From NCBI GenBank assembly GCA_965215005.1, contig CBDCCZ010000044.1, forward strand, positions 32,001 to 96,000: a DNA stretch of 64,000 bases. The letters run 5' to 3'. Within the stretch, counting starts at the first letter, position 1, and the number at the start of each line of letters is the position of its first letter. This DNA comes from Kofleriaceae bacterium. Its GTDB lineage: Bacteria; Myxococcota_A; Polyangia; Haliangiales; Haliangiaceae. Shown piece by piece: positions 1-64,000 of the stretch. Under the pieces are notes generated by a model. The model ran no database searches and was not told the origin of the DNA. It saw only the letters and a program-made list of their open reading frames with translations. The position numbers and the translations under genes are program-made.

Positions 1-1
1 C

Positions 2-772
2 GGCGCGCGTGGGGAAGCTGCCCTCGCTCGTGGTGTCGGTTTCGAAGGCAATGGGAGCTTCCCAGTCGAACGTGATCCCGATACGGCCCAGTGGCGAATC
101 GGTGTAGCTTGCCGCGGGAAACCACTCAGCGCGTAGCGACAGGACCGGCGCCATCCCGAGCTCATAGCGGTTCAGACTGTCGAGAACGTCGTCTTCGTAT
201 TTGAACGTGCGAGTGAACACGCCGGCGCCGACCTGCAGTCGAACGGGCGCGCTGCCGGTTGCGCCAGTGGCGGGGTCTGTGGTTGCAGCGACCTCGGTGA
301 GCTCGCTGGGCTCGTCCACGGCGACGGGCTCGGCCTCGGTCGGTTCAGGCGTAGGCTCGGGGGTCGGCTCCGGAACGGGCTCGGGCTCGGCGGGACGCGC
401 TTTTTCGATGGCGCTGCCGAGGCGTCGCCACAAGGTCCGTTCGATCCCGCGTGCGAGAGTGGCTTCGTTGCGAGCGCGAAACTGATGCTCACCCAGCGAG
501 TCGCCGCTCTTGGTATCGATGATCGTGACGGTGGCCCGCCATCGACGACGCTTGTCAGTCACTACCGCCCGAACTTCAGCGGAGGCGTCGCTCTCTACCA
601 GCGTTACCTCACTCTGCTCACGAAGCGCTGCTTCGATGGCGGCGCGAACGCGTTTCTCTGGCCCTTTGATGCGACCGATGGCGACTGGAGTGGGTGAGGG
701 CTGCGCTAAAACTTCGCGCTGAGAAGACACGAGCACTGCACAGAACAGCGCGATTACTAGGAAGGGGCGCAT
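2..772 (-). CDS. Exported hypothetical protein with Pro/Glu/Thr linker, possibly with a beta-barrel C-terminus (runs off window start)
   Basis: Not in the ORF track because no stop falls in the window. Manual translation from ATG 772: MRPFLVIALFCAVLVSSQREVLAQ (signal-like) ... EPEPVPEPTPEPTPEPTE ... LQVGAGVFTRTFKY; AGGAG upstream. Confidence 0.7.
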   Translation of the reverse strand, partial: MRPFLVIALFCAVLVSSQREVLAQPSPTPVAIGRIKGPEKRVRAAIEAALREQSEVTLVESDASAEVRAVVTDKRRRWRATVTIIDTKSGDSLGEHQFRARNEATLARGIERTLWRRLGSAIEKARPAEPEPVPEPTPEPTPEPTEAEPVAVDEPSELTEVAATTDPATGATGSAPVRLQVGAGVFTRTFKYEDDVLDSLNRYELGMAPVLSLRAEWFPAASYTDSPLGRIGITFDWEAPIAFETDTTSEGSFPTRA

Positions 773-974
773 TTGCTGAGAGCTCCTGACGTGCTGGCGG
801 GCGGAATCGAAGCATACCCTCGACGCCGATGTTGAAGATAGCCGGCTTGCAACCGTCGTTCCGCGAAAGAGGCAATGCGATTGCCGTCGATCTCGCACCA
901 TCACTCTAGTGAAGAGGTGGTGTGGTGGCGAGTGCCCTCACCGGCGGGTGTGCTAGCGGTGAGGGAACTTAGAT

Positions 975-1976
975 CTAAGGATCGAGCTCTCCGCCGAGCG
1001 AAAACACCACGAGGTGCTCGAAGCGGGCACTGGCGCCAAAGGTTTGAAAGCCGACGAACCCAGCGGTTTGAATCGAGTCATCCTTGCCATCGACCACCAC
1101 TGGCATGGCAACGCCTTGCTTACGCACGCTGCAGATTTGCTGTTGCTCCGTTAGGTCTAAACTAAACTTATAGAAGTAGCGCTCATTGGGGGTGACTAAC
1201 CACGGCGCTCGTCCGGTATCGTTCTCGTTGAATCCCGCGCCGCTGAGCTCCGAGGCCGCGACGTAGGCGCTGGGTTGGCCGCCGAGCTGAGTGGAAGCCA
1301 CTTGCGCGCAGACGTATCCAACATCGTCGCCATTGGGCAACTCGCCGAACGCGGCCAGGATTCCAGCTCCTCGCTGCAGGGAGGGATCGCCGGGCGGGGT
1401 TGGTTCGGCTGCGATGGTGGCGTGCAGCGCCACGCGGTTGAAGCTCTGCGCGGCGCCCTTGTTCCAAGCGATGTGTCGAAATGCGCGCTGCACGTCATTC
1501 TGAACGAGAGCGCCGTCTGTAATTACCCAGTCGCCGCTGTAGACGGTCCACGCGGAGAGGTCGCCATTGAACCCTTCGAAAAAGGCGATGGAGTCGCCTT
1601 CGCCACTGGGACGGGGATCGCAGGCGTCGCCGACGCCATCGGGCTGCCCGCCCGCATTGATCTCTCCGACGTCGTTCTGCCCCGGATTGACGACGTGTGG
1701 GCAGTTGTCACAGACGTCGCCTACACCGTCGCTGTCTTCATCGTCTTGGCTGAAGTTCGCGGCATCTGGACAGTTGTCAGCGTCATCGGCGACGCCGTCG
1801 TCATCGCGATCGCGGTCGAGCGCATCTGCCATGCCGGCATCGGCCGCTGGTGGCGCAGCATCCTCTGCGACGCCGGCATCTGAGCCATCGAGCCCGCCGC
1901 CGTCAAAGCTACAGGCCGCTGTCGAGCCCGTTGAGATGACCAACAGGCAGAGTGGGAGCAGGGGTCGTCTCTTCAT
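975..1976 (-). CDS. Thrombospondin type-3 (Ca-binding) repeat lipoprotein
   Basis: MKRRPLL...TAAC lipoprotein-like signal; DxDxDGVxDxxDNCP repeats; beta-rich C-terminal domain. Confidence 0.8.
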   Translation of the reverse strand: MKRRPLLPLCLLVISTGSTAACSFDGGGLDGSDAGVAEDAAPPAADAGMADALDRDRDDDGVADDADNCPDAANFSQDDEDSDGVGDVCDNCPHVVNPGQNDVGEINAGGQPDGVGDACDPRPSGEGDSIAFFEGFNGDLSAWTVYSGDWVITDGALVQNDVQRAFRHIAWNKGAAQSFNRVALHATIAAEPTPPGDPSLQRGAGILAAFGELPNGDDVGYVCAQVASTQLGGQPSAYVAASELSGAGFNENDTGRAPWLVTPNERYFYKFSLDLTEQQQICSVRKQGVAMPVVVDGKDDSIQTAGFVGFQTFGASARFEHLVVFSLGGELDP

Positions 1977-2045
1977 AATCGAAGCCGTCAGACTAGCACG
2001 TAGCACCGCTTTTGCAGCTCCTCAGGCCGTGGTAGCACTCACACA

Positions 2046-2975
2046 ATGGCGATTTACGACAGCGTCGTCGACACCGTGGGGCGGACGCCGCTGATCCGAT
2101 TGCGCCGGGTCAGCGAAGAAACCGGCGCCGAGATCGTCGGCAAGATGGAGTCGCGGAACCCGTGTTCTTCGGTCAAAGACCGGATCGGCATCGCCATGAT
2201 TCGCGACGCCGAAGCGCGCGGCATCCTGCGCCCCGGAGCAACGATCGTCGAGCCGACCTCGGGTAACACCGGCATCGCACTCGCGTTCGCCGCGGCGGCG
2301 ATGGGGTATCGGCTCATCATCACGATGCCCGAGAACATGAGCCGTGAGCGCATCGCGCTCCTGCGGCTCTTGGGCGCCGAGGTCATCCTCACCAAGGGCG
2401 GCATGATGCGCGATGCGGTGCAAAAAGCGCAGGAAATCGCTCGCAAGACGGAAGGCGCCGTCATGCTCGATCAGTTCGGCAACGAAGCGAACCCGCGCAT
2501 GCACGAACAGACCACCGCCATGGAGATCTTGGCCGACGTCGAAGGTCGCATCGATGCATTCGTTGCGGGGGTCGGCACCGGCGGCACCATCACCGGTGTC
2601 GGCCGAGTGCTCAAGAAAGAGTTTCCTGCCACGCGCATCATCGCTGTCGAGCCTTCCGACTCAGCAGTGTTGCAAGGCAAGGCGCCGGGGCCGCACTTCA
2701 TCCAGGGCATCGGCGCCGGCTTCATTCCCGATAATCTCGACCGCGAGCTCCTCGATGAGGTCATCGCCATCTCCGAGCGCGCCGCGATCGAGTACGCGCG
2801 CCGATTGGCCCGCGAAGAAGGCATTCTCGCGGGGATATCGTCGGGAGCGGCGGTGGCGGCTGCGGTGCGCGTGGGCCGTCGCGCAGAGATGCAGGGCAAG
2901 CGCATTGTCTGCGTCCTATGCGACACCGGCGAGCGCTATATCTCCACAGCGCTCGCCGAGGACCTGATGAAGTAG
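2046..2975 (+). CDS. cysK: Cysteine synthase A
   Basis: SVKDRIG (PLP lysine), EPTSGNTG, GVGTGGT, IQGIGAG motifs; 309 aa. Confidence 0.95.
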   Translation: MAIYDSVVDTVGRTPLIRLRRVSEETGAEIVGKMESRNPCSSVKDRIGIAMIRDAEARGILRPGATIVEPTSGNTGIALAFAAAAMGYRLIITMPENMSRERIALLRLLGAEVILTKGGMMRDAVQKAQEIARKTEGAVMLDQFGNEANPRMHEQTTAMEILADVEGRIDAFVAGVGTGGTITGVGRVLKKEFPATRIIAVEPSDSAVLQGKAPGPHFIQGIGAGFIPDNLDRELLDEVIAISERAAIEYARRLAREEGILAGISSGAAVAAAVRVGRRAEMQGKRIVCVLCDTGERYISTALAEDLMK

Positions 2976-3011
2976 TGCGTGCCCAACCTCGCGAGCTGGG
3001 CACGCATCGCC

Positions 3012-4649
3012 TTACTTGCTAGGCAGTGGCCTACCGTCCGCATCCAGCATGATGAGCTTTGCTTTGCCGAGCTCACCGCTCGAGACGAGCTGCTCGAGCG
3101 CCTGCTTCAGGGTTAGCTGGGTGCCATCCTGCTCGAACGGAACGTCTTTGTCATCGACGCGCGCAATCACCGGAGCAGAGCCGTCACCGACGACGAGGAT
3201 GGCCGCTTCGCCTGGTTTGACGTAACGCTTTGCGGAGCGGTTGACCTGCGCGAGCGTGACCTTCGCAAGTCTGTCCTTAAAGCTATTGTAGTAGTCGAGG
3301 GGAAGCCCGAAGTAGACCAGCTCGCGGTACTTGCCGAGTGCTGCTCGCGAGGTGGCGAACTCGCCCGGCATGGCCAGCATCGTGCCGCTGCGGTCGCGCT
3401 TGAGCTCGGCTTCGTTGATTGGAGCTTCGCCACTGGCCATCGTGTTCATCTCGCGCAGCAGCTCCTTGATGGTCTGATAGGTAGCATCGCTGCGAACCTC
3501 TGTGCGTGCGACGAACGTGCCGTGATCGCGGCGGTAGCCGAGCCCGCCGCGCGCGCCGTACGTGTAGCCCTTGTTCTCGCGCAGGTTCATGTTGATGCGG
3601 CTCGAGAAGCTGTCGCCCAGCGCTTGTGACATGAGCACATTGGCGAAGTAGTCAGGAGACGTTCGCGGCGGCCCTGCATGCATCACGTACACTGCCGATT
3701 GTGCGGCGCCGGGAACGTCGACGAAAAACAGCTTGCCCGGCATCGCCCGCGCGGCGCCTAGCTTGGCGCGGCGTGGCGCTTTACCGGTCCACCCCTCGAT
3801 GTTGCCGAAGGCCTGGCGCACCGCTGCTTCGGTCATGTTGCCGACGATGAACAGCCGCGCTCCGCCGGGTTTGATCTCTTGGGAGTGATACTGCTTGCAG
3901 TCATCGACGGCCAGGAGCTTTAGCGAATCGTCGGTAATGACGCGGCCAAACGGATGTTTGGGCCCGAAGAGAACTACTTCGGAGACACGCGAGGCCAATG
4001 AGGCTGGCGAGGACTTTTCCTCCTTTAGCGCCTCCAGACTGCGCTTGATGAGGCGGTCGAACTCTTCTTGTCGAAAAGCGGGATTCTTGAGGGTATCGAT
4101 GAACAGCGCCAGCGTGGTGTCGAAGTGCTTGCTGAGCGTGTTCATGGTGACGCTCTTGGTCTCCGCGCCCGCTCCACTCGAAACACTGGAGGCGACATCG
4201 GCGAGAGCTTCTTTGTAGGCAATCTTATCGAGTGACTGCGTGCCTTCGGTGAGCATCTGCATGCACACGGCGGCCAAACCCTCCTTGCCCAGTGGATCCG
4301 AAGCGCTGCCGCGCTCGAACGAGAGGGAGGCAGACACCACCGGTAGATCGGACTGCTCGACGAGATAGACTTCAATGCCGTTCTTCAAGCGGAACTGCTT
4401 GACCGGCGGCAGCGAAAACTCCTTGGGCTCACCGCTCTCGGGTTGCTTGGCGCGGAAGTCCTCTTCGGGGAAGGCCAACTCTTGCGGCTGGGGCCCGGGC
4501 CGGGGGGCTGGCTCCGTTTCGCCGCTCTGGCCGCTGTTCGAGCTCTGGGAGTCGGGTGGCATGACGGGCTCGTATTTCTTGTTGGTCGAGGGGCCACACC
4601 CCGCCCCGAGGGCGACGGCGAGACTACTCAGCATGGCGATGCGATTCAC
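3012..4649 (-). CDS. M16 peptidase non-catalytic subunit, lipoprotein
   Basis: Lipobox LGAGC; M16-type sequence lacking HxxEH; LRENKGYTY R/Y motif; overlaps the stop of its partner gene. Confidence 0.85.
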   Translation of the reverse strand: MNRIAMLSSLAVALGAGCGPSTNKKYEPVMPPDSQSSNSGQSGETEPAPRPGPQPQELAFPEEDFRAKQPESGEPKEFSLPPVKQFRLKNGIEVYLVEQSDLPVVSASLSFERGSASDPLGKEGLAAVCMQMLTEGTQSLDKIAYKEALADVASSVSSGAGAETKSVTMNTLSKHFDTTLALFIDTLKNPAFRQEEFDRLIKRSLEALKEEKSSPASLASRVSEVVLFGPKHPFGRVITDDSLKLLAVDDCKQYHSQEIKPGGARLFIVGNMTEAAVRQAFGNIEGWTGKAPRRAKLGAARAMPGKLFFVDVPGAAQSAVYVMHAGPPRTSPDYFANVLMSQALGDSFSSRINMNLRENKGYTYGARGGLGYRRDHGTFVARTEVRSDATYQTIKELLREMNTMASGEAPINEAELKRDRSGTMLAMPGEFATSRAALGKYRELVYFGLPLDYYNSFKDRLAKVTLAQVNRSAKRYVKPGEAAILVVGDGSAPVIARVDDKDVPFEQDGTQLTLKQALEQLVSSGELGKAKLIMLDADGRPLPSK

Positions 4650-6022
4650 GACTTGTTTCCTTTGCTCGGTACCGTGATGACGTCGACGCGATGCTCGGGC
4701 GAGAGAAACTCTCGGGCGTACTTCTGTATGCCCTCAGGAGTCGCCTGACGGTAGCGGTCGAGGTCTGTCTTGATTTGATCTGGTGAGCCCAAATAGTGGT
4801 TATAGCCCTGCAGAGTTTCAGCGCGTCGGAGCAGGCTCTCCAGACCCCACACGAAAGCAGCTTCTCGCTCGGCCACGGCGCGGGCGAGCTCGCGCTGAGA
4901 AATTGGCTCGCGCCGCAGCTTCTCGAGCTCTTCGGCGATGATGGCTTCTACACGCTCGAGCGACTGCCCCGGCTTCACTTGCACTGACACGTCGAAGATC
5001 GAAGAGAACTGCCGCGAGAGCTGCGCAACGGAAACGTCTTGCGCAAGCTGCTCTTCATGCACCAAGCGCTTGAATAATCGGCCGGTGCCCGAGGCGCCGA
5101 GGACATGGGCGAGAATGTCCATCTCGGCGTCTCCAGGCGCGTAGATGGCGGGTGCGTGCCAGGCGTAGCTAACCATTGGCATCGCCGCCAGCGCATCCTT
5201 TACCTCGCTGCGAACCTTCGCGACCGTGGGCATCGGCACCGGAACAGGCGTTGGCTGAGTGCTCTTCGGAAAACTGCCAAACCACTTCTGTACCAAGGCT
5301 TTGGTGGCGGCGAGCTCGATGTCGCCGCCGATGAAGAGGGTAGCGTTGGCGGGCACGTACCAAGTCTTGTAGAACGCTGTGACGTCCTCAACACTAGCGC
5401 TTTGCAGGTCTTCGTGTTTGCCGATGGTCGTGTAGCGATACGGGTGACCCTCCGGATAGAGCAAGCGGTGCATCTCGAGATAGGAGGAGCCGTAAGGCAC
5501 ATTCTCGATTCTTTGTCGGCGCTCGTTTCGAACCACCTCGATTTGGTTGTCCAGACTCTGGCGGTTGATCATTGGCAGGAGGTACCCCATGCGGTCACTC
5601 TCGAGCCAAAGCGCGGTTTCGAGCTCGTGCGCGGGAACGAGCTCGTAGTAGTTGGTGCGGTCCGAATTCGTCGTTCCGTTCATGCCTGTCGCACCGAGCT
5701 GCTTGAGAATCGCGAAGTGTTGATCTTCGCCGGTATGTTTGCTTCCTTGAAAGAGCATGTGCTCGAACAGGTGGGCAAAGCCGCTCTTGCCGACGCGCTC
5801 GTTGCCAGAGCCGACGTGATACCAGACATCCACGACCGCCACCGGCACCCTGTCATCTCGATGAAGGATGACCTCGAGGCCGTTGTCCAAGCGATAGCGC
5901 TCGAACGCGATCTCTGGATCGCTACTTGTTTCGCCGGCCGCAGCGGCAGGGCCCGGTGCGGCTGCTAAGAGCAAAGCCGCCATGAGCCCGCCTGCGACGG
6001 CAGAGCATCGTTGCGTAGTCAT
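4646..6022 (-). CDS. M16 (insulinase family) zinc peptidase, catalytic subunit
   Basis: HLFEH inverted zinc motif, NGTTNSDRTNY, signal peptide; start taken at ATG 6022. Confidence 0.9.
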   Translation of the reverse strand: MTTQRCSAVAGGLMAALLLAAAPGPAAAAGETSSDPEIAFERYRLDNGLEVILHRDDRVPVAVVDVWYHVGSGNERVGKSGFAHLFEHMLFQGSKHTGEDQHFAILKQLGATGMNGTTNSDRTNYYELVPAHELETALWLESDRMGYLLPMINRQSLDNQIEVVRNERRQRIENVPYGSSYLEMHRLLYPEGHPYRYTTIGKHEDLQSASVEDVTAFYKTWYVPANATLFIGGDIELAATKALVQKWFGSFPKSTQPTPVPVPMPTVAKVRSEVKDALAAMPMVSYAWHAPAIYAPGDAEMDILAHVLGASGTGRLFKRLVHEEQLAQDVSVAQLSRQFSSIFDVSVQVKPGQSLERVEAIIAEELEKLRREPISQRELARAVAEREAAFVWGLESLLRRAETLQGYNHYLGSPDQIKTDLDRYRQATPEGIQKYAREFLSPEHRVDVITVPSKGNKS

Positions 6023-6090
6023 GCGGCGAAACGTAAGCTGCGCGGCCGCCCGGAGCAAGCAGCGGCGCGTTAGTGCCGGTCATCGCTGGC

Positions 6091-8127
6091 TCAGGCATCC
6101 AGCGGGTGGACACCGAACAGCGCTTGATCGGCGGTTGCGCCGGGATCGAGCCAGAGAAGCAGCCTGCGAGTTTCTTGCGGCGCGACGTCGACGTGGAGCA
6201 TGCGGCGCACGTTGTAGCCCGCGCAGGCGCGGCCGAGATCGTTCTCGAAGGTAGGCCAGACCGTCGCCAAAGGCGTTGCCTGGACCATGAGTCCCTCGAC
6301 GTCGATGGTGACGCCCATGACGAACTTGGCGAATGCGGCGTTCGCCGCGATGATTAACCCGCCTCCGCTCAGCAGCGCCTGCGGGATGCGGCTGGCATCG
6401 AACACCGAACGCACCAGCTCGTCGCGCTTGCGCTGGGGACGGTCGAGCACGACCTTGCGGCCACTTCCGCGTTTGCCGCGGCGGCCAAATCCGAGCATGT
6501 CCATGACGGTGCGCAGCTCGTAGATGAACGCCGTCATGTCTTTGTGACGATGCCGCGGGTCCTTCTCGAGAGCGCGCAAGATGAGCTTTTCGAGGGCAGG
6601 GTCGAGTCCGCCCTCAATCAGCTGCGATGGCGGCGTTGGCGTCAACTCGAGGTGCCCGCAGAGAATCTGCGCAACGTTGCCGTCCCACGGCACCATGCCG
6701 GTGACCATCTCGAAAAACAGGATTCCAAGGCCGTAAATGTCGGCCGAGGGCGCGGGCTGCTCCCCGCGAATTCGTTCGGGTGCTACATAGTGGGGAGTTC
6801 CCGACAACGATGACGTGTTGCGGGCCGCAGCGGTGGAACGCGCTAGGCCAAAGTCGAGCAGCTTGACTTGTAGCTTGCGTCGTTTGGTTCCCGGCAACTC
6901 GCACAAGAGGATGTTGTCGGTCTTGATGTCGCAGTGGACGATTTTATTGGTGTGGATGTAGTGCAGCGCTTCGGCCACCTGCAACACGATGTCGCAGGCG
7001 ATCTTGATGCCCAGGCGCTTCTCGCGGCGCAGCATGCGGTGCAGCGACTCGCCGGTGAGGAGCTCCATCACCATGAACGCGCCTACTTGCTGATCTTCAC
7101 CAAAGTCGACCACTGACGCGATATTGGGATGCGATAGCGAGCTGGCGAGCCGCGCCTCCCGATAGAAGAGCTCGCGCGCCTTGCCATCGCCGGCGAGGCT
7201 ATCGCTGATGACTTTGAGCGCGAACGTCTTGCCGAGCTGGGCGTGGGTCACTTTGAACACCTTGCCCATGCCGCCCTGGCCGATGCGTTCGACGATGCGG
7301 TAGCGGTTGCCGACCAGCGGCGCCTTCAGCGGCGCGAGCGGATCCTTGACCACCGCCGTGTTCCCTCCACCGCTCGGAAACTGCTGCGCAGCGCGGCCGT
7401 TCTTCGAGCCGCGCGTGGTAATGCGATTGGACCGGGCGAGATCGCTTGGCCGCTGCTGGTCGTCGAGGGTTTGGTCGACTACTTCTTCCGATGGTGGTGG
7501 CAACGGCAGGAGATGGCTGCGCGATAGGTCGCCGACGCTGGTTTGCGCCTCGTCCTCATCGCTGCCGTCATCCATGTCGAGCTCATCGACGCTGAGATCT
7601 TCGGCGTCGAGTGAGTCGAGCATCGAATCTTCGCCCCACTCCTGCGCTGCGCCCACCGCGCCGACCGCGCCACCGGCATCGGTGCGTTCATCGTCTTCGG
7701 GGACATGCGGATCGAAGCGAGCATCGAGCTCCATCGAGCTCAGCGGCGGCGTATTAGTGGTCGGTTGCGGATCTACGAAGGTGCGCTCGCCGCCATCATC
7801 GCCCGCTTCGTCATCGGCCTCTCTGCCGCTAGCCGCGACCCGGCGGCGTCGATGATCGAAGTCGGCGAGAGCCTCGAGATCGGCCTCCGAGTCGTGAACT
7901 CCGAGACCGGGAACCGCCGGGATGGGTGGCGTCCCCTCGTCGAAATCATCTTCCAGGCGCTCGAAACGGGTGGTCTTTGCGCTGCCCTTGCCGAGCACTG
8001 GCAACTCTGGATTGGAAGAGCTGGTCGGCGGCGTGCTCATGCGGATGCGCGTGACGCCATCGTCTTCGGGCGGTGGCAGCGGCAAGTGCCCCCACTTGCG
8101 CCCACCCCTGTTGCGTTGGTCCGCCAC
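6091..8127 (-). CDS. Ser/Thr protein kinase with long acidic N-terminus and PAS-like C-terminal domain
   Basis: [30 protein letters not shown]-terminal VFDASRIP...IIAANAAF is PAS-like. Confidence 0.9.
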
Positions 8128-8403
8128 CGGTGAGCTATTCTATCGGCCAGGTTCCTGCTCCTGCAATCACGTTACGGCTCTCGCGTCATGCAAGTGCTCC
8201 ACGCTTCCGTCTCAACCCGGCAATCGACTGGATATTAGGATGAAATCGGTGGAGACATCGCAGTGGAGGGGGCAGGGGAGCTGCGCATACGCCACCTACG
8301 CGCTGCTCTGGGGCCATACATGTCGGCTGGGAAGAACACGGTGCAGCGATGCAGTGTTTCTCACCTGTTCTCAGCGGCCGCGCCGGCTTTTGGCTACGGC
8401 TCC

Positions 8404-10572
8404 ATGAGCATGGACGACATCTTCGATCTCGCCAATTATCAACTGCATTGGGTAAGTGTGCCCTTTGCGATTGCCGCGGCGATCTTCTTGCTTGCGTGTC
8501 TGCACGTCTTGGTGATGCGAGGCGCGGCAGTGCTGCGCGCCGCTTGGCTGCTCGTCGCCATCGGCTTCTTGCCGTATCTGCTCGGCGGTGCAGCGGTCGC
8601 CTCGGCAGAGAACGCAACCGTTGCTCTGCAGCTGTTGCGCTTCGCCGTCGCTGGTGTACCGATCGCAAGTGCCGGCGTGCTGATTTTCTTTCTCGCCCTC
8701 GCCGAGCGACTCGAGCAGCAGTGGCTCCTCATTGCCGTCGCCCTGGCAACTTCGTTGGTCATCGCCGTGCTCACTGTTGCCACGCCGTTGATCGTGCCCG
8801 CGATTCGCGAGCTGCCCTCCGGAATTCCGTGGATTCGCGCCCAAGCCTCCTCATTCCTCCACTCGCTGGTGATGGTCACGTGGTTGTGCTGGGGATTGTG
8901 GATTGGATGGCGCCAGCTTCACAGGGAACGCTCCGCCTTGCGACGAAGGCAAGTGCGCGGCGGGCTGGTGGCATTCGGCATCATCGCGCTAGGTGGAGTC
9001 GATATCCCGCTCGGCTTCGGAGTCGGCTACTTCCCGGTCTCGGGTCTCTTGACCACCGCAGGCCTGCTGCTAGCGTTGCGCGCACTGTTCGTCGAAGACC
9101 TGATGCGTGCCAGCGCCGTCGATCGACGGGTTCCGCTGGCTGGCAGCTATCTGGTGATCGCGGGGCTTACGCTGCACGCCATCGCTAGCGTCGTCGGCGT
9201 CGGTCCGAGCGAGTTGTTGCTGGCTGCTGCAATGCTCGGAGCGTTCGTGATCTTGCGCGTACTGAGTCTTGCCTTCGCGGCGATCAGCGGGCGCCGACGC
9301 GACGGCGCGCAAACCGCCCTCGAGCGGGTTGCGGAGCAGTATGGCGCGCGGGTGCAAGAGCTTACGAAGGTGGAGGAGATCGCTAGCGCTACGGAAGAGG
9401 CAGTGAGAGTTGGAATCGGTGCCGAGGTCGTGGAGCTGGTCGTCCCACGCGTGAGCGACTACGCATGGACCCGCAGCAGCGGCGAGCTGCTTTCCGAAGA
9501 GCAGACGCCGGATCCGCTGCTGCTCGGATGGTTTCTCGAGCACCGCCGACCGATGCGACGCGATGACCTCACGGGGGCGCGTTTGGCCGACCTGCGCGAG
9601 CCACTCGAGCGGTTGTTCGAGGTGCACGCGGCCGAGGTGCTCACGCCGCTGATCAGTCGCGACGAGCTCGTCGGGTTGATCGTCGTGGGAGCTGCGCGTG
9701 ATGGGCGCGCGTACCCGGGCGGCGCGCTCGAGTTTCTCAGCCGACTCCACGAGGCGGCGACGGCGGCGTTGGTTTACGCGCGCATGCTGGACGAGGCGCT
9801 GCGGCGCGTTGAGGTCGACAAAGAGGTCGAGCTTGCGGCAGCCGTACAGGCGGCGTTCATTCCTGCTGGCGATGATCTCAGCGTCGGGCCATTGCACGTG
9901 AGCGGGCTGTACGCTCCGGCTACCCAGTGCGGTGGCGATTGGTGGTCGGTGCACCACGTGCCCGATGGACGCGTGTTGGTGCTGGTGGGCGACGTCACCG
10001 GGCATGGCGTCGCAGCGGCGATGATCACTGCTGCTGCCAAGGGCTGCTACGACGTCGCGGAGCGGCTCATGGGTTGCGACATCGATGTGGTTGAGCTGCT
10101 CATGTTGCTCGACGCGGCGGTGCGTCGGGTCGGCGCCAATCACTTCAACATGACCTGCTTTGCAACCCTCATCGACGCGGCGCAGGGGCAAGTCACCTAC
10201 GCCAACGCGGGTCACGTCGTGCCCTACGTGTGCCGCACCAGCGCCAGCGGCCGCACCCGGCTTGAGGTGCTGCAAGCGCGCGGCAATCCTCTAGGCGCCG
10301 CCGCTAGCGCCAGCAGCTACCGTGCCGAAAGCCGCGCCATTCGCCCAGGAGACATCATCATTTGGTACACCGATGGGATCGTGGAGTGCTCGAATGGCCA
10401 GCGCGAGCAGTTCGGCGACCGGCGCATGCAGCGTCTCTTGCGCGAGATGGATCTGCGCAGCGCGCGGCCGCGGCAGGTGCGCGATCATCTGCTGCGCTCG
10501 GTGTTGGCGTTTCAAGACGGCGTTCCGGTCGATGATGACATCACACTGGTCGTTGGCCGTCTTGCCCAATGA
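8404..10572 (+). CDS. Multi-TM sensor with GAF-like and PP2C/SpoIIE phosphatase domains
   Basis: Many N-terminal hydrophobic helices; GGDWW, GDVTGHG, NAGH, YTDG, DDIT motifs; start 8404 or 8410. Confidence 0.88.
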   Translation: MSMDDIFDLANYQLHWVSVPFAIAAAIFLLACLHVLVMRGAAVLRAAWLLVAIGFLPYLLGGAAVASAENATVALQLLRFAVAGVPIASAGVLIFFLALAERLEQQWLLIAVALATSLVIAVLTVATPLIVPAIRELPSGIPWIRAQASSFLHSLVMVTWLCWGLWIGWRQLHRERSALRRRQVRGGLVAFGIIALGGVDIPLGFGVGYFPVSGLLTTAGLLLALRALFVEDLMRASAVDRRVPLAGSYLVIAGLTLHAIASVVGVGPSELLLAAAMLGAFVILRVLSLAFAAISGRRRDGAQTALERVAEQYGARVQELTKVEEIASATEEAVRVGIGAEVVELVVPRVSDYAWTRSSGELLSEEQTPDPLLLGWFLEHRRPMRRDDLTGARLADLREPLERLFEVHAAEVLTPLISRDELVGLIVVGAARDGRAYPGGALEFLSRLHEAATAALVYARMLDEALRRVEVDKEVELAAAVQAAFIPAGDDLSVGPLHVSGLYAPATQCGGDWWSVHHVPDGRVLVLVGDVTGHGVAAAMITAAAKGCYDVAERLMGCDIDVVELLMLLDAAVRRVGANHFNMTCFATLIDAAQGQVTYANAGHVVPYVCRTSASGRTRLEVLQARGNPLGAAASASSYRAESRAIRPGDIIIWYTDGIVECSNGQREQFGDRRMQRLLREMDLRSARPRQVRDHLLRSVLAFQDGVPVDDDITLVVGRLAQ

Positions 10573-10599
10573 GTCGCCGTCCCTAACAATGAGAAGCCG

Positions 10600-11340
10600 G
10601 TGAATCTCCGAGTCCTGACCTACAACATCCACAAGTGCATTGGCGGCGTCGACCGCCGCTATATCCCCGAGCGTGTGCGGGACACCATCGCCCACTACGA
10701 GCCCGACGTCGTGCTGCTGCAAGAAGTTGACGCGCACGTGTCGCGCTCCAATCACGATCGCCAGGTCGATGTGCTCGGCGACATGCTCGGGTTTCGTCAC
10801 CGCACCTGGTTTCCCAACGTCAAAGTGCGAGGAGGCGGCGAGTACGGCAACGCCATCCTCAGCAGGTTTCCGCTCACGCACACCCACAACATCGATCTGA
10901 CCATCCCGCCCAAGAAGCGCCGCAGCGTGCTCCACGCTCGATATCGGGTGCGGTTGCCGAGCGACAACGGGCGACGAACCCGCACCGTGCACGTCTACAA
11001 CATGCACCTGGGGCTGGCTGGCTTTGAGCGCAAGATTCAGCTGCGCAAATTCCTCGAGAGCTCGCCGTTCATCGGTCTCGATCGCCGGACTCCAATCATT
11101 GTCGCTGGCGATCTCAACGATGTTTGGGGAACGCTGGGGCCCAAGCTGCTGCGGCCTGCAGGCTTTCGGGGCGTGTCGCGGCCGCTGCGAACCTTCCCCG
11201 CGTATGCGCCCGTGCGAGCCCTAGACGGCATTTACGTCAAGGGCGAGGTGGTGCTGCGCCACGTGCAGCGTGCGCGGGTGGCCGTGGCCAAGCAGGCCTC
11301 CGACCACCTTCCACTCATCGCCGACCTCGAGCTGACCTAG
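10600..11340 (+). CDS. Endonuclease/exonuclease/phosphatase family protein
   Basis: TYNIH, LQEV, GNAILSR, GDLN, SDHLP motifs. Confidence 0.92.
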
Positions 11341-11353
11341 CTCCTAGCGGCTC

Positions 11354-13033
11354 CTAGCGAGTGAGCGGCTTGTACTTGATGCGGTGCGGCTGGTCGGCGT
11401 CGGCGCCCAAACGCCGCTTGCGGTCCTTCATGTAGTCCTGATAGTTGCCCTCGAACCACTCGACGTGGCTGTCGCCTTCGAAGGCCAGGATATGCGTGGC
11501 GATGCGATCGAGAAACCAGCGATCATGGCTGATGACTACCGCGCAGCCGGGAAAGCGAATCAAGCCGTCTTCGAGTGCCCGCAGGGTAGCGACGTCGAGG
11601 TCGTTGGTTGGCTCGTCGAGTAGCAGCAGGTTGCCGGCCGACTTGATCATCTTGGCCAAATGCACCCGATTGCGCTCGCCGCCCGAGAGGGTGCCGACGC
11701 GTTTCTGCTGATCGGAGCCGCGAAAGTTGAAGCTCGATACATAGGCTCGCGAGTTGAGTTGCCGCTCGCCTAGCGAAATAACTTCGGCGCCCTCCGAAAT
11801 CTCCTCCCAAACCGACTTTTCAGAATCGAGAACGTCACGGCTTTGATCGACGTACGCGACTTGCACGGTATCGCCGACGATGAGCTTGCCGCTATCCGGG
11901 GATTCTTGGCCAACGATCATCCGAAATAGCGTGGTCTTGCCAGCGCCATTGGGACCGATGACACCGACGATGCCCCCGCGCGGCAGCTTGAAGCTCAGGT
12001 TGTCGATCAGCAGGTGGTCGCCAAACCCTTTCGACAAGTTCTCGGCGATGACCACGTCGTTGCCCAGCCGCGGTCCCGGCGGCACCACAATCTCGAGCGA
12101 CGGATCGCGCTTGTCGTCTTGCGCTTCGTTGACCAGCTCTTCGTAACGCGTTAGGCGCGCTTTGCTCTTGGCTTGCCGCGCTTTGGGCGAAGCCCGCACC
12201 CAATCGAGCTCGCGTGATAGCAGCCGCTGTCGCGCCGATTCCTGCTTCTCTTCCTGTTGCAGGCGCTTTTGCTTGGCCTCCAGCCAGGTGCTGTAGTTGC
12301 CTTCGAACGGGTGGCCTTCGCCGCGGTCGAGCTCGAGGATCCACTGCGCGACATTGTCGAGGAAGTAGCGGTCGTGGGTGATTGCCACCACGGTGCCGGG
12401 AAACTCTTCTAGGTGCTTTTCCAGCCACTGCACCGACTCCGCATCGAGGTGGTTGGTCGGCTCATCGAGGAGCAACATATCTGGCTTGTCGAGCAACACC
12501 CGGCACAGCGCGACCCGCCGGCGCTCACCGCCGGAAAGCGTCGTGACATCGGCATCCGGTGGTGGCAAGCGCAGCGCGTCCATTGCGATCTCGAGCGTGC
12601 GATCGAGCTCCCAGGCATTGCTGGCCTCAATTGCATCCTGGACCTTGGCGTGCTCCTCCATCACCTTGTCCATCTCCTCGGCGGATAGATCCTCGCCGAG
12701 CTTGTTGTTCAGCTCGTCGAAGCGAGTGAGCAGGCCGCGCTCTTTGGCCACCGCTTCTTCGACATTGCCGAGTACCGACTTGGATGGATCGAGCGCTGGC
12801 TCTTGCGGCAGATACCCGACGCGAACCCCATCGGCTGCCCATGCTTCGCCGACGAACTCCTGATCGACTCCGGCCATGATGCGTAGCAGCGAGCTCTTGC
12901 CGGCGCCGTTTGAGCCAAGGACGCCGATTTTCGCGCCCGGAAAAAAGGATAGCCAGATTCCCTTGAGGATCTCGCGCTTGGGCGGCACCACTTTGCGCAG
13001 ATCCTTCATGACGTAGACGTATTGATGGGCCAT
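11354..13033 (-). CDS. ettA: Energy-dependent translational throttle ABC-F ATPase
   Basis: Two ABC cassettes ([21 protein letters not shown] twice); C-terminal PHRIKYKPL; 559 aa. Confidence 0.95.
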
Positions 13034-13139
13034 CGAGCGCAGTGTACTCGTCGGCGCGCGCCGCCCAAGCGGATCAGCGGTAAATCGCTGCTGGCGCGCG
13101 CTGCCTCGCTCGCCCAGCAGATTCGAGTACCTTAAGAGG

Positions 13140-13880
13140 ATGGGGCCCTACCGGGCGATAGCTGGCGTAGAGACGCTTCTGGCGCCTACGCGGCAGGGCC
13201 AGCTCAGGCTCGAGGTGGCGCCGCGGCATACGCTCGTGGCGATTGAAGGGGTCGCCAGTGTTGCGTTCACCGACGAGTTCTTCACGCTCACCACCCATGA
13301 GCGGCGTCGGGCTAAGCGGGTGTCGATGCGGCTTGGCGAGGCGCGGGTGGCGATCGCGCGGGGCGTTCCCAGCGGCGAGATTGCGCTGTGGTACGAGGAC
13401 AAGCCGCATTCGTTTCAGCGCGTGATTGGCTTCGACCCGGTCGAGCTGCTGACCACCGATGCATTGCGGGCATGGCACGCTCTGGATGCGGTCGCCAAGC
13501 GTCTGCAGGAGGTGATCTCGCCGCACGCGCGCGGGGTGAAGCAGGCCCTGGAGCTCGGACCGGGGCACGATCGCGTGCTCGTCGCCGACTTTGGCGATCA
13601 CTTCACCGTTTACGTGCGCAAGCTGTTTCGCGGGCGCCAGCGCCGGGTGCTGGAGGTTTACGACGACGGCACGGTGGTGGTCGTGAGCAAAGGGAAGGAG
13701 CGGCGCGTGAGATGCTCGTCGCGGTTCGGCGTCACCGTTAGCGGCGATCACATTCGCTTTTCTGACGCCACCGGGTTCGACCTCGCGAGTCTTTCGTTGC
13801 CTTGGATAGGCGCTGAGGACCGCGTGGAGCTGGCGCGCCGCCTCGGCGACATGTTGACGCAGAGCTCTGCTGCGCGTTGA
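13140..13880 (+). CDS. Hypothetical protein
   Basis: 246-aa ORF with normal composition filling the gap between ettA and the protease gene; -10-like box before ATG. Confidence 0.7.
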
Positions 13881-13911
13881 CGCCTCCGCGACCAGCCTTA
13901 GGTTGTTGGCT

Positions 13912-14712
13912 ATGTTTCGCAAGTTTCGCATCGGCACGCTACTCGGCTTCCCAGTCGACGTGAATCTGTCGTTCTTGCTGCTCTTAGGGGTAGCGCTGCT
14001 GTTTTGGGGTGGACTCGCGGGCGTGGGATTCGTGCTGATGGCGTTTGCGTCGGTGCTGGTTCACGAGCTTGGACACGCGCTGGTGGCGCGCCATTTGGGC
14101 GTAGCGATCGCCGGTATCGAGCTGCACTTCTTCGGCGGTGCAGCGAAGATGACTGGACAACCAAAGAATGCCGGTGATGAGATCACGATCGCCGCTGCTG
14201 GTCCCGCGGTGTCGTTCTTGGTCGGTGGCATGAGCGTCTTGCTCGCCCTCGTCAGCGGCGTTGGCGTGTTCGAGAAGCTCGGCTGGATCAACTTCCTGAT
14301 CGGCGGCTTCAATCTGCTCCCCGCGCTGCCGCTCGATGGTGGCCGGATCTTCCGCGCGCTGCTCGCGAGGAAGCGCGGCTTTGTCCCTGCCACCGAGCTC
14401 GCCATCAAGGTTGCGCGCGTGATTGCGGTGGGGCTAGGCGCGCTCGCTCTTGCGAGCGGGTCGTTTTATCTAGTGCTGCTCGCGGTGCTGATTTGGTCGA
14501 TGGGCAGTCAAGAGCTGCGGGCAGCGCGGCTTGGCTATCACGGCGGCTATCGCGTGGATGTGCCGCCGTTTACGCGCAGCGGCTATCGGATGCCCACCGC
14601 TGAGGTCATACCTGCCAGCTTCGAGGTGCGACGCGTGTACACCGGCTCGCCGCGACGAGGGGGGCACTGGGTGCGTCAGAGCGGCCGCCAGATCATCGAC
14701 ATCGAAGACTAG
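13912..14712 (+). CDS. Site-2 protease (M50 family)
   Basis: HELGH, AGP, NLLPALPLDGGR motifs; multiple TM segments. Confidence 0.93.
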   Translation: MFRKFRIGTLLGFPVDVNLSFLLLLGVALLFWGGLAGVGFVLMAFASVLVHELGHALVARHLGVAIAGIELHFFGGAAKMTGQPKNAGDEITIAAAGPAVSFLVGGMSVLLALVSGVGVFEKLGWINFLIGGFNLLPALPLDGGRIFRALLARKRGFVPATELAIKVARVIAVGLGALALASGSFYLVLLAVLIWSMGSQELRAARLGYHGGYRVDVPPFTRSGYRMPTAEVIPASFEVRRVYTGSPRRGGHWVRQSGRQIIDIED

Positions 14713-14725
14713 GCTGTGCAGCGCG

Positions 14726-15883
<1,158 letters not shown>

Positions 15884-15892
15884 GGTTCTCGC

Positions 15893-16963
15893 TTAGGATT
15901 GGGGAGTGCGCGGGGCGCGCGTTGCTTGGTAGATGCGTTCGAGGAGGGCGCGGCTGCTTTGCTCTTGGCCGCGCGCGATGGCGTGAATGGTGTCGACGAC
16001 GCGCTTGTTGACCGGCACGTCGATGCCGTGGAGGCGCGCGCGCTCGACCACCTCACCGTTCAAGAAGTCGACGGCGGGCGGGCGGCCGCGCTCGATGGCG
16101 CTGAGCATCGAGCTGCGCATGCGCCGATAGCGCAGGCCGACCGCGAGTAGGAGCGCATGTTTGGCGGTGAGACCCGCGGAGCCGCGTTTGCGTTTCTCGG
16201 CCGGCGTGAGCGCGACCCAGTCGAGGTCGAGAGTGCCGGCAACCTTCTCGAGCCGAACGTGCTCTGCCCGCGCCACCTCAACCGCTTCGGTCATGATGTC
16301 GAGGCCGAGGCGACGCACGTGGCGGATGCGCACCAGCGGCCCCAGCTGCTCGCCGCCAATGGTCCCGAGGGACGAAATCGCGGCATTGAGCGCCAGCTTG
16401 CTCCACCGCGCGCCCAACAAATTGTTGGTGAACGTGACTGGGCCGATGGCCTCGAGCAGGCTGCCGGCGAGGCGCACCGCTTCATCGATATCGCCGCTGG
16501 GACGGCCGATGGTGAAGCCGCCGGCGGCAGTCATGTCATAGACGCCAGGCTCCGGCATGGACGCCCCCCACGCGACGACCGCACCAATGACGCGCTCAGG
16601 ACCGACGATTTTGCCGATGCGGGCCTCGCAGAGGCCGTTTTGGAACACGACCATGGCGCCATCGTCGGCGAGCGCCGTCTGCGCCATCTCCGCCGCTTCT
16701 TCGACTTGCGGCGGTTGCGTGGCCAAAAAAATCAGGTCGAAGGTTTCGCCGGGGGGAACGCCGAGCTCGATGCGTCCAGGTGCCGCGCGTTCGCCGGAGT
16801 CGCCGCGGAGGCGATAGCCGCGCTCGCGGACGGCGCGGAAGATCGCCTCGTTGGTGGTGACGCCGGTGACCGCGGTGCCGAGCTCGGCGAGATGGCCGGC
16901 GACATTGCCGCCAATGCCGCCACAGCCCATGACCAACACGCGGGGGCCGCTCGTCTCGCTCAT
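15893..16963 (-). CDS. Ketopantoate reductase (PanE/ApbA) family protein
   Basis: GCGGIG, QNG, WSKLALN, SSML...NG motifs. Confidence 0.85.
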   Translation of the reverse strand: MSETSGPRVLVMGCGGIGGNVAGHLAELGTAVTGVTTNEAIFRAVRERGYRLRGDSGERAAPGRIELGVPPGETFDLIFLATQPPQVEEAAEMAQTALADDGAMVVFQNGLCEARIGKIVGPERVIGAVVAWGASMPEPGVYDMTAAGGFTIGRPSGDIDEAVRLAGSLLEAIGPVTFTNNLLGARWSKLALNAAISSLGTIGGEQLGPLVRIRHVRRLGLDIMTEAVEVARAEHVRLEKVAGTLDLDWVALTPAEKRKRGSAGLTAKHALLLAVGLRYRRMRSSMLSAIERGRPPAVDFLNGEVVERARLHGIDVPVNKRVVDTIHAIARGQEQSSRALLERIYQATRAPRTPQS

Positions 16964-17006
16964 GGGCGTCTCTATACCATGCCCCTCGAGGTGGGCCGGG
17001 CGCGGC

Positions 17007-18026
17007 TCACGCGGCGGGCGCAGCCTCCATCTCGTCGGCGGCATCTTGCCAATTCTCGAACTGCAGGATGCCAAGGTCGGCAAAGCGCGTGCGTTGCCTC
17101 TCGGACAGCAGACCGAGCTTTTTCACCGCCGGGACGATCTTGGAGAAGAGCAGCTGGCGAAATATCTGCTGGCCCTTGTTCTCGAGCGCGATCTGCTTGC
17201 ACCGCTCGACTGGCAATCCGAGCTTGTCCCAGACTTCTGCATAGAGGAACCGGTCACGCATCAAGCGAGCCGCTTCGTAAACGAAGTCTTCGCGTTCCTC
17301 GATGACGGCAGCTGGCTGGTCGGCGTAGTAATCGCGCAGCGATAAAATGCCATAAGCGACGTGGCGCGCCTCGTCTTGCATGACGTAATGCGTGAGCTGG
17401 CGGATCAGCGGCTCGGTGCTGTGGTTGCGCAGCATCGAGAATGCCGCCAGCGCTAGCCCCTCGACCATGATCTGCATGCCGAGAAACTTCATGTCCCAGC
17501 GCGAGTCTTTGAGGATCATGTCGAGCAGCGTTTTCAGGTGCTCGTTGACGGGGTACGAGAAGCCGATCTTCTCGTGCAGGTAGCGGTTGTAGACATCGAC
17601 GTGGCGCGCTTCATCGACGACTTGGCTGGCGCCATAGAGCTTGGAGTCGAGATCAGGCACCGCGTCCACGAGCTGAGCCGTCGCGAGCAAGGCGCCCTGC
17701 TCGCCGTGGAGAAACTGCGATAGCGTCCATGAGCTGGTCTCGGTGTGCATCGCCGCGCGCTCCTTTGCGGTCATGCGCGTCCACACCTCGGAGCCGAACA
17801 ACGGCTGGAGCTCCTCGGGCCAGTTGGGACGTTCGATGTCGACGTCTTGCTTCCACGGCAGGACGTCCTCGGCGATCCATTGGCCGCGTTGCGCCTTGCG
17901 GTAGAGGTCACGAAGCTTTTGCCGAGTCTCCTCGTAGCCCCAGGTGTACGTGAGGTCGAGGGTCACGCTCAGGGTCTCGCTGCTCGGCCCAAGCTGCTGA
18001 GCCGCGGGTGCATTCCAGTCGGTCAT
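17007..18026 (-). CDS. Ferritin-like diiron protein (AurF-like oxygenase)
   Basis: HGEQGAL...DEARH and VEGLA...DEARH paired diiron motifs; AAGGAG RBS before ATG 18026. Confidence 0.82.
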   Translation of the reverse strand: MTDWNAPAAQQLGPSSETLSVTLDLTYTWGYEETRQKLRDLYRKAQRGQWIAEDVLPWKQDVDIERPNWPEELQPLFGSEVWTRMTAKERAAMHTETSSWTLSQFLHGEQGALLATAQLVDAVPDLDSKLYGASQVVDEARHVDVYNRYLHEKIGFSYPVNEHLKTLLDMILKDSRWDMKFLGMQIMVEGLALAAFSMLRNHSTEPLIRQLTHYVMQDEARHVAYGILSLRDYYADQPAAVIEEREDFVYEAARLMRDRFLYAEVWDKLGLPVERCKQIALENKGQQIFRQLLFSKIVPAVKKLGLLSERQRTRFADLGILQFENWQDAADEMEAAPAA

Positions 18027-18050
18027 GGGTGGCTCCTTGGAAAGTAAAGA

Positions 18051-18064
18051 TGAAGTCAACTTCA
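18051..18064. promoter_or_regulatory. Candidate TetR operator
   Basis: Inverted repeat TGAAGT-CA-ACTTCA in the short AT-rich gap between the diiron gene and the divergent TetR gene. Confidence 0.55.
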
Positions 18065-18080
18065 CTTTGACTCCTTTTCC

Positions 18081-18767
18081 TTGAATCGGTCAAGGAGGAT
18101 TGTTTATGAAGGGTCCCCTTTGCCGACCCCCGAGGAATTACTGCTACTTGAGGGCGTGGTGCGGCGCTTCCCGCAGGAGCGCGCACGCCGTACGTTCGAA
18201 GCGCTGTTGTGCGCGGCCTCCGAGCTGTTTCTCGAGAAGGGCTTTGATGCCACGCAAACTCCGGACATCGCGGCGCGCGCCGGGGTCAGCGTTGGCACGT
18301 TTTATCGGTACTTCGCGGACAAGCGCGAGGTGTACCTCGAGGACTTGCGCCGGAATCTGCTGGCGGCGTATCGCGAGGTGATGGGCCGGCTCACCCCCGA
18401 GCGGTTCATCGGCAAAGGCAGCCGCGCGACCATCGACGAGACGTTGGCGGCGCTCTTGGGGACGGTCACACGGTTTCCCCAGATGCAGCGTGTGTTTCTC
18501 GAGATGTCGCTGCGTGACCCCGATGTCGCGGCACTCAAGCGCGCGGTCGACCTGGCGGGGCAGACCGCGCTCACGCAGCTAATCGCCGCGGTTTGCGCGC
18601 CCGAACGCGTGCCTGATCCCGAAGCGACCGCGTTCATCATCTACACGGCGGTGGTCGAGTGCGCGCACGCGTTGGCGGGCAATCGCGGCGAGCCGCTGCT
18701 CGAGCTCGAGCGCGGACGCCGCGACCTGGCCCGGGTGCTCTATCGGCTGTTGTTCGACGACGACTAG
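18081..18767 (+). CDS. TetR/AcrR family transcriptional regulator
   Basis: QERARRT...IAARAGVSVGTFYRYFADK HTH; exact start uncertain. Confidence 0.92.
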   Translation: MNRSRRIVYEGSPLPTPEELLLLEGVVRRFPQERARRTFEALLCAASELFLEKGFDATQTPDIAARAGVSVGTFYRYFADKREVYLEDLRRNLLAAYREVMGRLTPERFIGKGSRATIDETLAALLGTVTRFPQMQRVFLEMSLRDPDVAALKRAVDLAGQTALTQLIAAVCAPERVPDPEATAFIIYTAVVECAHALAGNRGEPLLELERGRRDLARVLYRLLFDDD

Positions 18768-18863
18768 ACGACGACTAAACGACAGATGGATGAATTCGGT
18801 CGCGTCGACGGGCGCGCTCTCGTTCATGAGCGACACGAGGTTCGTCGCGTTATATTCGTCCGC

Positions 18864-19274
18864 ATGAACAAGCTCTTATGGATCGCGCTCAGCAGCATGC
18901 TTCTTGCGTCAACCGGATGTAAGAAAGACGAGCCGGTGGAAGTCGAGACTCCGGCGGAGCGCGCGGCGCCCATGGAAGGGCAGGCACCGCCACAGTCCGC
19001 AACCACGCGTGATGTCGCCATCACGGTCACCGCCTCCGGCTATGAGCCCGCACGGATCGAAGCCGCCCCGGGCGAATCGCTCAACTTGGTTTTTACCCGC
19101 ACCGCCGAAAGTGAGTGCGCCGAGTACGTCAAAGTCGCCGGCGGTGAAAAGCACGAGCTCCCTCTCAACGAGGCGGTATCGATTCCCGTCAGCGTTCCTG
19201 AGAGCGGCGAGATCACGTTCGCTTGCGGCATGGACATGATGACCGGCGTCGTCGTCGCCAAGTCCCACGGCTAG
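18864..19274 (+). CDS. Cupredoxin-like domain lipoprotein
   Basis: Lipobox STGC; GYEP...C...FACGMDMMTG typical of cupredoxin_1/CupA-like domains. Confidence 0.85.
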   Translation: MNKLLWIALSSMLLASTGCKKDEPVEVETPAERAAPMEGQAPPQSATTRDVAITVTASGYEPARIEAAPGESLNLVFTRTAESECAEYVKVAGGEKHELPLNEAVSIPVSVPESGEITFACGMDMMTGVVVAKSHG

Positions 19275-19308
19275 CGCGACCGCGATAGACGCGGCGAGAG
19301 CGCCGTCG

Positions 19309-22002
19309 CTACTTGACTTGGAAACTCTGGGTGAAGCACACAGGGACGGCCTTGCCGTTGTCTCGATACGGCTCGTAGCGCCAGCTGTAGAGCGTGAGCT
19401 CGAGCGGCCGCGAGGTCTGATAGCTAAGATTGCTCGGGAGGCCGACGCGGCGAACCTTGCCGGCCGCGTCGACACACAGCTCGACGGCGAGTCGACCGCG
19501 CGGCAGGGCGCTCAGCCCGCCGAGCGTAGGAAGGCTACCCGTGCGCTTCTTCATCGCTCCAGCCGAGACCGTGAGCGGGCCGCTTCGAGTGGGCTTCTGC
19601 GCGAGCGGAGCGCGCAGCGCGGGTGCCTCAGGCGGGGCGTCGGCCCGCAGCTCGAGCTCAAAGCTCATCCCAGGCACCTTTCGACGGCTGGCCGCGAGAC
19701 CACCCTGCGCAGGCAGTGCCGCTTCATCGACCACGACCGGCGCCTTTGAGGGCGTCTGTTGGGTAGGCTGCGCGCGTTCTTCCCGCTTGCGCCGTCGAAG
19801 CTCCTTCTTGTGAGCTTCGAGCGCCTCGCGCTCGAGGTTTGGCTGTAGCTCGTAATGCGTGTTGGATTCGGCATCGAGCTCTCGACGCCACAGCTCCCCG
19901 TACTCGTTCTCCAGGGAGATGACATGACTGCCGGTTTCCACCTCGACCGAGGTCGGCGTCGCTTCCATGAGCGTTTCGCCATTGATCTTGACGATCAACC
20001 CGGGAGGCGTGCTTCGCACCGCGACGGTGGCGCCGCTGGAGGCCTTCTCGAGCACCACGCGCACGGTTTGATTTTCATTCGCCGCTACCTCGAGCGTCGA
20101 AATCCACGAGCGATAGCCCTGCCGGCGAATCTCCACGGAATGATCACCAACGGCGAGCTCGACCTCATGAGGCACTTCATCGTGCGTCTTGCCATCGACG
20201 AGAACCACCGCGTCGCTTGGCTCGACAAGGAGTCTCACGTGCCCAAATCTAGGCGGCTGCGCGCTGCTGTCGCGACCATCGCTGCCGGCGGTGCGCAGCA
20301 AAAGCAGCGCGCCACAGACAGCGAGCACACCGCCGGCAATGGCCATGACTCGCCAGCGTGACGAGCGATGTTGCGCGACGATTCCGGCGCCGAACTCGGT
20401 CGACATGCGCGCGCGTTCGGACGATTCGACCAGCGGCACCTCGACCGGCATCTCGTCATCGACGCGGTGGGTGGTGGTGGTGCCGCGTCCGAGTGCCGGC
20501 GCTGGCGGCAGTCCTTCGCTCGGCGCGCCCGCTCCGGCGGATGAGAACGCGCCGGAGCCCGGACCGAAGGCCCCGGGTAAGGGCGGCGCTGTCGACGTGA
20601 GCCCGAGGGCACCCGCGCCACTGGCTCCCGGAGCAATCGAGGCAGCTCGCTGCCTAGCACCTGGTCGACGCGAACCGGCGCGCACCTGGACCTGCCCCGG
20701 CTCGTCTCCGCGCGGCGCGGCACCCACGACGTATGCAACGTCATCTGTGGGCGAAGTGGCGGCTCGCTGCGCGGGCGTGCCCTCGACCTGCGACGGGCTA
20801 ATCGGTGGTTGACTCGCTGGCGTGGGTATCTTGTGACTCACGTCCGGCACGTCATCGAGGAGCACCGGCCGGGCCGCGTCCTCGGCCGCCGAGCCCCAAA
20901 CCATATCGACCTCGTCGTCGTCGCCGAGCGCGACACCGCCCGCCAATCGCGCGCGGTCGAGCCGCGGCATGAGGTCTGAATCGCTCGGACCGAGCGAGCG
21001 CGAGTCTTGTTGCGCCATCGTGATCGAGCGAGACACGCTGCCTTCAGTCAGCTCCTGGGAGAAAGCCCATTGGCACCAGTGACTGACCTCGCGATTGGTG
21101 GCGTTGTACTGATAGTGCCTGCGCAGGCGGTGCAGCTCTTCGCGCATGTCCGCGGCCGACGCCCAGCGTTGATCGCGATCCTTACTCAGCGCCTTGAGGA
21201 CGATCGCGTCGAGCTCGGGCGGCACCTCGAGGTTTTGAGCCGACGGCGGTGCGACGGGCGCTTTCTGCACCCGCATCAGGGTTTTGTAGTCGTTTTTGGT
21301 CGCAAACAGCGGCCGCGCGGTGAGGAGCTCGTGCGCAATGATCCCGACCGAGAAGAGGTCGCTACGGCCATCGAGGGCCTGACCGGTCACTGACTCGGGA
21401 GCCATATACGCGAGCTTGCCCTTGACACGTCCGGTCTGGGTACGAAGCTGTGTCGACTGCGCCTTGGCAATGCCAAAGTCGATGATCTTGAGGTGCCCTG
21501 AGCCGGTGATCAGCAAGTTCGACGGCGAGACGTCGCGGTGCACCAGCCCGAGCGGAACCCCGTCTTCGTCGGCGCGGGTATGGGCGTAGTCGAGGGCATC
21601 GCAGAGCTGCAGCAGCAGCGCGACCGTGACGTTGATCGGCGGCGGCCCGGTGACGCGTTTGGACTGGCGCAGCACCTTGCGGACATCGCGCCCCTCGATG
21701 AGCTCCATCGAGATGAAGTACACAGGGCCAACTCGCCCGAGCTCATAGAGCTGCACGATGTTGGCGTGCTGGAGCAGCGAAGCGAGCTTTGCCTCGCGCA
21801 CGAACGAGCGCACGAAGCTCTCGTCTTCGGCCAAGTGAGGCAGCAGGCGCTTGAGGGCGACCATGCGCTCAAAACCCTCGATGCCGCGCTCTTTGGCCCG
21901 ATGCACCGTGGCCATTCCACCGATGCCCAGCCGTTCGTAGACGAGATAGGGCCCGAACACCTCGTGCTGCGTCTCACCCGCTGGGTCGTGCGTTGTCGTC
22001 AT
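19309..22002 (-). CDS. Membrane Ser/Thr kinase with PEGA domains and TonB-C-like tail
   Basis: GIGGMA, HRDVSPSN, DFGIAK, YMAPE; one TM; PEGA-like VEPSDAVVLVDG and STPPG; WRYEPY...PVC tail. Confidence 0.9.
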   Translation of the reverse strand: MTTTHDPAGETQHEVFGPYLVYERLGIGGMATVHRAKERGIEGFERMVALKRLLPHLAEDESFVRSFVREAKLASLLQHANIVQLYELGRVGPVYFISMELIEGRDVRKVLRQSKRVTGPPPINVTVALLLQLCDALDYAHTRADEDGVPLGLVHRDVSPSNLLITGSGHLKIIDFGIAKAQSTQLRTQTGRVKGKLAYMAPESVTGQALDGRSDLFSVGIIAHELLTARPLFATKNDYKTLMRVQKAPVAPPSAQNLEVPPELDAIVLKALSKDRDQRWASAADMREELHRLRRHYQYNATNREVSHWCQWAFSQELTEGSVSRSITMAQQDSRSLGPSDSDLMPRLDRARLAGGVALGDDDEVDMVWGSAAEDAARPVLLDDVPDVSHKIPTPASQPPISPSQVEGTPAQRAATSPTDDVAYVVGAAPRGDEPGQVQVRAGSRRPGARQRAASIAPGASGAGALGLTSTAPPLPGAFGPGSGAFSSAGAGAPSEGLPPAPALGRGTTTTHRVDDEMPVEVPLVESSERARMSTEFGAGIVAQHRSSRWRVMAIAGGVLAVCGALLLLRTAGSDGRDSSAQPPRFGHVRLLVEPSDAVVLVDGKTHDEVPHEVELAVGDHSVEIRRQGYRSWISTLEVAANENQTVRVVLEKASSGATVAVRSTPPGLIVKINGETLMEATPTSVEVETGSHVISLENEYGELWRRELDAESNTHYELQPNLEREALEAHKKELRRRKREERAQPTQQTPSKAPVVVDEAALPAQGGLAASRRKVPGMSFELELRADAPPEAPALRAPLAQKPTRSGPLTVSAGAMKKRTGSLPTLGGLSALPRGRLAVELCVDAAGKVRRVGLPSNLSYQTSRPLELTLYSWRYEPYRDNGKAVPVCFTQSFQVK

Positions 22003-22340
22003 TCGTCCCCGGTGCGCTTCCCGGCAACCCCGGTGCCAGTCACTGTTGCATAAGAGATGCGTAGCGTGCACATGAATTTCACCGCTCGAGGCTGTATGTC
22101 ACTTGAATTACAGGTGTTGGTGTGACGAGGATTCCGGATTTCCCAGCCGCAGCCAACCTTCGATAGGGAAAAGAAGGACATAACCCGCTGATCTCATTGG
22201 GACTCGAGGCTCGCCCGACGAGCGCCCGGTTGCAGGCGATGCGCCGGGCGCCAGCGGCAGCAGCCACGCTGATGCTACGGCGCCCCTCCGACACTCGGCA
22301 GCGAGCCGCGGGTGGACGAACGCGCGAGCAGGCGATACCA

Positions 22341-22574
22341 CTACCCCTGCGGCGGGGTGAGGGTCTCGAGAGCCAGCGCGTGAATGGGACCCTTCATTTC
22401 ATCGGCGAGCGCCGCGTACACCATCCGGTGTCGCTGCATCATCGTCTTGCCCGCGAAAGCCGACGACACCACTCGCGCCTGCCAATGGTCGGCGGTGCCG
22501 GTGAGGTCTTCGAGGGTGACGTCAGCGTCGGGAATGGCCGCGCGGATCTTGCTCGCGATGTCTTCCGCCTTCAT
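22341..22574 (-). CDS. BolA/IbaG family protein
   Basis: DHW...VVSSAFAGK...QRHRMVY...IHAL. Confidence 0.92.
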   Translation of the reverse strand: MKAEDIASKIRAAIPDADVTLEDLTGTADHWQARVVSSAFAGKTMMQRHRMVYAALADEMKGPIHALALETLTPPQG

Positions 22575-22640
22575 GACCGGTAGGTAGCGCACCCGCGGGT
22601 TTTGCGCAAAGGACTCGAGCCTGCCGTCGCGAGTGGCCGC

Positions 22641-24272
<1,632 letters not shown>

Positions 24273-24325
24273 GGGCCGATCCTTAGCATGGATCGCCGAC
24301 GCGACCGCCGGCCCCGGCACGGGGC

Positions 24326-26257
24326 TCAGTCGAGGTACGTATAGGCGCTGAGGCCGTTTTGGAAGCGGCTGATGAGTTGCTTGGACTCGTCCAGCGTAAT
24401 GCGACCGGTGCGGAGCGCCGCCTCGACGTGCGAGCGCAGTCGCTTGAGTAGATCGCTTGGCGAGTAGTCGACGTAGCGCAGCACTTCGGAGACGGTATCG
24501 CCGGCGACGACCTCATCGATGAAATAGGCGCCGTTTTCGCCGAGGGTCACGTGCACGGTGTTGGTGTCGCCAAAGAGGTTGTGCATGTCGCCGAGGATCT
24601 CTTGATAGGCGCCCACGAGAAAGATCCCGAGGTAGTAGTCGCCGCCATCGGGCGGGTGGAGCTCGAGGGCCTTCTTGACGTCGCGCAAATCAATGAACTG
24701 ATCGATCTTGCCATCGGAGTCGCAGGTGATGTCGGCCAGGATTCCGCGATTGACGGGCTCTTCGTTGAGCCGGTGAATCGGCATGATCGGGAACAGCTGG
24801 TCCACCGCCCACGCATCGGGCAGCGACTGGAACATCGAGAAGTTGCAGAAGTAGGTATCGCTGAGAGTTTTCTCGAGCCCTTCGAGCTCTTCGGGAACGT
24901 GCGGCAGGCTGCGCACGATGCCGAGAATGCGCTCGCAGATGGCCCAGAACAGTTGCTCGCAGGTGACTCGCTCTTTGAGCCCGAGGTGCCCGAGGTTGAA
25001 CAGCTGGAGCACCTGATCCTTGTATTCCACCGCGTCGTGATAGCTCTCGAGCAGGTTCTTGAGCTTGACGCCGTGGTAGGTCTCGAAGAGGTTGGCGACC
25101 AGGCCTTCGCCGTCTTCGTCGAGGCTTTCGGGGACCTCGAAGTTGGCGAACTCGGTCACGCCCAAGACGTTCACGACGAGTACTGAATGATGCGCGGCCA
25201 CCGCGCGACCCGACTCGGTCACGATAGTGGGATGCGGCACGTCGCCGGCATCGCACAGCTCCTGCAGGGCATACACGACATCGTTGGCGTATTCCTGCAC
25301 GGTGTAGTTCATCGACGAGGCAAAGTTGGTTTGGGAGCCGTCGTAGTCGACGCCAAGGCCGCCGCCGACGTCGAAGTAACGCAGCTGCCCGCAGCCGAGC
25401 TTGAACAGCTCGACGTAGAGCCGTCCTGCCTCGCGCAGCGCGTTCTTGATCGACCGGATCGAAGAAATTTGCGAGCCGAGGTGAAAGTGCAGCAGCCCGA
25501 GCGTGTCGATCTCGCCCCAACTCTTGAGCTTGTCCACCGCCTCGACCATCTCCGCCGCCGACAAGCCGAACTTGCTGCGGTCGCCTCCCGACTGCTCCCA
25601 GCGCCCCGCGCCTCGCGACGACAAGCGCGCGCGAAATCCCAAGGTCGGCTTGACGCCAACGCGGCCGGCAACGCGATGAATGTGGTCGACCTCGCCCGGC
25701 TTCTCGACCACGAGCACGACGGTGCGGCCGAGTTTCGACGCCAGCAGCGCGGTCTCGATGTACTCATCGTCTTTATAGCCATTGCAGACCACCAGCGCCT
25801 CGGGGTCCTCGTGCATGGCCATGATTGCGAGCAGCTCGGGCTTGGAGCCCGCCTCGAGCCCGTAATGATACGCCCGGCCGAACTCGATGATTTCCTCGAC
25901 CACGCGGCGGTTCTGGTTGACCTTGATCGGATACACGCCGCGGTACGTGCCTTCGTAGCCGTACTCTTTGATGGCACCGCTGAACGCGTCGTTGAGCAGC
26001 TGGATGCGCGCGCGCAAGATGTCTGAGAAGCGCAGCAGGATCGGCAGCTGGATGCCGCGGCCGGTGAGCTCGTCGACCAGCGCCTTCATATCGACTTCGT
26101 GCGGCGAGTCGGTGTTGGGACGAACCACGACGCTGCCGCGGTCGTTGACGCCAAAATACCCGCAGCCCCATCGATTGACGTTGTAGGTCTCCAGAGCGTC
26201 TGCAATGGACCAACGGCGCAAAGGGTCGGTCGCAGCCAATGCCTTGGTACGTGCCAC
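24326..26257 (-). CDS. speA: Biosynthetic arginine decarboxylase
   Basis: YPIKVNQ, GLEAGSKPE, HFHLGSQ, DVGGGLGVDYDG, CDSDG, GAYQEILG. Confidence 0.96.
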   Translation of the reverse strand: MARTKALAATDPLRRWSIADALETYNVNRWGCGYFGVNDRGSVVVRPNTDSPHEVDMKALVDELTGRGIQLPILLRFSDILRARIQLLNDAFSGAIKEYGYEGTYRGVYPIKVNQNRRVVEEIIEFGRAYHYGLEAGSKPELLAIMAMHEDPEALVVCNGYKDDEYIETALLASKLGRTVVLVVEKPGEVDHIHRVAGRVGVKPTLGFRARLSSRGAGRWEQSGGDRSKFGLSAAEMVEAVDKLKSWGEIDTLGLLHFHLGSQISSIRSIKNALREAGRLYVELFKLGCGQLRYFDVGGGLGVDYDGSQTNFASSMNYTVQEYANDVVYALQELCDAGDVPHPTIVTESGRAVAAHHSVLVVNVLGVTEFANFEVPESLDEDGEGLVANLFETYHGVKLKNLLESYHDAVEYKDQVLQLFNLGHLGLKERVTCEQLFWAICERILGIVRSLPHVPEELEGLEKTLSDTYFCNFSMFQSLPDAWAVDQLFPIMPIHRLNEEPVNRGILADITCDSDGKIDQFIDLRDVKKALELHPPDGGDYYLGIFLVGAYQEILGDMHNLFGDTNTVHVTLGENGAYFIDEVVAGDTVSEVLRYVDYSPSDLLKRLRSHVEAALRTGRITLDESKQLISRFQNGLSAYTYLD

Positions 26258-26381
26258 GGTGTTTCACTAAAGCTTTTCCAGGTCTTATGCAATCACCAAT
26301 TCGGCCGCCTCTAAAAAAACGCGCCGCGGTTGCGCGCTGGCTTGCCGGGGTGACGCTTTTGGATAGAGTCGAGCGTTCTGC

Positions 26382-28790
26382 ATGTCGAACCAGGTCAACA
26401 AAGGCTCGGAAGCCGCTGAAATCATCGCCGACGAAGAGAAGCTGCACGCGCGGGTGCAGTCGCGAATCGCGCTCGGCCAAGATGACGGGCGGCATTTGGT
26501 GGGCGCGGCCGATCTGGACAAAGATCTCCTCGAGCTGCGCGATGCGGTGGGCGAAGCCAAGCCCGAAGATCTAGCGCCGCTGGTCGAGCAGATGACGCGG
26601 CTGGCGGCGATCCGCGGGCGGATTGGCGGCTCCCGCACCTTGCCCGTGGACCCGGCATCGCCCTATTTCGCCCACATGACACTGCGGGAGCAGGGCAAGA
26701 GCCGCGACGTGTTGGTCGGCAAACGCGGCTTCATCGACCGCGATAGCGGCGTGCAGATCGTCGATTGGCGCAACGCTCCCGTGTCGCGCATCTACTATCG
26801 CTACGAAGAAGGCGATGATTACGAAGAAGAGATCGCCGGACGCTCCACCGAGGGAGTGGTCGAAGTTCGCCGCAACGTCTCGATTCACGGCGGTCGGCTC
26901 CGCCGCATTGGCGCGCCACAAGGCACCTTCGTTCGCGATGCGCGGAACGTTTGGCACCAGGCGGTTGGCCAGGCGAAACCGGTGCTCCAAGGTGGCTCGG
27001 GCACGGCAGCGCGAGCGCCGCGGCCGGCACCGCGGCCCAAGGAGCGCCAGCGCGGTGGTCGGCTCGGCGTTCACGGCGGTCCGGTGCATCGCGCCGATAA
27101 ACACCTGCCGGAAATCGCCGCGCTGATCGATCGCGAGCAGTTCGAGCTGATCTCGCAGCCAGAGAGCGGAATGGTCGTCATTCAAGGTGGCGCTGGCTCC
27201 GGCAAGACCACGGTGGCGCTGCACCGCATCGCGTATCTCAACTTTGCGGACGCGCGGCGGTTCGCGGCCAACAAAATCCTGTTCGTCGTGCCGTCCCAGG
27301 CGCTCGTCAAGTATGTAGCTGGAGTGCTGCCGTCGCTCGGCGTGAGCGGCGTGCCCGTGGTGACCTACTATGGATGGGCGCGCAACACCCGGCAGAAGCT
27401 CCTGCGCGGCACCAGCAACCAGTACAACAGCGATACGCCGGAAGCCGTTTCCCGCGTCAAGAAGCACCCCGCGTTGCTCGCGCTCCTCGATGAGCTCGTT
27501 GCCGAGCAGGTGCGCGAGGCAGGAGTCGTGCTTGCCGAAGCCGCCGGCGGCGCACGCGGCAAGGTCGAGGGCGCATGGCGTGAGCTGGCGGCCGAGGCGC
27601 TGGTGCCACGCCTCCAACACCTCCACCGCTGGAGCAAAGAGGCCGCGCTCGATTCCGCTGCGCGCATCGCGGTCGAGGGAGTGATCAAGAAGCTGCGCCA
27701 GCGCGCGGTCGACGTGCAGGCGGATTGGGCCGAGCTTCTCACGGATGGTTCGCGACTGGCGCGTGGGTTTGCGGATTGCCCGCGAGAGGTTAGCGACTAT
27801 GACGTGCGCCGCACCGTGCAGTGGTGCATGCAGCAGCTTCGCGAGGCCGGCCCAGCCGTCGATGCCGAAGGCCGCACGATCAGTGGAGTCGATGGTCAAG
27901 GTGTGGACGACGAGCATCCCGGCGGCCGCTATGACGTTGAAGACGATCCGATCTTATTGCGCCTCATTCAGCTCAAGCGAGGCGAGCTGCTCGGCCCCGA
28001 CGGCCACCGCGTGAGCTATGAGCATGTCGCGATCGATGAAGCCCAGGATCGCTCCGCCATCGAGGTCAAGGTGCTTCTCGAGGCGGTCGAGGCCCACGGC
28101 GGCGATGCGACGCAACGCTCGGTGACCATCGCCGGCGACACCGCGCAGCGGGTGGTGTTCGACAACGCCTTCTCCAGCTGGCAGATGCTCCTCGAGCAGA
28201 TCGGTCACGCGGCGCTGATTCGACCGCTGAAGCTTTCCTATCGGTCCACTGCCGAGGTCATGGAGCTGGCGCGCGAAATTCTCGGCCCGGAGCTTGCGCC
28301 CGAAGAGCCGCTGGTGGCGCGCAACGGCGCCCCGGTGGAGCTCCACGAGTTTGGCGACATCGGTGAAGCGGTGGCGTTCTTGGGCGATGCGCTGCGCGGG
28401 CTCATGAGCCGCGAGCGGGGCGCCTCGGTGGCGCTCATCGCACGTCATCCCGAGCAGGCCGAGGCATATTTTAGCGGCTTGCGACGCGCCGAGGTGCCGG
28501 CGTTGCGGCTGGTGCGGGGCGATGATTTCTCCTTCACGCCCGGCGTCGACGTTGTCGATGCAGCGCGGGTCAAGGGGCTCGAGTTCGACTACGTGATCAT
28601 GGTCGAGGTCAACGCTTCGAGCTATTCGGCCACAGTCGAAGCGCGCCATCTATTTCATATTGCCGCCACTCGCGCCGCGCACCAGCTGTGGTTGATATCC
28701 ACTGGCGAGGTGTCGCCGCTGATCCCCGAACGGCTGCGCGTCGGCGGCGAGGGCTACGTGCGCGTCGACGCGGCTAGCGAGGAGTCGTGA
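26382..28790 (+). CDS. HelD-like SF1 ATPase (UvrD superfamily)
   Basis: SPYFAH, IVDWRNAPVSRIYY, GGAGSGKTTVALHRIAYL, DEAQD, YRST, KGLEFD, TRA. Confidence 0.82.
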   Translation: MSNQVNKGSEAAEIIADEEKLHARVQSRIALGQDDGRHLVGAADLDKDLLELRDAVGEAKPEDLAPLVEQMTRLAAIRGRIGGSRTLPVDPASPYFAHMTLREQGKSRDVLVGKRGFIDRDSGVQIVDWRNAPVSRIYYRYEEGDDYEEEIAGRSTEGVVEVRRNVSIHGGRLRRIGAPQGTFVRDARNVWHQAVGQAKPVLQGGSGTAARAPRPAPRPKERQRGGRLGVHGGPVHRADKHLPEIAALIDREQFELISQPESGMVVIQGGAGSGKTTVALHRIAYLNFADARRFAANKILFVVPSQALVKYVAGVLPSLGVSGVPVVTYYGWARNTRQKLLRGTSNQYNSDTPEAVSRVKKHPALLALLDELVAEQVREAGVVLAEAAGGARGKVEGAWRELAAEALVPRLQHLHRWSKEAALDSAARIAVEGVIKKLRQRAVDVQADWAELLTDGSRLARGFADCPREVSDYDVRRTVQWCMQQLREAGPAVDAEGRTISGVDGQGVDDEHPGGRYDVEDDPILLRLIQLKRGELLGPDGHRVSYEHVAIDEAQDRSAIEVKVLLEAVEAHGGDATQRSVTIAGDTAQRVVFDNAFSSWQMLLEQIGHAALIRPLKLSYRSTAEVMELAREILGPELAPEEPLVARNGAPVELHEFGDIGEAVAFLGDALRGLMSRERGASVALIARHPEQAEAYFSGLRRAEVPALRLVRGDDFSFTPGVDVVDAARVKGLEFDYVIMVEVNASSYSATVEARHLFHIAATRAAHQLWLISTGEVSPLIPERLRVGGEGYVRVDAASEES

Positions 28791-28840
28791 GTGATCGCTC
28801 GAGAATCGGCGCCGCTCGCGCCATAGACTGAAAGAACCGC

Positions 28841-30146
28841 ATGACCCGCGCCCGCCGTAGCCTCATCATCATCGTGGTCCTGTTTACCCTTGCGGGGGTC
28901 ATTGCCGGTGCCGGCATCTGGTGGATGCGAGCAGCTCGCCCCGAGCCCGGGGCGGTCGTCGAGGTCGTGGCTCTCGATCAAGGGGCAGGCGGCGGTGGTG
29001 CGGCAAGTCCGCGGCGAGACCGAGCGGCACTTTTTCGACTTGATCGATGCGTCCGGTCGGCTGCGGTGGTCTGGGCTCATTGGCGATTATCCGTTCGCGG
29101 ATCGCGAGCCACCGCCCATCGCGGCCAGCGGTGAGGTTCTCACGGTCATCATGGTTTCACGGGGGGAGCCGGCGCTGGTGGGATTTCATCGCCGTCATGG
29201 CGAGAAGCTCGGCAGTCAATCGCAAGTCGAAGATCTGGGGGCGCGCGCGCAGCTGGCGGCAGTGCCCATCGTGACTGGCGCCAAACAGTCGTACTACCTT
29301 TACGACGATGGCTCCGGTAGCACCCGCATCGTTGCCATCGAGCCGCAGTGGGGCGGCGAGGTATGGCGTCGGCAGGTTCATGGAAGAGTGATCGCGGCCG
29401 CCGAGCTAGGCGATGCTCTCGCGTTACACGTTGGCGACGGCGGCGCGTTGGAGCTGCTCGATTCCGCGGGCGGAGAGCCCCGCGCGCGCGTCGAGCTCGA
29501 CCCGGACACGCCGGTGTGCCTGCGGCCTGAGCGCGCGTTCATCGAGCAACAGGGCGCCGTTCGCGCGGTCGATGCTTCAGGTGCGGTGGGCGCGCCTCTC
29601 GAGCTCGATCATCTGGGTCGCGTCTGCACCGGGACGCCGGAGCTCGACATTCTTGGCGTGCGCGACGGCTTGGCAGCGGTGCGAAACGGCGATGAGATTT
29701 CTTGGAAGGTGATGCTCGACTGGCTGCGCCCGCCCGCACCGCTGGAATCGCCACGCGAGGCGGGCGACGTTCTTGCAGTGCACACGGGTGCGCGCGCGGT
29801 GGCGGTGAGCACCAGCGATGGGCGCACGGTGTGGCGCTCAGAAGGGGCGAGCGGACTGCGGCTGCTCTATGGTCCCGGCAGTCGCCACCTGCTGCACGAT
29901 CCTGAGCGTCACCTCATTGGCGTGTTGGAAAACGGCGAGGTGGTCGCCGCGGCCGAGCTCGGTGCCTGGCAACCACCTGCGGCGGCGGCTTTGTCGGCGG
30001 AGCAGCTGTGGCTCCACCGAGATGAGGAGGTGGCTGCTTTCGAGCTGACCACTCTGGCGCCCATCGACCGCGCGGCGGTTGCGCCCCTTTCTCTCATTGA
30101 GGCCAGAAAACTGGCCTCGCTGTTCGGGCTTTCGACCGGCACCTAG
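28841..30146 (+). pseudogene. Frameshifted membrane-anchored PQQ/beta-propeller-like protein (or a sequencing indel)
   Basis: The N-terminal TM frame (28841) and body frame (28890-30146) join if one G is removed from GGGG at 28982-28985; Trp-docking repeats (GRLRW, GEVWRR, GRTVWR). Confidence 0.65.
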
Positions 30147-30274
30147 TGGTATCGGTCTTCCCGCGGCGGCGCACTCCAGACGCGAGCGGCGATGCATGCT
30201 CAGCAGCGCCGAGCCGTTGCAGCTTGCTTTTTGCTTGCGTCACGTTATCGTGGGCCCGCTCGGACACATAGCTG

Positions 30275-32050
<1,776 letters not shown>

Positions 32051-32074
32051 AGCTTACTTAAAAGAGACAACTTG

Positions 32075-32103
32075 AGCTCGCCGCCGCTCGAAGGCGGCGA
32101 GCT
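32075..32103 (+). terminator. Stable hairpin downstream of thiC
   Basis: AGCTCGCCGCC / GGCGGCGAGCT 11-bp stem; no U-tract on +. Confidence 0.4.
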
Positions 32104-32306
32104 ATCGAGTCGGGCAATCGCGGCCAAATCGCCCGGATGTTCCCGGAGGTTTGCGGGCGTATTGGCAGCATTTCAGAGCGCTCGCCGGCCGCGACTCGCC
32201 GACTTTCCCGGTCACCAGCGTTGCGCCGCGCGCCGCTACCGTTATGATTCCGCCCGCTGCGGCCGTTTGAGGGGCTGCAGCGGGTTGACTGTTTCGGGGA
32301 GTCGTC

Positions 32307-33398
32307 GTGTCGGCAAAGAAGCGAACGTTCAAGATGGAGAAGCTGGCCCGCGTCTACGATGACGAGGTCCTTCCCGTCTGGTCGCAGCGGTTTGGCAAGA
32401 TGCTCCTGCGCAGCCTCGAGGTGGCGCCTCGCAGTCAGGTGCTCGATGTTGCGTGTGGCACTGGCTATCCAGCGGTTGAGGTGCTGCGCCGCATGGACGA
32501 TGCGAGTCGGCTTATCGCCATCGATGCGTCCTCGGCAATGCTAGACGTCGCGCGCAAGAAGATCGCAGAGCTGGGCAACCGCAACGTTTTCTTTCGCACC
32601 GAAGCGATCGATCCCAAGCTGTCGTTTGCCGACGACGTCTACGACCTGACGATCTGCAACTTGGGCCTCTCGGAAATGGATGATCCGGTGGCGGCCTTGA
32701 CCGATCTCGCTCGGGTGACGCGGCCGGGCGGGCAGGTGCGGTGCACGCTTCCGCTCGAAGGAACGTTTCAGGAGTTCTTCGACATCTATCGCGAAGTTCT
32801 GACCAAGCACGACAAGCAAGCCGCCCAGACTCGCCTTGCCGAGCATCTCGCGGCTCGGTATCCGAGCGCCGAGCGGGCCGAGCAGTGGCTCGAGCGCGCT
32901 GGCCTCATCGACCGACAGCTCGAAGTGGAAGAGTTCCGGCTGCTGTTCAAGAGCTCGCGCGAGTTCTTCTTTGCCCCGGTCATCGAGTACGGGCCGCTGA
33001 TGGAGTGGAAAGAGATCGCGGGGGCGGGCCAGGACATGCAGGACGTGTTTTGGTACATCAAAGAGGCGATCGATGCCTACTTCGGGAACCGTGCGTTCGA
33101 GGTGACCGTGAAGGCCGGCTGTTTGATCGGCACGGTGCCAGAGCTCGTCGAGGACGCGATAACCGATCAAGTGCCGCGGGTGCGTCTGGAAGACGCTTTC
33201 GAGCCGGAGCCAACTCCGCAGGTGGTGGAGCTCGGCGAGGTGACGTCGGAGATCAACATCGACGAGCTCGAAGAAGTCGGCGCCGGATCCGGTCCTACGA
33301 CGCCGATCCGGCCGCCGACCGCCGAGGACGAGGAGCCGCTCGAGGCATTTGTCGATGGCGCGCGCCGGCCGCCGCATCTCGATTCGGGCGAGCCGTAG
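32307..33398 (+). CDS. Class I SAM-dependent methyltransferase with acidic C-terminal tail
   Basis: VLDVACGTG, AIDASSAML, RVTRPGG. Confidence 0.88.
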   Translation: MSAKKRTFKMEKLARVYDDEVLPVWSQRFGKMLLRSLEVAPRSQVLDVACGTGYPAVEVLRRMDDASRLIAIDASSAMLDVARKKIAELGNRNVFFRTEAIDPKLSFADDVYDLTICNLGLSEMDDPVAALTDLARVTRPGGQVRCTLPLEGTFQEFFDIYREVLTKHDKQAAQTRLAEHLAARYPSAERAEQWLERAGLIDRQLEVEEFRLLFKSSREFFFAPVIEYGPLMEWKEIAGAGQDMQDVFWYIKEAIDAYFGNRAFEVTVKAGCLIGTVPELVEDAITDQVPRVRLEDAFEPEPTPQVVELGEVTSEINIDELEEVGAGSGPTTPIRPPTAEDEEPLEAFVDGARRPPHLDSGEP

Positions 33399-33438
33399 CG
33401 GTTCGAGGCGACTTTTTTCTGCTCAACGTCTCGGATAA

Positions 33439-35664
<2,226 letters not shown>

Positions 35665-35692
35665 ACCGAACCATTGCGCGGCGAATGCGCCA

Positions 35693-37717
35693 TCAAACGA
35701 GCTTACGGCGGATGCGGCGGTTCCAGGTGCGCGAAAAGACGCGCCGTTTGCCTTCGAAGGCATCGAGCTCGGCGCTGAGGTGAAAACTATCCGCGTCGGC
35801 AGTGAGGAGGGTGTGGGTCGTCGCCCGGACATTCCAATCGCCGCGCTTAAAGGCGCGGAGCGTGCGGGTCTCGCCGCTGATCGAGTTGAAATTGTCGCCT
35901 TGCGATCGATACCACTCGCGCGTTCGCTTCTGCACCTCGAGCTCGATTTCGTCGATGGCGAAGTGGCCGTCGTGGCGCACCACCTCCAGACACGCTTCGT
36001 CGCTCGCGAGGTCGTGAATGACGCGCCAGTTCTCCCGGCCCGGAGCGATCACGCGTTGCTCGATCGGCGGCGCGATCTCCGCAGGTGGGAACGCCGCCAG
36101 CGCCGCATCGTCTTCTGGTCGCGGCCGCCGCACCGGCAGAATGAGCTGTGAGCTCTGCAGATGGATTGTGACCTCGGTGGGCTCCGGCGGCGGCCAGGCC
36201 AGGGGCCAATACGACGTGGAGATCGATACGCGGATGCGATGACCGGCAGGAAACGAGTGCGCGGCACCATTGCATGACACCTGCACCTGATAGCGCCTGT
36301 CCGGTACCAGTGCGGCGGGCTGCGCGTGACCCTCTCGATGGGTGAGGTTTAGCAGCCCGTACGTCACACGGGTGACCTTGCCATCTGGCAGCACGTCGGA
36401 TACCCGAACGGCAACTTGTGCCACCGGACGATTGGCCGACACGTCGAGCTCGACGATGGGTTGTCCGAGGATCTCGAGGCGCTCGCGCAGTGGCTCGGTC
36501 TCGAAGATGAGCGACCCCCCATCGTCGCTGCGCTGGTCGCCGGGCAAGTCGGGAGTTGCTGCATACGAGCACCACTTGCCCGCAAATAGCCCAACGGACA
36601 GTGGAGACTGCACCGAGACCGAATCGGAGACCGCTCCAGGTGCGCTCTGCACGAGCAGTCCACGCTTCAAGCTCCAGGTGCGCCGCTCGAGGTTTGGTGA
36701 CGGCCACTGCCTCTCGGCAACCCAGCGGCCAGGACGGGTCCGATAGGCGGTGCGTGGTGGCACGCTGTCCTGCATCCAGACCCGCAGCGTAGGCTCATTC
36801 TCGACTCCGTTATCGATGTCGCGAAGCCAGCGATCGAGCCAACGCAGTGTCTCTTGCAAGAAGCCAATGGCTGGTCCAGGGACGCCCAGGTGCGGGTATT
36901 TATGGCTCCACGGGCCGATGAGACCGCGCCGCGGCACCTTCAGGTGCTCGAGCAAGCGGAATACTGCGTTCGTGTAGCCGTCGGCCCAGCCGCTGGCGCA
37001 GAGCACGGGGCATTCGATTGCGTCATATTCGCGTCGCACCGAGCCAACGTCCCAGTAGGCATCGTGGTGCTGATGCTCGAGCCAGGTTTCGAGCCACATA
37101 CCGCTACCGTCGAGACGGTCGAGCCACATCTGCCGCCAGCGTTCACCAACCAGCTCCGGGTCGGGTGGGCACGAATTGAAGGCAGCCATGGTGGTCGCTT
37201 CGGAGAGATTATCACCGAGTAGGCAACCGCCCATGTAGTGCATGTTATCGACGTACAGGTCATCGGTTGCAGAGGCAACGACGATGGCTTTGAGCGCTGG
37301 AGGTCGTCGCGCGGCAATCTGCAGCGCGGCAAAGCCGCCCCACGAGATGCCGAACATGGCTACCTTGCCGTTGCACCATGGCTGCTTGGCAATCCAGGCG
37401 AGAACCTCGAGGCCATCGGTCTGCTCCTGTTCGAGGAACTGGTCCTGCAGCACCCCTTCGGAGTCGCCGCTGCCGCGCAAGTCGACGCGAACGCACGCAT
37501 ACCCATGGCCCGCGAAGTAGGGATGGTTCATCGCATCACGACCACGCGTGAGGTCGCGCTTGCGGTAGGGAATGTACTCGAGCAGCGCTGGCGCTGGCTC
37601 GTTCATCGCGTTGTGAGGCAGCCAGATGCGTGCGGCCAAGCGGGTTCCGTCCGCGAGCGGAATCCACTCATGCTCGAGTATCCGAACAGAATGGGGAAAA
37701 TCGGTGACTACATTCAT
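35693..37717 (-). CDS. CocE/NonD family hydrolase (peptidase S15)
   Basis: PYRK, DLRGSGDSEG, GISWGG nucleophile, GWADGY, IGPWSH; PepX-like C-terminal domain. Confidence 0.92.
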   Translation of the reverse strand: MNVVTDFPHSVRILEHEWIPLADGTRLAARIWLPHNAMNEPAPALLEYIPYRKRDLTRGRDAMNHPYFAGHGYACVRVDLRGSGDSEGVLQDQFLEQEQTDGLEVLAWIAKQPWCNGKVAMFGISWGGFAALQIAARRPPALKAIVVASATDDLYVDNMHYMGGCLLGDNLSEATTMAAFNSCPPDPELVGERWRQMWLDRLDGSGMWLETWLEHQHHDAYWDVGSVRREYDAIECPVLCASGWADGYTNAVFRLLEHLKVPRRGLIGPWSHKYPHLGVPGPAIGFLQETLRWLDRWLRDIDNGVENEPTLRVWMQDSVPPRTAYRTRPGRWVAERQWPSPNLERRTWSLKRGLLVQSAPGAVSDSVSVQSPLSVGLFAGKWCSYAATPDLPGDQRSDDGGSLIFETEPLRERLEILGQPIVELDVSANRPVAQVAVRVSDVLPDGKVTRVTYGLLNLTHREGHAQPAALVPDRRYQVQVSCNGAAHSFPAGHRIRVSISTSYWPLAWPPPEPTEVTIHLQSSQLILPVRRPRPEDDAALAAFPPAEIAPPIEQRVIAPGRENWRVIHDLASDEACLEVVRHDGHFAIDEIELEVQKRTREWYRSQGDNFNSISGETRTLRAFKRGDWNVRATTHTLLTADADSFHLSAELDAFEGKRRVFSRTWNRRIRRKLV

Positions 37718-37743
37718 TATGGTTATGCTGGGCTAACGGGTTC

Positions 37744-39027
37744 TTATTCTCGGTCTTCGAACGGCTGCATCTCGAACCGCAGTCGCGAGGCGACGGTGTC
37801 GTAGTGCTCGAGAATCTGCTCACGGCTGTCGGCGGCTAGATACAGCTGCGCGAGCTCGAACGAGTAGGCGTCTTGGTCCTCGAGGTCGCGGACATCGAGC
37901 CCTTCTTTTACGCTGAGTCGCACGAAGCAATCGGGTAGTCCTTTGCACGCCTCCTCGAGCTCTTGCTGGCTTGGCACGCGCTCGACGATGCCGGGTTGAT
38001 GACATCGCAAGAACGCTTTTGCCGCTTTGCGATGCCGCCCCGCCCCAGGATGGACGCGTGGCGCTTGTCCCAGCGCGATCGCTACGGCGATCTCGTGGTC
38101 GGATGCCCCATCGACCATGTCCCAGAGGTAGGCATGCGACTGGGACATGCGCGGATTGACCTCGACGATGGCCAGCTTATCGGTGTCGGGATCCCAGAAG
38201 TACTCGGCGTTGAAGCAGCTGTTGTCGAAGCCGATGTGGCGGATGAACGCAGTGCCTGCTTCGTTCATGCGCTCGAGGACGGCAGCGGGAAGCTCCGTCG
38301 GGTATTCGTAGCGGTGGAACGTTTCTTGGTGTCGGACCATGTCCAACGCGCCGTGAATGCGCACTTGCCCCCGGTAGACGTGGCCTTCGTGGGCAACCTC
38401 TACCCCGGTTAGATACTCCTCGACGATGCAATCGGTGCCGCTGACGTCGGCGACCTCTGCCGGCAAATCAACGCGCTCGAGGACGTCGTCGAACGGGTCG
38501 CCGAGGCGATGAATCGCCTCGCGTATCTCGCCGAGAGCCGCGTCGAGCTGCTGCCGGTTTTCGATCTTGAAGCCGAGCTGCGAGCTAAATCCCTTGACCG
38601 GCTTGATCCAATACGGATAGGGCAGCTCAATCGACTCGGCGGCGTCGCTAGCCATCGGATCGACGCGCTGAAATCGCGGCGTGAGCTCGGGAATGATCTC
38701 CCGTTGCCGCAAACGGCTCCAATACTTATGAGAGCACTGCAGGACGCTGCGCAACGATGGCCCCGGAAGTCCACGTTCCGCGCACAAGATCGGCACTAGC
38801 ACCGTGGTTGGGAAATCCCAGTGCGCAACGATGGCATCGACGGAACCAGGAAAGGCATCGAGTTGGCGACGCGCCTTCGTTAGTAACTCGTCGATGTCGA
38901 CGTTCTTGGCGTGGACGACGTCGCTAGGGCTCAGGAGGGAATGAAACTGATGTTCGTCGGCTTGACGAATTGTCTGCAGCTCGCGGCGCTGCAGCTCATC
39001 CAGCGCGACGATGAAGATATTAGCCAT
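37744..39027 (-). CDS. ATP-grasp domain protein (amino-acid/peptide ligase-like)
   Basis: HKYWSR, PYWIKP, IVEEYL, NAEYF...EVNPRMS. Confidence 0.85.
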   Translation of the reverse strand: MANIFIVALDELQRRELQTIRQADEHQFHSLLSPSDVVHAKNVDIDELLTKARRQLDAFPGSVDAIVAHWDFPTTVLVPILCAERGLPGPSLRSVLQCSHKYWSRLRQREIIPELTPRFQRVDPMASDAAESIELPYPYWIKPVKGFSSQLGFKIENRQQLDAALGEIREAIHRLGDPFDDVLERVDLPAEVADVSGTDCIVEEYLTGVEVAHEGHVYRGQVRIHGALDMVRHQETFHRYEYPTELPAAVLERMNEAGTAFIRHIGFDNSCFNAEYFWDPDTDKLAIVEVNPRMSQSHAYLWDMVDGASDHEIAVAIALGQAPRVHPGAGRHRKAAKAFLRCHQPGIVERVPSQQELEEACKGLPDCFVRLSVKEGLDVRDLEDQDAYSFELAQLYLAADSREQILEHYDTVASRLRFEMQPFEDRE

Positions 39028-39248
39028 GTGCACCTCGATGTTGCGTTGCCGCTTGGGTGTCGCGGCGAGGCCTCAGATTGCAACCGAGGGGCCATCATGG
39101 ATTCACCCCGTGTCGCCAACGACACGCGTGCTGTGCGATGCCCGGCGGCCTGGCGTGAACCACCCCAACCGGAAGGATTGGTGGCGGAGACGCCGTAGGG
39201 TAGCTGCGGGTATCGCGACGCAGGCGCCGGGCAGCTAGTGCGCCATGG

Positions 39249-39752
39249 TCACAACCGTGGCGGGTTTGTTCCTGATCCGGAGGCCGATGCGGTTGCTGCC
39301 GGTTCCGCAGCCGGGGACTGAGCTTGCTTCGGAGAGCTCACCGGTGCGTTTTTGCGAAACGCTTGCGCGACCGCGTCGAGGGCCTTTCCGGTGGGATCGG
39401 CGCCCGCGCGGTCGACCAACACCAGGAGTTGCTGGCCCGCTACCAGTGCTAGTCCAGTTGACTCACCAACCAGCTCGAGCGCCGCCGTGCGAGCGGCTGT
39501 GGCGGCGGCATCATCTGTATAGCTGCACAGCGTGGTCTCAAGTCCCGGTCCTGTGCGGCCTCGCAAACAGCTGTTTCCCAGGCTCGCAGAGCCAAACACG
39601 TCGAAGTCGTTGGGGGCGAGCTGGGAGGTTTGCCAGGCGGCGAGCACCGGGACGAATGGTTTGGCCGCTTCGCGCGGATCCGTGCTGTCGCAAGCGCCAA
39701 GAAGAAGGGAGAGGCCAATACCTCCCACGATCATGCTTCGCAGTAAACCCAT
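39249..39752 (-). CDS. Hypothetical lipoprotein
   Basis: Lipobox LLLGAC; co-oriented with two upstream genes. Confidence 0.7.
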   Translation of the reverse strand: MGLLRSMIVGGIGLSLLLGACDSTDPREAAKPFVPVLAAWQTSQLAPNDFDVFGSASLGNSCLRGRTGPGLETTLCSYTDDAAATAARTAALELVGESTGLALVAGQQLLVLVDRAGADPTGKALDAVAQAFRKNAPVSSPKQAQSPAAEPAATASASGSGTNPPRL

Positions 39753-39838
39753 CGTTCCATGCCTTTCGATTGCCCGGTTCGGTCGTACCCGTGCGGAGCG
39801 GGCGAAACCACAGCCGCGTCCTCTGATGCGAGGCATCC

Positions 39839-40594
39839 TCAATGCTTGCCGTGGTGCTTAAACTTCATTCGGTGACCACGGCCCTTCTTGCGCTTCTTGA
39901 CCTTGTAGTAGCGACGGTCGTGATGATGGTGGTCGTGCTCGACGTACACGGCTGGGGCCCCAACACCGATCTCGATGGTGGGCACGTGTAGCTCGACACC
40001 GGCACGGAACACCGGCGCAGCGACATGAACATCGGCTTCGGCGGCTACCACCGACGAGACGCGCGGCGCGTGAACCTCGACCGCGGGCGCGACGATCACC
40101 ACCGGCCGCGTGTAAACCAGCGGCTCATAATATAGGTCGATCGCGGCGTAGCGCTTCTTGCCTAGCTTGTAGGCGCGTGGGAAGCGCCCCGTATAGACAT
40201 TGATCTCACCGCGCAGCTCGAAGTTCACTCCTGGTGCCTCGACGTGGAAGTGCGGGCCGGTGATGTAGCACCACAGGCCGACTGGCTCCTGGTCGACATG
40301 AACCTCGAGTGGATGATGCCCTTTGAACGCGTAGCGCGGGCCATCGTAGCCGTGAGCGACGGGATCACCGATGAAGATGTAGCCGTCGCCGTGAACGCGG
40401 TAGAGCGTGTCGCGCTCATCGGGCTCGTATACGTGCACGTGCGGCACGCTGATCAGGCAGAACTCCGCTGCATGCGTTTTGGGAATCGGGTGGGTGCCTA
40501 CGTACTGCACTTGTCCGGCGTAGGCCGCGGTGCTCGCTGCTAGCGAGACAGCGGCGGCAATGAGGAGGCACGGAAGCGTTTTCGAGATCATCAT
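39839..40594 (-). CDS. Exported His-rich hypothetical protein
   Basis: Signal peptide ending AYA; GAGGAG RBS; duplicated His/Cys motif; His/Lys-rich tail. Confidence 0.8.
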   Translation of the reverse strand: MMISKTLPCLLIAAAVSLAASTAAYAGQVQYVGTHPIPKTHAAEFCLISVPHVHVYEPDERDTLYRVHGDGYIFIGDPVAHGYDGPRYAFKGHHPLEVHVDQEPVGLWCYITGPHFHVEAPGVNFELRGEINVYTGRFPRAYKLGKKRYAAIDLYYEPLVYTRPVVIVAPAVEVHAPRVSSVVAAEADVHVAAPVFRAGVELHVPTIEIGVGAPAVYVEHDHHHHDRRYYKVKKRKKGRGHRMKFKHHGKH

Positions 40595-40602
40595 GTTGCT
40601 CC

Positions 40603-41157
40603 TCAGAAGAAGAATCGCACGCCGATCGCGGCGGTGAGATCGAAGTCATCGTCGTAGTAGTCGTCATTCAAGAAGTCGAAGACTGGTACCAGCTCGAAAA
40701 ACACATCGATGGGCGCGTTGCGAAAGTCGAGCGCTACGCCAAACGGCACTCGAAGGCCGGCGTGGACGTGCTCGTCGTAATAGCGATCTCTTCGGTAGTA
40801 GTCGTGCTCGAAAAAGCGAGCACCGACACCGAGGTAGAAAGGCATCGCGAGCGTGGCGTTCTCGACGATCACCGCGGGATGCCAGAGAACATCGAAGTGC
40901 GCGTGTAGGTCATCGTCGTAGCCATAGTGGTCGTCGTAGACGCCGAGGCCGAAGTCGATCGCAAGCGGGCGGTCATCGAGGAACAGCTTCGCCGACAGCC
41001 CCGAAGGCGCTCCGAGCATGATGCCAATCCCAAAGCTCTTATCGGTTACGTAGCTGCGTGAGCGTGCGCGGCGGCGGGCCTCGGCATCACTTGCCGCAAC
41101 CAGTAGCATCGTCGCTGCCACCAATACGCTCGCAGAGCGGAGCACATTAGACTTCAT
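40603..41157 (-). CDS. Small outer-membrane beta-barrel-like protein
   Basis: GGAGGT RBS; signal peptide ending AEA; alternating amphipathic strands; C-terminal IGVRFFF. Confidence 0.75.
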   Translation of the reverse strand: MKSNVLRSASVLVAATMLLVAASDAEARRRARSRSYVTDKSFGIGIMLGAPSGLSAKLFLDDRPLAIDFGLGVYDDHYGYDDDLHAHFDVLWHPAVIVENATLAMPFYLGVGARFFEHDYYRRDRYYDEHVHAGLRVPFGVALDFRNAPIDVFFELVPVFDFLNDDYYDDDFDLTAAIGVRFFF

Positions 41158-41300
41158 TTTTAGACCTCCCATCATCGGACGACTGCCCTCATCGCAACTG
41201 CCGTACCACCATCGCTGCACGCGATATCGCGAGGTTGGCTCGGAGGATTTGGAACCGTGCGGTTCTTGGGGAGCCGAACGGTTCCGCGCTAAGCTAGCTG

Positions 41301-42653
41301 TTGGTGTCGAGCCAGCGCCACGAGCTCCCCGCTGCGACGACGATCGTCCGCTCTGCCGATCGGCTCGTGGCCCTCCGCGTGCCGCGGCTCGATCTGGAGA
41401 TCATCGGTCCCGGCACCCATGCGCGTATGGAATTGAGCGGGCGACGCGTTCGTATCGGCAGCGCACCCACCAACGATCTCGTGCTCGACGATCGCTTGGT
41501 GTCGCGGTTCCACTGCTCGTTGATTGCCGACGACACCGGCTTTCGACTTCTCGACGAACGCAGCGCCAACGGCACCTTCGTCAATGGGGTTCAAGTGCGC
41601 GATGGGTATTTGCCCGACGGTGCTCGGGTGCAGCTCGGCGAGACGCTGGTAGTCGTGCGCTTTGGCAAAAATGCGCAGGAGGTCGAGCTGTCGCAGGAGG
41701 AGAGGTTTGGTGCGCTAGTCGGCCGCAGTGTGGGGATGCGTGAGCTGTTTGCGCTAGCGCGTCGTGCGGCGAGCTCATCGTTGTCAGTGGTGATCCTCGG
41801 CGAGACCGGTACTGGCAAGGACCTGCTCGCTCGCGCCATTCACGACCACAGCCCACGTGCCGCAGGACCGTACCAAGTCTTCGACTGCGGCGCGGTGGCT
41901 CCCACGTTGATCGAGGCAGCGCTGTTTGGTCACGTCCGCGGCGCCTTCACCGGCGCAGACAGCGAACGCGCCGGCGTCTTTGAGCACGCCAGCGGTGGCA
42001 CGTTGTTTCTCGACGAGCTCGGTGAGCTGCCACTGCACCTACAGCCCAAGCTGCTGCGCGTGCTCGAGACCGGCACCTTGACCCGCATTGGTTCCCCGCA
42101 TCCGGTACGCGTCGACGTGCGCGTCGTGGCGGCAACCAACCGCGATCTGCACAACGAGGTCGAAGAAGAGCGCTTTCGTGCCGATCTGTTCTACCGACTC
42201 GCTGTCGTACCACTCACGATTCCGCCGCTACGCGAGCGCCCCGAAGACATTCCGCTGCTCGCCGCGCATTTTCTTGGCCATCTACTCGTGCACTCGCGAG
42301 CCGACGCCGCTTGGCTCGGGCAGCACCTAGACGGTGCGTTCGGCTCGCTTGCACATCATCGCTGGCCAGGAAACGTGCGCGAGCTGCGCAACGTGGTGGA
42401 GCGCGCCGCGGCCATGGCAGATCCTGCCGAGCTGCGCAAAGACGGCTTTGCTCGCCTAGTCGCGCTGCGAACGTGCATCGGCGAGACGATGCGCCGGCGG
42501 CCGCCGTTGGCCGCTGCTCGCGAGCAATTTGATCGCGACTATCTGCGCGACTTGCTCACTCACACCGCAGGCGATCGCCAGCGAGCGGCCGAGCTAGCGG
42601 ATATCCATCCCAAGTCGTTCGCGCGGCTGCTACGCCGCTACGGCATGAGCTGA
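41301..42653 (+). CDS. FHA-domain sigma-54 enhancer-binding protein
   Basis: FHA ([13 protein letters not shown]), [27 protein letters not shown]-terminal HTH. Confidence 0.94.
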
Positions 42654-42657
42654 AGAC

Positions 42658-43416
42658 TCAGCGTTGCCCGAGCTCTGCGTCGACCGCGTCGGCAACCGCG
42701 TCGGTGACCTCCGCGATGCTGCGCCCGGAGGTGTCCACAACGTGATGGGCGCTGGCATAGAGAGGCTCGCGGGCGGCGAGGAGCGCGCGCAGCTCGGCAA
42801 ATGCGTGGGGATTTTTGGCCATGGGCCGCGCATCGCCCTGTTGAATGACGCGGTTCCAATGATCCGCGGCTTTGCCGCGCAACCACACGGTGCGCGTCGC
42901 CTGCTGCAGCAGCGCGAAATTTTCGCGGTCGTTGACGATGGAGCCGCCGGTGGCGAGCACCATCGCTTGTGGCGCGCTTAGCAAACGGCGCAGGACCTCG
43001 CGCTCGATTCGCCGGTAGTACGCCTCGCCGTGAAGCTCGAAGATCTCACTGAGACCCAGCCCTGCGGCCTGCTCGATGCGCGCGTCCACCTCGATGAAGG
43101 AAACCTCGTAGCGACGCGCGAGCTCCGCGCCCACCGTTGATTTGCCGGCGCCGCGAACACCTAGTAACGCAACCACCCGCGAGCCGTTTGCTGTGGAGGT
43201 AGTCCCCGCGAGGAGCTCAGAGGGCGTGGTGCTAAGCGCTTCCGCGACATCGGCAAATCGCGCCAACGAGATGTTGCCGTGGCCGCCTTCGAGCTGCGCG
43301 AGGAAACGCTCCGATAGATGCGAGCGCTCAGCGAGCTGCCGGCGGCTGAGCCCGAGGCGCTCGCGCAGCGCCCGAACGCGCGCGCCGACCGTAGTAAGCA
43401 GCGCTTGATGCTTCAT
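42658..43416 (-). CDS. boxR: BoxR/BzdR-type regulator (XRE HTH + shikimate-kinase-like domain)
   Basis: SERFLAQLEGGHGNIS HTH fused to GVRGAGKST and ATGGS; divergent from boxC. Confidence 0.88.
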   Translation of the reverse strand: MKHQALLTTVGARVRALRERLGLSRRQLAERSHLSERFLAQLEGGHGNISLARFADVAEALSTTPSELLAGTTSTANGSRVVALLGVRGAGKSTVGAELARRYEVSFIEVDARIEQAAGLGLSEIFELHGEAYYRRIEREVLRRLLSAPQAMVLATGGSIVNDRENFALLQQATRTVWLRGKAADHWNRVIQQGDARPMAKNPHAFAELRALLAAREPLYASAHHVVDTSGRSIAEVTDAVADAVDAELGQR

Positions 43417-43422
43417 GGCAGC

Positions 43423-43467
43423 GGAAATATATTGCAATCATCATCCGCTGTCTAGCATTAAAGTGCT
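43423..43467. promoter_or_regulatory. Candidate BoxR operator boxes
   Basis: GGAA-ATATAT-TGCA (43423-43436) and AGCA-TTAAAG-TGCT (43454-43467) in the boxR/boxC gap; BzdR-family regulators bind TGCA-containing repeats. Confidence 0.45.
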
Positions 43468-43502
43468 TGCCGCGGCGGCGGGAACGCGGTACATAGATAG
43501 AC

Positions 43503-45152
<1,650 letters not shown>

Positions 45153-45154
45153 TC

Positions 45155-46570
45155 ATGGCGCACATCTCCGATGAGAAAATTCCCAACAACGTCAACCTGT
45201 CGAGCGACCGGCGACTGCAGCGCGCGCTCGAGAAGTGGCAGCCGAAGTTCTTGGATTGGTGGATGGAGATGGGGCCGGAGGGCTTCCAGCTAGACGATAT
45301 CTACCTGCGCACGGCGATTTCCGTGGATAGCGGCGGTTGGGCTCACTTCGATCACGTAAAGATGCCCGACTACCGATGGGGCATCTTCCTGCAGCCCAAA
45401 GAGGAAAACCGCACCCACCACTTCGGTGATCGGATTGGCCAGCCGGTGTGGGATGACGTTCCCGGTGAGTTCCGCACCATGCTGCGGCGCCTAATCGTCA
45501 CGCAGGGCGATACCGAGCCTGCCTCGGTCGAGCAGCAGAGGCGGCTGGGACACACCGCGCCTTCGCTCTATGACCTGCGCAATCTGTTTCAGGTCAACGT
45601 GGAAGAAGGACGCCATCTTTGGGCGATGGTGTACTTGCTGCACACGTACTTTGGCCGCGACGGCCGCGAGGAAGCCGAGGGAATGCTCTTGCGACGCTCA
45701 GGCGATGAGGATCGTCCGCGTATCCTCGGGGCGTTCAATGAGCCGACGGCCCACTGGCTGTCGTTCTTCATGTTCACGATGTTCACCGATCGCGACGGCA
45801 AGTATCAGCTGTCATCGCTTTCTGAGAGCGGCTTCGATCCACTGGCGCGAACGTGTCGGTTCATGCTCACCGAAGAAGCGCATCACATGTTCGTCGGCGA
45901 GACCGGCGTGCAGCGCGTGGTCGAGCGGACCTGCGAGCTGATGAAGCGCGATCCCAATGGTGAGGCGCGCGCGCAGGGCGGCATCGATCTCGACACCATC
46001 CAGAAGTACCTAAACATGTGGTACACGCTGTCTCTGGATCTGTTTGGTGGCGAGGAGTCTTCCAACGCCGCGGATGCCTTCGCCTCGGGACTCAAGGGGC
46101 GCCATCGTGAAGGACGCTACGAAGAGCACACCTGCCTGAGCGACACCTACACCATCGAGGTCGTCGAGAACGGGCGGATCGGCCAGCGCGAAATTCCCAT
46201 GCGCAAGGCCCTCAATGAGGTGCTCCGCGACGAGTATGTCAAAGACTGCGAGCGCGGCGTGGGCAAGTGGAACAAGACCATCGCCAAGGCCGGCGTTGAT
46301 TACGAGTTGCGTCTGCCGAGCCGCCGCTTTCATCGCTCGATCGGTCAATTTGCCGGCGTTCATTGCGATCCCGAAGGCAATCTCTTGAGTGAGAGCGAGT
46401 GGAACGCGCGGCGCCACGAATGGCTGCCGTCCGAGCAGGACGAAGAGTTCATCAAGAGCCTGATGCAGCCCGTGCGTGAGCCGGGCAAGATCGCCAACTG
46501 GATCGCTCCGCCACTGCGTGGGATCAACGGCCAACCGTTCGAGTTCGAGTACGTGCGTCCCGCCGATTAG
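45155..46570 (+). CDS. boxB: Benzoyl-CoA 2,3-epoxidase subunit B
   Basis: IPNNV, QGDTEPASVEQ, VNVEEGRH, DRDGKYQL, EEAHH diiron ligands. Confidence 0.96.
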   Translation: MAHISDEKIPNNVNLSSDRRLQRALEKWQPKFLDWWMEMGPEGFQLDDIYLRTAISVDSGGWAHFDHVKMPDYRWGIFLQPKEENRTHHFGDRIGQPVWDDVPGEFRTMLRRLIVTQGDTEPASVEQQRRLGHTAPSLYDLRNLFQVNVEEGRHLWAMVYLLHTYFGRDGREEAEGMLLRRSGDEDRPRILGAFNEPTAHWLSFFMFTMFTDRDGKYQLSSLSESGFDPLARTCRFMLTEEAHHMFVGETGVQRVVERTCELMKRDPNGEARAQGGIDLDTIQKYLNMWYTLSLDLFGGEESSNAADAFASGLKGRHREGRYEEHTCLSDTYTIEVVENGRIGQREIPMRKALNEVLRDEYVKDCERGVGKWNKTIAKAGVDYELRLPSRRFHRSIGQFAGVHCDPEGNLLSESEWNARRHEWLPSEQDEEFIKSLMQPVREPGKIANWIAPPLRGINGQPFEFEYVRPAD

Positions 46571-46980
46571 TAGCGATTGTTGCTTTTCTAGCGGTTGACG
46601 ACTTCCGCCGCGAACCACTGGCGAGCCTCGTCTCGTACCCGCCTTGTCGGGAAAGTATCTGCCCTTTCGTTCGTTACGACGGCCGCTGCCCATTCCTGCG
46701 ATGCAGCGGCCGTTCGCGGGTTCGGCAACGTCAACGCTTGGCAACGCTTGGATACAAATCAGTACAACTTTCTTCACAGCGCTCGTAGCAGCCCGGTTTT
46801 TACCTGCGCTACGGTGCTCGCCAGTTGCTGTTACGCGCCTGCTTAGGCGTCTTCGATGCAAAAACGCGAAAGCAGCGTCTCAGCAGTGTAAGCGGCAGGT
46901 CCGGGAGACGTTTCTCCCTGGCTAACTCCAGCAGTCTCGAAACCGAAACCACGCTGGACCTACTGATAGAGGAGCGAACC

Positions 46981-47244
46981 ATGCGAATCCTGCGTTCTAC
47001 GATTCTTGCGATTGGTCTGATGGGTCTTGCCGGCGCTTGCGGAGGCAGCGGCGGCGACAAAGACACCACCCCCGAGCCCGCTGCGGCGCCGATGGAAGGC
47101 GACATGGCCGGTGACGACATGGGCGGCGACATGGAGAACCCGTGTCACGGCGACGACATGGCCAACCCGTGTGGTGGTGACATGGACAACCCCTGCGGTG
47201 GCGGCGATGACATGGCCGACCCCTGCGGCGGCGACGACTGGTAG
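46981..47244 (+). CDS. Small lipoprotein with Met/Asp-rich [ND]PCxG repeats
   Basis: AGAGGAG RBS; signal MRILRSTILAIGLMGLAGAC; 87 aa; strong GC3 codon bias. Confidence 0.85.
   Translation: MRILRSTILAIGLMGLAGACGGSGGDKDTTPEPAAAPMEGDMAGDDMGGDMENPCHGDDMANPCGGDMDNPCGGGDDMADPCGGDDW
47095..47241 (+). repeat. Coding tandem repeat GACATG-NNN-(A/G)ACCC-NTG(C/T)-...
   Basis: Four full units (DMENPCHG, DMANPCGG, DMDNPCGG, DMADPCGG) plus upstream GDM partial units. Confidence 0.85.
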
Positions 47245-47397
47245 ATCACTCACCAACGTAAGGATTGGCGAGTCGTACATCGGCTCGCTCCTCCTTGGCT
47301 TTGGCGAATGAGGCGTGCTCGCACTGGTGCGGCACGCCTCATTCCGTTTCGGGACGTAGATTGCGGGTGTAGCGAGGGCCCGGGGTATGCTGCGCGG

Positions 47398-48210
47398 ATG
47401 GAGTGGCGCGCCCTCGGAAGAACAGCCATCGAGGTGCCCGTGGTCGGCATGGGGACGTATCGCGTCTTCAACGTCAATGACGATGCCGGCGGGGCCCGAT
47501 GCGAGGCGGTGGTGGATGGTGCGCTCGCCAGCGGCATTCGGCTGTTCGATTCATCACCGATGTACGGCCACGCCGAGCGCGTCTTGGCGGATGCACTCGG
47601 CGAACGGCGAGGCGATGCCGTGGTTGCTACCAAGGTGTGGGCGCGGACCCGAGCGGTAGGCGAGGCGCAGATCGAGCGCGCTCTGGAGTGGTTTGAGCGG
47701 GTTGAGCTGTTTCAGGTGCACAATTTGCTGGCTGCCGGCGATCACCTGCCGCTTCTTCACCACCTCAAAGGCGAAGGGCGTATTTCAGCCGTTGGGGCCT
47801 CGCAGTACTTGACGCGCGGTTTCGCGGAGCTGAGCGAGCGGATGGGCAGCGGCGAGCTCGAGGTGATCGAGATTCCATATCACCCGCTTGAGTGCAGCGC
47901 CCAAGCGGAGCTTTTGCCCGCGGCCGAAGCCTTGGGCGTTGGCGTTATCGCGATGACACCGCTAGGCGCTGGGCGGCTGTTGCGCCGCTATCCACCAGAC
48001 GAAGAGCTCGCGCCGCTTGCACCATATGGCGTGCACACCTGGCCACAGGCGGTGCTCAAGTGGATCCTCAGCGACCGCCGCGTCCAAGCCGTCATTCCCG
48101 CGACCTCTTCGCCAGAGCACGTGCGCGAGAACGCCGCCGCCGGTGAGCCTCCCTGGTTCACCAATGACGAGCGTCAATACGTGCAACGCTTGGCCGAGCG
48201 CTATCAGTGA
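47398..48210 (+). CDS. Aldo/keto reductase
   Basis: GMGT, FDSSPMYG, ATK, QVHN, IPAT...HVREN. Confidence 0.9.
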   Translation: MEWRALGRTAIEVPVVGMGTYRVFNVNDDAGGARCEAVVDGALASGIRLFDSSPMYGHAERVLADALGERRGDAVVATKVWARTRAVGEAQIERALEWFERVELFQVHNLLAAGDHLPLLHHLKGEGRISAVGASQYLTRGFAELSERMGSGELEVIEIPYHPLECSAQAELLPAAEALGVGVIAMTPLGAGRLLRRYPPDEELAPLAPYGVHTWPQAVLKWILSDRRVQAVIPATSSPEHVRENAAAGEPPWFTNDERQYVQRLAERYQ

Positions 48211-48217
48211 GCGGCGA

Positions 48218-48901
48218 TCACGGCTCGTGACGCGCGATTTGTTCCGGCCCAATCTGCTGCATGGCCAGCTTGGCGCAGCTGCGTACGGTATCGCGATCGT
48301 TCATGCTCGGGCCGCCGCGCGCGCCGATGATGCAGCGCGTATCGCGATCGATCGCCTGGTACGCGTAAGCGTCGTACTCGCCCCGTTGCGTCACTTGCAC
48401 GCATGACTCGACCGGCAGGTCGTCCCGAGTGAGCTGGTTTCCCAGCCTGCTGCACCGCGAGCGGAACGCCTCATCTTCGGCGATCTGCCAGCAGTAAAGG
48501 CTGATCGAGCAGAGCTCGTCGCCTGGAAGAACGCCGAGCGTGCGCTGTTTCTCGAGCATCTTTTCTTGTTGCTCGAGGGCCAACGGCTCGCCGCCCCGAG
48601 CAATCGAGCACACTGCGGTAGCTTCGCCGTCGCTACCCGTTGTCGCTTCCATCACCACTGGCTCAGCCTCGCCGAGCGCGTCGGTAAACGCGGTTGGATC
48701 GAGCAAGTCCTCGCAGGCGATGTGTTTGCCGCCGGGCACCGGCGTTGCGACCTTCACCGCACCCGGACCGCCACTGCGTTTTTGCCGCGCTTCGTCTGCC
48801 TGCTTGCGGGCGTAGTCTTTGGCGGCTTCCTCGCTCGAGCTGCATGCGATCAGCGCAAGCGCGAGCAGGCCCGTTACGGCGAACATGGTGAAGCGAATCA
48901 T
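48218..48901 (-). CDS. Hypothetical Cys-containing lipoprotein
   Basis: Lipobox LIAC; several spaced Cys; fills the gap between convergent/divergent genes. Confidence 0.72.
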   Translation of the reverse strand: MIRFTMFAVTGLLALALIACSSSEEAAKDYARKQADEARQKRSGGPGAVKVATPVPGGKHIACEDLLDPTAFTDALGEAEPVVMEATTGSDGEATAVCSIARGGEPLALEQQEKMLEKQRTLGVLPGDELCSISLYCWQIAEDEAFRSRCSRLGNQLTRDDLPVESCVQVTQRGEYDAYAYQAIDRDTRCIIGARGGPSMNDRDTVRSCAKLAMQQIGPEQIARHEP

Positions 48902-49002
48902 GATACCCCCTGGGCCGGGCACGATATCACAGGCGATCTGCTGGCGCGGTGGCGACGATTCGTGGGCCTTGCGCTGGCAGCCGCACACGAGTATCAAGCC
49001 CC

Positions 49003-49539
49003 GTGAACTTGGTGCGCGATCTACCGCTGTGGGATGCCGTGGGGAACCTGCAAATGATCGTCGAGGTTCCGCGTGGCAGTGAGGTCAAGCTGAAGTACGA
49101 CGAGGCGACGCACACCTTCGCTTGGTCGCGGCCGCTTTGCGCGGGGATGCGGTTTCCTGGCGACTATGGCTTTTTGCCGCAGACGTTGGCCGAGGACGGG
49201 GACGCCGTTGATGCGCTGCTCTTTTCCGAGCTCGCGAGCTACCCCGGCGTGGTCGTGTGCGGGCGGGCGATTGCGGCGTTGCGGGTCGAGCAGCACAAGG
49301 ACGGCCAGGCTTCGCGGCGCAATGATCGGGTGCTCATCGCGGCCGCCAATGATCATCGAGTCGCTCATGTTCGCGATGTCACCGACATTGCGCAGCGCGT
49401 GCTCGACGAGCTCGAGCAGTTCTTCGCAGCGTCGTTGGCACTCACCGGCAAGCGCGTCACGTTCCACGGTTGGGCCGATTGCGTCGAGGCAAGCGCCCTC
49501 ATCGAGGCGGCCGCGGCTCGCTACGCCGCCAGCCTTTGA
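49003..49539 (+). CDS. ppa: Inorganic pyrophosphatase (family I)
   Basis: VEVPRGS..K, YGFLPQT, DGDAVD motif. Confidence 0.88.
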   Translation: MNLVRDLPLWDAVGNLQMIVEVPRGSEVKLKYDEATHTFAWSRPLCAGMRFPGDYGFLPQTLAEDGDAVDALLFSELASYPGVVVCGRAIAALRVEQHKDGQASRRNDRVLIAAANDHRVAHVRDVTDIAQRVLDELEQFFAASLALTGKRVTFHGWADCVEASALIEAAAARYAASL

Positions 49540-49588
49540 ATGGCCACATGCTGCGCCAGCAAGCGGCTTGCGCCCATTGCGTAGCAGC

Positions 49589-50893
49589 TCAGCGCTGGCC
49601 ACGAACCCGATGCAGCGCCGCCTCAGCGATCGGCCGCAGCTCATCGCGAAGCTCTGCTGCACACACCAGCCGTACCGCCGACAGCGGCTGCCCAAGCGGC
49701 ATCGAATCCAGCATGTGACCCAGCGTGGCCGCTCCATGACGCGGATGACCGACGACGTGCAGCTCCTCGTCATCGCCGGGCATGTAGCCGACTTGCCGCG
49801 CGGTATCGATGTGAACATAGAATCTCGCCGCCTCGCCAAACCGTTTCTCGGCGAGCTCGCGCACCGGCCCCTCGATGCGCTCAACGATGCGCGGGTCATC
49901 GCCGAGATCGATGGTCTTGAACAGTCGGCGACGAAGCAGCCGAGTCGCTAGATCGCGCAACACGGGATCGCTTGCGGCACCGCGCTCGCCAGCGGCACCC
50001 AGACCTGCCCAAGCATCGATCGCGCCGTTGACGCTGAAGTCGTCGAGGTAGAGGTACTGGCTGACCTCGAGATTTTGCTGTTGGGCCAGCCGCGCAGCGA
50101 TTTCCAGCCCAGTTGGCTCTCTGCCCTCGCGAGCCAACTGGGCGAAGCGTTCGAGCAGCTTGATGAACATCCACTCGGCGGCGCGCACGGTTTTGTGGTG
50201 ATAGACCTGCGCATACATATAGGAGCGCGCAAACAGGTACTGCTCCACGGCGTACATGCCGCGGCGATAGTCCACGACCAGATCGGTAGGATTGGGCGAG
50301 CTCGGCACTCGTTCGATGCGCAGCGCGTGGATGATCCAGTCGAGATCATAGGTGGCGTAGCCCGCACCGGAGTAATGCCCATCGCGCAAGAGATAGTCCA
50401 GGCGATCGACATCGAGCTGCGAAGACACCAGCTTGCGCGCGAACGTCGGCTGATAGGTCTTGTTCCAAAATGCTTCGAGAACCGCTGGCAAGCCAGCTTC
50501 CAAACCTTCGAGCACCGCTGCGAGCTCGGCGTCTTCGGTGACGATGCGCGCGCCCCAGCGTTCATGATCACCACCGCCGAACACGTGCTCCCAAGCGTGG
50601 GAAAACGGCCCGTGCCCGATATCGTGCAGCAGGGCGGCCAGCTTGACGTGTCGCCCTACGCGGGGCTCGAGCTTGAGCTGTCGGACGACCCGCTGCGCCA
50701 CGTGATAGGCGCCCAAGGCATGGCCAAAGCGCGAGTGCTCGGCGCCGGGATAGACCAGCCACGCAAAGCCCATCTGCTTGATGCGCCGCAAGCGCTGGAA
50801 TGCACGCGTCTCGAGCACCGCTGCGAGCTCTGTGTCCTCGCCGCGAAACTCGATCAAGCCGTGCACGGGGTCCCTAAACACGCGGTCCCGCAT
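49589..50893 (-). CDS. HD-domain phosphohydrolase (dNTPase/YwfO-like)
   Basis: [47 protein letters not shown]. Confidence 0.92.
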
Positions 50894-51060
50894 GGCTGCG
50901 CCCACTATAGCGGCGCCCGGCGATCACCACCACCCCTAGCGGTTCATGGCGCAAGTCGTGAATCGCTTCGGGGGCGACGCCTCGCGTTCGTGGCGCGGCT
51001 GGGTTGGCTCGGCAACCGCGCTCATCATCCTTGCGCGCGCGTCGGCTCGGCGGCGATAAC

Positions 51061-51834
51061 GTGATGGTGAAAATCGCCTGGCGGCAGCTCTGGCGGCGTA
51101 CCGACGGCTGCGAGAGTGAGGTGGTCGATGCGTTGGTAATCGAGGCTCCGCTCGAGCTTCGCGTCAACGGTGAGCCCTTCGTCGTCATCATGCGGACCCC
51201 GGGGCACGACGTCGAGCTTGCGCGCGGGCTGCTATGGGCGGAGGGCGTTGCCGGTCCACTCGCGATCGAGCAGGTCGAGTCTGACGTCGTCGACATACAG
51301 CTGGCCGCCGCCGAAGCGCGCGCTCTCGGTGGCCGCGCCCTGCTTGCAACCTCGAGCTGCGGCGTCTGCGGCAAACGCGCGATCGCCGACCTGGAGACGC
51401 GGTTGGACATCGTAGAAGCAGATATCGTCGCTTCTGCTGCGGTGGTGGCTGCTCTTCCCGATCGCCTGCGACGGGCGCAGCGGGTGTTCGACGCAACGGG
51501 TGGCTTACACGGCGCGGGATTCTTCGCCGCCAATGGCGAGCTCGTGGCGGCGCGGGAGGACGTTGGCCGTCACAACGCGGTCGATAAGCTCGTAGGGTGG
51601 GCGGCGGCGAGCGGGCGGCTGCCAGCGTCCGACTGGCTGCTGTGCGTCTCAGGCCGCCTCGGCTTCGAGATCGTTCAAAAGACTGTCGCGGCCGGTATCG
51701 GATTGGTCGCAGCGGTGTCAGCACCGAGCTCGCTCGCGGTCGATGTCGCCGAGCGATTTCGCGTCACGCTATGCGGCTTCGTCCGCAGCGGCGGCATGAA
51801 CATCTACAGCCATCCCTACCGCGTCGTCGATTGA
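51061..51834 (+). CDS. fdhD: Formate dehydrogenase accessory sulfurtransferase
   Basis: MRTPG, SSCGVCG, TGGLH, EDVGRHNAVDK, SAPSSLA. Confidence 0.93.
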   Translation: MMVKIAWRQLWRRTDGCESEVVDALVIEAPLELRVNGEPFVVIMRTPGHDVELARGLLWAEGVAGPLAIEQVESDVVDIQLAAAEARALGGRALLATSSCGVCGKRAIADLETRLDIVEADIVASAAVVAALPDRLRRAQRVFDATGGLHGAGFFAANGELVAAREDVGRHNAVDKLVGWAAASGRLPASDWLLCVSGRLGFEIVQKTVAAGIGLVAAVSAPSSLAVDVAERFRVTLCGFVRSGGMNIYSHPYRVVD

Positions 51835-51862
51835 ACCGCAGTGCCCGGCTCGAGTGCTTCGC

Positions 51863-52543
51863 TCAAATCGCTGCCAGATGCTCCTCAAAGAAGCGCAACG
51901 TGCGTTGCCAAGCGTCGGTCGCGGCTTGTTGGTCGAAGGCATCGGGCCGCGTGTCATTAAAGAATGCGTGGCCGACGCCGGGATAGATATGGGTCTCGAT
52001 GGTGCCGCCGCCGAGGCCGACGTTCTTCTCGAGCTCAGCGACCACCGCCGGCGGCACGGAGGCGTCTTGCTCGCCAAATAGCCCCAGCACCGGGCATCGC
52101 AGGGCCTGAAAGTCGAGCTTGACCTTGGGATGAATGCCGTAGAAGTCCACGCAAGCGGCCACATCGTGCGGCGCTTTGGTCGCTGCAAGAAGCGCCAGCT
52201 GACCACCCATGGAGAACCCCACCACGCCGACCGCGCCACCCGCTCGCCGACGAGCCTCGGCAGTGGCGATGCGCAGCTCCGCTGCCGCGCGCTCGATATC
52301 TAGCGCCATCAGCATGCGCCCGGCTTCGTCCGGCTGGGTGGTGCTGTCGCCGTGGTAGAGGTCGGGCGCAAGAGCCAAAAATCCGGCCTTTGCAAACCGC
52401 TCCGCCACGTCTTGGATATGCGGCACCAGCCCCCACCGCTCTTGGAGCACCACCACCGCGCGGCCAGGTTTCTGGCTCTCGGGCGTTGCGATGTAAGCGC
52501 TGAGATTGCTTCCCGCGGCTTCGAGCTCGATTCGGTCACCCAT
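51863..52543 (-). CDS. Dienelactone hydrolase family protein
   Basis: QERWG, APDLY, GFSMGG, YPGVGHAFFN. Confidence 0.92.
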   Translation of the reverse strand: MGDRIELEAAGSNLSAYIATPESQKPGRAVVVLQERWGLVPHIQDVAERFAKAGFLALAPDLYHGDSTTQPDEAGRMLMALDIERAAAELRIATAEARRRAGGAVGVVGFSMGGQLALLAATKAPHDVAACVDFYGIHPKVKLDFQALRCPVLGLFGEQDASVPPAVVAELEKNVGLGGGTIETHIYPGVGHAFFNDTRPDAFDQQAATDAWQRTLRFFEEHLAAI

Positions 52544-52577
52544 GGGCGCAGTATAGGCTAGGCCGGGGATCAGCTAT

Positions 52578-52994
52578 CTAGCCGCGCCCGGGGCCTTTCC
52601 AGCGCAGCAGCCGATGCGGCCACGGCGTGAGCCCGTCGTCCTGGCGCTTTTGGGCGCCGCGGGCGGTGAGCCGCGCAAGCATCGCCAGTCGCTGCTCGAG
52701 CTCTTCCGGCGCCTGCTCGAGAGCCTCGAGTGTGAACGTGCCGTCGAGGCAAAGACTGACCCGATACGCATACTTCTCCGTCGGCGTATAGATGGTGCCG
52801 CCGTAGACCGCGCGTGAAGCATCATCGCTGAGCTCCGCGCGCTCGAGGAGCAGTCGCGCTCCTTCGGAGGGATGCAGGGCGGAATCAGGCCGGTGCGGAC
52901 TCATGCGCAGCAAACTCGGGCAGCGACGCCCGCGAGTCAAGCAATCAGTACGGGCGTAGCGAGGGTGTGCGACTTCGTGCAACGCGGGGTTCAT
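52578..52994 (-). CDS. Hypothetical protein
   Basis: ATG overlaps the upstream stop (ATGA at 52991-52994); alternative start 52904; C-terminal WPHRLLRWKG. Confidence 0.6.
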   Translation of the reverse strand: MNPALHEVAHPRYARTDCLTRGRRCPSLLRMSPHRPDSALHPSEGARLLLERAELSDDASRAVYGGTIYTPTEKYAYRVSLCLDGTFTLEALEQAPEELEQRLAMLARLTARGAQKRQDDGLTPWPHRLLRWKGPGRG

Positions 52995-53827
52995 AGATCA
53001 AGGTCGGACTCGTCGTCATCGACTGGCTCGAACCGCACCTGCCGTCCCGCTGGACACACGGAGCGATAGTTGCAGCCATAGCACCACGCGCCCGCGTTGG
53101 GCCGCGGACCGTCATCGACGGCGAGCGCCGCCGCCTCGATGTTGTCCAGGAGATTGGGCAGGAACCGCTGACTGATTTCGCTCGAGCGCACCGGCCGCGC
53201 CCACTCGAGCTCTTCGTCGGCGACCCAATAGATGCCGAGCCAGAAGCGCTTTACATGGCGAAAGTAGGCGGCGGCGAGCACCGCGTAGCCCTCGAGCTGC
53301 TCGGTGATCGAGCGGAGCGCGGTGCGCGCGCCGGTCTTGTGATCGACGAGCGCTATGCTGTCGTCATCGTAAAGGAATCCTGCGTCGAGAACGCCGCGAT
53401 AGAGGGCGTCGCCGCTGTAGAACGGCGTCGGGCTGAAGTCTTCGCGAAAGGCGATTGTGAACTCGACCAAGTTGCGCGTGACCTTGCGACGCCGGCGGAA
53501 CTCCGCGATGCGATCGACCAGTGGCTGCACGCCTGCGGCGAGCTTGTCGTAGCGCTTCTCTTCGAGCTCGTCGGCGAGCTTCTCGCGCGCGATGACCAGG
53601 GCTTCGGCGGTAGGCGCGCCCTTGAGGCATTGCTCGATGGCCGCGTGAATTGCCTTGCCAACGCTCGCCTCGGGCATCACCTCGGGTTCGCGCAGCTTGT
53701 CGACGTAGCGGTAGTGGAACAGACGCGGACAGCGCAGCGCCATCTGCACTTTCGACGCCGACCAGGGCATGTGGAGACGTGCGCGAGCCGAGGCCACGGC
53801 CGAGCCTACCACTGCTGGCTCGACCAT
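52991..53827 (-). CDS. PD-(D/E)XK nuclease, Cas4/AddB-like with 4-Cys cluster motif
   Basis: WSAS...CPRLF, GKAIH, GVLD...VDHKTG, QLEGY, CYGCNYRSVC; start 53827 or 53770. Confidence 0.85.
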   Translation of the reverse strand: MVEPAVVGSAVASARARLHMPWSASKVQMALRCPRLFHYRYVDKLREPEVMPEASVGKAIHAAIEQCLKGAPTAEALVIAREKLADELEEKRYDKLAAGVQPLVDRIAEFRRRRKVTRNLVEFTIAFREDFSPTPFYSGDALYRGVLDAGFLYDDDSIALVDHKTGARTALRSITEQLEGYAVLAAAYFRHVKRFWLGIYWVADEELEWARPVRSSEISQRFLPNLLDNIEAAALAVDDGPRPNAGAWCYGCNYRSVCPAGRQVRFEPVDDDESDLDL

Positions 53828-53899
53828 TCGAAAAGTTGCCCCAGCTAGCGAGCGCGGCGTATCACGGTGGGAACGCGACGAACGTCGGCGGAGGTGGCG

Positions 53900-54403
53900 A
53901 TGATGAAACACACCTGCGGAATTTGCAGCGCCAATGTAGCCGAGCTTCGACGCGGACGCTGCTGGACTTGCTACACGCGCTGGGTGGAAGAGCGGCCGGT
54001 GGCGCGGGGAGCAAAGTGCTGCGTGTGCAACGAACGCCGGCGCGACTTCCTCAAGAGCATCGAGCTGCACGGTGCGTGGGCGGCAATGTGCTTCTCCTGC
54101 CACGGCCGCGCCACACGATTGGCGCCGCTGCCCGATACGATCGCAGGGCTGCGCGAGGCTTTGAGCCGCGACCGGCGCGATGACGATCGCCGGTTCGGCA
54201 AGCGCGATACGCGCGTGTTTCAGTACGATCGCCGCAGTGACGACCGCCGCCTCGGCCGCGCGCGCACGATAGATGACGTGCAAGCGATCGACGACGAGAT
54301 GATCGTCGAGATCGATGGCGAGGCAGAGAGCGTTGGGCAGCCCGGCGACGCCGAGGCGGCAAGCTGTGATTGGTCGGAGCTCACTCGCATCCACGAGCCG
54401 TGA
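53900..54403 (+). CDS. Protein with four CxxC pairs and DRR repeats
   Basis: GGAGG RBS; CGIC, CWTC, CVC (within KCCVC), CFSC; RDRRDDDRR...YDRRSDDRR. Confidence 0.75.
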   Translation: MMKHTCGICSANVAELRRGRCWTCYTRWVEERPVARGAKCCVCNERRRDFLKSIELHGAWAAMCFSCHGRATRLAPLPDTIAGLREALSRDRRDDDRRFGKRDTRVFQYDRRSDDRRLGRARTIDDVQAIDDEMIVEIDGEAESVGQPGDAEAASCDWSELTRIHEP

Positions 54404-54828
54404 CGCGTCTGGCTACGCGGGCTGAACATGGTGCTCGCGGGTTGGGTGGTACTGGGCCGTGAACGGATGGAGCTCACCGTGGCGGGAGTCGAACTCGCTA
54501 GCTTGAGAAGGTGGGCTCGCGCTCGCGCGAAGGCGTGAGGTCAACCTGTCATGCCATGACAGCGACTTAGAAGCGTTGTCGCTCTCACGCGTTTAGGGCC
54601 GCGGTAGAGGTTGGCATGAATGGGCTCAAATCGGCTCGTACAGGCGTTTCGCGGCGTTACGCGTGTTCCACTTCGAGTCGCCGAAAACGCCGACAAAAAC
54701 ACGCATGTCAAGACTGGTACCCAGAAATCTAGGCGCTAGGATTCACCACGCAACGCACGAATGGGTCAAACGCCGGGGGGGCGGTGCCCATTGCATAGCG
54801 TCCTTCCTTCCTTCGAGGAGCAAACGAC

Positions 54829-55245
54829 ATGAGTACGCTGGCAGTGGTGGAAGAAATCTTGTGTGAGACCGAAGTGCCCATGTCTGTACGTCAGATCGTC
54901 GAGTACGCCAGCGGGCGTCTGCCGACGAAATCGAAGACGCCAGACACCGTCGTCGCACGCGATCTGTCCATGGACATCAAGAAGAAGGGCGATTCATCCC
55001 TCTTCGTTCGTACTGCGCCGGGGCGCTACACGATGCGCGCGCTCCACGTTCGTACGATAGCCGAGCCCGAGGTGGCAACACGGCATGAGTCGGTCGCCGC
55101 AACGATGGTGCCGCCGAGCATGCCACCGCGGCAGGAGGCGCCGGCGTCGGTGCTGAGCTCGGCAATTCGCAGCGAACGCGCCGGCACGCTCGCCGCGCCG
55201 CGCTCGCCGCACAGCGAGCAGTCTGCGTCGATTCATCAGCATTGA
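54829..55245 (+). CDS. HARE-HTH (winged helix) domain protein
   Basis: GAGGAG RBS; EILCETEVPMSVRQIV...SKTPDTVVARDLSMDIKKKGDSSLFVRTAPGRY. Confidence 0.8.
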   Translation: MSTLAVVEEILCETEVPMSVRQIVEYASGRLPTKSKTPDTVVARDLSMDIKKKGDSSLFVRTAPGRYTMRALHVRTIAEPEVATRHESVAATMVPPSMPPRQEAPASVLSSAIRSERAGTLAAPRSPHSEQSASIHQH

Positions 55246-55517
55246 GTCAGGCGTCGGGGGCGAGGCACCGCCAATGCGGTGTAGCTAGCCGTGCTTCGAG
55301 GCTGCGGGTGGAATGCCTTCCAGTGTGGAGGCGAGCCACTCGCACCCGCGGCTTCTTGCTACGGCGCTGTGAGCGCGGCCAAGTCGAGCAGCGTTCGCAA
55401 TTCAAGGCGCGTCGCATCCGGCGCGCGTCGCAAATCCGTCGCAATGCTAACCGCGAACTGTCGCGCCGCCAATCGCTTCAGCGCCGTCTAAGCGGTCGCG
55501 GCATGTTGGCCGCGGCC

Positions 55518-56012
55518 ATGGTTCTAGCTACGCTACGGATCGTGATTCGCCGGGCATCGCAGGGCGACCGCCTCTGGATACAGCAGGTCGCCGCCGAGGT
55601 CTACGGCGAGCTGGGCGACTACGGGCAGATCATTCCATCGTGGATCGACCACCCTGGGGTCCTGGCGTACGTGGAAGAGGACGAAGCGGCACAGGAGCTT
55701 CGCGGCTTTCTGTTGCTTGGCTTTTATGAAACGTTGGAGCCGCTCAATGGCTTCGTCGCCGATGTGCTGGCCATCGCCGTGGCCCCATCGTTCCAGCGCC
55801 GTGGCTTGGGTCGCAAGCTTCTCTCGCACGCGATCTCACTCGCCGAGATGGCCAACCGCCGCAGTCGGGTGGGCGAGATTCGATTGACGGTCGCCGACTC
55901 CAATCGCGCGGGGCGCCATCTCTACACCAGCTCCGGCTTCCGCGTTCTCGATGAGCAACACGGTCACTACGATGGCGGCCAGCGGGCCATCCGCATGGGA
56001 CGGCGCCTGTGA
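55518..56012 (+). CDS. GNAT acetyltransferase (RimI-like)
   Basis: IAVAPSFQRRGLGRKLL, NRAGRHLYTSSGF, HYDGGQRAIRM; start uncertain (55503-55542). Confidence 0.88.
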   Translation: MVLATLRIVIRRASQGDRLWIQQVAAEVYGELGDYGQIIPSWIDHPGVLAYVEEDEAAQELRGFLLLGFYETLEPLNGFVADVLAIAVAPSFQRRGLGRKLLSHAISLAEMANRRSRVGEIRLTVADSNRAGRHLYTSSGFRVLDEQHGHYDGGQRAIRMGRRL

Positions 56013-56083
56013 CGTCCTCGGTTTGCTCGAGCTGCACCCGGACGCATCGGGCGTGAGGTGCATCGCCGGCCTAGGCTAGCAAC

Positions 56084-57454
56084 TCATCGCGCTACACGTT
56101 GGCCGTTAGCGACCGCGTCCGCCTGCTTCTTGGCTTGCTGCTCGGCGAGGAACTTCATGATGAACGGAAAGCCAACCTGGAGGGTGTTGAGCTTCGGCGC
56201 CAGCTGCGCGGACAAACCGAACATGATGATCACCGCGCGTTCGATGTAGAACCAGCCGAGCGGGTACTGTACCGACCTCATCAGCTCGCGCAGCTCATCG
56301 CGCTTCATCTCCGGGCTGGTGAACGCTTGAACTTGTGCCGGCGAAATGCGGCCAAAGTCCTGCAGGTTGAGGTTGAGGAGCTTCTCAAAGTAGCGCCGGG
56401 TGGTGCGCTCGAGCAGCGCTCGGTCGCCGCCTTCGGCGACAAAGCCCATGGTCTCGATGCCGCGAACTACCTCGTCGTCGTTGCGAGTCATCAAGCCGGT
56501 CAGCACCGCGAGCATGCCTTCGGCGAGGGCCTCGGTGACTTCGCTCGACGACCCAAAGTCGAGGATCACCAATCGCGGTTGCCCTGCTGGTCCGCGTTGC
56601 ACGAAGAAGTTGCCGGGATGCGGATCAGCGTGGAAGAAGCGGTCGATGAACAGTTGCTTGTAAAATACCTGCACCAGCTTGGTAGCGACGTCGGCCGGCT
56701 CGAGCCCGAGCTCATCGAGCGCGCTGGCGCGGGTAATCTTGACGCCTTCCATGAACGACATCGTGAGGATGTGTTTGCTAGAGAGCTCATGGTGCACCTT
56801 TGGGAACAGGACGTCGGGATCGCCCTCGAAGTTGCGCGCCATGCGTTCGAGACAGTGCGCTTCATGAATCAGATCGGTCTCGCGTTTCAGCATGTCGCGC
56901 AGCTGTTCGAGAACGCGGTCGAGTTGTTGCACTGGCACGAACAAGCGATAGAGGCGTAGCGCCCACCCGAGCACTCGCACGTCGATAGCGATGATGGTGT
57001 CTACTCGCGGATAAAGCACTTTGACCGCGAGTCGCTCACCCGCATGCGACTCGGCCTCGTGAACCTGGCCGAGTGAAGCGGCGGCGATGGGTTGCTCTGC
57101 GAAGCGTCGAAATGCTTGCGTGGGTGAGGTGCCGAAAGCGCGCTGGAACGCGGCGGCGATGACCGCATACGGCTGATGCGGTACGGTGTCCTGCAGACCT
57201 TCGAGCTCGTCGACGTAGGCACGCGGCAAGAACGTGCCCATGATCGACAGCACCTGGCCGAGCTTTATGTAGACGCCGCGTAGGCGGACGAACCCGCGAT
57301 ACATGCGGCGCGCGTTCCGGCGGTGGACGAGCGGCCAGCGATGCGCGACGCGAGAGCCGCCAACGAGTCGCTGCAAGCCCAGCTGAAGCAAATAGCTGGC
57401 GAAAATCCAGCCAAAGACCCAGCAGGCGGAGATCAACCGTAAGACTGCCCACAT
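56084..57454 (-). CDS. ABC1/UbiB/AarF atypical kinase
   Basis: IKLGQ, AAASLGQVH, AVKV, FHADPHPGN, LDFG. Confidence 0.94.
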   Translation of the reverse strand: MWAVLRLISACWVFGWIFASYLLQLGLQRLVGGSRVAHRWPLVHRRNARRMYRGFVRLRGVYIKLGQVLSIMGTFLPRAYVDELEGLQDTVPHQPYAVIAAAFQRAFGTSPTQAFRRFAEQPIAAASLGQVHEAESHAGERLAVKVLYPRVDTIIAIDVRVLGWALRLYRLFVPVQQLDRVLEQLRDMLKRETDLIHEAHCLERMARNFEGDPDVLFPKVHHELSSKHILTMSFMEGVKITRASALDELGLEPADVATKLVQVFYKQLFIDRFFHADPHPGNFFVQRGPAGQPRLVILDFGSSSEVTEALAEGMLAVLTGLMTRNDDEVVRGIETMGFVAEGGDRALLERTTRRYFEKLLNLNLQDFGRISPAQVQAFTSPEMKRDELRELMRSVQYPLGWFYIERAVIIMFGLSAQLAPKLNTLQVGFPFIMKFLAEQQAKKQADAVANGQRVAR

Positions 57455-57822
57455 CGCTTGCGCCGATTCCCCGTGACGCTGCTACGAGCGCCGCGCCGCC
57501 TCCAAAGGCAAGATGCTAGCACGCGTATCGAAGATGCAGACCATGTTCTAGCGAGCGCACAGCTGCTCTAAGCGTTTCAGGGGAACCTCAGCGTATGCGT
57601 TTGGCCGCGCGACCGGTGAGAGCTTGGACAGTGCCGCGAGGCTGTCTTGATCGAGGCGTCGGTGCCGACCGATTGGCTGCGCTCGAGTCCATTGCGAGAG
57701 TGACAGACCCGTGCAGTAGGTTGTGGCAACGCACAAACGGGTCGGGAGGCACGGATTCAACGGCAACTAGCTGTAGTAGGTTTGCCTTGACGACCCACAA
57801 CCTCTAGCGTAACAAAGGGCGT

Positions 57823-58104
57823 ATGGCGAAGAAGCAGACACGGCGCAGCATCAGCGTGAGCCGGGTTACCTATGAGCGCCTCAAGGGCTACTGCGAGGCT
57901 CAGGGAGTCTCGATGAGCCAGTTTGTTGAGGCGCGCGTTGGCGACTACCTAGGCGAATCGAAGACCGAAGAGCGAACCACGTTGCCGAGGCCTTCGCGTC
58001 CCGAACCGGTGCCGATGGTGTCGGTGCGGCCTCTTGCGCGAGAGCAACAGCCGGAGGTGAAGGCGCCGCGCAAGATCACCGCCGAGCAGATCTTCACGTT
58101 CTGA
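57823..58104 (+). CDS. Ribbon-helix-helix-like DNA-binding protein
   Basis: RRSISVS (strand), TYERLKGYCEAQG and SMSQFVE (helices). Confidence 0.75.
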   Translation: MAKKQTRRSISVSRVTYERLKGYCEAQGVSMSQFVEARVGDYLGESKTEERTTLPRPSRPEPVPMVSVRPLAREQQPEVKAPRKITAEQIFTF

Positions 58105-58471
58105 CCGCGTTGAGCAGGCGAGCTCGTCATCGAGGGGATGGTGGGCTTGCTCGAGTTGTTGACACTGCCAACGGGTTGTTGACGCGCACCTCGTGTCGCC
58201 GGTTTGCGTCGGCGACGCGCTGAGAGTCGCTGCAGCAAAATCTGCGAGACCTCTGCGGCGTTGACTCGCGTGCTGGCTCTGCAAGAGCTGTCGATATCAC
58301 GGGGGGCAGAAGGGGACACCGACGCGGAACGGGCACGTGCAGCACGCCCGCCTCTGTCGCGTGAGCGACGCAACGCGTCGGTGATCTCGGAGGTAACCGC
58401 GGAGGTGGGGGCAATGGCGTCTGTAGCCAGCGCGGGAGGGCTCGAGGCGTTGCTGGACGGTGCGCGCTGGG

Positions 58472-58852
58472 CTAGCGAGTCACCTGGTCGTCGCTGCCCA
58501 AGGCTGGAAACGTCGCGATCACTTCGGTGGTGATGCCCCCGCGTACGAAGAATTTGCCGGTTACCGTCATCCGTCGTGGTTTGGTGGCGGCGACCAAGTC
58601 ATCGAGAATCTGATTGGTGACGGCTTCATGGAAGGCGCCTTCATTGCGGTAGCTCCACAAGTAGAGCTTGAGTGCCTTGAGCTCCACGCACGTCTGTTCG
58701 GGAACGTACTCGATGGCGATGTGAGCAAAGTCAGGTTGGCCGGTGAGCGGGCAGAGACAGGTGAATTCCGGGCAGTCAAAGCGGATTAAGAACCCGCGGC
58801 CCGGCCGAGGATTTGGGAAGGTTTCGAGAGTTTTGCTCGGGGTGCTCGGCAT
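58472..58852 (-). CDS. queF: NADPH-dependent preQ0 reductase (preQ1 synthase)
   Basis: [32 protein letters not shown]. Confidence 0.95.
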
Positions 58853-59367
58853 CGATTGGCTCCGGCCGCGTACATAGCACGACCTCGGGAGTCGCGCCGG
58901 AGCTCGTGAGCGCACGAGAGTCTGCAATTCAGTGAGCACCCGAGCGGTACGGGCGATGGCATAAAGGGCTCTTGCCGGCGCTTCTGGGCGTCACCCGCGC
59001 GTAACGTCTCGGTAAAGACTGCGTGCGGTGACCCCGGTGGCGTGCGCTTGCGGCGCTAGTGAGGAGGGGGCCGAGGCCGTGCCAAGCTACCTCACGGGTG
59101 GGCGTGCAAATGCTGCTACTTTTTGTAGCGCGGCGGGCACGACGCGCATATGCTGGAGGTACGGCTAACCTCACAGGCCGCCGGTATCACCGCGCGAGCT
59201 CCCAATGCGGGGACCGTGGAGGTGACCGGGGACGGGTCAAAGAAAGGGCCCACAACGAAAGCTCAGCCCACGGGAACCGCCTCCGTTGCATACCACGCTG
59301 TACGCGGCGTGATTGAGCGGGCCGAATAGGCTGAGTGCTGGCATGTAGCCAGGGGAGGTGAGAACGC

Positions 59368-59415
59368 ATGAACCAACACAGTCGTGACTTCAACCGAAAG
59401 GAGCTCTTGCTCTAA
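59368..59415 (+). CDS. 15-aa micro-ORF MNQHSRDFNRKELLL
   Basis: GGAGGTGA at 59354-59361, 6 nt before ATG 59368; TAA 59413-59415. Confidence 0.5.
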   Translation: MNQHSRDFNRKELLL

Positions 59416-59447
59416 CGTCCCTTCGGGACATTGAGTAGGAACTGCGG

Positions 59448-59480
59448 GGGCCTCTGGCGATGAGTCAGAGGCCCTTTTTT
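59448..59480 (+). terminator. Rho-independent terminator
   Basis: GGGCCTCTGGC-GATGA-GTCAGAGGCCC 11-bp stem (one G-U pair) followed by TTTTTT. Confidence 0.9.
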
Positions 59481-59691
59481 ATGGTGCTCACGCAGATCGT
59501 TTGAACGCGCTCACGCCGGGCACTGGTGAGATGAGTGCAACGGCGGAGCGCCGAGAACAAGACGCCGCAGGTCAAATGACGCGGGTGCTTTGCGCGATCG
59601 ACGAGCAGTGCCGTGAATCGCCTTGGGTGGGCCAGAGACAGTAGAGCGGTGCAGGTTTGGCAGCGCGGACCTGCTGAGCGACTCGCAGTGG

Positions 59692-62600
59692 TCAAGGCAC
59701 GAGCAGCTGGAGGAATGGGATGCCTTCGGCCCCGCTCGTGATCAGCCCGCCGCCGAGTCGAGCGTAGAGTGCGACGAGGGGAGAGCCTTCGTTGGCGACC
59801 GCCTCCAATGCTGAAAGTACCGCCGCGGTATCGTCTTCGTTGCGTGCGCGGAGCAGCAGTGCACCGGTAGCGACAATGCGGCGCATCGCCTGTCGCTCCG
59901 AGCCACGGAGGCGGGCGCCGAGCTCCGCTGGTGATTGCGTGGCTGCCCAGGCAGCCGCGAGTGCGGGCAACATGGCCGCGCGAACATCGTGCGAGGGGTC
60001 ATCGACGAGCGGCTCGAGGAGCGCGACCGCAGCGGCAGGATGGTGCTCGAGTAGGCCAACTGTCGACGCGGCGGCGCGAGCGCGACGCTCTTCGGAGCGC
60101 GAGGCGAGCGCTTCTGCCAACACGGCGCTCACCGCTTCTGGCTCGCCGACCCGCGCCATGGTCGTCATTGCGGTGGTGCTGATGCCTGGATCGGCATCGC
60201 GCATCGCGAGCGTGAGCGCCCGGTCGCGCTCCGCCGGCTCGAGCTCGCGTGCATCACCGAGACGAGCCAGCGCTTGCCGTCGCACCGCCGGATCGACATC
60301 GCTGAGGGCCGCTTGAACTGCGTTGCTGGTGCCGATTCCTGCGGCCAAGGCTGCATCGATAGCGGCGATTCGCACCCGCGGCGACGCATCGGTGACGGCC
60401 ATATCGATCAGCGCGGTGCTCTCGATAGCCTGTGCGGTAGAGATCAGAACCAGTTTCTCGGCCTCATCGGCGCGATCGAAGGCGGCGACGAGCACTTTCT
60501 TGGCTGCGGCGGGAGCCGATGGACCCACTCCGGCGAGCGCCCGAGTGGCGATCAGACGAACGGCGCGATCATCGTCGCGCGCGAGGTTGATGGTGGTCTC
60601 GATAATCTGGTCCGTCGGCTTTCCGTCGCCGCCGAGGTGGCTAGCCAGCACCCGTGCTGCTTCGGCGCGAATGTCCACGTCCACGTCTTGACTGAGGCGA
60701 GTGGCCACCGCGATCGCCGCGTCGGCTTCGCCAGGATGGTCCGCGACGCATTCGATGATCCGCTGTCGCACCTGATTGAACTTGCTCGATGTCGCCGCCA
60801 CCAGCTCGCGGATCGACGGCGAGTGGTTCGCGACTAGACCGCGACATAGTCCTGCGACAGCCGCTTCTTGCAGATCGTCGTCGTCCTCGCGAGCGGCCGA
60901 ACGAAGATAGCTAAACACCGGCGCCGGACTGGTCCGGGCGATTTCCGCGAATGCTTCCGTGGCATAACGCTTGGGCCGGCCGTCGCGCTTCCAGAGCTGG
61001 CGGATCCCGCCGATTGCAGCGCCGACGTTGCCACCGGCTTCGATGCTGTTTGCGAGCCCATACGCCGCGCCAACCGCTACATCGAGGCGCTCGGTTTTGA
61101 TCATTTTATTGAGCTCGTTTTGCGAGCCTCGCCCGGTGTGTCCATAGGCGCGTGCCGCCGCGGCGCGCACTGCAGGAGTATCATCTTTGAGAAGTGCTTC
61201 GAGCGCCGGCCGGGCAGCGCGATCCTTGCGCTGAGCGATCTCACCCCACGCTAGTGCGATGGCTTCGCGCAGCTCGGGACTCAGCTGACCTTGTAGCAAC
61301 ACGATCTGCTCCGCAGCTTTCTGCGGCGCGAGCCGCGCATACAGCGGCAGTGCCGCCGCGCGAACCGCCTCGACTTTGGCTTTCCATGCACGGCTTATCG
61401 AACGAGTGAATTGCTTTGCGAGCGCGCCTACCAGCTCCGTTGAGAGGTTCTCGTACAGCATGCGCAGCGCCGCAACTCGGTCTTCGGTAGCCGCCGTTGC
61501 GGTTTCGGCTAAGGTCGCGGCGGCGACGCTCGCGGCTTGCGGATCTGTTGCGAACGCCCGTCTCAGCAGCGCGTGAGCTTTTTGTCGCGTAGGGGCTGCG
61601 ACGTCTTCGTTGCCAAGCACCGAAACCGCCGATTCGGCGGACGGGGCGGCTTCATCGGTGTCCGCGGCAACGATGGCCAAGAGCTCGCGACGGGCTGCTG
61701 GATTGGGATCCGTTGCCAATGCATCGCGATAGAGCTGCCGCGCGAGGTCTTCTTGCAACCCTCGCACGGCGGAAAACGCGATGCGACGCAGCTCGTTATC
61801 GGTAGACGTGAGAGCCTCTGCGAGGGTGTCGTGATACGCATCTCCACGGCGCCGAGCGGATGACGCGGCGACTCGCAATGCTGCGGCTTGGACTGCAGGA
61901 GAGGCGTCACTCAACGCAGCTTCGACCAGCTCCACCTCTTCGGGGCCGCCGCGGGCGAGCGGCTCGAGTCGCTCGAGTAGCGTGATCATGTCGCCGGGGC
62001 CTTGCACCATTTTACGCAGCCCCGCGATTTCGGTGGGAGCACCGGTGATCGCGTAGGCGATGAGGCCTGCCAACTCATCATCGAGTGCCGCCAACGCAAT
62101 AGCGGCGTAGCCCTCCGCTCGGTCTCCATTGAGGTCGTGCGATGCCACCGCTCGCCACACGTCGGCTTCGACCATGGGATGGGTAAAGCCGGTGTCGGCG
62201 ATCATCGAGCCAAAGGAGGGACTCGCTGGTAGCCAGTGAAACACCGATAAAGCCGGCTTTCCAGCCCGAACTACGAGCCGCTGATCGGCTGCTGGCCCCG
62301 CAACATCAAGATAGAAGCTCCTTGCGAGGACGATGTACACCACCACCAACGAAATGAGCGGGACGGCGACGGCGACGGCGGCAATGATGGTGAAGAAGCG
62401 CCGCGTGCGCTCGATGACCGTCCGCTCTTCCGGCGTGGAGGGGGCGATGTTTTCGCGGCGTAGCGCCCACCACTCGCGCAGCGATAGCCGCGAGCTTTCG
62501 GCCGCTTTGGAACCGAGCAGCTCGAACGCGCGGCGCGCTGCGACCCGCGCCGGCGCCGCGATCTCGCGAACGCGCGGGATCAGGATCTCATGGCTCAACG

Positions 62601-63645
62601 CATAGTGGGTTTGTGAGTCGTCACTGGTGCCAGTCACTGGGACGACGAGCCCCTTGTCGGCGAACACCTCGAAGGCGCGCCGTGCAAACGCTGGATCGAT
62701 GCTTACTCGGCTCGCTGCCCATTCGGGGGCGTAGGCCACTGGCGCCGGATGCGACGCGAGCTCGGCGATGAGTCGCAGCGCGGTGCGTTCACTGCCGGTT
62801 GCGGCAGCCGCACCGGTGATCCACGCGCGGACGAGCTCGAGCGCTCCGCCGATCGCTTCAAGGCCTGCCAGCGTGGTGATCTGCAGCTCGCGGAGCGCCA
62901 TTGCGCTCATCTGGACGTCTGCAGGAAGAACGCCGCGAGCGCCCTGGTCGAGCTCTCGAGCGACCACGGTGGCAAGCTTTGGATCCGCGGCTATCAGCGC
63001 GACTGCTAACGTTCGCTCTAGCACCGAGGAGGCGGTGGCAAGGTCGAAGCGCTGCAGCTCGTACCGGGCGGGTGGGGGAAATAGCGAACCGGTGCGACGT
63101 TCGAGAGCTCCGAAGAGATGCACGCGCTCACTAGCGCAGCTGAACAGGAAGCGGGCGCGACCGCCGGAGCGCGTGACGACGCGGGCGAATAAATCGCCAA
63201 TCTCGCCGATCACCGGATCGTCGCCGCGCGCGAACACCACATCGACTTCATCGAGGATGAACACGTAGAGCTGGCCCGGCAGCGCTTGCCCGACCACGCG
63301 CGCCAGAAATGTCATCGGGTGCTCACCAGGATCGGGCGCCAGGCCAGTGGCTGTCGCAAGGGCGTGGGTGAAGGAATCGATGGGGCGAGTAACGTCTTCG
63401 CAGAACAGCGCCATGACGCCGTGGTCGCGCAGATGCGGTACCAAGCCCGCGCGTAGTAGCGACGTCTTGCCGACGCCGGGCTCACCATAAAGGAGACCCG
63501 CTCGGAAGCCATCGCCCGTTACAAGCTCGGCGAGCTGATCGCGCTCGCGATCGCGACCGAGGAGCACGTCTCGCTCGGACTCGACAAAGGCGCTCAGCCC
63601 GCGGAGCGGAGTCACCGTCCCCGGATAGGTCGCGACTGCCGGCAC
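59692..63645 (-). CDS. P-loop (STAND-like) ATPase - TM - HEAT repeat protein
   Basis: LLGRDRE, GEPGVGKTS, FILDEVD; TM FFTIIAAVAVAVPLISLVVVYIVLA; many LxDxxxxVRxxA repeats. Confidence 0.85.
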   Translation of the reverse strand: MPAVATYPGTVTPLRGLSAFVESERDVLLGRDRERDQLAELVTGDGFRAGLLYGEPGVGKTSLLRAGLVPHLRDHGVMALFCEDVTRPIDSFTHALATATGLAPDPGEHPMTFLARVVGQALPGQLYVFILDEVDVVFARGDDPVIGEIGDLFARVVTRSGGRARFLFSCASERVHLFGALERRTGSLFPPPARYELQRFDLATASSVLERTLAVALIAADPKLATVVARELDQGARGVLPADVQMSAMALRELQITTLAGLEAIGGALELVRAWITGAAAATGSERTALRLIAELASHPAPVAYAPEWAASRVSIDPAFARRAFEVFADKGLVVPVTGTSDDSQTHYALSHEILIPRVREIAAPARVAARRAFELLGSKAAESSRLSLREWWALRRENIAPSTPEERTVIERTRRFFTIIAAVAVAVPLISLVVVYIVLARSFYLDVAGPAADQRLVVRAGKPALSVFHWLPASPSFGSMIADTGFTHPMVEADVWRAVASHDLNGDRAEGYAAIALAALDDELAGLIAYAITGAPTEIAGLRKMVQGPGDMITLLERLEPLARGGPEEVELVEAALSDASPAVQAAALRVAASSARRRGDAYHDTLAEALTSTDNELRRIAFSAVRGLQEDLARQLYRDALATDPNPAARRELLAIVAADTDEAAPSAESAVSVLGNEDVAAPTRQKAHALLRRAFATDPQAASVAAATLAETATAATEDRVAALRMLYENLSTELVGALAKQFTRSISRAWKAKVEAVRAAALPLYARLAPQKAAEQIVLLQGQLSPELREAIALAWGEIAQRKDRAARPALEALLKDDTPAVRAAAARAYGHTGRGSQNELNKMIKTERLDVAVGAAYGLANSIEAGGNVGAAIGGIRQLWKRDGRPKRYATEAFAEIARTSPAPVFSYLRSAAREDDDDLQEAAVAGLCRGLVANHSPSIRELVAATSSKFNQVRQRIIECVADHPGEADAAIAVATRLSQDVDVDIRAEAARVLASHLGGDGKPTDQIIETTINLARDDDRAVRLIATRALAGVGPSAPAAAKKVLVAAFDRADEAEKLVLISTAQAIESTALIDMAVTDASPRVRIAAIDAALAAGIGTSNAVQAALSDVDPAVRRQALARLGDARELEPAERDRALTLAMRDADPGISTTAMTTMARVGEPEAVSAVLAEALASRSEERRARAAASTVGLLEHHPAAAVALLEPLVDDPSHDVRAAMLPALAAAWAATQSPAELGARLRGSERQAMRRIVATGALLLRARNEDDTAAVLSALEAVANEGSPLVALYARLGGGLITSGAEGIPFLQLLVP

Positions 63646-63789
63646 CCTGAGACTATATCCTATAAAAGGTGGCGCGCCGGGTCGTGGGGCGCCCGCGACA
63701 GCTGGCCTGCGATCGCAGGCGGCACCGTCATCGCAGGGTACTCGCCGAGGATGTAGTATCCCGATCGAGCACTCTGTAGAGGAATCCGC

Positions 63790-64000
63790 GTGGGCACCGA
63801 GGTCGCTATCGAAGTCTCCGAGCTAACGGTTCATTACGGCCGACGCGTCGCCGTGAATCGCCTGAGCGTGAAGATCGCGCGCGGCGAGATCGTGGCGCTC
63901 CTGGGCCCCAATGGCGCCGGCAAGAGCACCTCGCTCCTCACCATGGCGGGTGCGCTGGTTCCATCCCACGGCACAGTTCGCGTTGCTGGCGCCGACCTCG
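63790..64000 (+). CDS. ABC transporter ATP-binding protein (5' part, runs off window)
   Basis: GTG 63790 after AGAGGA; IEVSELTVHYG...GEIVALLGPNGAGKST. Confidence 0.88.
   Translation, partial: MGTEVAIEVSELTVHYGRRVAVNRLSVKIARGEIVALLGPNGAGKSTSLLTMAGALVPSHGTVRVAGADL

Follow-up and report, generated by a model that had tools for sequence, protein, structure and literature searches.

The 64,000-nt stretch of Kofleriaceae DNA analysed here (the window) carries, between two minus-strand genes, a structured RNA that is predicted from sequence signals and folding to be a stand-alone plus-strand transcript of about 320 nt (59161-59480). From 5' to 3', the locus is laid out as a sigma70-type promoter, hairpins P1-P3, a P4/P5-P6 core, a Shine-Dalgarno (SD) sequence, a 15-codon ORF, a hairpin enclosing the stop codon, and an intrinsic terminator. 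A preliminary description of this DNA had proposed a stand-alone structured RNA of an undescribed kind, and this proposal holds: the locus has no Rfam hit, the genome has a separate 6S RNA, homologues exist, and helices covary. The promoter, the SD, the 15-codon ORF, and a second SD-like motif are elements that it did not contain. We regard the RNA as real and the family as apparently undescribed, since it is absent from Rfam, although supplementary motif lists of RNA-discovery papers could hold it; a literature search that left such lists and most subscription papers outside its scope found no description of the RNA. We propose, with about an even chance of being right, that this is a translated structural RNA: a ribosome would unwind the 3' hairpin and linger SD-clamped at the stop codon, and being translated, not the peptide, would be the function.

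Locus, neighbours and distribution

Both flanking genes lie on the minus strand, as previously described, and outside the RNA. The divergent neighbour is queF (58472-58852; Pfam match to QueF, PF14489), while the convergent neighbour is an nSTAND1/HEAT gene (59692-63645; Pfam match), whose 1317-aa product is an NTPase with HEAT repeats and a hydrophobic segment near residue 420. The nSTAND1/HEAT gene is kept beside queF across the family. queF adjoins the RNA in 57/65 family homologues and is upstream and divergent in 50/65; the RNA itself is directed into queF in 7/65, and queF is missing from 25 of 26 distant loci. Downstream genes vary. By tblastn, from which their identity and direction were taken, convergent STAND or RHH genes follow the RNA in 20/36 long family loci; among the same 36, an RHH gene was downstream and convergent in 14 and a STAND gene in 8.

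Several other features were observed around the RNA and elsewhere in the window. The queF-RNA block is flipped between the RHH and STAND/HEAT genes (window 57823-63645 and family loci, for example L042, L057, L086, and L089). A second conserved synteny was seen in families f18 and f21, where the RNA sits after one shared co-oriented upstream gene, whose product starts LGCHGGETPKH and looks metallo-hydrolase-like by eye (L069/L262, L275, L280, L282, L284, L285, and L287). The sole Rfam match in the window at gathering score is a TPP riboswitch (30269-30375, +; 72.5 bits). Also on the plus strand are genes for a stand-alone HARE-HTH protein (54829-55245) and a Cys-rich protein without a Pfam match (53867-54403).

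Homologues proved abundant. A DNA search gave matches in 16 of 61 genomes, including its own, with 13 family relatives carrying true homologues. Model R1, which stops just past the AUG, found the RNA in 125/138 genomes of the family, taken as Kofleriaceae (70/73 of those of good quality and 16/17 genera, with two unpublished genomes, G084 and G085, in the tally); high-scoring records include Kofleriaceae and Haliangium. Strong matches occurred once per genome, making the RNA essentially single-copy, save in G007, where two equal-score copies (C6:75567-75690 and C9:75723-75846) are possibly an assembly duplication (7% contamination). Models R2 and R3 detected the RNA in 4/5 genomes from other families of the order. 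A sample of the class yielded 36 positives among 151 genomes (f18 6/6, f61 3/3, f66 3/4, f58 2/2, f10 3/8, and single genomes in f3, f11, f17, and f21), and in another class f48 gave 4/28 and other families 0/85. In all, the models place the RNA in about ten families beyond Kofleriaceae. It was not found in f14 (0/18), f5 (0/18), f12 (0/17), f13 (0/10), or f16 (0/11), nor in 10 single genomes by a looser search that had no positive control. Viral contigs gave no match to the family pattern; a looser pattern gave 121 matches, of which 80 were scored and none exceeded 24 bits.

Comparisons below draw on 94 non-redundant homologues. Of these, 29 are distant and 65 belong to the family, all of the latter being among the 125. 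Exact duplicates, the unparsed L231, and the false positives L070-L072, L092, L094-L097, L288, and L292 were left out. Retention of this single-copy RNA extends over the whole family and into several further lineages of Myxococcota, predators that are abundant in soil.

Transcription signals and fold

Aligned with the family promoter, we identified a predicted sigma70-type promoter on the plus strand (59126-59154) with a -35 element TAGCGC (59126-31), a 17-nt spacer, and a -10 element TATGCT (59149-54). The pattern TKGNNN-17/18-TANNNT occurs 130-300 nt before the AUG in 71/94 homologues, with 7 expected from shuffles; the window's own promoter departs from it at -35 and is not matched by it. 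The family -35 consensus is cTGGCr, compared with TTGACN in the 6S promoters of five relatives, and this element may be the mark of a regulated promoter class. The RNase P promoter of the source genome, G000, looks similar (TGGTCA...TACAGT). At the other end, a 13-pair intrinsic terminator (59448-59480, +) was located in a search for terminator-like sites. It is the longest of six such sites in 57-62 kb, in agreement with its earlier designation as the clearest terminator and its plus-strand orientation, and it is present in 83/94 homologues. These conserved signals suggest transcription from the RNA's own promoter to its own terminator.

The region preceding the terminator had been called densely paired. 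Its predicted fold (59170-59485; -134.4 kcal/mol) has z = -3.1, and 0 of 100 shuffles were as stable. Since the reverse complement folds equally well (z = -3.3), folding energy cannot give the strand; the plus strand is indicated instead by the asymmetry of G-U over A-C cells in the covarying helices (62 versus 10), together with the promoter, SD, ORF, and U-run. The helices listed in the preliminary description were all located where it had placed them. Two of its hairpins belong to variable parts of the RNA: CACGCTG-TACG-CGGCGTG is present as described, and the UUCG hairpin is present but is drawn by ViennaRNA as a 5-bp stem with a UUC loop.

P1 (59161-59180) is a 5' hairpin that begins at the predicted transcription start, placed at ~59161 from the -10 spacing, and a short starting hairpin recurs in the folds of most homologues shown. 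It is followed by P2 (59181-59229), a long irregular hairpin that was the first helix of the preliminary description, and by the P3 hairpin (59234-59251), both drawn from folds. The four basal pairs of P2 are paired in 91% of cells with a two-sided change in one, and covariation for the P2 base and P3 is weak (2/8 pairs); RNAalifold yielded no consensus fold for the 5' third. Many homologues have a hairpin loop of the RAUG(G/U)U type in their 5' domain (here the P2 loop at ~59203-59209; also L275, L279, L283, and L286), and in some distant ones this loop could pair with CCA in the linker.

The core of the RNA is better defined by the alignment. A single-stranded linker (59252-59260) ends in a conserved GAA (59257-59), with G, A, and A present in 43, 44, and 45 of 46 sequences, respectively. 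P4 (59261-68/59329-36) then encloses P5 and a variable apical hairpin (59261-59336 overall). P5, formed by GGGAACCGC (59272-80) and GCGGGCC (59317-23), is nearly invariant within the family and remodelled in distant homologues. The P6 hairpin (59338-59352), immediately 5' of the SD, has a conserved stem sequence and a free loop, is paired in 99% of cells, and changes from U-A to C-G in 15/41. In the covariation analysis, we observed two-sided changes in 9/9 pairs of P4 and 2/5 pairs of P6, and 0 of 500 shuffles scored as high (46 sequences). A longer protein across the 5' domain was considered and rejected: the P5 span takes all three values modulo 3, and any given frame is open in at most 28 of the 65 family homologues.

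Membership of a known family, such as 6S RNA, would have removed the claim to novelty, and none was detected. With Rfam 15, the locus gave nothing at gathering score and a best E of 1.1 in an E-value scan, and 20 homologue loci gave two chance matches (E >= 0.14). 6S RNA is one long rod with a 5'-3' closing stem and a central bubble; folds and covariation of the present RNA give serial hairpins and no conserved 5'-3' stem. The genome's 6S gene (ssrS) is elsewhere, at C4:61543-61667, where the Rfam family search missed it and blastn with relatives' 6S found it; it is 78-85% identical to those sequences and has the same neighbours. ARAGORN found no tRNA-like domain or tmRNA in the window, and the genome's real tmRNA, with the tag ANDNAVALAA, is elsewhere. 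A preQ1 riboswitch or queF leader, which would sit in the 5' UTR of queuosine genes and share their strand, was likewise rejected, given the divergence from queF noted above and the absence of an Rfam hit.

The short reading frame and two SD-like sequences

The initiation SD, GGGGAGGUGA (59352-59361, +; core GGAGG at 59354-58), precedes the 15-codon ORF, MNQHSRDFNRKELLL followed by a stop codon (59368-59415, +; ATG at 59368, TAA at 59413-15). All 94 homologues keep an ORF of 12-19 codons with an SD and an ATG or GTG start (ATG in 92), and the distance from GGAG to the start codon is 6-13 nt in 94/94, although the SD had been built into both the search models and the parsing. ORF length changes in-frame, and one copy is six codons longer. 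The SD matches a general 16S tail sequence over 8 perfect nucleotides, and a search of the assembly did not recover the 16S 3' end of this genome; the spacer from SD to start is not conserved.

Because later search models included the ORF, we also ran an ORF-blind test, searching metagenomes for the 5' structure and SD (linker, P6, and SD), which returned at least 120 loci. Among the matches listed, in all 15 with a perfect 7-bp P4 the SD was followed, at 8-11 nt, by a start codon and an ORF of 13-21 codons. Also among the matches listed, such a start and ORF were found in 8/16 with six P4 pairs and in 18/89 with fewer.

We estimated omega from 43 thirteen-codon ORFs on a tree from the non-coding part, with the parameter order checked through a QueF control alone. 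The likelihood for the whole ORF is highest at 0.7-1.0 and has dropped by 13 log units at 0.35; the QueF control (a 19-codon core) peaks at 0.02-0.05. Codons 2-8 alone peak at 0.5-0.7, with 1.0 just 1.5 log units lower, leaving room for weak selection on the peptide. On these estimates, the peptide evolves near-neutrally and appears free to drift. The peptides are rich in S, R, E, T, G, and K, with variable C-termini that mostly end in Ser, and across the 94 homologues no tmRNA-type ALAA-like degron was seen. Ser is the commonest residue (17%). Type I toxins are hydrophobic membrane peptides, and a type I toxin mRNA was rejected on this hydrophilic composition. The earlier suggestion of a dual-function RNA calls for refinement: the ORF is conserved and its peptide is not, and the comparison showed no conserved seed for action in trans.

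The stop codons of the family are TAG (35) or TAA (30) and never TGA, which makes up 53% of stops in the genome. A dependence on RF1 alone was considered and rejected, because 6/29 distant homologues end in TGA.

The ORF contains a second SD-like motif. In the window this is AAGGAG (59398-59403, +), with GGAG at 59400-03, 9 nt before the stop codon; across homologues, the spacing between GGAG(G) and the stop is fixed at 9 or 12 nt. In 82/94 homologues, at least 4/5 positions agree with GGAGG when it is placed to start at -13 or -16 relative to the stop, compared with 7.7% of 3811 long ORFs of the genome. This figure is inflated by allowing two offsets and, for the 29 distant homologues, by their discovery through ORF-containing models, and kin are not independent. 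The motif is weak in 12/94 and missing in 3. Its distance from the AUG ranges over 23-44 nt, while its offset from the stop is 13 or 16 only; the motif is anchored to the stop codon, not to the AUG.

At the peptide level, the motif coincides with the sole conserved residue, a Glu four or five codons before the stop. Counted at codons -6..-3, this Glu is encoded by GAG in 88 homologues and GAA in 2, compared with 0 GAG and 16 GAA for Glu upstream, and the codon before it mostly ends in G. The GGAGG columns carry 1.0-1.7 bits, compared with 0.05-0.6 in the P7 columns on either side, which are paired to the same degree. Pairs within P7 would be free to covary and a 16S rRNA partner would not, so this conservation would fit a partner that is unable to covary. 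From these comparisons, we read selection as acting on the nucleotide letters, not on the peptide.

The 3' part of the ORF is predicted to pair with the post-stop strand (TCTTGCTC/GAGTAGGA) in P7 (59405-59440, +), the last helix of the preliminary description, which encloses the stop codon. The P7 domain has a mean z of -2.45 in 83 homologues. When ORFs were swapped between homologues, partner specificity was slight in the family (8.7 pairs for own versus 7.7 for swapped ORFs; 41/59) and strong in distant homologues (18.7 versus 7.7; 24/24). In the 83 homologues, nucleotides 1-19 of the ORF have an unpaired probability of 0.55-0.94 and nucleotides 20-33 of 0.18-0.48; the first 16-19 nt are predicted to be unpaired. 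When the 5' domain is folded along with the ORF, the initiation SD is predicted to be mostly paired (unpaired 0.29), and it is able to pair with a post-stop CCUCC (mean 0.40, median 0.07). Due to this pairing in longer folds, an open landing pad should be regarded as uncertain.

Possible functions and relation to known systems

The reading we prefer, a translated structural RNA, would proceed in steps. After transcription between its own signals, the P3-linker-P4/P5-P6 domain, in which P4 and P6 are defined by covariation, would abut the ribosome-binding site and might serve as a docking platform for the 30S subunit or a protein. A ribosome would load on the conserved strong SD and the open 16-19-nt landing pad, translate 12-19 codons, and have to unwind the predicted, partner-specific P7. 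How much SD-like pauses matter in vivo is a subject of dispute. At the stop codon, the second GGAG(G) would be placed to pair with the 16S anti-SD, and in vitro such pairing slows mRNA and tRNA release until the subunits split (Chen et al., PMC5737721); the ribosome would therefore dwell on the RNA with P7 open. In the least supported step, the difference between an occupied, open state and a free, closed state could be the output, which would report or buffer ribosome supply or recycling and set the fate of the RNA or the binding of a partner.

A bolder version, which we hold only tentatively, casts the RNA as a ribosome test track. It would be a housekeeping-like class with two SDs about one ribosome apart, on which an initiating and a post-termination ribosome could be held at once, or a terminated ribosome handed back to its own start. 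With P4-P6 docked on the 30S platform, such an RNA might serve as a ribosome store or as a reporter of release and recycling activity; it would have no cis target, and its peptide would be disposable.

A translation-gated, trans-acting sRNA is an unlikely alternative. The ribosome would open P7 and free the C-rich post-stop strand (CCUCC, an anti-SD), or a processed piece of it, for pairing with mRNA ribosome-binding sites. CCTCC follows the stop in 40/94 homologues, with 35/65 in the family (within 20 nt), and the RNA has its own predicted promoter and terminator. Action in trans is known for RNAs that derive from attenuators, as described for rnTrpL (PMC6614838), and M. xanthus, which lacks Hfq, is reported to have SD-targeting sRNAs (10.1101/2025.09.11.675593). 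However, CCTCC occurs in just 5/29 distant homologues and its presence is accounted for by its complementarity to GGAGG, the post-stop strand varies in sequence and length (11-120 nt), and this strand would occupy the mRNA channel while a ribosome stands at the stop.

Rather unlikely, in our judgement, is a small-protein gene with a structured 5' UTR, whose 12-19-residue hydrophilic peptide would be a change-tolerant product, as proposed for RreB or SpfP, or would act in cis at termination. Frame, start, and stop are strictly kept, a loose S-x-E-G/V/A-x-S pattern recurs, the last codon is Ser in 42/94 homologues through both TCN (33) and AGY (9), and the omega peak of codons 2-8 leans the same way. 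The near-neutral omega of the whole ORF argues against it, as does the one conserved residue, which is fixed at the codon level and swapped for Gly (GGG/GGA) in some homologues; the other codon biases (NGT, NGC, and GCUC) are consistent with RNA pairing.

Short ORFs for which translation outweighs the product are known as cis leaders of operons, and the present RNA looks like an attenuator leader without an operon. A ribosome-dependent attenuator or riboswitch that controls downstream read-through or regulates queF would account for the short ORF, the stop codon in a hairpin, and the terminator, as well as for the adjacency of queF in the family, and work cited in PMC5737721 reports that the leader peptides of attenuation systems have SD-like sequences close to their stops. 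We nevertheless consider a cis-acting leader very improbable. No antiterminator was detected (4.7 pairs versus 5.3 in shuffles, n = 80), no regulatory codon run is conserved in the 94 homologues, and no conserved co-oriented downstream operon was found, the neighbours being variable and often convergent; queF is mostly on the opposite strand and absent from nearly all distant loci. Queuosine sensing through NAY codons was also rejected, as Q-decoded NAY codons make up 12.2% and are not enriched.

We give still less credence to an initiation-complex trap, in which a 30S or 70S ribosome would bind the SD and AUG and seldom elongate into P7, sequestering subunits. A strong SD followed by an open pad roughly one footprint long and then a stable hairpin would suit it, and rreB shows tight 30S binding together with weak translation (PMC5711450), but the SD here is 8-10 nt rather than 17, and a trap leaves the in-frame stop (94/94) and the stop-anchored second motif unexplained. 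A divergent copy of a known housekeeping RNA, for which single-copy, near-universal occurrence and the missed Rfam 6S might speak, has a negligible chance, because the true ssrS lies on contig C4, all 13 homologue-bearing relatives have a separate 6S on another contig, and the genome's own tmRNA, SRP, and RNase P genes are on other contigs.

Among known systems, attenuator leaders (trpL; rnTrpL, PMC6614838) share an ORF of about 14 codons, an ORF 3' part in a hairpin before the terminator, and an SD-like sequence near the stop. Unlike them, the present RNA has no regulatory codon run, antiterminator, or downstream operon, and carries an extra structured 5' domain of ~200 nt. In tmRNA, the stop codon lies in a hairpin loop. 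The mRNA-like domain of tmRNA (PMC3985003) is alike in placing a short frame inside a structured RNA, with reading by the ribosome as part of the function. The present RNA differs in starting by SD and AUG and in having no tRNA-like domain or ALAA degron. AzuCR is reportedly a dual-function sRNA, whose small transcript carries about 15 codons as an ORF. Spot 42/SpfP (PMC12612679) resembles our RNA as a small dual-function transcript with a ~15-codon ORF whose translation may compete with structure or pairing. In the homologues of the present RNA, no conserved seed or peptide was seen.

The closest kind is the ribosome-engaged small mRNAs rreB and rreR of alphaproteobacteria. They too are family-conserved, stand-alone small transcripts with their own promoter and terminator, here predicted from sequence, and they have an ORF of 14-18 codons (12-19 in the present RNA) and an unusual ribosome-binding arrangement. 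rreB is described as a 165-nt RNA that encodes a conserved peptide and has a 16-17-nt SD extending up to a GTG start, and rreB/rreR as co-sedimenting with 30S and showing start-codon-dependent decay (PMC5711450). The RNA described here does without that SD, GTG start, and conserved peptide. It has instead ~300 nt, a covarying 5' domain, an ordinary strong SD with a mostly ATG start, a peptide that evolves near-neutrally, and, ahead of the stop, a second SD-like motif. We give it a fair chance of being a new class. If the proposed function is true, a free-standing gene with an SD fixed before its stop would put termination and recycling to a new use, and would offer a natural system for testing the in vivo function of SD-clamped post-termination ribosomes. 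It would also be a caution for small-protein surveys, in that a strictly conserved frame need not imply a functional peptide.

Follow-up and report, generated by a model that had tools for sequence, protein, structure and literature searches.

The window, the stretch of 64,000 nucleotides of Kofleriaceae DNA analysed here, contains a conserved structured RNA gene of myxobacteria that carries a selected micro-ORF and is apparently undescribed, as judged by comparison of sequences. The gene is ∼320 nt long (positions 59161–59480 of the window, forward strand), and is flanked by queF, divergent from it, and by a convergent nSTAND1/HEAT-repeat gene. The reading I favour, with a probability of about 0.45, is that of a free-standing structured RNA whose function would be ribosome occupancy, the peptide being a by-product. 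The features of the locus are the following:

58472–58852, − strand: queF (preQ0 reductase-like; Pfam PF14489, E 4e-33), the divergent neighbour of the RNA gene
59149–59154, + strand: −10 box TATGCT, placing the probable transcript start at ∼59161
59162–59180, + strand: P1, the 5′ hairpin, predicted, with alternative folds; analogous hairpins seen by eye in homologues
59181–59228, + strand: P2, a multi-helix arm (MFE fold and alignment)
59234–59251, + strand: P3, hairpin GGGTC/GGCCC (MFE fold); similar hairpins in many cluster representatives, with covariation judged by eye only
59252–59260, + strand: A-rich linker ending in a near-invariant GAA (AA invariant, G in 42/44, in the model-fitted alignment)
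59261–59268/59329–59336, + strand: P4, GCTCAGCC/GGCTGAGT, enclosing the P5 arm and a variable P6 (whole 59261–59336)
59277–59280/59317–59320, + strand: CCGC/GCGG, which with CGG/CCG forms the P5 arm; invariant in the family, divergent outside it
59278–59284, + strand: CGCCTCC, the proposed anti-SD, window-specific and part of P5/P6
59338–59352, + strand: P8, hairpin CTGGC/GCCAG, directly before the Shine-Dalgarno (SD) sequence
59353–59361, + strand: SD1 (GGGAGGTGA), directly after P8
59368–59415, + strand: micro-ORF MNQHSRDFNRKELLL with its stop, 15 codons
59398–59403, + strand: SD2, the in-ORF SD-like tract AAGGAG, anchored to the stop; 5′ strand of a hairpin in the free RNA
59446–59480, + strand: intrinsic terminator, a 13-bp stem plus U tract
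59692–63645, − strand: nSTAND1 plus HEAT-repeat gene (Pfam), convergent to the RNA; not a constant neighbour

Synteny with queF is confined to the family (Haliangiaceae/Kofleriaceae), where a queF motif is found at 35/39 loci; QueF is absent among the neighbours of 20 RNA loci outside the family, and the flanking genes there vary in identity. By a crude frame test over 69 loci, the downstream gene is opposite to the RNA in 33 and in the same orientation in 24, with no call in 12. The varied neighbours without queF outside the family, and downstream genes in either direction, argue that the RNA is a free-standing gene of its own. A TAnnnT element is seen by eye 6–7 nt before P1 in 21 of 22 aligned homologues, a sigma-70 scan of the window did not call the TATGCT box, and a U run follows the ORF stop in 37/44 representatives. 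An inverted repeat, GCTAC-N5-GTAGC (59115–59129), overlaps the expected −35 of the RNA promoter and is a possible operator. The window's queF has a GGAG 7 nt before its ATG.

A DNA search identified the element in 13/36 family relatives. An exact-pattern scan of all GTDB genomes gave 27 matches, 17 of them titled Kofleriaceae, Haliangium, Nannocystineae, Myxococcales or delta proteobacterium; the remaining 10, in other phyla, were discarded as chance. Model R1, built from 17 loci, ends at the ATG and is blind to the ORF. It matches 125/138 family genomes (70/73 of those of high quality), with a single match in 123 of the 125, and also reaches other families of the class. The broader models R2 and R3 include the ORF, and the loci that they identified outside the family are selected partly on ORF features. 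They match 86/151 sampled genomes of the class, with 40/40, 18/18 and 15/23 in three families, and 0/11, 0/14, 0/11 and 0/5 in four others; ten further genomes, under laxer filters, gave no RNA match. Three of 86 genomes in another class of the phylum were matched, the model searches being confined to the phylum. The tallies of 125/138, 86/151 and 38/40 (6S RNA, below) include one or two unpublished genomes (G084, G085), which were used in no sequence analysis. Weak model matches were dropped as non-homologous (4 + 6 + 1 by eye, plus 1 uninspected), as were viral ones: two pattern scans gave 85 + 5 matches and R3 gave 2 partial matches among the 90, and the one that was read is an ordinary gene start. 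The RNA is vertically inherited, in single copy.

The 336-nt region is more stable than 100/100 shuffles (z −3.2), and the folding energy of the core without the terminator is unremarkable (z −1.3). In the 17-sequence alignment 94.4% of the cells pair, with two-sided changes at 7/22 pairs; in the 44-sequence model-fitted alignment these occur at 10/13 pairs, a figure to be read with the leaning of a fitted alignment toward its own structure. Two-sided changes are found at 6/9 pairs of P4 among the 17 sequences and at 8/8 in the wider fitted alignment, and one pair of P8 is C-G in 22 and U-A in 22 of 44 loci, with further compensatory variants. The CCGC/GCGG helix is invariant in 17/17. Constant across the class are CC, GAA, P4, P8, GGAGG, the start codon, the in-ORF gagg and the stop. 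In these alignments, the P3-linker-P4/P8 core is conserved and covarying. The 3′ strand of P2 holds a further GGAGGTGA (59218–59225), which is base-paired and without a start codon at the spacing of an SD. Three other pairings considered from the folds were rejected, namely a GGCCC:GGGCC pseudoknot, a GGCC hairpin inside P4, and a CCC:GGG helix closing over SD1; this CCC is more plausibly the 3′ strand of P3, and forcing the helix costs 6.6 kcal/mol in the window. Upstream of the core and outside the models, a 5′ hairpin of the type CCGGA-ATGG-TCCGG was observed in distant homologues, at loci L172, L171, L207, L209, L210, L327 and L335.

An initial annotation of this DNA had described an SD, GGAGGTGA, at 59354–59361 with a 6-nt spacer to the ATG at 59368, and the sequence agrees. 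It had also considered so strong an SD notable, which the genome bears out: GGAGG or longer is found 4–13 nt before the in-frame ATG in 117/2626 long ORFs, and GGAGGTGA at that position in only 4/2626. The GGGGAGG of SD1 is invariant in 17/17 and GGAGG is the consensus in 44 diverse loci. The distance of SD1 from the start codon is mostly 9–11 nt.

The same annotation proposed a switch, in which CGCCTCC would leave P5 to form a pseudoknot with the GGAGGTG of SD1. The coordinates of CGCCTCC (59278–59284), of AAGGAG (59398–59403) and of both helices concerned are correct, all 7/7 pairs are possible in the window, and the resulting helix would indeed cross P4. However, this pairing is complete in 1/17 homologues, the window alone, and does not covary: no compensatory change was found, and of the 15 sequences with letters at the pair facing the A of GGAGG, 13 cannot form it. 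CGCCTCC is partly deleted in three short variants, and its pairing with the SD would have to displace the family-invariant CCGC/GCGG helix. Its probability is 0.002 in the nested ensemble, a calculation that cannot model pseudoknots. The 7-bp complement is weak evidence because such complements to GGAGGTG (G-U allowed) arise in 13.5% of 1000 dinucleotide shuffles of 193 nt upstream, or in 3.8% in a stricter form; any upstream 7-nt complement to the SD is present in 3/44 cluster representatives. The switch is not conserved, and I consider it extremely unlikely. A second anti-SD, in the P1 loop (59168–59172; P ∼0.8 in the window ensemble), was also rejected, as the loop is not conserved and the pairing is window-specific.

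The micro-ORF was compared over 146 loci, 100 drawn from the 125 family genomes with a match and 46 from others, after removal of one contig-end fragment and one duplicate. Its length is 12–16 codons in 143 of these, and 18, 19 and 41 in one each; the 41-codon frame (L329, genome G482) has no second SD and is the sole such exception among the 146. In the first 125 loci the start codon is ATG in 123 and GTG in 2. In-frame stops in codons 2–12 are absent from all 115 distinct ORFs, where shuffles predict 43 and frames +1 and +2 contain 14 and 81 early stops; a set of 44 representatives, obtained by clustering on the upstream RNA, also has 0, where 17.2 would be expected. Over 44 close, disjoint pairs dN/dS amounts to 0.66, a value significantly lower than 1 (95% interval 0.51–0.86), and the changes are spread evenly over the codon positions (81/84/94). 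For 27 of the 44 pairs, pN and pS are 0.133 and 0.206 in the ORF and 0.047 and 0.452 in queF, synonymous sites being ∼2× as conserved in the ORF as in queF. These comparisons indicate selection for translation, only weak selection on the peptide, and stronger selection on the RNA sequence than a normal coding sequence has.

Codons 2–8 are strongly enriched in the rare U-ending AGT and TGT, and GTA is found mainly in the NGT|A register (weighted 28, against 2 and 0 in the other registers). The stops of the 146 ORFs are TAG in 85, TAA in 53 and TGA in 8, whereas TGA is the commonest stop in the long ORFs of the genome (1423/2626), a contrast inflated by kinship; the scarcity of TGA may point to release factor 1, or to shared ancestry alone.

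The second SD-like tract inside the ORF, which the initial annotation had already pointed out, is conserved, with the tract present in 56/59 lineage-level ORFs and missing or weak in 3. An SD match of at least 4 nt before the stop is found in 35/44 representatives, compared to 16.6 in shuffles and to 23% of genome ORFs, and SD2 is present in 21/26 representatives found by R1, which were not selected on the ORF. Of the 59 ORFs, 26 have its end 11 nt ahead of the stop and 18 have it 8 nt ahead, which puts it at 8 or 5 nt, respectively, from the final sense codon. Of the 56, 37 read it through an in-frame GAG and 19 through different codons or frames, and its occurrence in several frames and amino acids argues that it is selected as RNA.

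Its predicted pairing to the anti-SD has a mean of −8.9 kcal/mol, compared to −4.7 for shuffled and −3.1 for genome ORFs, the 16S tail used being the textbook consensus, since the assembly holds no 16S 3′ end. The ORF stop lies within a predicted hairpin, as originally described, and the purine tract is predicted to pair downstream with P>0.5 in 83/120 loci. The post-stop strand is anti-SD-like in 31/44 representatives against 27.7 expected, which is at chance level across lineages, so that the constant partner of SD2 is probably not in the RNA. I infer that this partner is the 16S tail, because the hairpin alone need not keep an SD sequence. Over a genus-heavy set, 60/125 loci have the post-stop strand as the predicted main partner of SD1; CCTCCC after the stop is a good match to SD1 in the large genus g14, where SD2 could act as a decoy. 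Re-initiation at SD2 was rejected, a start codon being near the stop in only 2/44.

Across homologues, conservation holds for ORF length, frame and SD geometry and largely fails for the peptide, which favours the capture of ribosomes over a functional micropeptide. The initial annotation had offered both possibilities; its micro-ORF, SD, in-ORF SD and ORF-end hairpin are all conserved, and the switch is not supported. PMC5737721 reports that an SD upstream of the stop slows mRNA release 50-fold in vitro. The occupancy reading would run as follows. In this genome, where strong SDs are scarce, the 5′ core would present SD1 for efficient loading of a ribosome; the ribosome would then melt the ORF-end hairpin, which usually hides SD2; and at the stop, SD2 would be at an initiation-like distance from the P site, where it would pair with the 16S anti-SD and slow mRNA release and recycling. 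The output would be the ribosome-bound versus free state of the RNA, which may either park ribosomes, or report translation and termination capacity through its own fold and stability. Against it, dN/dS below 1 allows some peptide constraint, with Glu commonest at SD2 (37/56), and the large conserved 5′ domain is unexplained by ribosome holding alone. A ribosome-parking RNA in which this domain docks on the small subunit to load a ribosome at SD1, and the 12–16 codons are a ruler for two ribosomes, can be proposed only tentatively and is rather doubtful; one ribosome would be held at the stop by SD2, with the second waiting at, or running in from, the start.

The 5′ domain could instead belong to a ligand- or protein-sensing switch, a possible but doubtful alternative in which access to SD1 depends on the P3-linker-P4/P8 junction, and a bistable post-stop element changes state upon translation, its anti-SD pairing with SD2 or SD1 and thereby controlling the stability of the RNA or exposing an mRNA-acting seed. 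The invariant GAA and CC, with covarying helices, do abut SD1; many family loci have CCTCCC or CCTCTGG after the stop, able to pair with SD1 and P8, and the predicted pairing of the post-stop strand with SD1 and of the purine tract downstream (both above) is in line with such an element. Yet the post-stop anti-SD does not rise above chance across lineages, there is no downstream gene to regulate, P5, the best-conserved internal loop within the family, is not retained beyond it, and no Rfam riboswitch matches at the locus. It seems unlikely that the RNA is the mRNA of a hydrophilic micropeptide that evolves fast, such as a lineage-specific signal, or a dual-function sRNA encoding one, with the structure setting its expression and stability. 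Such a peptide would agree with the dN/dS below 1, with the strictly kept start, frame and length, and with peptides starting M-[QH]-S-T that recur in distant families, but not with changes that are even over codon positions, nor with conserved positions that are codon-specific, as for GTA, and an SD2 that changes frame. The peptides, in which Ser, Arg, Glu and Thr dominate, are hydrophilic with no hydrophobic or export character, and the neighbours examined include no constant processing or transporter gene.

I regard as very unlikely a transcription attenuator or 5′ leader, with readthrough into the downstream gene or antisense into the convergent one. A leader ORF, hairpin and terminator are present in order, SD-like tracts near leader stops have been reported (Li et al., 2012, as cited in PMC5737721), and in the window the 5′ arm of the terminator, CCTCTGGC, can pair with GCCAGGGG. 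This overlap of CCTCTGGC and GCCAGGGG is however window-specific, the forced antiterminator costs 6.5 kcal/mol, there is no run of regulatory codons, and the next gene in the window is convergent. A leader of a constant same-strand operon was rejected, since downstream genes vary in identity and orientation across loci; the attenuator-like trait found at the sequence level is the short ORF with an SD-like tract before its stop.

At the gathering score, Rfam 15 gives no match at the locus and, in the window, only a TPP riboswitch elsewhere (30269–30375, + strand, 72.5 bits); with E up to 10 the locus gives chance matches of 11–16 bits only, and in 14 homologous loci only a neighbouring tRNA is above threshold. 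ARAGORN finds no tmRNA in the window, and a separate tmRNA with the tag ANDNAVALAA is present elsewhere in the genome; RNase P RNA and SRP RNA are located on other contigs of the assembly. 6S RNA was not found in the assembly (G000), probably through an assembly gap, and a replacement for 6S RNA was rejected, as this is present separately in 38/40 family genomes. Also rejected were Pxr sRNA, with no Rfam Pxr (RF01812) match at the locus or the 14 homologous loci and a different described range (a Pxr scan of the phylum gave no match anywhere, controls included, and is uninformative); a preQ1-type cis riboswitch of queF, since G-U pairs, the SD-ORF and the U tract place the RNA on the opposite strand; a queuosine link, the queF synteny being limited to the family; and a type I toxin, for which the peptide is neither hydrophobic nor conserved, given its composition and its dN/dS. 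A full-text literature search, with subscription journals outside its coverage, returned no description of the RNA. The main text of a 50-genome ncRNA survey (PMC11109978) does not mention Myxococcus, Haliangium or Sorangium, and its supplement may bear on novelty.

Several known systems resemble the RNA in part. The mRNA-like domain of tmRNA has a 10–16-codon frame with a hairpin around the stop. Both are short frames ending in a stop hairpin, within a single-copy structured RNA engaged (here presumably) by ribosomes, but the frame described here starts at an SD-ATG, with no tRNA-like domain called and no conserved tag. The dual-function sRNAs SgrS, SR1 and RNAIII are likewise free-standing sRNA genes with their own small ORF; their peptides are longer and conserved, whereas this RNA keeps length and SD geometry while the peptide drifts, and a conserved seed was not identified in it. 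Type I toxin mRNAs share with it a structured 5′ region, a small ORF and a possible fold-back onto the SD, and differ from it in that its peptides are hydrophilic and unconserved, and the gene single-copy and vertically inherited. Among riboswitches, SAM-III and glutamine-II/downstream-peptide have SD-containing junctions or small downstream ORFs; a helical junction abutting the SD, with a short ORF as sole product, is common to these and to the RNA, which has no Rfam match even at the E-value level. Attenuator leader peptides whose stop is preceded by an SD-like tract (Li et al., 2012, as cited in PMC5737721) resemble the RNA in that tract, in their short ORF, and in having a hairpin and a terminator, and in them too translation outweighs the product. 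Unlike these, the RNA has no constant downstream operon or regulatory codon run, carries ∼200 nt of conserved structure before the ORF, and is its own gene. Pxr of Myxococcus is also a free-standing structured myxobacterial sRNA; it is described in PMC5568312 as three stem-loops that arose at the base of Cystobacterineae, and its range, as described there and in PMC5684412, sets the RNA apart from it.

Structured RNA genes that are single-copy and nearly universal are seldom found, and the present one extends over many families of a myxobacterial class. Traits that are usually joined come apart in it, translation and ORF length being conserved and the peptide not, and it keeps an SD fixed relative to the stop codon across deep divergence. 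The effects of SDs before stops on recycling have been measured on model mRNAs (PMC5737721), and the RNA would provide a substrate that is natural and selected for studying them. Should it store or sense ribosomes, it would be a new kind of translational RNA beside tmRNA and attenuators; were the parking reading true, myxobacteria would store ribosomes by means of an RNA, or make a defined stalled or collided pair that signals termination and recycling capacity. Under the rival readings too, it is an unannotated conserved gene of myxobacteria.

Some further observations concern the surroundings of the RNA. The nSTAND1 NTPase/HEAT-repeat protein (59692–63645, − strand) is 1317 aa long with a probable membrane segment, and several genera of the family have its gene in convergent orientation to the RNA. 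Near queF lies a small ribbon-helix-helix-like gene (57823–58104, + strand; weak Pfam RHH_5 match), and sequence similar to it adjoins the RNA in some relatives. Directly downstream of the RNA at locus L172 (1866–3137), a tRNA gene and a phage-integrase-like frame are present.
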